This document shows positions 1 through 60,519 of a stretch of 60,519 nucleotides of DNA, piece after piece. The first letter of the stretch is position 1. Each line of letters opens with the position of its first letter. The translations under genes were made by a program, and so were the position numbers. The notes beneath the pieces are model-generated. The model searched no databases. It was not told the DNA's origin and saw nothing but the letters and a program-made list of their open reading frames with translations. Source of the DNA: Ministeria vibrans ATCC 50519 (Eukaryota; Protista; Filasterea); contig CALSCP010002675.1 of assembly GCA_943704425.1 (NCBI GenBank), forward strand, positions 43,709 through 104,227. The letters are read 5' to 3'.

Positions 1-790
1 TCAGCTCAAGGGAGGAGAGTGGCCGTTGGTTAGCGTGCAAGCCCCCCGTTGATGTTGCGAAGGGCGGTAGAAACGGGGTATGCGGGGGCGGGAGGGGGGG
101 TACACGACGGTCGTGCACCCATGCTGGCAGATGGGGGTCTACTTGCACTACCATGGCGCGTCGAGCCATGTTCACTGCGTCAAGCTCCTCCTCGACGAAG
201 GCTTCGAGATCGCGCGCAAAAACCTCGTCGAAGTGAGCGCCGGCCGCGCCTGCATGCTCCGCGTCCGCTGCCACGTTGGCAAACGCGTCAGCGAGGACCT
301 GTGCGCCGTCCGATGCACTCGTGACGACTGCACCCTGGCCACCCAGCCCATCTCTTAGGCCCGTCTGACCGTCTCTCAGACCCCCTGGGTTGAGTATGTC
401 GTCGAGTTTGTTTCCTCTACCATTGATGTTGCCTCCCGTCTGATGCTCTGCAGGAGCGCTACCTGGCTTCGCTGTCTTGAGCGACTTAAGGCGCGCCCAG
501 TAGATTCTCATCTGATGCTCCTTCGAGTGCAAGCGCGTGTCGGCATCCCAGTCACCCTCGGCCGCCCGAGCGGCAGCTGCGACCAAACCCTCCAGCTCAT
601 GCTTGAGGTCTCTGTATGCCGCGTACAAAGGTGCGTCGCCCAAATGCCTCCTTGAGCGAGCGTGAGCCTGAGCCACACGCTTTCTCAAGGCTGCGAGTCG
701 CGGCGTCGCGCTCCAAAAAGCGCGACGCCCTAGTCGCCCGGTCTCATTGACCGCCATGTGGGCCAGGTACCGTCCGCGCTTCCTCGTGCG
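1..790 (-). mobile_element. 5'-truncated non-LTR retrotransposon (LINE) ORF2 fragment, region preceding the RT domain; runs off the window edge
   Basis: My translation of the minus strand from 790 is open to base 1 (absent from the ORF track because it has no stop): FWSATPRLAALRKRV..LYAAYRDLKHELEGLVAAAARAAEGDW..YWARLKSLK..GAQVLADAFANV..QRPLSSLEL. This is the pattern of the LINE endonuclease-RT linker just before RT. It starts abruptly after TTCTT. Confidence 0.7.
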
Positions 791-817
791 AAGAAGAATA
801 TAACCAACCCATTTATT

Positions 818-928
818 AATGATACAGTCACCACGCGAAGACACACGCCAGACCGCCTTGCAAACTCAACCGAAACTCTATAGAGGTAACATGAGAGAAC
901 AGTGGCAGGTCAGAGTGCTGTGTTGTCG
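818..928 (-). repeat. Dispersed ~110-bp repeat, copy 1 (putative retroelement 3' tail)
   Basis: Clearly similar to 57063-57170, sharing AATGATACAGTCAC, CTTGCAAACTCAACCGAAACTCT and TCAGAGTGCTGTG. AATAAA on the minus strand at 812-817. Confidence 0.75.
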
Positions 929-1436
929 CTATGCAGTGAGGCAATCACAATGGTTCGCCATACCCCCTGTGGAGGCTTAGGGCTCTGACAACATGGAAGG
1001 TGTCTGTCGGCAAGGAGTGTAAAGTCGAAGTCGTGTGGTTGAAGCAATCGGATCGGTGGTCGGCGGCGGCAAGTCCAGGTGCCTGCGGGGCTCTATTAGA
1101 AGAATAAGAAGAAGACATTTCCAACTTTAATAAGAAATTAATAATAAATTTATTATAATAATAATTTAATAAGAATCGAGAGGTGACCTGAAACAGCTGT
1201 CGAATGAGACGCAATTGATCGATCGCAATTCTATGCCACGACAGAATCGAGCTAAAATTCATAAGAAGCTGACACCGGCGAGCATCATTGGTACATGTAT
1301 TATAACGGACGTCAAGGGCACTTGTCTCGAATGATCTTTTCAACAATACACGCTGGCGATCAGTTTTAAAGTGGTTCCTGTTTCACACAATCAATAATAA
1401 TAATAATAATAATTATTATTAGTATTAAATCATTCA

Positions 1437-2373
1437 ATGACAAGAAGGAATCTGCCGGGCACGAAGACGGAAGACTTTCATGCGTGGGAGGCCCAGACGT
1501 TCTCGGACATGGATTCGAGCCTTGCAACGCAGCAGGTTGGTGTTTTTCGGGTTTGAGCAAACGACTCGAGTGAATATTTTGGTCTTTCCGCCTTTGGGAA
1601 CAGTTGATTCAACAGCGGATTAAGGCCGACAACAGTGCTATCGACGATATCCTTGAGTTGCCTGCGTCTCACGATGTAGGAGTGTGGCAGTATGAACAAT
1701 TGAGGTAAATCGACTTTTTTTTTTTTTTTTTTTTTTTTTCTCTTTTGTCGTTTTGAACGATTCTCTTTGATAGACAATGCTGTTTGGAACTTAACGACTT
1801 GCTAGTACGTCTGGGCGAAGAGTGCACGGCGGAATCATGCCCGAAAATGAAGGTATTCGTTTGGTTTGAGGGCAGACACGGACGAAAGACTGTCTCTCAC
1901 TCAGTCTGTCTCTCTCCCTTTGTCTCTTGGTAGGCAACCGAGGAGTGGAGCTTCCTGTGCGCCGCCCACAAGCAACCACAGGAGTGCAGTGCCCAGGACT
2001 TTGCCGCCCACACACTTGATGCGGCGACGCAGGCGCTCAACAACGCAAAGCTGTTCCCGTCGCGTCTCACCGTGCCCGCCGCGTCCCTGGCGCACTGTCA
2101 GATCCATGCCCGCCGAGTTTACCGCATTTTTGCCCACGCTCACTTCCATCATCGAGCTCTTCTTCAAAGCTTTGACGTACGCTCCCGTTGTGTCTTCTTC
2201 CGTCTTGTGCGTCGTGTGTTGTATCTGACATGTTGACTTAGAACGAGCGATCGCTTTTTCCGCGCTTTGTCAAACTCTGTAAAGTGTACGAGCTGATGAG
2301 CGACGAGTTATTTATTGTTCCTACTGGCGACGGCGATGACGACGAGGAGGAGACGGACGAAGAAGGGAGCTGA
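1437..2373 (+). CDS. MOB4: MOB4/phocein (STRIPAK subunit), 5 exons
   Basis: Spliced translation [95 protein letters not shown]../[16 protein letters not shown] matches phocein motifs. GT-AG introns. Confidence 0.92.
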
Positions 2374-2632
2374 GCAAGAAGAGAAAAGTTGAGAAAATGA
2401 ACTGTATTTTGGTATTTGTGTGCAGCACACTGAGAAGGATTGACAAGTAACAACGTCTGGATTCATATCCTAAGTGATCGGAATAATCGGATGGAACTGT
2501 GTCAATATAGTGCATGGACAAGAAAGATTTGTGGTTCTTATCTCAATTTTTCAGAATAACTCTTCAAATTATTATTATTTCAATTTTCAAATTTATTTCA
2601 CTTTGTCGACCCTCTGCAGACGACTCTCAAGC

Positions 2633-3589
2633 ATGGCCTGGCGATCGCACGGGCGCGACAACGCCGACCTGATAGCACAACTTCAAGGTGTGTAAAAAAA
2701 AAAACAAAAAAATATATTTCACTCTCTCTCCTTCGGAACAGCAAACGGAATCATTAAGACCGACTGCGTTGCCAGGGCCATGCGTCAGGTTGATCGCGCG
2801 GATTACGTGAAACGCGGCAGGGCCTACGAGGATGCTCCTCAGTCGATAAGGTGGAGTGAACTTGAGAGTGAGTTGATCGTCAACGCAAACAGTCCTCATC
2901 AGCTGTGCTTCTTCACACAGCTACAATGTGACCATATCAGCACCACATATGCACGCGTATGCCCTTGAGAGTCTCTGCGAGCATTGTATCAAACCCAGCG
3001 CCAAAATCTTGGACGTGGGCTCTGGCTCAGGCTATCTTACTGCGTGTCTCGCACTTCTGGGCGAGACCAACGACTCAACCGTTGTCGGTAATGCAACGAG
3101 ACATATTTTGGTGCTATTTGTGTCTCATTCTTTTTGAAGCACAGGCATCGAGCATATTGGCCAACTTGTGGACGAATCGCGTGCCAACGTACGACGTGCT
3201 CACGGCGCTCTTTTGGATTCGAAGCGTGTCATTCTGGTCACTGGCGACGGCCGATTGGGCTTCCCTGACATGGCCCCTTACGATGCAATTCACGTAGGGG
3301 CAGCATCTGAGCGAGAACCAGAAGAGGTACATCAAGTGAAGGGGAGAAGCAAACAAACAAAAAAAAAAACGAGAGGCGAAATTGTTTTGAGTTTCTTGCA
3401 TTGCAGTTGATCGGACAACTTGCGCCTGGGGGGCGTCTCTTTGTGCCGGTGGGAACCCACGACCAGTCGATCATTGTGTACGACCGAGCGCCCAACGAGC
3501 CTTTTGCTGTGACACGCACTCCAATCATGGGCGTGCGCTACGTACCACTGACGGATCGAGATTCCCAAATTAATCGGCGCGGCTTGTGA
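2633..3589 (+). CDS. PCMT1: Protein-L-isoaspartate O-methyltransferase, multi-exon
   Basis: [92 protein letters not shown]. Confidence 0.95.
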
Positions 3590-4129
3590 AAACTGAACCG
3601 TGAGGAAAAGATACATCTCCGTCTTAAAGCTGAGAAAGAATGTCATAGTAGTGAAACTAACAATATAAAATAGAATACGAATACTGTATATACAAAAAAG
3701 TTTAATACATACAAAACTTGCAAGAGGAAAACTGTGTGTGAAACAACGAACAGTTGTCAAAGACCCCATTGGCTTTCCCGCCTCCGTCTTCCAGGAACGC
3801 ACATGAACCACTCGCATCACATCATGAGACAGACCAGCAGTCGACATCATCCATAGTTCCCTTGACTCTGCTCCACACTTTGACTGCCATGTGACTTGCT
3901 CCAGCGTGCTATAATGTGTTTCCATCTCGCTACAATAAAGTGAAGCAGAGACAAAGCACAATAAGGTACAGTCTGCCTTGGGAGGAAACGTAGGCACCTC
4001 CAGGCGTGTCTCGCATCTCCAAGGTCACCTGACGCTTGATGCACGGAGCGTTCCGTGAAGGGTCTGACTATGTGTCATGTTTTGACTGATTGTGCAGTCT
4101 TCCAGAAGAGCATTACCAGCAAGTCTGCT

Positions 4130-7100
4130 CTACACACCGTCCTGTTCCGCCACATCCGCAAACTTGCCTAACTCGTCTTTAAGTAGCTTGCGTATGAACA
4201 ACCCTTCCTGCGTGAAATTCTTCGGCGCCACCGAGTGATTGGAGTGGGTCATGATGAGAGCAATGTGCCGACGAGCAAATGCAACCTGATCGGGGTGGTG
4301 GCAGCTCGCATTGTGCAACAACCGCTCCCGCATCGGCTGCGTCGATGCCAAAAACTGGTCCACGTCAATACCACATTGACGCAGAACAACCTCCCGAAAG
4401 CGAGGATGCGACGGAGGTATGGACGAGAGGGCTATCACCTCAACTTCGGCGTCAGAAAGCTCCATGCTGCTGCTGTTGCTGCTGCTCCTCGGTGCCTCGT
4501 CGGGTGTTGTCTTTGTCGCTGTTTCGTCTGCTGCTGCTGCCTTCGGTGTGGCGGTCGCGTCAGCGTTTGAAGTCACTGCAACAGTTGGCGCTGAGGCGGC
4601 AGTGGCATCTACGACTGTACCACTCTTGACGGCAGTGGAGACACCCTCTAGACGTGTGGATGGTGGCGGTGGTAGTGTGGAGTTCTTGGGCGCAACAGAC
4701 GACTCGGCCAAGAGAATCCTCGAGAGCTTGGACGCCTCGTAGATGACGCCGTAAAGAGACGTTTTTTGCTTCGGTTTCCAAAAACGCACCCAACGACCGC
4801 CCGACAGCTCCGCCTCAAATGTCAACACCACGCCATCACCCTCCGAGAGCCCCTGTGCATTGTGCATGACGATCTTGTAGAGCCGTGCCGCAGGCGAGTC
4901 TTCATTCAGGGCCTTCTCCACAGCAATCTCCACCACGGTTCCCGCGTCAATCAGCTTGCGAACGTGATCGTTAGGCATGGGCCGCTTCGACACAATGTGT
5001 ACAATCGAAGGCCAGTCCTTGACGTTCGCCACACATGACTTGTCGGCGCTCGAAAAGATGCGAAATGCCACGGCAATCGTAGCCTTTTCCGACAGAGTCG
5101 CATACTGTTCCACACCCTTGAGTACACTGAGCGTCTGCTTACCCAGCGCAAGTCGGACACGGCAAAGTGGCACCGAGCGATTCTCAGTGTCCACAGGCTT
5201 CTGCGACATTTCGTTGTGCACCTTGGCCTCCAGAGACATCTCACGCAAAGAATCAGTCGGCAGCATGTCGCTCACATACACAGCGTGCACGTACTCAGCA
5301 GGTATCTTGCGTGATTCATACACATTGGGCAGAGCCTCCGTGGGATCCGACGTGGCTTGGAGCGTGCGCACGGGTTTAGACTTGGACTGAAGCGCCAATG
5401 CTCGCTCAAACTTTTCAACAACGGCAAGAGCGCCATCTTCAGGCCACACGTCGCACAAATCACCAGTGAGATTGGACACAGACTCGCTCCTTGGCAAAGA
5501 GCCCTTCTCCGAGATGGCCACAGCACGGCGATAGTACTCGCTGGCACGAGTGTAGTCGCCTTGTGCCTTGAGCACAGCACCCATGCAGCTTAGGGTGTTA
5601 CCCGTGTCTCGGTGGTCGGCGCCCAAGGACTTCTCTTGGATGACGAGAGCATGCTTATAGTTCTCCAGAGCACGTGCGTACTCCGTTTGTTCGCGGTACA
5701 CATCGCCAATGTGCTTCAATGCAGTGCCGCTGGACAAGTTCTGGCGGCCAAGTGCCTTATTAAAAACGCCCAAAGCACGCTCGAGGAACTCCAGAGCACG
5801 CGAAAAATCTCGTTGATGCTGAAGCACTCTAGCTATGTGGCTCAACGTATCGCCTGTGTCTGGGTGGTTGGGACGAGGAGACTTCTCATACATCGCCAAA
5901 GCACGCTCAAAGTACGCGAGAGCACGACTGTCGTCTCTCTCCGCCTCAAACACACCAGCAATAATGCACAGTATCTGTCCGGTGGACGCTTCAACAACGG
6001 AGCCGGTCAATTTCATAGGATTTGGTCGGCCCAACGCAAAGAATTCGACGGCGCGAGAGTACATTCCTGCCACTTTGAACACAACAATCATGTTTTTCAA
6101 CGTGTGAACCGTGTCGGGGTGGGAAAGGCCAATGGATTTCTCAAGGACAGCCAAAGCACGCTCGTAGTAATCGAGAGCACGCTTGTGTGCTCCTTGCACA
6201 AGGAACACAGCAGCCATGTTGTTCAATGTGCCGCCTGTGGATGGGTGGTCGGGACCAACAGACTTCTCATGGATGGCCAGAGCACGCTCATAGTACTCAA
6301 GAGCACGACTGTAGTCTCCTTGTGCCTGGAACACACCAGCAAGGTTGTCCAATGTGTCGCCTGTGGATGGGTGGTCGGGACCAACAGACTTCTCACAGAT
6401 GGTCAGAGCACGCTCATAGTACTCAAGTGCACGACTGTAGTCTCCTTGTGCCTGGAACACACGCGCCATGTTGTTCAATGTGTTGCTTGTGGATGGGTGG
6501 TCGGGACCAAGAGACTTCTCACGGATGGTCAGAGCACGCTCATAGTACTCCAGCGCACGACTGTAGTCTCCTTGTGCTGAGAACACACCAGCCATGTTGT
6601 TCAATGTGCTGCCTGTGGATGGGTGGTCGGGACCAAGAGACTTCTCATGGATGGCCAGAGCACGCTCATAGTACTCAAGAGCACGACTGTAGTCTCCTTG
6701 TGCCTGGAACACACCAGCCATGTTGTTCAATATGTCGCCTGTGGATGGGTGGTCGGAACCATGAGTCTTCTCACGGATGGTCAGAGCACGCTCAGAGTAC
6801 TCCAGCGCACGACTGTAGTCTCCTTGTGCTTGGAACACACTCGCCATGTTGTTGAATGTGTCCCCTGTGAATGGGTGGTCGTAACCTAGAGAGGTCTTAC
6901 GGATGTCCAGAGCACGCTCATAGTACTCAATAGCACGACTGTAGTCTCCCTGTGCCTCGAACACACGCGCCATGTTGTTCAACGTATCACCCAAACAGGA
7001 CGGATGAATAGACGTCGCCGAGAGCTGCTGGATGCTCATCAAACGCTCGTTGAGTTGCAGGGCACGGCTGTACTCGCTCAATTCACACAGAACATTGACC

Positions 7101-9497
7101 ATGTTGTTCAACGTTTCACAAGTTGACGGATGGTCGGGACCAAGACAACTCTCCTTGATGGTCAGGGCACGCTCATAGTACTCAAGAGCACGACCGTAAA
7201 CTCGTCTTGCCTCGAAGACAAAAGCGATGCGATGACAGGTCTTACCCATCTCCTCACCGCCAATGCTCGACTGCTCTTCTTGAATCGCAAGTGCCTGGCC
7301 ATACACCGCCAATGCTCGCAAGTAGTCACTCTGACGCTCGCACACATCACCCAATGAGACCAGTGCGTGTGCTCCCAACACACACTCCTTGTCATACACA
7401 CATTCACATGCGCTCTCAGCCGCAATCCTTGCCAAATGAAACAGTGCCAACGTCTTCCACATCTCACTCAACCGGACACTCAACCAAACAACATCCGCAT
7501 ACTGCTCCGTCTCACCACCCCTCCGCCTTCTCTCCACCTCAGCACACGCCCGATCCATCACTCGCATTCCATGCACTCCCACTTGTCGTCTCCACTCCAC
7601 ATCCTGATGAATATTTGCACCATCGCCAACCTCCTCCTGCAACACTCTTCCCACCCTCCGCAACTCACTCCACATCTCCTCCTCATCTCCAAATGCCACC
7701 ATCCGACACACATCCTGTACCAACGGATGCATCAAAACCACACCCCCATGAACATCTACCACTGACACTCGACACAGCGCTCCGAGTGCAACATCAAACG
7801 CATCCTCATCCGCCTCCTCCTCCTTCTTCCTCTGGCCCATCACCAGCAATCGCAACACCTCCACTTCCATTCCACCCCCTTCCAGAAATCCCATCACTCC
7901 AACCATCTTTTGCACCATCTCCTTCCCTCCAATCTCCATCGCTCGCGCCAAACTCGGCTCGTACGTCGCCACCACTCGATCTTCTAATCCTCCTCCTCCA
8001 CTCCTCTTCTTCAACGCCTTCAATCTGTCTGCCTCAATCCGTGCGCGATACTCTCCAGCACTCACATGTGGCGTCGCTGCCAGATACGCTGTTGCCAAGT
8101 CAAGCGCCAATGGTATTCCTCCCAACTGCTCAACAATCGTCTTCAACTCCTCATCTTCGCCTCCTCGCTCGGGCAATCGCTTCCTCATGAACTCCATTCT
8201 TTCCTCCTCATCAAATACCCCCAACTCCACCGGTGCGTCTAACAACGCCCCCAATTCATCCACTCTCTGCAATCGTGTCGTCACAACCATCTTTCCCTCC
8301 ATCACTCCACCGGGCATCATCGTCTTCATCTCGTCTGTGATCACATCACATCCGTCCACCACCATCAACCATCCTCGTTCGTGCGCCAGCCATTCCTTCA
8401 CTGCCGCCACCACCTCATCGTCCTTCGCATTCCTTGCGTCTACATGATTAAGTGGGATGTACCGCACTGCCTCCCGATACGATCCCATCATCGTCGTCGC
8501 ACTCGTTCCCTGCACCCAAATCACCGAGTGGTACTCATGCGCATTCCGTCGCGCATATTCCGCCGCCAATGTGCTCTTCCCCAATCCGCCCGCAGCAGAT
8601 ATCGTCACGTTCCCACTCTGCTTCAATCGCGCCTCCAACTGCCTCAACTCCTTCTCGCGTCCCGTGAAACTTGCCGGCACAGCAGGCACCATGGCCAGCC
8701 TGTCACGCGCCTTATACTGGTTGAGAAACAACAGAAACTCCCCCGTGTTGTGAGACGCACGCCAGGGTAATCGTGATGAAAAACACGATTGACGAAAGTA
8801 GTCGAAGCTGTCGCCTGGGTAGGCAAGTCGGGTGTTGGCGATAATGGTCCTCATTTCCACATTGACTCGGTCTGCGAGAGCGCCTACCGTCACCCAGTCC
8901 GGCGCGGAAACGCCACTTGTTGGACTCCAAAGAGCGCGGCGCAGAGCAGAGTGCAGAAGGGTGCCGTTTCCCAGCGCGAACGAGGAGCTGGGTCCAATAC
9001 AGGAAGCGAGGCACTGATAGCTAGGCTGCTCGCTGTCGAGCGGTGCCATCATAGCCGCATCATCGCCGGGCTGAATGCGGAGGCACACATCAAGAGGCTC
9101 ACTCGACTCGAGCGCCGCACCTGAATGACACGTGTCGAGTATGACCAAAACGTTTCGCCAAGGTGTCTGACGGTCCTCGACGCCAAGGGAATCTCGAAGC
9201 ATGTCGAGGTTGTAGAGGCCAGAGTGAGTCTCTCGCGACACGTCGTACTTTTTGCTGCCGAGCGCAATACCAAATCGCTTGTCGCCGTCAAAAACTCCCC
9301 GACCAACAAAGGCAACAACGAGCTCGGCGCGCTGCAAGCCAGCAACGCGTGCGTTCGCTTCCTCACAGACAAGATGAATCTTCTCGTGCGTGGCACCGTG
9401 AGGCAACCACACCAGCTGTCCACTTCGCATTGCGTCTTCCAGCACCTTGTCGTCATCAACGTTGCGTCGCCACTGCTCGCCTTGGGTATTATCGTCG

Positions 9498-9528
<31 letters not shown>

Positions 9529-10552
9529 CGTCGTCGTCGTCGTCCTTGCAGCTGCCTGAGTCGGTATCACAGAGAACAGTAACGTAGAAGCCTAGAAGGA
9601 TGAGGTCGACTGCGAGTTTCCGGAGGCCTCCTGCCACGCCCGAAATGGTCGGCAAGCCGTCTGTCGTCTTGTCGAATTTGATGCGGCTGAACAACAGTGC
9701 CAGGCGGCAGGTTGGAGGTGAGCGTGGGGGCAGAATTGTGCTGATGGTGGATCTGGTGTCGTGGAAGAAAGGATCGGGAAAAGAAAAAAAGAACTCGCCA
9801 GGATGGAGCGAGTGGTGCCATGGAAGTTGCGAGAAGGCAATCTGGATGCCATCGTTGGTGGCGTTGATGCTCTCGACAAACTCTGACAGGAACATCTGAT
9901 TTGTTCGCCCAATCTGCGAAGCGAACGCGTGTGCAAAGACAGAGCCGGCCTCTCTCCTCATGGAAGGGTCGGACGTGACCCAAATGCACTGAAGCACCTT
10001 GCCTAGGGACAGGCGTTGGCGTTCCAGCAAGTTCGTTTGTGCTCTACAGCGAATGTTCGTGATGAAATTGAGTTGACGTCTCATCAATGTATTTATTTGC
10101 TCTTACGCGAGTGCCAGTGGCGTGGTGGCAAAGCAAGGTTCCAGGCCAAGTGGGTTGGACGAGTGGGACAGCGCGAACACCAACAACATTTGGTCAAACG
10201 AGGCCGCTAATTGCATGTCTCGCACTAAGTCGCGCGGCGAGAAATTCGCGTGGAAGAAGTCTGCGTCACCAAGCAAGACGAGCACAAAGCGATCGATGGG
10301 GGTTGGGTCAGTGGGCGACAACGTGGCGACGCGGCTTATCGCATGAAAAAGGCTCGCACGAGTGGTCCTTGAATGGGCGAGAACTACTGTCGGATACAAA
10401 GGAGAAGTAGGCGGCACGGGACACTGCAGGACAGTGAAAGAGCCTCGAGAAGCAAGCCGGCTGGCAAAGAGCGCGGCGGTGTCCGTCTCGGCTTGGGTTT
10501 GGGAAAGAGCACAAACGACAGCGTACAAACGCGAAGGAGCGCCGGTGGACAT
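4130..10552 (-). CDS. NLR-like STAND protein: degenerate caspase fold + caspase (C14-like) fold + NB-ARC + TPR array + unknown C-terminal region
   Basis: Exon 1 (ATG 10552 to 10107) splices in frame over a 63-nt GT-AG intron (10044-10106) into the 1985-aa ORF. Motifs: VILDTCHSG (caspase-type Cys), Walker A AAGGLGKST, Walker B WLMVVDGCD, GGIPLAL, LMHPLVQD (MHD-like) and 42-aa TPR repeats. The start codon is uncertain. Confidence 0.85.
6190..6990 (-). repeat. Coding tandem array of 126-bp (42-aa) near-identical TPR units
   Basis: GGATGGGTGGTCGG recurs with 126-bp period (about 6239, 6365, 6491, 6617, 6743; a variant near 6869). Protein unit HPSTGxTLNNMAxVFxAQGDYSRALEYYERALxIxEKSLGPD. Confidence 0.95.
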
Positions 10553-11188
10553 GCTTGATCTGCTCTTGTGTATGATTTTTAAGGCACGCTGGTTTGCCAC
10601 GGGTAAAAGTAGCGTGAGCGACTAACAGTGAAAGAGCAAAAAAGAATTAATTTTTTTTTCGTCAGTCGACACAGACGACTCTTTGTTGGACGAATAGTTG
10701 GATATATTCCATACATACTCCGTATCTTCTTATACTCTCAAGTCTTAACTGCCAACTGGGATGTGGTAACTTCATTGGTCATTTAATTGAGAGTCACAAA
10801 TACGCGATTATCAGACTCTGAATTTTTTCGACAATTCCTTCGACCAAAACGAAAAAAACTGCTTTTTGTGAAACTGCTTTTGCAAGAAACTTGCACTAAC
10901 ATCCTAAGTAGACTGTAGATACTCACTAGTCACTAGTGAGCAGTGTGTTGATGAATGTGGTTTGTCCGATGGCGCACCCTCTTGTTATCTGTTTATTTGA
11001 TGACATGAATGTACAAAAGAAATACGGAGATTACATTATATTATAGAGAGTCGGGACTGAAAACGCTCTCTGTCCCACGCAAAGCGCATGACTCACATAC
11101 CCTCCTCCTGCCTAACCTCCCATAAAGTAAGTGAGTACATAGACATTCATTTAAAAACTGTGTGTGTGTATACCTTATAGCCTTTTCC

Positions 11189-13483
11189 TCATTTTTGCCT
11201 CAGCAGTTCGATTGCAACCTCCTCATAGAAGACTGGGAGTGCCCCGAGCTCGGGGATCTTGCTGGCGTGTACGCTGAGAAAGTCTGCGGCGATACCGACG
11301 GCATGACTGGACGCGAGAGGCGCAGGCATGATGTTGGTGGCGCCGTAGCGGGAGCTGAAGTGGGTCAGCACACGTGCGGCCGCATTCATGTCGTTGCACA
11401 TGCCAACTGCCTCGGACACGGTGGAGTGGCCCTTTTGACGAGCGTCCATGAGATATTCATCGGTAAAGGTTGACTCAAACACACTCAGAGTGCAATCGGA
11501 CCCGAGCTCTGGGATGTGTTTGTTGGGACGTGTGTCTCCCGAGTAAAAGACAGACCAGCCTTGACGGTGGTTGATACGCACGCAGTGCGCGTCGGGAATG
11601 TGTGTGGCGTTCGTTGTGACAAGGCTATTGAGTCCCGAGCGACGCAAAACAGCTTGCAGATCGGGCGACGGTACCACGCCCATGGCGGTGGTGTGGCAGG
11701 GGTAGAAGCGGTAGGGGGCGTCGCGGGTGGACCAGCGAATGAGGTGCTTCCAGCCGACGTAGCCACGACGGGGAGCCACCAGCGCCAGAGGGTGTCGTTC
11801 GGGATCAAGGCCGCGTGCACGCATCGCTTGGGTGCGCGCCTCGATGACACCCACCAGACCCAGATGGTGGTCGGCGTGCGTGTGCGAGATGTATATAATG
11901 TCGAGCGAAGCCATGATCTCCGCAGTGCGCTCGGGGCCGTAGAGGCGCAATATCTGGCCCACAGTTCCCTCGCCACAATCGAGCAACATGTGGGCGCGAT
12001 GGGAGCCAGGTGTGGCCGGCGTGGGCGAGCCCAGATCGACAAGAATGGCAGACACATTGCGAGGAACGGTCGGCAGCGACGAACTGGTGCCTAGAAAGGT
12101 CACACGAAAGTCAAAGGAGGCGGCTGCCTTGTGGGCGTTCTCGCTTGCGGCCAGACGTGCGCGCCTCTTCTCGTATTCAACGCTGCTGGCGAGGCTAGCG
12201 GCGCGAAGTCTGGCGCGAGCGCGTGGCAAAAGCGCCTGTGCTTCGGCTCGGTCGCACGGAAAAATGCCACGGCTTTCGACTTGCGGTGTGTCGGAAAGGT
12301 TGCGAGGGAAAAGACGAAGCGAAAGGCCCGGTAGAGCGGAGATGGCAGCACCTCCGGTCGCAGCAATAGCCTGCTCGAGGGGACGAGGTAGGCCTGACCA
12401 GTCGGTCGCCATGTCGCCATGGAAATAGGGGGGCGGAAGCATGTCGGGGTCAACCGTACTGAGCGATGTCGCAGCCTTGAAGTGGTCGACAAACATATCG
12501 ATGCCGGGGTCGCAGTTACCTGCGCCGGCAAACACATGGGCGGTATTGGAGGGGAAGTTGGTGCGGATCCAGTTGAGGTAGGTGTCGTGAGTGCAAATGG
12601 AGGCGGGCGCCATGTGAAAGACCGCGTCAATATCGTTGGGTAAATGACCGGACGCACGAGACACGTTGCGACTTAACGTGTCCAAGTGGGCCACTGTAGG
12701 GCAGTCGCACACGAGGCAATTGATGCCACGACCCTCGCTCTTGACCATGACATCCTCGGGACGAATGACACGACCGTCCTCGAGCGTGATCGGTTCGCCA
12801 GCTAGAAGCGTTTTGCGCACCCCCGAAAAGGGTACGCCGAGTTCACTCGCACGTGCATTGTCAAACTTTGGCGGGGTCTTGTGTCCCTGCACCACAAACG
12901 CCAGGGACACATCCGACGGGTGCACACCGACACGTCTGAGCTTTCGTCTGCTTCGACCATCATCACTCCCTGTCTCCATTCTCCCCTCCTCCGCCTCCTC
13001 TTCGTCGTCAGAGCCCGATGTCGCAGCGTTGTCTTGCACGCGCATCGGGAGCGACGGAACCATGGCAATCGAGGTGATCTTGACTTCGTCGTCCGCATAG
13101 GCAAGTTCGACGTCTCCGTCGCACGACCGCTGCTCTTTGATAACTTGGCGTTTCTCCAATTTGAGATTGGCGTTGTGTGCGTAGCTGTTGAATACGTCGT
13201 AGAGACCGGCAGGACCGGCCAGCAGCGACCGGTGCTCCTTACTGAACATGGTCAGCGCCCAACCCGCTAACCCGCCGGCTGAGCGGTATCGCAGCGACGT
13301 GTAGCACGTGGCAGCCACCTGGCCGCGCATGGATTGCACCAGCATGGCCCGCTGGGCCGATTCGGACGTGTTAAAGAGGTATCTACGGGACAATTTAGTC
13401 AGCAACTCGTGCAACCAAGATGAGTTTTTTAATGCCTTACCGTGTTCGCGTTCCAACAAGCATAACGCTGGGAAAGAGACCAT
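11189..13483 (-). CDS. ELAC2: Long-form tRNase Z (ELAC2/Trz1-like), apparently intronless
   Basis: RYLFNTSESAQR pseudo-motif, exosite KFDNARASELGVP..GEPITLEDGRVIRPEDV, FLGTSSSLP..RNVS, LLDCGEGT, HTHADHHLG, YSGDTRP, ESTF, HST, LTHFSSRY. Confidence 0.9.
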   Translation of the reverse strand: MVSFPALCLLEREHGKALKNSSWLHELLTKLSRRYLFNTSESAQRAMLVQSMRGQVAATCYTSLRYRSAGGLAGWALTMFSKEHRSLLAGPAGLYDVFNSYAHNANLKLEKRQVIKEQRSCDGDVELAYADDEVKITSIAMVPSLPMRVQDNAATSGSDDEEEAEEGRMETGSDDGRSRRKLRRVGVHPSDVSLAFVVQGHKTPPKFDNARASELGVPFSGVRKTLLAGEPITLEDGRVIRPEDVMVKSEGRGINCLVCDCPTVAHLDTLSRNVSRASGHLPNDIDAVFHMAPASICTHDTYLNWIRTNFPSNTAHVFAGAGNCDPGIDMFVDHFKAATSLSTVDPDMLPPPYFHGDMATDWSGLPRPLEQAIAATGGAAISALPGLSLRLFPRNLSDTPQVESRGIFPCDRAEAQALLPRARARLRAASLASSVEYEKRRARLAASENAHKAAASFDFRVTFLGTSSSLPTVPRNVSAILVDLGSPTPATPGSHRAHMLLDCGEGTVGQILRLYGPERTAEIMASLDIIYISHTHADHHLGLVGVIEARTQAMRARGLDPERHPLALVAPRRGYVGWKHLIRWSTRDAPYRFYPCHTTAMGVVPSPDLQAVLRRSGLNSLVTTNATHIPDAHCVRINHRQGWSVFYSGDTRPNKHIPELGSDCTLSVFESTFTDEYLMDARQKGHSTVSEAVGMCNDMNAAARVLTHFSSRYGATNIMPAPLASSHAVGIAADFLSVHASKIPELGALPVFYEEVAIELLRQK

Positions 13484-13651
13484 GGCTCTCGGTGCACACT
13501 ACAGTTGCAACCATCGTCTTGTTTGTCATTGTGCCAAACCGACGCGCGAACAATCTCATGTGAAAAATTAATATAATATTCCAAATCCTGATCACTAATC
13601 AGACAAAAGTGAAAAGTCCTTCATCTTGAGTATTTTCAAAAAAATTGTTCC

Positions 13652-16561
<2,910 letters not shown>

Positions 16562-16701
16562 CCCCCTTATATGTGTATAATTATTGTAATGTAAATATAG
16601 AATCGAGAACGAGCGTGTTGATTTGTAATCGACAACAAGTGTACAAAAAAAAAAAGAAAAAGAACGCACGCCACAAGACCACAAAGGCGCAGACATCTCA
16701 T

Positions 16702-18708
16702 TCAGTAGTACAGAATGATGGCCAAAAGAATTACCAACGCCGACAAGAAGGCGACCAAAGGCGAAGAAGAAATTCGCAGTCGGTTGAACGTGTGTTCCAT
16801 CTGCGCACGTGCAGTAATCGCCATTGTGGTGGGTGTGTCAGCCATGGCACTGCTCACCTCCTGTGCTGCACGCTCGCCCGCTTCCACAGCACCGTCCATG
16901 AATCCCTGACGCGAGTATTACGAGAGAGAGAATTAGGCAAAAACTATTATAGTACTATTATAATTACGAACTTGTGACACTGTCGCTGTTTCGGTGGAGG
17001 CCCAGTGGAGCGAGCCAATGGGAGTGCGCAGAGTGCGGCCGGCATTGAAGAGAACGGCGGGTGGGTAGTTTCCAACGGGACAACCGCCGGTGAAGACGTT
17101 GTCGTTCCACACGCAATCCTGGTAGGCGCGCACGCAGGTGCGCGCCTCTTCGCCAAACCACGATGCCAGACGTCCCACAACCATGTTGCGACGGGCCTCG
17201 ATGGATCGTTCGGCCCAATAGCGACCCGATGCACCCCCAATAAAGGCAACCAGTGCTGGTTGGGCGTTGCGCGTACCTTCTTGCGGCACTGTCTCGTCAA
17301 AGACGATGACCACGTCCGAGTCGGAGACCACTTCGCCACTGAATCCTTTGTCGCGCCAAAATGCACTCTCGTACGCTACAATACACTTGATTGTGCTACT
17401 TCCAAACTGTCGCTGTTGAAGCTGTTCGCGTAGAGGAGGCAGAGACGGACTAAACTCAATGCGTGTGGCAAGGTGCGGAGGAGCGGCAAAAATAACCCGA
17501 CGCGCTCGTACGCAGGACACGCGACTGCCTTTCGTGTGCAGCTCAACGCCCGCACTGTTGGTCCACTCTGCTGCTGAGCCTGCTGATGTGGTCTGTTGCT
17601 GTACAATGCGAGTGACAGGTGTGCCCAAGTGAATGATGACCCCTTGTCCTTTCAAGCGCTCCGCCAAACGCTAACAATGAAAAAAAAAAACAAAAAAGTA
17701 CGTCGATAAATTAATGGTTGTTACAAGTGAATTTAGACCGGTCTCTCAAAGTACCTCTGATATTTGCTGTGCACCACCAACACACGTCGCCTTTTGGTTT
17801 CCTTTCGATAAGTTGTCAAAACCTCCCGAGCTTTTTGCATACCACAAGACGTGAAGAAGACTGTTCGAAGAGAGGAAAGGAAATACACACAAAGGGATGG
17901 TCGTGAGCGAGACACACTCTCATGTGGCTTGCGAATGTGTGTATTTCGGTCTTCTTGCGATCTGTTTCATAATGTGTCGTACCTGACCTCGGCAAGGTCG
18001 CAGCCGTGAACGATGCGCATCATGGCAACAATCATTTGGTAGGTTGACTCAAACCAGACGTTGGCGGCGAAGAAGGAGGCCGCCGTCTGGGCATCCCATT
18101 CACCCGCTTTAGGACACAGCCAAGGATCATCACTCGGCACACATGCTGCCATGCGATCGGCCTTCCATAGCACCAATTGAGTGTCAATCAAGCTGAGGAC
18201 GCCGAGGCCCATCGGAATGTCACTGGTGTAGTACGACTGCTTCCCCAGCACATCCAGCACCTTCTTTCCGCCATAGAACTGCTCGTGCTTGGCAATATCC
18301 AACTGTTCCAGCAGCGTCAGAATGTGGGACTGGTGGTCGCCAACCCACTGGCCGCCAAGGTCTGTGCGCCCAAATATGGTGAGAGTGTGTTTAAGATGTC
18401 CAAACGATACAATTCCAGATGTCAGAACGATACAATCAACAATTCAATGAAATCCCTTGATTACCAAAGCGACACGTCTTTCCGCTACACACCACATTGC
18501 ACGTGTGCGTGCGGCCTCCCTAGAAACCGAAAATAAGAGACAGGGAGGTCAGGAAGAGCGCAGTGTGAACTCACAAGTGTACCACACGCTCTTGCGCTTC
18601 AACCACGACGAGTTTCACGCCGGGATGGGCCGCGAGTACTCGTGTCGCAGCAACAAGTCCAGAGATACCGGCGCCAACAACCGCGACGTCGTATTCACCC
18701 GAGGTCAT
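16702..18708 (-). CDS. Flavin-containing monoamine oxidase-like protein with C-terminal membrane anchor, multi-exon
   Basis: YDVAVVGAGISGLVAA..VEAQERV/GGRT, DLGGQWVG, GGAQQISE, YESAFWRDKGFSG, TGGCP, LHWASTETA, MDGAVEAGERAA, and a hydrophobic C-terminal tail. Confidence 0.88.
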
Positions 18709-18945
18709 CCTGAAAAAATATTGATCACGGTCCACGGATTTTTCTCTAATGATTAATCAGCTATTATTATTATTCCTATAATAATAAATAAATAAATAAA
18801 TAAAATAATATTATCATCATTCTTATTTATAATTGCACAGTGATCAGACAAACAACAGTCAAAATCAACCTTCAAAAATGCATTATTATTAATGTGAGGT
18901 TTCTAATACCAATACTGTATCTCATACTGTACAAATTTCTTCGCT

Positions 18946-20500
<1,555 letters not shown>

Positions 20501-20606
20501 TCAAAATTTGAGTGGAGTCATTAAATTTAATAATTCACACAGTTTAACACTCACACTCACTGACTCACACAGACCACAGTTTTAACTGTTTTATTAGTCA
20601 TTTGCA

Positions 20607-21368
20607 ATGGACAACTTGACAACGCGAATCTTTGGAGATGTCAAGGTGAGAGTTCGTGAGAGGAGCGCCGCAGATTACGGGATGTTTGCGTGGCCAGCGG
20701 CCAACACTCTGGCGCGATTCGTCGTTGATCGTCGTCACACGTTACGCAACAAAGAGGTGGTGGAGATTGGCTGTGGCGTTGGCATATGTGGCATCGTTGC
20801 GGCGCTGGCAGGCGCTCGTCGAGTCACACTGACCGACAAGGACGACGACGCCATCCTCACCAACACCCGCTACAATTGCCTCGTCAACGGCCTTGAAGGC
20901 TCCTCTTCTGCCGTTCAAGTGTTACCACTCGAATGGGCAAGCGCAGCATATGATCCTACAGTCGAGGCGGCGCTTCATTCCGCTTCCATCCTGCTTGCTG
21001 CCGACACTCTGTTTGATGCGCCCGCCCGCCACGCTTGTATGGCAACCATCTCGCGTTTCCTCCATTTGGACGCCGCCCCAGCATCGTCTGCTGCTGAACG
21101 TGACGACCCGTCGGAGCAGCGTCAATGCTGGCTCGCGTACGCCCAGCGAAGTTCGAACCTGTCACTTCAGGCACTCTTTGATCGCTGGAATGTCAACGCC
21201 GAGTTCGTCAACAGTCGCTCAAGTGTGTCGTCCCAATCACAATCATCACATGGCGACGACACTGACGACGGCGCTGTCGACAGCGATGATGATCAGGATG
21301 ATCAGGATGATCGTGCTGGTTCACTTTCCATTGACATTTTTATTCTTCGCGCCAAGCCTTCCAATTGA
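20607..21368 (+). CDS. Methyltransferase family 16 (METTL23-like protein methyltransferase)
   Basis: YGMFAWPAANTLARF, VVEIGCGVGICGIVAA, VTLTD, NCLVNG, LEW, ILLAADTLFD, AYAQRS. Confidence 0.8.
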   Translation: MDNLTTRIFGDVKVRVRERSAADYGMFAWPAANTLARFVVDRRHTLRNKEVVEIGCGVGICGIVAALAGARRVTLTDKDDDAILTNTRYNCLVNGLEGSSSAVQVLPLEWASAAYDPTVEAALHSASILLAADTLFDAPARHACMATISRFLHLDAAPASSAAERDDPSEQRQCWLAYAQRSSNLSLQALFDRWNVNAEFVNSRSSVSSQSQSSHGDDTDDGAVDSDDDQDDQDDRAGSLSIDIFILRAKPSN

Positions 21369-21755
21369 GTCGGTTGTCACCCGCGACGCACCGCACGCAA
21401 TTTATCGTGCATCCACACCCACCACACACACCTTCCCAAAAGGACCACCGCCACAGATTCGTTGTGGAGCGTCACTGAGAAAAAGAGAGGTAATAATGCG
21501 CGTCGTCGCTGCCCACGCCGGCATTTGGCCGTGCTTTGTCGCTTGCGTCATCTTGAAATGTGTTTTGGCATCAAACCGATCGACTCAAAGTGCGGCGCTG
21601 CCGATTACGGCTTTATTTTCCACCGCTGCAGCCGTTGAGACAAAGCGCGCGTCAAAAACGCGTCAAAAATCTCACTCCTCTCTTTATTGTCTCACAGCGA
21701 AGCCCTTGTCTCGGGCCTGGCCTTTACTGTACGCAAAATAACAGATAGACGTAAG

Positions 21756-24387
21756 ATGATGGCTACAGATGGTACGAAAGTTGCATTGACGACATTTGGA
21801 GACTCACTGACACTTTCCTGTTTCACTTTCGCTTTTTTTTTTTTTTTTTTTTTTTTTTTGTCTCTTGCACCTCAGACGATTTGTGTAGTATGCCAGGTGC
21901 ACAACACATGCCATTGTCAATGTTCAAGCACGGAAAAAGCGAGAAACGCGAACGTGCACGCCACTTGGCACACCAACCGCGTCACCAACGCCCGAGCGCG
22001 TCCGCATCAACCGCTCCATTGACGGCCGCTTCCGCACCTCCACCTTCATCACTCTCGGCACAGTCGAAGTCTTCCTCGTCGGAGCGCAAAAGTCACCTAC
22101 GTGCTACAACGTCCTCATCCGAAATCACACAAGAGTCCGATGCCGTGCGTGCCTGGGTCATGACGCAACTGGAGCAGTCTCGCATGCGCATTCCCGATCC
22201 AAGTTCCTCCAAAAAGCCATCTTCGCGCAAGGTAGAATCTCCGCTTGGTGTTTTGAAAGGCATATAAGTTGTTACTGTTTTTGACGGTTTTTTATTGTTA
22301 GCATGGCCGCTCGGGCAGCAGCAGCACTGAAAGTGGTGGGTTGGCCCGACAAGTGTCCATTCCCTCATCAGATGGTATTTTCAACAAGGGCAAAAGTGGA
22401 CGCACGATGCTCGTGCGTCGCAAACCCTCTGAGAGTGGTAAAAAAAACAATAATAATTAATATGTGTAATGTGTTTTACCTGAAATTGTGAAATTTGTAG
22501 CTAATACTGTACCACCAAGCACGGTTGCCTTTGACGAACACTCGTTTTATAATGCTACGACAGAAGAAGTTGTGGTGGCGGACACAGCGAAAACGAAAAC
22601 AACCTCAGCCATAACCAAAACTTCCAGAGGTAATCCAGAGTCAGCCACAGCAACTGCGTCTACTACAGAAACACCTCAGCGCTCCACCGTCCTGCCATCT
22701 CCTCAACCACGCCGCCAACGCACACCAGTCAAACGACAAGGCTCACCTCTTCCCGTGCGTCGTGCCTCACCTGCAACCCGAGCCCCGTCGTCTCCTCAAC
22801 GCCCACGCCCTTCCTCCCCTTTTGACGGTACCCAAGTACTTTCGGATCTCTTTGCTATTGCCGTCAAGGAAGCCGCGCCTGGTTGGTCGTCGAAACTTCC
22901 CGAGAGTCTTGCCGATTATGGTAAGTATACCAAATAGAATTCACTATTTTGTATCCTCCTAATTGTTCAGCGTCTTGATAGACCAATACTTTGAAAATGT
23001 CCGAGCATCGCTGGCTCTTGTCTACCGCCAGGAACTTGAAGACGTTCGGTTCGTCAACTTGCAGTAATATTTTCTTCATTTTATTAATATTATTCTTTTT
23101 TACCGTTTCAGTCATCGTGTGAATCATGAATTATTGCAACGCGAAGGTCGACAGAACCGGCACCACGAACAAGAGGACACACACATGTCTGCCGAACAGC
23201 CACCCATACGTTTTCCAAGTGGTCGCTATGATCATCCATTTGACCATTTTGGTGGAGGCGATGATGCTTCTTCTCTACCGTTTCCACATCCTCGGCCTAC
23301 CTCATTCAGCCACCGACAGACGCTCGCACACTCACCTCAACAGCAGCAACAGCAAAACAAACAGCATCAACAACAACAACAACAACAACAACAACGTCGT
23401 GTGGACACTGATTTGACGTACACCGCATCGCGTCGCCATCATATGGTTCCTACCGAGATGCAGTCGCGTCGAACCGACAGCGTCTCGCGTTGGCGCCAGC
23501 ATGACAGTTTCTATGAGGAGGATTCCGCTCCCTCTTCTGCGATGCGCGACGAGCGCTCCCAGTCACGTTCACAGTCTCGTGCTCTCTACGACGAACACCG
23601 TCACTCTGGTCAACCAGTGAGTGCATCCTTGTTGAAAAAAAAAAAAAAAAAAAACACCAACAACTGATGTGTTGTTTCCGCTAATCCTTTCCCTATTTTT
23701 TTTCTTCTTTTTCCATTAGCTCCAGAGTGGCAGTCATTTTCGATCTGCCGAGCCTTACGAGCGCACTCCACCCTACCGACGCATGCCCTCCTACTATGCA
23801 CACGAGCCAGCCTATTCCTATCCGATGTACCCTCCGTCACATTTGGAGTCCCGTGCTCATCCGTAACATTGATTTGTTTGATTGTTTTCTGTTGTTTCTT
23901 AATATTTCTTTATTGTGCATGCAGATTTGCTGCTCCGGTGCAGCCCTACTATGAATACGCTCGTATTGCAGCACCACCGTACGAGCGCCCTCCTCCTGTC
24001 TTTGTGGCGAGACGGTAAAATTGTTTGGCAATAGGAATTGCATGTGCTCACTTTTTGTGACCCTCTAATTTAAAAAGCCCATCGGAAATGGCCCCGTCTG
24101 AGTTTTTTGATCCCATGGTAAATAATGATAAATAATACGTCAGTATTATATTAAATAATAATAACAATTATTATTATTATTAAACACATTTCCTCTCTGC
24201 TCTCTGTTCTTCTTTGCCCCTCTTTGTATCACTTTGTTTCTTTCTTCCTCCTCTCTCTCTACACTCTGTTTCTCCTTTTTTCTTTCTTACTTTCCCTGCA
24301 CTTTTTCTTCTGTAGCACACTGCCGTTCCAGCCTCTCGTCGATATCGCCTTCTCGACGCCATTTCATGGGGCACTCAAAATGAATAA
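21756..24387 (+). CDS. Uncharacterised multi-exon Ser/Pro/Gln-rich protein
   Basis: A series of GC-rich open segments separated by GT-AG introns. The 3' exons can be joined in frame and end ..ISWGTQNE-stop. No recognisable domain; start uncertain. Confidence 0.45.
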
Positions 24388-24412
24388 ACAAAAAAAAATA
24401 TAATGCCGAACT

Positions 24413-25850
24413 TTATTCTACATTAGGCATAGATGGGCCAGCGCCACCGCGTTGTTTGCGATCATGACCGCGTTTTCGGTCGTGATTCGCAACCACTGCC
24501 TTGTTGCGGTCTTTCTTTTGCCTGTTGACAAGAGTTGCGTGTGATTGTCCCTGTCCCTTGCGACCTGTCCCACGCACATCACCAATGTGAACGTGCGGTA
24601 CAGAGCCATTGCCACTGCCACGACTTGATTGACTTGCGCTCGCGGCCTCACCTCCACTGCCTTTGCTTGTACCACTATTGGGCGAAGACTTAACATCCGA
24701 CGTTGGAGCAACAATAGGCTCTCGCGAGCGTGGCACAAAAACTTCGGGTGTTCCATGAGGCACAATTCGCACGGGTTGTTGCGACTGGTACTGCTGACGA
24801 CGTCCACCACCCACACTAGAATCGTCGTTTGCATCGTCGTCGTTGTCGGCAGCTGTCGTGTCCATTCCAAACGCCCGCATGTTTCCATCGTACGTGTCAT
24901 CGTACTCGTCGTCGTACAACATCTCTTCGTAGCGCGCCCGAGTGCTCTCCAAATGTGACTTGTCATCAAGCACATTGCGAATATCTCGATCCGTCACCCT
25001 ATCCGACAAATGACAATGAATGAGCGTGACACAAACACAATTTCTAATTCGATCTCTATCACGTTCTCTCTCTCTCTCTCTCTATCACTTTGGTTCTCTC
25101 TCTATCACTTTGTTTTTCTCTCTATCACTTTGGTTCTCTCTCTCTATCTCTTTTTTTTCTTTCTCCTCTCTCTCTATGACTTTATCTCTGCCTCTGATCT
25201 CTGTCTCTCTTTCTCATACTGTTTTTTCCCCTTGTGAATACGCGACAGATCAACAGCGGACGGATTTGAAAAGAGATCAAACTCGTCGTTGTCGTAGACA
25301 TTGCGCCGGCCGGCCAGCATGGACGCCGGCGGAGCGGCACGAACCGACGCCGGCAGCGTGCCCTCCAACAGTGCGGTGGTGGTCTTCTGCACATCGTTGC
25401 CATAGTGCGCCAGTGCACGCTCAAGCACCTCGGGCGATTCGTGTGGGAGCATTTCATGCAGCATGGCAATGTTGGCGTTCACGGGCGCGTCCAAGCCAGA
25501 TTCTTGCAGTGGTTCGTCGGAATGCTCCACAAGCACTGCCAGCACCGACGCCATTTGTTGACGACGGTTCGCGCACTCGGGTCGCTCCGCACACACGCGT
25601 TCGATGCTCCCTTGTAGCTGCCACTGTGCGTCAAACGTACGCAGAAACACAGCGTGGTCCGTCACCGAAACTAGGTGGTCGCACAATCGCTCAAATCGAT
25701 CAGAGGCTTCACTTTCACTCTAACACACAAATGAAAGAGACAAAAAAATAAAAATTAATAGTAATAATAAAAATAATAATATATTAAGCAATTATTAAGA
25801 AACAAATAATAATGATACTCATAACAGTGTAATAATACGACGTACTAATA

Positions 25851-25894
<44 letters not shown>

Positions 25895-25908
25895 NNNNNN
25901 NNNNATAT

Positions 25909-25956
<48 letters not shown>

Positions 25957-26991
25957 GTATATAATAGTAATCATAATAATTAATATTATTGTTTTTACCA
26001 TTTTCGGAGAGGGAGTGGCAGCACTTTTTCCTTTGCCCTTGGATCGGACGGCACGCCATGCCGAGTTGGTTCCAGGTGCGTCTACGGGCACCATTGTGGC
26101 GGCCGTGTCGCTTGCAAGAAGAGGTACAAGAAAATAGGTGTCGGTGAGGGCGGCGGCGCAGGCGAGCAGACGGCTGAGGATTTCGTTTGTGCGTTGCTCG
26201 CCGTCAATGAGAGTCGCACTCTCTTTGGTAAGCTCATCAAACACGTCCGCAAGGACCACAAGCAAGCCGTGCTCGACAAAGCCCGCCATGGCCATTGTTG
26301 GTGCACATAGGAAGAGGGCACGCAAGGCGTACACTCCCTCATCAACGTAGTCGAGTGCTTCGCCACGACGCAGTGCATTCTCGTCACACAGCTGTGCTCG
26401 GGCGCGCGACAGACACGCCACGCTCGAGGCTGCGGCGTCGAAGAAATCATCGGCATACTGTGGTTGTTGCTTGAGGACATTGTCGAGCATACGCGTCACC
26501 AGTGTGCGATTTGACGGACCGTAAATGGCCGTCAGGTCGATCAGTTTCGCAGCGTCAAACAACCAATTGTCGTAGACGGTGTTTGCAAAGTCAAAGCCAG
26601 CCTCCTCGTCGTGCAACGCGAGCCGCGAGAGTACCGCCAGGACGCGCTGTTGCAGTGCCCGCTCCGACGTGCGCCACAGCGACAGAGACGCAACAGTGGG
26701 GCTGTCAAGCAAATCTTCGTTGGCGATGCGCGAGAAGCCAAAGCGCGGCGTGTACAGGAGGAAGCCGTCAAGGAAGCGAGCAACAGACTCGTTGTAGACA
26801 ACCTCGCTCCAGAAGTGGGCGTGAGGAAGACGCAGGAGCCAGACACAGTCACGACAATGTACTTTGAGCATTTCGCAACGCGATTCCAGCTCGCCTACAC
26901 TCGCCAGGTCCGTTCGCCAGGGCGGATACGGTACAAAGTCGACGCCCGACAGTAATGTAGGGGCAATCATAAGAAAATCAATACCATTCAT
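24413..26991 (-). CDS. ASCC2: Activating signal cointegrator complex subunit 2 (CUE domain)
   Basis: WLLRLPHAHFWSEVVYN, YDNWLFDAAKLIDLTAIYG, CUE-like LHEMLPH..LAHYGND..LLEG, RRNVYDNDEFD, YDDEYDDTYD, ANHDRKRGHDRK. Confidence 0.88.
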
Positions 26992-27075
26992 TCCATTTGT
27001 CTGGTAGAGATCAGAGAAGGAGATCGAATAGTCTCACGATCAATCATTGCGTAACGAAATTCATATTTTGTTAGA

Positions 27076-30000
27076 ATGCGATCTGCAATCGCACCGATGC
27101 TTGCTATGCTCATCTTCACACAGTGTGTGGTGCTGTGCAGCTCGCTGTCGGGCGACTCCCTGGCCCTCGAGGGCTGTCAAGGGATTGTCAATTCGACAAT
27201 CCATCTCGATTTTTCCCAGTTGACGGTGCGCACCATCGCCGTTGCGCGCGCTCTGACTCTCTTCCGATAGGTGGCCCTGGCCGGCGTCGATCCCGTGCAG
27301 GAGGTGGCCCTCACCGACATTGGCGATTCAGGCTACTTCTTTCTGCCCATCGATGAGCCGCATCGGCGCCACTTCACGCTGCGCCTTCACGCCCCTCCTG
27401 CCTGGCGCTTCGGTGAGTTTGCCGCACTCGCATGCGCTCTTTTGCTGCAGCAGAGCCTAACCATGCTGGTGTGTGTGTTGCATTGTAGAGCCGCGTGCGG
27501 TGAGCATCGACTTGGAGGACACGCACAGTCCGTGTCAAGCCTCCCACAGCCTCATTGTGTTTGAGTTTGCCGGCTTCCACATCGAGGGAGCCATTACAAG
27601 TTCAGGGGACGGCCTGCCCGGTCCCTCGGGCGTCACAGTGAAACTATTCAATGACACTCACTCCGAGACGCCCCTGAGTGTCGCCACGTCGTCTCTGGGC
27701 GGAGTGTACACACTCGAAAACGCGTGGCCTGGCAACCGACTTGTGCGTGCATCTCATCCGACGTGGCATGTGACCCCTACCGAAGGTATGACTGGTGTTT
27801 TTGGTGGCGTATACGCTGTGTGTCTTATGGCTGGTTGACGTACGTAGCATCTATTCTGGTGAGCGACAGTGGTCGCGTTGAAATGCCAACGTTTGTTGTC
27901 GACGCATTTTCACTCGATGGACACATTGCGTGTGATGGTGAGCCGGTTGGAAACATGCGCGTTGTGTTGGTACCGCAATCTATATTGGCACCACTGCGTT
28001 GCAGTGATACAGACGAACCACTGCATCAACAGTGTGTAGCCATCTCCAGCTGCGAATCGGGCGCATTTTCCTTTGCTGGTGTTGCCGCTGGCAACTACTC
28101 TCTCTCGGTTGAGTCCATCCCAGCTCGCTACCATCTCCTTGCGGACGCGACTACTACTACTACTACTACTACTACTTTAAATACTCCTTCTTCTGATACG
28201 CATATGGACGTCCGCATACCCGTCGGTGGTCTCACACTCTCTGTACCACTTCGTGTGACGGGATTCTCGCTGGAAGGAACGGTCGAGAGTAGCGATGGCT
28301 CACCCCTTGCCAATGTGACCGTCTTTGTCAATGGCACTGCATACGTGCGCTCAAATCTGACTGGCGGCTACACCCTCACAGATCTTCGTGTGGGCACGTT
28401 GCTTCTCAGTGCTAAAATGACAAACGACGACTCCATTGAGTTTGATGTACTCTCGCTACACGCGCGCCCTCACGTGCCTCTGCCGCTTCTTGTGCCGCTG
28501 CACCGTCGTGTGTGCGGCCGTGTCATTTTGCCGGTGCGCTTGCCCGTCCCCCTTCCTTCGCCTTCGCCACAAATCATTCCATTCTGCCGCCACGCCACAG
28601 ATCCCAAAGGTCACACAGCCGCCTTCTCCCGTCTCATACAATTTACTGCGGTCTCGAGCAGTAGCATCAGCGAGGCCGAGCGACAAGTCGCCGCAAACAG
28701 CGCCACTGGCGAAGACACATCTTTTGTCACTGTTTTTTCGACGCGCTCCAACGAGACTGGGCACTTTTGTGTGTCGCTACCTTTTGGAACGTACAATGCG
28801 TCGGTTGGCGACCAGGCTGAGCCGGCGCTCTTGCCCACAAAGGGGCATGCATTGGTGGATGTTCGTGAAGACCTTGCCGTTGCCCCTGTGGAATTTGAGG
28901 CAGTGGTTCACTCCATTTCAGGAAACATTTCGTGTGCGTGGGGCTCTTGCAATTCGCCCATCACCGTCTCGTTGGTGTTTCGCAACGGCACGAGCGAGTG
29001 TGTGCACGCCATTGTCACGTCAACTCTTGTCGAGGAGAACCCCTCCGTGGTCGACAACGATGATCAGAACAATGACAATGGTGCCAATGTGAACACGGAG
29101 CGTGACAGTCCTGCACCGAGCAACGGCAGTGGGGACGATGCATGGAGACCCCAACGTCGAATTTTTCGCTTTGACGATCTGTCGCGCGGCATTTATCGTG
29201 TGGTTGTACAGCGTGATACGCTGTGCTGGCGTGAGAAACCACGCGAAGTGGATTTGAACACTGTTGAACCTCGCAGGAGTCATAACATTGAAAACATTGA
29301 CTTTGTCCAGGCGGGCTTTGTCCTCCGTGCCAACCTATCTCATGCCGTGTCGGCACTTGTCGAGCACGAGTCGGGCCAGAGCCGCTTCCAGCTGAGACGC
29401 GGTCGCAATCGCTTTTGCCTGTCCAAGCCAGGCCTGTACAAGGTCCACCCACATGCGTGCTATCGTTTTGCGCAGACCACCTACGACTTTGATACGTCTG
29501 CTCCCCGTGCCCTGTCCCTCATTGCCACACACGCCCGTGTCAGTGGCTCCCTTCTTGTTCCCTCGCACGGTCTTACGGCGAACGTACGTGCCACTTTGCG
29601 CGTTCGCGTTCGAGAACGACTCCAACAGCCACGCTCGTCGATTATTTTCAGCAAGCGTAGCACTGAAACTGAGGCGGACGATGATCATGATGCATCGCCG
29701 TGTTCAGAAAATGGCGACGAAAATGGTGACGAAAATGTCGTGTCGCACATGTTGACTCCTTGGTTTGTCAAGACGGTTCCGCCATCGTCCCCTCATGCGA
29801 ATCCTGACGAAGGGGCAGCGAGAGGCACGGGAGACCTGGATGCAGACGATGGCGACAAAGAGCCGTTGGTTGCGCCTGGCACGTCGATGGCTCTGTTTCA
29901 CTTTCAGACGCACATTCTCATTGACGCTCACGTTTCGTTTCAACCATACTCGCCTGCCCTTCTCTTTGTGCCTTTGTTGGCCAATATCTCTACCGAAGTC

Positions 30001-31652
30001 GTGTCTGCTGCAAGTGCCCCCATTGCCAAGCCCATTCAAGTGTCCCCCTGCGAGGGAAACCAATGCGAAACGGGCGACTCGGAGTGTCTTGTTCCTCTTG
30101 CACCTTTTGTCGCTCAACACGGCCGAAATGTCACTGGGCGCGTCCATCCGTCGCTTGGCAACGTGGCCCTGACGTTTGCCGTGCGCGCTGAACACACCCA
30201 TCGCATTTTTCACGCAGATGCCGTCACGGATGATGCAGGAATGTTCACCATCGGACCATTCCCGTGCGAGCACAACGACCACAGCGACGATCTCACTGCT
30301 CACAGTCAGTCTGTGTCGAGTCGACTTATGAGCGCCACTGCGCTCCACGAAGGCTACATTCTGCGCCGTGCACCCATGTCGGAAGAGCTTTTTGTGTTCA
30401 CTGCACATCGTCTTGCTAATCTGACCGTGTCGCTTGTGACGCCCGATCAAGGCAGCAGTGAGTCGCTAGCTGGAGTTACAGTGAGTGTGTCGAGCCGCCA
30501 AGGAGGTTTTCGTCGGACACTTGTGTCGTCGTCGCAGAGCGTCTTCTTCCAGGACATTGAGCCTGGTGCCTACTTTGTCAAGCCAATGCGCTCCGAGTTT
30601 GCCTTTGAGCCCGCCTCCGTCACCGTCAATGTTGGCGATGGTGAAGATGCGCAGGTACGCATCATGGGTCAGCGGGTCGGATGGAGTGCGCGGGGTCACG
30701 TGCGAGATACACAACAGTTACCCGTTGTCGCAACGGTGAGAGCCGAGTGTATCACGGTGAACTCTTCTCTCCAGTGCGCCCCACGCGAGACTCTCACCGA
30801 CCGCAACGGAGCCTATCGCTTGCGTCATCTTGCTCCCGCCATGTCCTATCGCGTCTTTGTCGTGGACACGCACCATCTTGTGGCACCCGCATTTGTGCTG
30901 CTCACCGTGCCGACACCCGGTAGCGACACGCACGGACTGAATTTTAGTGTGCTTGCATTCTCCGACGCCATGGGCTCTGTGTCTGGTCAAATTGTTGTGG
31001 GTGTTGACGATGACGACGATGACAAGAAGACCACGCTGCAAGTGTCCGTCTACAATCGATCCCATCCTCGAATAGCTAGTGCCACTCTTAATGCGACGCA
31101 GGACACGCGTGAGTTTCACTTTGAGCTGTTGCCCTTTTTTCGTGTCAACGGCTCAGCGATTGAGCGCATTGCGTATGACCTCACACTTACAGCAATTCTT
31201 CCCTCGGGCTCCCACCGTCTACTCAGGCGACTTGGTAAGTGAAACTCGACTCAAAATACGTTTTGTTTGTAATTAATAAATTGTTTTGTTTGTGAACAGG
31301 TGTCTCACGAGACGAGCGACTGAGTATCCACATTCAAGTCGACGAAGTGCGACGCGAGAAACCCACTGGACGTCCGTCTCTTGCCGCCATGGTCAGCAAA
31401 GCCGTGTCAGCAGCAGATACACTCATGTCGCTGATGAGCTCTGCGCCCTCATTGCAACAGCAACAACAACAGCACCAGCAGCCAGCCACACTTGCAATGA
31501 AGTCATCTTCGCTTGTGCAGTCTCTATCTTGTCCCGTCTCCGCCCACCGTGTTTCTGCCCCACTTCTTATATGGTGCCTCTCCGTTCTCTACTGTATTCT
31601 TCTTCCTCTCCTCCTCTCCTTTTTCTCCCTCCTTCGTCGCTTGTGCTCCTAA
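27076..31652 (+). CDS. NOMO1: Nodal modulator (NOMO)-like ER membrane protein
   Basis: Signal peptide, GCQGIVNS..DFSQLTV, GYFFLPI..LHAPPAWRF/EP, FEFAGF, GPSGVTVKL, ASHPTW, LCW, PGLYKVHPHACYRF, PGAYFVKPMRSEFAFEP, ETLTDRNGAYRLRHL, hydrophobic C-terminus. The 3' end is approximate. Confidence 0.85.
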
Positions 31653-31820
31653 TGTACTTCTTTTGTACTTTTTACCATTGATGAACTGTTACTTTATCTT
31701 GTTTGTTTTCCACATTATACGATCTCTCTCTATCACTTTGCTTCTCTCTCCCTCCCTCCTCCCTCTCCTCTTGTTCGGTCGCTCTCTCTCTCTCTCTCTC
31801 TCGTTTTTCAGTCTCTTTTT

Positions 31821-33777
31821 CTACAATACAGCGACCTGCGACTCGCGCGGTCGCACTGGCTTCTGGCTCAGTGACTCGTAGTCCTTTGCGCGAATGTCAC
31901 TCATTTGTGAGACAATTTTTGCAAACAGATTCTTAAATGTCATTCCATCGCCCTGGAAAAAAAAATGTGTGAAGTTAATGACAAGGTATTGTTGTCATGA
32001 AGTACAAACCTTCTTTCGACGAAACTCAGCGCCAGTAAGATCTCGCTTGACCCTCGTTAGACGAACACTGATCTCAACAGGCTCCCCAGCAGTGCCCACA
32101 TGGCGCACGACGATCGTCTGTTTGGCGCGCTTGACGTCGGGCACCAGTCGCAGGTGTGTCATGGCCCGACACAGGCGATCCATTAGTGACCCGATGGGAA
32201 CCGTCCCGTAGAACCGTGTCGATCGTCTGGCGCAGAGCATTCGTGCCTAACAATGGAAAGATTATAATTATTATAGTAATGTTTTTTTAAAGAAGCAACC
32301 ATACAATAAAACAATAATAATAATAATTTTTTGTGTGTTACTTCTGTGCAGGGCTGCTGAGAAGACTCTTCAAAAAAAACCTCGTGGGCCTCAATGGGTT
32401 GAGTGTCGGCGGGATAGAGCTCATGGGAGTTGTCGAGAGAGTCGGAGAAGTGGGGGATAGTCGGGGCGGAGGCGGGCGGATAAGCAAGTCGGGGGCGCTT
32501 GGGAAGCGACTGCGACGCCAGCCCAAACAGCGACTGACTTTGGTTGTCTTGGCTGTCGTCGTCGTTGGTGTTGTTCACATTGGCGTTGTTCTGTTGGCTT
32601 GGATTCAGCTGAAGAGCGTCCATTTCTTCCACAAGCTCCATCGCTGGCTCGTGGAACAGTCCCTCTGTGTTCAATTGCACTTCCTCCGAAACACGCCTAT
32701 TGTACAGACAAAAGGTGTCAGTGGCTTGTCTTTGTTGTCCTTCTCCATCACTGTGCTTCTCTATCACGTGTTTCTTTTCTCTCTCTCTCCCTCTATCACT
32801 TTGTTTTTTCTCTCTCTCTCTATCAGTTGTTCTACTTTTTTCCCTCTCTCTCTATCACTTTGTTTCTTTCTCCATCACAATGTTTCTCTCTGTCTGTCTC
32901 TGTCTCTCTCCCTCTCTGGTTCGCTTCTTTCTCCCTCCTCTCGCATACCTTGTGATCCAGGAGTGAGTGAGCGCGACATGATGAAGAGATCGGTTGCGTG
33001 GGTTGGGTTCGAGAACTGTAAGGGCCAGATCGACAGCCTCGAGGGACATGAGAGGCGACGTGCATGACCAAGGGAGGGCATCGTGCTTGCCGGATCGCCA
33101 GCGAGCGTAGAGCTCACAGCGCGCGTGCGGCTCGTTCCAAGGCAGCACTCCCGACAACATGACAATCATTACAATACCACACGACCACATGTCGGCGAGG
33201 GGACCCTCGTATGGGACGCCAGCGAGCAGTTCAGGCGCCATGTAGGGTGGCGAGCCACACTTTTGCTCAAGTTTGCGTCGCCTACCCTGGTGTTGGTACA
33301 CGGTCGCAAACCCAAAGTCGGTCAGTTTGATATTACCGCACACGTCCAACAAGATATTCTCCGGCTTGATATCGCGATGGGCAACACCCAACGAATGCAG
33401 GTGGCCCACCGCACTAAACAACTGTCGCATGTAAATGACCGCGACTCCTTCACCCTGGCGCAGGCCGACCTCCGGAATGATTTGGTCAAACAACTCGCCG
33501 CCCGCAGCATATTCAAGAATGAGAAAAGTTGCATTGGGAGATTGAAGGGCCTACGCGAAGAACGAGTCGATGGGGCGTTTTGCATAGGTTAGATGAACTC
33601 TGAACTCCGCCCCACACACGACTGAAACACAACAAAGAACGCACCGTGATGAACCGGATGATGTTCGCGTGTAGCAGGGTGCGGTGGATGCACACCTCTT
33701 TCTTGACGCACAGGGATGCTGTGCCTCGCGGTGCCATGATAATCTGCAAACAAAGAGGGTCGAGAATGAGCCAGACA

Positions 33778-33829
<52 letters not shown>

Positions 33830-34202
33830 GTTGTGAACACAACAAGAAGAAACAGGATCGTTTGAGGCAAAGCGATTGGTCGCACACGACTCGGTGAGTG
33901 CTTGGCACGCGGCAACAATGCACGTGAAATGGGCTCTGGAGCGAGCGAAGCAATCTCCGTCACAACACTTCGAAAATGGCGCGCGTCGACGACAAGCGGC
34001 AGTGTGCGGCCTACAGCGCCCCCCAGCGCCGCTGCGCCGCGCAGAACCCTACCTTGATGGCAAACAGGTCCTTTGACGGGCGGTGCAGGGCCAGCTTGAC
34101 CTTGCCAAACGCCCCTTCGCCGAGTGTCGCTCGAAACTCGTAGTCGTCGATCTCCTGAATTTTCTCCGTCGGCTCTTGCCGCATACGCTTCACGCTCGCC
34201 AT
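31821..34202 (-). CDS. CHEK1: Checkpoint kinase 1
   Basis: LGEGAFGKVKLA, KKEVCIHRTLLHANII, FDQIIPEVG, HRDIKPENILLD, DFGFATVY, CGSPPYMAPE, SQ cluster, STRFY, C-terminal KA1-type EFRRKK/GDGMTFKNLF. Confidence 0.9.
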
Positions 34203-34762
34203 GGCCCTTCGCGTCTGAAAATTCAAACAGAAATCAGAACCAACCGTGAGCGGCGAAGGAAGAATACTGAATAACGAATAATCAACAATGACAGAAATGA
34301 GTAATCAAAACTCAAAACTCAAAAGACAAAATGGCTAAAGGTATGCTGAATAAATGACACCTGAGACCTGTCCTCTTCTTCATGACTTCAGCAATCCCTT
34401 ACAAGTTTGTTTCTATTCCATAATACATATTACATAATTACATAAGGACTGACGAGTGGCGAGTGACGAGTGACGAGCCACCACTCACTAGCGAGTGACG
34501 GTAAATATGTTAACAATAAGGGAATAAGGGTATTAGTTGTAACATACAATGCTTCTGCCATAGGGCACAGGCCAACCCGGGCAACTCCAATAAGATTTAT
34601 AAGAAATAAGAATGATAAGGCGGAGCGTCCATAGGAACACGCTCTCACATCAATACTATACACATTACACAATCATCAATCAAAATTAATAATAATTATT
34701 ATCAATAATATTTTTCAAATTATTATTCAAATAATTAATCACTGTTTAGTTTTTGTGACGTG

Positions 34763-36066
34763 ATGCCGTTCTTCAGATCTCCAAAGAGCAAGCGCACAAG
34801 CGAAGACGCTGCCGCAGCATCAGGGGACTCTGTGGGTCTTGGCTCTGGCGACGAGGCGCCTGCATCGTCCGAATCGCCAAAGATTGCACCTAAGCGCAAA
34901 ACGAAACGAGGCAAGAAGGAACGTTTGGCGGACGAGGCGGCCGCCAAGGCCCTCGAGGCCGGCCCCCAGCCCGCGCCCGAAGCCACAGAACCTCCTCCCG
35001 TCGACGCCGAAGTCCCCGAACCCCGCATTCCCGCTGATTCGTCTCTTCTTGAGGCCGAAAAGGTAATCCGTTCGTTTTTTTTTTCTTTTTTTTTTGGTTT
35101 TTGACTCTGTTGCGAACCCAAATGGCTGTCGATTCGCCTGGGCCACTCCTCAACGGCCCTACACTGTTGAATATAACAAATCTTGATTGGCGGCACGACG
35201 GGTTTGCGTCGGCAAATGTGTTAACGGCGAAAACGAAAAAAAAAAAAAAGAACGGTTTATAAATAAGTTGTGTGGTGCGAATGGGAACACTGCTTGTGGC
35301 TGCGCGCACGCTGCTCGGTGTCTCTACTGACGCACATCCTCTCCCTCTGAACCAGGACTCCGTGCCGTGGGCTGCGACGGGCTCTCCGCTGGGCGACAGC
35401 AAAGGCGACAAGCTCGATCGAGACGATGATGTCAAGGGACTGAAATGGAGTGTCAGCTGTGGCAGCGCAACCATGCGAGGGCAACGGCACGAGAGGAACG
35501 AAGACAGACGCATTGTGCGACGCGCCGTCCATGCTGGCCAACGAAGCATCCTCGGGGGAGTCTTTGATGGCCATGGGGGCGCAGAGGCCGCCGAGTACGT
35601 GCGACGAAGACTACACGTCGCCCTGCGCTATCAGCTTGCTCACGTTGAAAGCGGCAAAGGAGCCAAACAAACCACCACTTCAACTGCAACGGATACAACC
35701 CAAGTTGCGGCAGCAACCGAAGGTGACGAAGACGCACAAAGAGCTCAGGTGGGGACAGCAGCCAGTGACGAGTCGGCGACCGCTTCAAGTGAGGAGACAG
35801 AGTCACCCATCCGTCCCATTGCGGCCGAAGTGTTCACACAAGCTATGAGCAACGCTTTTGACGATATGGAAAGCGCCTTTTGCTGCTGGGCACGCAACCT
35901 GCAGCCCAACGACACGAGCGGCGCCTGTGCCCTTGCCTGCGTTGTCGATCGTGTCGGAGGCGCATGCTACATTGCCTCCACCGGTGACTCCGCCTCTGTC
36001 TTTTTTGCCGTCGACAAAAAGAAGTACGACTGTTCTCGTTTACACCTCGCACAGCGTCTTATATCT

Positions 36067-36110
<44 letters not shown>

Positions 36111-36629
36111 TGAAGGAAATTACTTGAGGTAACGGGCTCGCATCGCCAGAGCTGCCACGACAGTTTCGAGCAAGACCGCATGTACAATGCGTACACACGG
36201 GCAATTCGCAACGAAGACGAGTGTGGACTGCAGAGCAGCCTGCGGTCGCGCCGGTTGTTCGATCCCGACGGGAGCATCCAGGGCCTCGAACCAAGCCGCA
36301 CGGTGGGCGACGTCGACGTCAAAGACGTATTTGGCGACTGCCCCATTGTCATTGCGACTCCCATTGTGTCCACCCACTCATTTGTTGAGTCCTCCAAGGC
36401 GCTTTTCAATGCCGTTGTGCTTGCCAGCGATGGTGTCTGGGATGTCTTCACGGCCGCCGAAGCTGCCGAGTTTGTCCGTAAGCTGCTCCTCACCAACTCA
36501 AAGGGTCCCTTCACCGCGGACGTCCTTGACTTCACAGCTGACGCCCTCTGTCGTGCCGCCGAGCAGAAGGGCTCCGACGACGACATCACCGTCGTCATCT
36601 TTATTGTAACCGAGGCCAAAAAGAAATAA
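34763..36629 (+). CDS. PP2C/PPM-family protein phosphatase
   Basis: MRGQRHERNEDR, GVFDGHGG, SGACAL, TGDS, SRTVGD, LASDGVWD, GSDDDITVV. Attachment of the first exon is inferred. Confidence 0.85.
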
Positions 36630-36673
<44 letters not shown>

Positions 36674-36996
36674 AATATAATTATTAATAATAATTATTTT
36701 ACGTCTTATTAATTCTATTTTTTACATTATTATTATTATTAATAATTATTATTATTATTTATTATTATTATATTAATCGTTGGTTTGATATTTTCATCTT
36801 ATTGACTAAACTTTTTGCTTTTCACTTCGTTTATTCCTATTAATATTTTATAAATATAATTATTATTATCATGATTGTGTCATATTCGTTTATTTCGTGT
36901 ACTCTTGTCACATTTTATCTCTCTTTTTCCTTGTCCTTCTCTCTCTCTCTCTCTTTCTTTCTCTCTCTCTCTCTCAAAACGTTATACGCGTCCCTC

Positions 36997-53342
<16,346 letters not shown>

Positions 53343-53482
53343 TGAAGAAAAATAATAATATTTTTAATTAATCCTTTAATCTTTGAATAATAATAATAAT
53401 AATAATTATTATTATTATTAAGAAACAAACTAACAACAATACTGATAACAATAACAATAATAATTAAAACGGATAATATTGG

Positions 53483-55027
53483 TTACACTATATCAACGTC
53501 GTCCGCCTCATCGACAAACCTCCTTCGCTGTGCCTCATCTTCGGAGGAAAGTTTCTGCTGGCGTTGCGCCTCCTCGTTGGTGTTTTTCAACTCAGTTTCG
53601 CCATGGGTGTCGCCTTCGCTGGCCATCTGGTAGTGCGAGGTGGCGGCAAAGTCGGTGTGGCTGCAGTTGTCTTCTTCGTCGCTGTCCATTTCGCTGTCCA
53701 TTGCACAGCTCAAGGAGAGGCGCGACGGCTTTCTTCGTGTCGACCGTCGCATGCTCGCTAAGCCATCGTCAAGACAGTCCGCTTCGTCGATGTCGTCGTT
53801 CTCATCGTCATCGATGTCGTCGTCGTCGTCGTCGTCGTCGTCGCTCGTGTCGTCTCGCATAGCTCGCTTACTGGAGCGAATAGGCGGGATAGTACTGGGT
53901 ATTTCGGGGAGCAAGACTGGATGGATGGGAGGCTTGCCAGCGTTCTTTTGACGCCCGCGCCATCGAAAGCCCAATATCTCGAGTTTGTTGTAACGCGACG
54001 GAATAAGTTTGAGGGCACGGTGAGCACGTCGCTGCGTACGGACCCACTCGGCGAGCGACTGGTTGGACGGGTAGATGCGGGGGACGTTGGTGTGGCCATA
54101 TTCATTTTGGAAGTCTTCCAGCTCGGACAAGCGTCGCAGCCACTGCTCCTCGGCCCGAGCGACGGGGTAGACGTTTTGCGTCTCTAGAGAGTGGTCTGAT
54201 GGTGCAGTGGGTGGGGGGGTGATCGGTTGTGCCACCGTCGTTTGGTTGTCGGTATTTGACGTCGAATTGCGGTTGACGAGACTGGTCTTCGGATTCTCAG
54301 TCTTCAGCGACTGAGGAGCATCGAGCGGAGCTTTACTGAGACTGGGACTGGGTAGGGATGGCGAGGGAGCGGCTGCTGCGGTCGTCGTCAATGGGTCGAG
54401 CGACGCGAGCACTTTCGGGTCATCATCATCCATTGAGGGCGCTTTCAACGGGCACAGCGGCAGCATAGGCGCACGCATAGGTACAAACGACGAGGTTTTC
54501 GCGGTAGACACGTGTGGCGCGGAGGAAAGTGAAGCTGGCGCCATACGCGATTTTTTCAAAGGATGTTCGTGAGTTAAACTCGCAATTGCGGTGCGTTTTT
54601 CACGTGGAGGAACTGCGCCCGTCAGCGGTTGTGGCGGTGACACAGACGGCTGGCACTGGGAAGATGGATAAACTACTGGCTCGGGCAGAGGGACGGTGGG
54701 AGTGAAGGCGTCGGGAGCGACAGGATAAGCAAGAGACGAGAGAGGCTGAGAAGCGAAAGAGGATGGGAAATGGCCAAAAGAGGGATATGAAAATTTTGGT
54801 GGCTCAGGCTGAGTGAAAACCGGGTGTTGGCCCGGCGCGGCAGCCGGCTGGAGCAGCGGAGGAGGAATGAATGCGCCTGGTGGTTGAACGTAGCCAGGAA
54901 ATGGCGCGACCATCTGGTACGATGGAGGAAAACTTTGAAAGGACGAAGGAGAGAACATTGACGAACCGTCAACAAACATATATCCTGGCGGGGGAACTGC
55001 GCCGCCATGGGATGCGCCGTAGTTCAT
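53483..55027 (-). CDS. Pro-rich protein with one helicase-associated (HA) domain and an acidic tail; possible DNA-binding regulator
   Basis: WLRRLSELEDFQNEYGHTNVPRIYPSNQSLAEWVRTQRRAHRALKLIPSRYNKLEILGFRW fits the HA-domain pattern (W..L..F...GH..VP....LG.WV..QR.....L...R...L..+GF.W). Confidence 0.75.
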   Translation of the reverse strand: MNYGASHGGAVPPPGYMFVDGSSMFSPSSFQSFPPSYQMVAPFPGYVQPPGAFIPPPLLQPAAAPGQHPVFTQPEPPKFSYPSFGHFPSSFASQPLSSLAYPVAPDAFTPTVPLPEPVVYPSSQCQPSVSPPQPLTGAVPPREKRTAIASLTHEHPLKKSRMAPASLSSAPHVSTAKTSSFVPMRAPMLPLCPLKAPSMDDDDPKVLASLDPLTTTAAAAPSPSLPSPSLSKAPLDAPQSLKTENPKTSLVNRNSTSNTDNQTTVAQPITPPPTAPSDHSLETQNVYPVARAEEQWLRRLSELEDFQNEYGHTNVPRIYPSNQSLAEWVRTQRRAHRALKLIPSRYNKLEILGFRWRGRQKNAGKPPIHPVLLPEIPSTIPPIRSSKRAMRDDTSDDDDDDDDDIDDDENDDIDEADCLDDGLASMRRSTRRKPSRLSLSCAMDSEMDSDEEDNCSHTDFAATSHYQMASEGDTHGETELKNTNEEAQRQQKLSSEDEAQRRRFVDEADDVDIV

Positions 55028-55902
55028 TTGGAAAGGAGACGTCGAGGGGAGGCGAATAAAAAATAGTTTGCACTTTGCGCGAGCAGTTGAGGAAAAGAAA
55101 TAAGAAGACAAACAAGCGAGGAGAGAAAAAAAAGAAAAAAAAAAAAAGAGAGAAAAAAAATAGAATGGACAATTTGGTCGGGAAACGTACGATTCTTTGC
55201 GATACCACGACTGCCAGGCGGCTCTGTAGTAGTATAGCTACACGCTATGACGCAACAAAGCTCGCAACATCTCCCAGGGTCGCCGTGCTTCGTTTTTGAA
55301 TGTTTTTTTTTAATTCATCATAAGCCCACTCAGAGAGAGATAGAATCCACACAGAAAAAGTCCGATAAAAACGAACAACGGATACTAACGAACCAGCTCT
55401 TGGGCAATACTGGTCTATATCATGATTAATGAGCTCATGTGTTATTGTGGATGCATGATTGACGGGGTTTCTCATCCTGACGAGCCTCGAAAGTCAAAAT
55501 CAAAAAAAATCGAGCTCAGAAGAATTACAGAAAATCATTAGCGTTCAAATAACCCATTGTTTACGGACTGTGAGGCACATCCCTGCCCTATTACGAATGT
55601 ATGTTATAACAACTTGCCACTTAGGAAACAAACGCGAAGCTTTAGTCGCAATTTCTCGCAGCAGTGGCGTTTTCTTTTTCTTTTTTTTTTTGTGTCATGA
55701 GTTTTTTTTCGTTTCTTTCGCATTTAGTGATGAGCACTTCATGAGCACTAGCCATCTTGTAGGTCCGCGTCAAGCAACGTCTCAATTTACTCTCTCAAAG
55801 TTACGTTTGGCCCTCAGGGGACCCTCAGGCCCTGTGAACCGACGAAATCGATTGTTTGGAAATTGTGTGTACTAAAAGTTTACTCCATCTGCCCCCCCCC
55901 CC

Positions 55903-56271
55903 NNNNNNNNNNNNNNNNNNNNNNNNNNNNNNNNNNNNNNNNNNNNNNNNNNNNNNNNNNNNNNNNNNNNNNNNNNNNNNNNNNNNNNNNNNNNNNNNNN
56001 NNNNNNNNNNNNNNNNNNNNNNNNNNNNNNNNNNNNNNNNNNNNNNNNNNNNNNNNNNNNNNNNNNNNNNNNNNNNNNNNNNNNNNNNNNNNNNNNNNNN
56101 NNNNNNNNNNNNNNNNNNNNNNNNNNNNNNNNNNNNNNNNNNNNNNNNNNNNNNNNNNNNNNNNNNNNNNNNNNNNNNNNNNNNNNNNNNNNNNNNNNNN
56201 NNNNNNNNNNNNNNNNNNNNNNNNNNNNNNNNNNNNNNNNNNNNNNNNNNNNNNNNNNNNNNNNNNNNNNN
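55903..56271. other. Assembly gap (N run) flanked by poly-C and poly-G
   Basis: N run. Confidence 0.99.
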
Positions 56272-56279
56272 GGGGGGGG

Positions 56280-57170
56280 TTCGGGAGGCTGAATCACTCA
56301 CTGGGTGGCGTTGACGGCGACGTCGTTTGTGCATCTCCCCCAGGGGCGAAATGCTTCATAGTGCGTGTCGTTGGTCGCGCGCAGTGCCTCGCGATGCAAA
56401 GATCTTGCCGACCAGTAAGTCGGATCAGTGTCGGTACACCGCTGGGTGAAGAAAGTGTTCTGGGCCTTCCAGCGGTGGTTGTTGTTGCAGTTGTTTGAAG
56501 ACTTTGTTGCGGTTTGTTGGTGCTGTTGTGGTTGTGGGACGGCTGCGCACACAGGAATGTGTCGCCTGTCGCGCTCACAGGAATGTTGAATCGAGCAAAG
56601 GTTGAACCTATCATACCTTGGCGTGAACCTATCATACCTTGGCGAATGCAGGTGATGCGCGTGATGAGTGCGTAACAGCGCAGCAGCAGCAGCAGTACTT
56701 GATTGCCCAGCAGGGGGATCTCCTCGGCTTCTTGCTCAGGTTCTTGAACGTGCTCAGCGGGTCGAACGTTCTATCCTTGAGCGGCGATGTGCTCGTGAGT
56801 CCCGAGAGGTTGTGCGTCCTCTGGCGTGGAGACGCGCACACCACTCCCGCGTTGACAGACTCTCCGCTGCCTTTACGAGCTCGCCTTCCTTGTGGACTCG
56901 GTCGTACCGCAGCACTCGTCTTGCTGGCGCTCCCGCCGGCATCGAGTGAATCTCGAGCGTGTTGAGGATGGACAGGCTGTGGAAGCGTTTTCGTGGTCTT
57001 TGGAGCTGCTACTGCTCTCTATATTACAGAAGAAAAATATTCAAAAATACGACGCATTTACAAATGATACAGTCACAGCGCGAATATACAGTCAGACCCC
57101 CTTGCAAACTCAACCGAAACTCTGTAGGTAGCATGGGAGAACAGCGACCGATCAGAGTGCTGTGCCGTCG
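56280..57170 (-). mobile_element. Degenerate retroelement remnant, including copy 2 of the 110-bp repeat (57063-57170)
   Basis: Shares the repeat with 818-928, is flanked by (AAG)5 at 57172-57186, has a broken frame with a weakly LINE-like post-RT segment (EIHSMPAGAPARRVLRYD..REWCARL) and a 21-bp tandem duplication near 56604-56645, and lies next to an assembly gap. Confidence 0.45.
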
Positions 57171-57318
57171 TAAGAAGAAGAAGAAGAATACAATAATAAT
57201 AGTAATTATTTTCTTTATTAATAAAACATTAATAATAATAATTATTATTAATTATTATGATTATTATTATTATTATTCTTGATTAATTTATTATTATTAT
57301 TATTATTCTTGATTTTTC

Positions 57319-57356
<38 letters not shown>

Positions 57357-57382
57357 TTCTTGATATTTTATTTGTTTTTCTG

Positions 57383-60240
57383 TCACTCGGATGGTTCGGC
57401 GGGAAGAGGCTCCGCCTCAGGAGGTGCGTCTGCAGCGACAGGTGCGTCTGCAGCGACAGGTGCGTCTGCAGCGGCAGGTGGGTTGGGATTCTCTGCAGCC
57501 GGGTCGGGGTTCTCAGCAGAGGGGGGCAAGGACTGAGTGGACGGTGTGTTGGACGAGGTGGACGCAGGTCGCCCAAGGACGGAATTGCCCCGACGCATTT
57601 CAAAGTACTCTTTGGGAAACTCGACGGCAATGCCGAATGCGTCCTTGGATAAAAAAATTATATTAGTTGAGGATAAAAGTATTCGTAGGCTCGCAAAAGA
57701 CGTACCTCGGCTGAGCCAACGTCGCTGGCAGCATCGACGTCCTTGAGAGCAAAGCACGACATGAGTGCCTTGAGCAGCGGCTTAGGAATGTCCGCGTACA
57801 GACGTGGCAGGTTCTTGCGCTTCTGCTCAAAGCACCGATGCACGTTGCTGAATATTGGTAAAGCCGCGGGAAGAGGGAGAACAAAAAGATGAGTAACAGA
57901 CACAGAAGAGCCACGGAGTTACCTGAGTTCCTTCTCAAAGTGAATTTCGGAGAAGACGCCAGCAGTGACACCCGTCAGGGCAAACTCGTTAGGGGGCAGA
58001 AAGTTGCTGAGAAGCTGCTGCATGTTGGCCTGAAAGGCAGTCGCCCACTTGCTAGGAATGCCCTTGAGGCCTGACTTGTACTTGCCTGCACCAGAAAAAC
58101 AATACGAAGTATGAGAGTGAATGTTTGAGACGAATGCTTTCTTTAAATTTTGCTCAATGACTTTGTTTCTTTCTCTCTCACTATCACATTTCTCTCTGTC
58201 TATGACTTCTTTCTTTCTCTATCACTTGTTTCTCCTTCCTTTCTTTGTCTTGTTTTCTTTCTCCCTCCTTTCTCTCTCTCTGTTTTGTACGTACCGTTGT
58301 TATCCACTGTAGAGATGGACTGGAAGACATTGCCGACCGACGTGAGGATCTGCTTGGCCTGCAGTGAGAGTCGCTCCGTTGAAAATCCAAAAGAACTCGG
58401 AGAAATCAGTGACTGTGAAACGAGAGAGAAATTGAGTGGTTTGTGGATAAGGAAAATGAACAGAAAGCGATAGAGACAAAGTGAAAGAAAAAATTGTAAT
58501 AAAGAGAGAAGTATGTCTCTAAGTTTTTTCGTACCTCACAGATAAAGTGCTGAAAAAGCATATTGTTGACAACTACAAATGAGGCAAAAAAAATCAGAAC
58601 AAAAAAAAACGAAGGAAATATATAACAAAGAGAATGAGACCAATCTTGGAGGTGTCGTCGCTTTTGTACTTCTGCTTGCAAGCAGAAGCGAGCTGGAAGA
58701 GCACCCACCGCACTTCCTCGGGAAGATCATCGTTGAGAGCCGCAATGCGTTCGCCCATCTTCATCACAAACGGCTGACACAAAATGAGGTTGAGTGTCAG
58801 ATCATATTAGTATGGGACACAAAAAAAAAAAAAAACAAAACAAAAAAAAGGGTAGTGTACCTCAAGAAACTTCCAGTTGGTCTTGATATCGGCGAGACAA
58901 CCGTCAAAGGACATAGACTCGACGTACTTTGCCATTGAGCCGTCGTTGAGCTCCAACAGCAGCGGATCGATCAGGTTCTGTCAACAAAATACGGATAAGT
59001 CAATACGAGAGCGTATATCAATGAGCAAGACAGTCGAATGGATACCTGCAGGTAGTTTCCGGCAACGCCACTGAGGTATTTGCAGATAAACTGAGTGGTG
59101 TAGGCAGTTGCCAGAAACGCTTCTTTCGCGGTCTTGTCGGTGGTCTCGACCTCTGCCCGACACAATGGAGGAAAATCAGAGAAGGAAAATCACACACACT
59201 CGCTTGTCATGATTTCATTTTTTCCCTAACTATCACTTTGGTTCTCTTTGTTTCTTTCACACTCCTCTGTAGTTCGTACCAATAAGACCTTTGATGAACT
59301 TTTGAATGGTGTCGCGGGTAATGTGAACACGCACAAGAGAGTGCATGAAGGAGGAGCGCTCGACGCACTGGTTGGTAAAGGCCAAAATCGAACGCGCATT
59401 GAGCCCTTTGGCGTGCGAGATGACGTTGATGAACCGATGGTACACCTTCAGATAGAATGGAAGAGAAAGAGAGGGGAGGGGGGGAAAGAAACAAAGTGAT
59501 AGAGAGAAGGGAGAAAGAAGCAAAGTGATAGAGAAAGAAACAACGTGATAGAGAAAGAAGGAGGAAAGTAACAAAATGATAGAAAAAGAGCCGAAGAGAC
59601 AAGCACAGACAGACAGAGAGGAGGAGCAAATAGTGATAAAGAAAAAAAAGTGATACAGAGAAAATATTAGTATAGACGATTGACAACAGACGTGTACCTC
59701 CTGAGGATGAATTTTGAAGAGGGAGCGACGGAAGACAACGCGCAAAACACCAAAGCCGATAGACGGTGGAGGCTCACTGGCACCCGTGTTCTCTCGGTCA
59801 AAGTGGATGGGAAACGGTGGGGTTAGAATGTTCCGCTTCTTGATGAGTCCTTTTGCTACTCACGTAAAACAAAAAAGAATGAGCTACCACCAATACGAAT
59901 GTTGACCACGAAACATATTGTGTACCTTCTTTTGAAATGTGCTCCCATAGCTTTTGAGGACGGGAAAGAAAAAACCAACGGGAGAGAGGATTGTCGACGG
60001 TGAGACTGGCAAGGCTAATGAGGGAGGCACCCTTGATGGCGCCCGTCTCGTCGTGAACCGACACACGCAGCCACAGCATGCTGTGGGGGTCACGATTCAT
60101 GTTGAGGTTCTTGATGGTCATGTCGTGGTTGTATTTGGTGCGCCGTTGCGACGTCTTGTCCGTCGTAAAGAGGTCCCCTTGAAACAGTCGCGGTGACTCC
60201 CCTCGTTCCCAGTACACCAGTTGCACCGAGCATCGCACTC
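57383..60240 (-). CDS. C2 domain + degenerate RasGAP domain protein, multi-exon; the 5' end probably lies beyond the window
   Basis: C2-like LRVSVHDE..GASLISLASLTVDNPLSRWFFL; RasGAP-like AEVETT..YLSGVAGNYLQ, LPEEVRWVLFQL, VVNNMLFQHFICE/SLISPSSFGF, ILTSVGNVFQSIS. Confidence 0.7.
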
Positions 60241-60475
60241 CTAAAACGACACAAAAAAGAAAAAAAAACGCATAATTACATAATTCAGTTTGTCCTTTAA
60301 ACTATCATGTGTGTCTTTGTGGTCTCTCTCTCTATCACTTTCTTTCTTTCTTTCTTCTCTCTCTCTCTCGCTCTCTCTCTCTCTCGATTACTTTGTTTCT
60401 TTCTTTTCTCTCTCTCTCTCTCTCTCTCTATTTGTTTCTTTCTCCTCTCTCTCTCTCTCTCTCTATTTGTTTCTT

Positions 60476-60519
<44 letters not shown>

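Follow-up and report, generated by a model that had tools for sequence, protein, structure and literature searches.

A predicted caspase-fold, NB-ARC and TPR gene of apparent mosaic origin in Ministeria vibrans is expressed and has arginine in place of the catalytic histidine

The window, a stretch of Ministeria vibrans DNA of 60,519 nucleotides, carries on its minus strand an expressed gene with an NLR-like, tripartite order: an N-terminal effector-like domain with a predicted caspase fold, a central NOD and C-terminal superstructure-forming repeats. In this copy the His of the caspase-type catalytic dyad has been replaced by Arg. We consider it probable, at roughly 0.6, that the gene encodes a STAND/NLR-like mosaic whose His-less caspase module would be a non-catalytic partner in a cell-death or defence pathway, this being one of several explanations that are weighed below.

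Gene structure and transcripts

All of the features described here are read on the minus strand. The gene consists of an ORF of 1985 codons (4130-10087), which on reading the sequence is open throughout, and a 5′ exon (10107-10552) joined to it across a single intron, giving a coding frame of about 6.4 kb that is nowhere interrupted. The coding part of exon 1 occupies the whole of 10107-10552; it starts with the ATG at 10552-10550, comprises 148 full codons plus 2 bases and is covered by a contig of run X1 that extends past 10700. The spliceosomal intron (10044-10106, 63 nt, GT..AG) contains an in-frame TAA, and the split codon GC/A preserves the frame, both as read by eye. Exon 2 (4130-10043) is one continuous open frame down to the stop codon at 4130-4132, with no further intron needed. 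An X1 contig of 1146 letters joins 10043 to 10107, skipping exactly 63 letters whose ends read CT..AC on the plus strand; the run is guessed to be RNA, and this exact skip is the main sign of it. X1 contigs occur along the stretch that was compared (4701-10700), and a contig of the poly(A) RNA run X20 lies at 5090-5415. The gene is expressed and has two exons. The first-pass annotation, made from the letters alone, had predicted just this small intron, and the 63 nt removed are precisely the predicted ones; the expression that it proposed to look for was likewise found, in the transcript-like X1 contigs and the X20 contig. Joints leading from 6607 and 6739 to 7274 were considered as splicing and rejected: their ends are not those of introns and they fall inside the repeats, where we take them for paralogue or repeat collapse. 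Next to this gene lie a gene for a metallo-beta-lactamase-fold protein and an orphan ORF.

The caspase-fold domain

The domain at 8678-9709 (ORF residues 127-470) is predicted from structural models and family profiles to have the caspase-hemoglobinase fold (clan CD, C14-like), with the p20-like and p10-like parts of the core both in a single chain and a low-complexity D/N insert within it. The AF2 model, built on an alignment of 12 paralogues, is mediocre (mean pLDDT 60), and the active-site geometry is therefore beyond judgement from it. Its overall fold matches caspases and MALT1 with a Foldseek probability of 1.0 (E 4e-7), and VIA superimposes it on caspase-3 with a Z of 15.2 (rmsd 4.0, 211 of 235 residues aligned). 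An unbiased structure scan of 48,161 chains gave 31 matches with a Z of at least 8, every one of them a clan-CD peptidase or a caspase-like domain, with caspases at 14.8, MALT1 at 14.4, metacaspase-4 at 13.7, the bacterial GSU0716 at 13.3 and the pseudo-caspase domain of c-FLIP at 12.4. The caspase-type N-terminus proposed in the first-pass annotation is thus well supported by the model.

It was the paralogue alignment that brought the fold of this copy to light. The Pfam model PF00656 (Peptidase C14) does not match this copy even at E 10, and its N-terminus by itself found nothing in Pfam or among the PDB sequences. The same model matches 8 of 12 paralogues (best E 1.4e-5) and exceeds the gathering cut-off in the C1613, C328 and C138 copies. 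The best curated sequence model is a bacterial one, caspase_w_EACC1 of NCBIfam, with matches in 14 of the 17 members of the family, the best at E 2.3e-10 and this copy at E 2.4e-5. Against the PDB sequences the profile of alignment A1 found nothing and the broader A3 profile gave weak matches, mostly to caspases (E 0.03-0.5). Altogether 37 family-invariant positions are kept in the caspase domain of this copy, along with structural core residues. It had also been suggested that the domain resembles bacterial C14 orthocaspases more than animal caspases; the sequence side of that suggestion stands, given caspase_w_EACC1 as the best model and a Cys motif of the form DxCHSG, but the structural Z scores do not discriminate.

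The insert encodes poly-Asn from a microsatellite that reads (TTG)8 on the plus strand (9504-9528, found by TRF). Short-read contigs break at this point, the reads being apparently cut over 9491-9555, and the sequence P0001 diverges beyond it.

Loss of the catalytic histidine

The catalytic Cys position is kept: alignments and motif positions place it at Cys320 (codon 9128-9130), within DTCHSG (9119-9136). At the catalytic His position, where the family consensus is SHG or AHG, this copy reads GRG, with Arg263 (codon 9299-9301), so that the His-Cys dyad of C14/clan CD is incomplete. Among the 19 members examined this copy alone has the replacement, His being present in all 18 others, and when the A3 profile is compared with the PDB sequences the His column aligns with the SHG of a Drosophila caspase. 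An X1 contig, from an independent run, covers 8457-9490 with 0 differences and confirms the Arg. The string quoted in the first-pass annotation (..VVAFVGRG..) already contained this Arg, which was overlooked there. Moreover, this copy departs from 21 otherwise invariant columns, the most among the 12 compared. Caspases and metacaspases mutated at this His have no activity, and by analogy with the enzymology of both groups the change from His to Arg would be expected to abolish activity. Because this key residue is lost, the copy is probably a pseudo-protease that regulates or senses instead of cutting. The earlier proposal that this gene is a self-contained, inflammasome-like sensor-protease is hard to maintain in view of Arg263 and of the His in the 18 other members.

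The NB-ARC and TPR modules

The NB-ARC (AP-ATPase) STAND module (7688-8680, residues 470-800) was delimited from Pfam, motif positions and alignment A2. PF00931 matches residues 478-671 with 47.4 bits against a cut-off of 23.5, and the whole motif set lies where it had previously been read: Walker A GGLGKST (8570-8590), Walker B LMVVDG(CD) (8351-8368), the sensor-1 TTR of TTRL (8270-8281), the GxP motif GGIPLAL (8102-8122) and the MHD-like MHPL (7721-7732). All of these motifs are intact, and their columns are invariant in A2, an alignment of 11 paralogues. Compared with the PDB, the NB-ARC profile finds AfsR at 1e-8 and Roq1 at 4e-4, placing the module nearer to AfsR-type and plant-type proteins than to any listed Apaf-1 chain.

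The TPR array (5483-7372, residues 906-1535) has about 15 units of 42 aa of the TPR_10/TPR_12 type, as defined with Pfam, NCBIfam and a unit table, in agreement with the long array already noticed by eye; TPR_12 alone gives an E of 1e-160 over 11 stretches, and TPR_NPHP3 and MalT-like TPR profiles also match. Its core (6138-6982) is made of near-identical units, for which TRF reports a 126-bp period, 6.7 copies and 88% matches. Counts per position show that the variation between units is concentrated at positions 3, 10, 13, 30, 32, 36 and 38. Contig depth over the core is 10-50 times higher, which points to paralogous copies. With caspase fold, NB-ARC and TPR array in this order, the effector-STAND-repeat plan postulated from the bare sequence has held up in a eukaryotic gene.

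A paralogous family and a mosaic copy

The genome (29.7 Mb) contains at least 36 caspase-like matches and at least 29 NB-ARC loci, and a count of paralogues, recommended in the first-pass annotation, gives at least 15 open frames that have both a caspase-like and an NB-ARC domain. The sensors of these proteins are TPR or WD40 repeats; in the paralogue on contig C138, for example, the caspase-like domain is followed by NB-ARC and WD40. One further caspase-like open frame has LRRs, and no NB-ARC was detected in it. This shows a lineage-restricted expansion in which the caspase-like domain is a standard N-terminal module of NB-ARC proteins.

The two halves of the present gene appear to have quite different histories. 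Its NB-ARC is 88% identical to that of a paralogue (80.5% at third codon positions), and in the caspase domain identity reaches no more than 37-39% (41% at third codon positions); at residues 455-470, where the two domains meet, about 45% identity gives way abruptly to 72-92%. The trees of the two domains disagree, and the end branch of this copy measures 1.99 in the caspase tree versus 0.098 in the NB-ARC tree, a 20-fold difference. Because of this disagreement and the sharp step in identity, we read the gene as a mosaic in which an old, highly divergent caspase module is combined with an NB-ARC recently shared with paralogues, and the “shuffled” origin that had been put forward for the fusion is to this extent vindicated. 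The gene is the clearest candidate in the family for a non-catalytic member and for the exchange of modules between paralogues.

Proposed mechanism and alternative explanations

The architecture suggests an immune or cell-death function. Binding of a ligand by the TPR array would release the NB-ARC switch, whereupon the protein would oligomerise and bring the caspase-fold domains together. In the dyad-intact paralogues this would activate the protease directly, as has been proposed for the bacterial caspase-Apaf-1-like proteins. The His-less copy would instead serve as a non-catalytic partner, for example as a FLIP-like regulator or decoy of the active paralogues or as a co-oligomerising sensor, perhaps, to speculate, within hetero-oligomers formed with those paralogues; such a pathway would govern cell death or defence. 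A search of the genome with the Pfam gasdermin model PF04598 gave no matches, and the control genomes were likewise silent.

Other explanations carry less weight. If Arg263 were tolerated, or if another His (e.g. the one that follows Cys320 in DTCHSG) took over its role, the gene might be a catalytically competent one-gene inflammasome, whose own caspase domain would be switched on when a ligand makes the protein oligomerise: the fold, the Cys and the 37 family-invariant positions are kept, the architecture is that of the dyad-intact paralogues, and the gene is expressed with its frame intact. Nevertheless, of the 19 members this is the only one with Arg for the general-base His, it departs from more invariant columns than any other copy compared, its branch is 20-fold longer in the caspase tree than in the NB-ARC tree, and the known His mutants are inactive, so we think this unlikely. 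To much the same degree we doubt that the protein is a STAND scaffold outside immunity and cell death, working in development, stress or ciliary and trafficking functions after the manner of AfsR/MalT or NPHP3, with the caspase fold as an interaction module only. Among solved structures the NB-ARC is closest in sequence to AfsR, a transcriptional regulator, the TPR_NPHP3 and MalT-like profiles match and the catalytic His is lost, all of which would fit such a role; however, Pfam found no DNA-binding or other output domain, and the family is large and fast-diversifying, its modules recombine and its near-identical repeats differ at a few positions, a pattern typical of non-self recognition families, such as the fungal NLRs (PMC4986451), and not of housekeeping regulators. 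Less probable again is an expressed but decaying chimera, born of paralogue recombination and turning into a pseudogene. The mosaic structure, the unique orphan extensions at both ends, the lost His with its many accompanying deviations and the microsatellite within the caspase-like domain are what one would expect of it, but the frame of about 6.4 kb is uninterrupted, the intron is correctly spliced, all the NB-ARC motifs are intact and the caspase fold retains its structural core residues.

Finally, the first-pass annotation had raised the possibility of horizontal acquisition, and a recently acquired bacterial caspase-STAND-TPR gene is the explanation to which we attach the least weight. 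In its favour, the curated profiles that come nearest are those of bacteria (caspase_w_EACC1, AfsR and, above its cut-off, FxSxx_TPR), and multicellular bacteria commonly show this architecture (PMC4986451, PMC3501461, PMC13581612). The FxSxx_TPR model (NCBIfam NF040586) gives 393.6 bits against a cut-off of 300, residues 467-1081 aligning to 1-604 of 830, but the bacterial FxSxx-COOH context, with a partner in the operon, is not found around this eukaryotic gene, which has a spliced intron and other neighbours; we attribute the match to a common NB-ARC-TPR ancestry and do not count the gene as a member. The bacterial Avs profiles are far from matching (16.6 bits for Avs3a, whose cut-off is 2800), and PADLOC returned generic TPR models only. 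There are only 9 matches among 1.84 billion protein representatives, none of which could be tied to bacteria; a homologue search with residues 120-900 came back blank and one with a typical paralogue gave 3 matches; and scanning protein clusters, 185,579 prokaryote genomes and JGI metagenomes by word and by pattern yielded nothing close. Relatives beyond this lineage are thus very few. A recent transfer is unsupported because no close bacterial relative was found, and the spliced intron, the eukaryote-like GC and the more than 15 diverged paralogues argue against it as well; a transfer in the distant past may nonetheless have taken place. The host itself is a non-photosynthetic marine eukaryote with a small genome, probably a unicellular holozoan: its genome has an integrin beta, DHFR and TS lie on separate contigs, and a search for LHC genes found none. 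A stramenopile or an algal host, which an HA domain and the marine and algal runs had at first suggested, was rejected on these grounds.

Comparison with known systems

The closest parallel is with the bacterial caspase-Apaf-1-like or caspase-STAND proteins, which are likewise single chains with an N-terminal caspase fold, a STAND NTPase and a TPR or WD40 sensor, and in which oligomerisation is proposed to activate the effector directly (PMC3501461, PMC4986451, PMC13581612). The Ministeria gene differs from these in being eukaryotic and intron-bearing, in belonging to a large paralogous family, in its missing catalytic His and in its unique N- and C-terminal extensions. The fungal NB-ARC-TPR NLRs and the Ectocarpus and Acanthamoeba NB-ARC-TPR candidates (PMC4986451, PMC3341825, PMC4053784) share with it the NB-ARC followed by TPR_10/12-type repeats, the lineage-specific expansion, the strong similarity of the repeat units with few variable positions and the recombination between paralogues, whereas the N-terminal module here is a predicted caspase fold. 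A metacaspase N-terminal domain is named in the relevant part of PMC4986451 for bacterial STAND proteins only, and a term search of PMC3341825 did not bring up caspases; unlike in Ectocarpus, moreover, the TPR units here are not encoded one exon per repeat.

With the Apaf-1/CED-4 apoptosome and the animal inflammasomes the gene would have in common an NB-ARC or NACHT switch, a repeat sensor and, as proposed here, the proximity of caspase folds as output; yet the CARD, Death and Pyrin adaptors are absent and the caspase fold is fused, not recruited. Both the N-terminal CARD and the C-terminal WD40 propeller of Apaf-1/CED-4 are absent, the repeats of this gene being TPRs and neither WD40 nor LRR, and in contrast to the strict animal NLRs (NACHT-LRR) the NTPase is an NB-ARC, the repeats are TPRs and Pfam detects no death-fold domain. 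The protease-like domain of c-FLIP (Z 12.4, as above) similarly keeps the caspase fold with an incomplete dyad, but c-FLIP has no Cys and works via DED adaptors, whereas the present domain has exchanged nothing but the His of the dyad and is joined to a STAND switch. Bacterial pseudo-orthocaspases have Tyr and Ser instead of His and Cys (PMC6426788); the Ministeria copy has changed only its His, to Arg, and keeps the Cys.

Caspases and NLR-to-caspase signalling have been listed as animal innovations (PMC6040629), and most descriptions to date of a caspase fold fused directly to a STAND switch come from multicellular bacteria (PMC4986451, PMC3501461, PMC13581612). A eukaryote, probably a unicellular holozoan, with at least 15 caspase-like and NB-ARC fusions, Apaf-1-like NB-ARC-WD40 versions included, would offer a tractable system in which to ask whether eukaryotes make use of direct coupling between protease and STAND switch, by what route recruitment through adaptors took the place of fusion and how receptor families give rise to pseudo-proteases. 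It is tempting, if rather doubtful as a whole, to see in the single-chain caspase-fold-NB-ARC-(TPR/WD40) repertoire, expanded in a unicellular relative of animals, a living intermediate between the bacterial “caspase-Apaf-1” and the animal apoptosome and inflammasome, in which recombination would have produced both dyad-intact executioners and His-less co-oligomerising regulators or sensors, a FLIP-like or sensor/helper logic that would then predate animals.

The terminal extensions

The N-terminal extension begins with exon 1, for which a genome search returned the self-match only. The second part, of about 112 aa (9710-10043), has a weak, co-linear match to positions 307-323 of the family HMM (E 0.005 at Z=1) and closes with LPW..GEF, the end motif of the family's caspase-like domain. 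The ESM features of exon 1 lead to caspase-domain clusters (0.90-0.91), which we take as a lead only; a single-sequence AF2 model of exon 1 alone gave generic ferredoxin-like matches and no caspase match. The family-HMM match and the ESM features are thus weak leads towards a possible tandem caspase-like domain in the extension.

The C-terminal tail (4133-5482), of about 450 residues (456 aa), has no recognisable domain: nothing in Pfam exceeds the threshold, and the best ESM Atlas match, at 0.83, is uninformative. It is unique in the genome, where it finds only itself. The tail contains an Ala/Thr/Ser-rich low-complexity stretch, and in the X1 contigs its transcript is contiguous with the end of the TPR array.

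Gene structure and expression

The studied gene has a frame that is open without a break for 1985 codons (4130-10087, minus strand), with a second open frame upstream of this large ORF whose first ATG is at 10552. As read from the sequence, a 63-nt intron between the two is bounded by GT (10106-10105) and AG (10045-10044) and contains an in-frame TAA; the last bases of exon 1 are GC and the first of exon 2 is A, which preserves the frame of the large ORF. When contigs of public sequencing runs were placed on 4701-10700, a 1146-letter contig of run X1 proved to consist of 9556-10043 plus 10107-10700, omitting exactly the 63 letters (10044-10106) that the first-pass annotation had predicted to be a small intron. 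The omitted ends are CT..AC on the plus strand, that is, GT..AG on the gene strand. Contigs from X1 lie along 4701-10700 except for gaps near repeats, and run X20 (poly(A) RNA-seq, marine metagenome) holds an identical 326-letter contig at 5090-5415. Given the open frame, the intron skip and the poly(A) contig, the gene is real, spliced and expressed; that X1 is RNA is a guess, supported best by its precise omission of the intron. Several of the public runs bearing the sequence carry seawater, marine or algae metagenome labels. The X1 contig over 4701-6240 also covers 3207-4700, running on about 1.5 kb beyond the stop codon at 4130 and across an orphan ORF (3332-3997, minus strand), which could reflect a long 3' UTR, read-through into the neighbouring gene or a further exon.

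Domain architecture

All searches and folds of the gene were run on each exon separately. The caspase-like domain (residues 127-470, large-ORF numbering) gave no Pfam or PDB sequence match when the studied copy was used alone. The source genome contains at least 36 matches to this domain, and an alignment of 12 paralogues has the consensus ..SHG.. and ..LDTCHSG... Peptidase_C14 is matched by eight of these 12, and the bacterial NCBIfam model caspase_w_EACC1 by 14 of 17 members (best E 2.3e-10). An AF2 model of the studied copy on the 12-paralogue alignment (pLDDT 60, pTM 0.71) retrieved caspases and MALT1 with Foldseek at probability 1.0, and VIA gave a Z of 15.2 across 211 of the 235 caspase-3 residues. 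Among 48,161 representative chains compared without a Foldseek pre-filter, 31 reached Z >= 8, all of them clan-CD proteins. On the strength of this predicted model the caspase-type N-terminal fold first suspected from sequence is established. The sub-family is not fixed, since the wide-search values are effectively tied (caspases 14.8, MALT1 14.4, metacaspase-4 13.7, bacterial GSU0716 13.3); the pseudo-caspase domain of c-FLIP scored 12.4. The proposed closeness to bacterial orthocaspases is favored by the caspase_w_EACC1 matches; structure does not separate the candidates. A (TTG)8 microsatellite (9504-9528) encodes poly-Asn within the domain; short-read contigs end there, and a Logan protein fragment of 98% identity (P0001) shifts frame just beyond it, perhaps through a length polymorphism or an artefact of assembly.

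The NB-ARC domain (residues 478-671; Pfam 47.4 bits, cut-off 23.5) has its motifs on the minus strand, with Walker A GGLGKST at 8570-8590 and Walker B LMVVDG at 8351-8368, where the first-pass annotation had placed them, TTRL at 8270-8281, GGIPLAL at 8102-8122 and MHPL at 7721-7732, all invariant columns in 11 aligned paralogous domains. The long TPR array likewise holds up: its TPR_10/TPR_12 signal in Pfam is very strong, and residues 906-1535 comprise some 15 units, each of 42 aa. Its core (6138-6982) has a 126-bp period, 6.7 copies and 88% identity, with unit differences concentrated at positions 3, 10, 13, 30, 32, 36 and 38, and is present near-verbatim in many genes of this genome. In three runs the summed contig depth over 6101-6900 is 10-50x the flanking depth, and contigs there show differences of the paralogue type as well as false "joints" (6607/6739 to 7274).

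Neither exon 1 nor the 456-aa C-terminal tail has a second copy in the genome, and the tail is an orphan. The N-extension may be a further caspase-like domain, in a tandem pseudo-caspase arrangement: both of its exon pieces gave weak, co-linear matches to the family HMM, with LPW..GEF in the right place. The nearest neighbours of exon 1 by ESM features include caspase-domain clusters (0.90-0.91); folded alone from a single sequence (AF2, pLDDT 62), it gave only generic alpha/beta matches (best Z 7.3).

Loss of the catalytic histidine

In the column that lines up with SHG in a Drosophila caspase, 18 of 19 family members have the catalytic His; only the studied gene has Arg (Arg263, AFVGRGV, codon at 9299-9301), a substitution that the first-pass annotation did not register. 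The catalytic Cys is retained. The studied copy also departs at 21 columns that the other 11 aligned members keep unchanged, the maximum for any member. An independent run is identical over this region, with zero differences. Predicted non-catalytic members thus recur in the caspase-like family: the studied gene lacks the His, the copy on contig C837 has lost the Cys (LDSSQIG) and the metagenomic relative P0007 has lost both. As P0007 comes from another organism, pseudo-caspase-STAND fusions are not limited to this genome. Its gene (321-2357 of an ENA metagenome scaffold, L033) has a caspase-like domain 34% identical, and its NB-ARC retains Walker A and B despite the double loss.

A mosaic gene

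The NB-ARC of the studied gene is 77-88% identical to those of five paralogues, whereas its caspase-like domain is just 34-39% identical to that of every paralogue; the caspase domains of those paralogues are mutually 52-92% identical. In maximum-likelihood trees the end branch of the studied copy measures 1.99 in the caspase tree (median 0.24) and 0.098 in the NB-ARC tree (median 0.067). Pairwise identity is 25-50% up to residue ~451, then 72-92% from residue ~455-470. Where the aligned codons specify the same amino acid, their third positions agree in 41% of cases in the caspase domain and in 80.5% in the NB-ARC, a contrast for which relaxed protein constraint is insufficient as the sole cause. 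The C837 copy also falls in different clades of the caspase and NB-ARC trees (support 99/99 versus 93/94). The caspase and NB-ARC modules thus differ in their history, paralogues having exchanged modules or undergone gene conversion, in keeping with the "shuffled" origin suggested earlier.

Possible function

By analogy with known STAND proteins, the TPR array would bind a ligand, nucleotide-dependent oligomerisation would follow, and the N-terminal domains would be brought into induced proximity, which in dyad-intact paralogues would activate the protease directly. What is established for the studied gene is its domain architecture, with an intact switch, repeat sensor and His-less caspase fold, together with its expression and mosaic origin. 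Its product is most likely non-catalytic and would serve as a regulator or decoy in the manner of FLIP, or as a sensor co-oligomerising with active paralogues. Less likely rivals are an active protease despite Arg263, a non-immune scaffold, a decaying chimera and, least likely, a recent bacterial transfer; pattern searches through prokaryote genomes and JGI metagenomes brought up no match to the family.

The family and its genome

Multicellular bacteria commonly carry caspase or metacaspase modules fused to STAND NTPases that have WD40 or TPR sensors (PMC4986451, PMC3501461, PMC13581612); these fusions resemble the present proteins in joining a caspase-fold module to a STAND switch and a TPR/WD40 sensor. 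NB-ARC-TPR candidate receptors are known from fungi, Ectocarpus and Acanthamoeba (PMC4986451, PMC3341825 and PMC4053784). Caspases are among the animal-specific families of Richter et al. (PMC6040629), who detected no NLRs with CARD or Death domains in choanoflagellates. In the literature searched, whose coverage is incomplete, no eukaryotic family of the caspase-fold-NB-ARC-TPR type was described. This family is more interesting than the single gene, its His-less, recombinant outlier.

At least 29 NB-ARC loci occur in the genome, and at least 15 open frames combine the caspase-like with the NB-ARC domain. Arrangements include caspase-NB-ARC-TPR and caspase-NB-ARC-WD40, along with one caspase-like open frame bearing LRRs and no detected NB-ARC. 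The WD40 form (C138:17000-26500, L031, 2239-7767, minus strand) encodes Peptidase_C14 (Pfam E 3e-6), NB-ARC (E 8e-31) and WD40 propellers in a single 1843-aa frame; the predicted protein is Apaf-1-like, with a dyad-intact caspase-like domain fused to it. At C837:26894-34300 (L016) two caspase-like genes stand in tandem, the upstream one a 1468-aa open frame with LRRs in which NB-ARC was not detected, the downstream one the caspase-NB-ARC copy with the replaced Cys. A caspase-like+NB-ARC pair on C2085 (41625-43667, plus strand, L022; 96741-98783, minus strand, L021), about 55 kb apart in opposite orientation, is 99.7% identical in the caspase domain and 98.2% in the NB-ARC, and thus arose by inverted duplication or conversion very recently. 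Beyond this genome hardly any trace of the family was seen: there were nine matches in 1.84 billion representatives, all in short ENA or Logan contigs, and three with a typical paralogue as query.

The assembly (29.7 Mb, 2860 contigs) has no LHC genes, at least three integrin-beta genes (C749, C376, C2390), and a three-exon thymidylate synthase and a DHFR on different contigs, hence not a fused DHFR-TS (segments C1168:138137-139216, C2542:97-345 and C761:32803-32961). Together with the EGF-rich, PMT and NOMO-like proteins also encoded in the window, these features fit the pattern of a unicellular holozoan. The window includes an ORF of 2033 aa with 23 or more EGF repeats (36997-43098, minus strand) and an ORF with a helicase-associated domain (HA, PF03457; 53486-55111, minus strand); with the nearby PMT and NOMO-like genes, they show an animal-like extracellular toolkit in a small genome.
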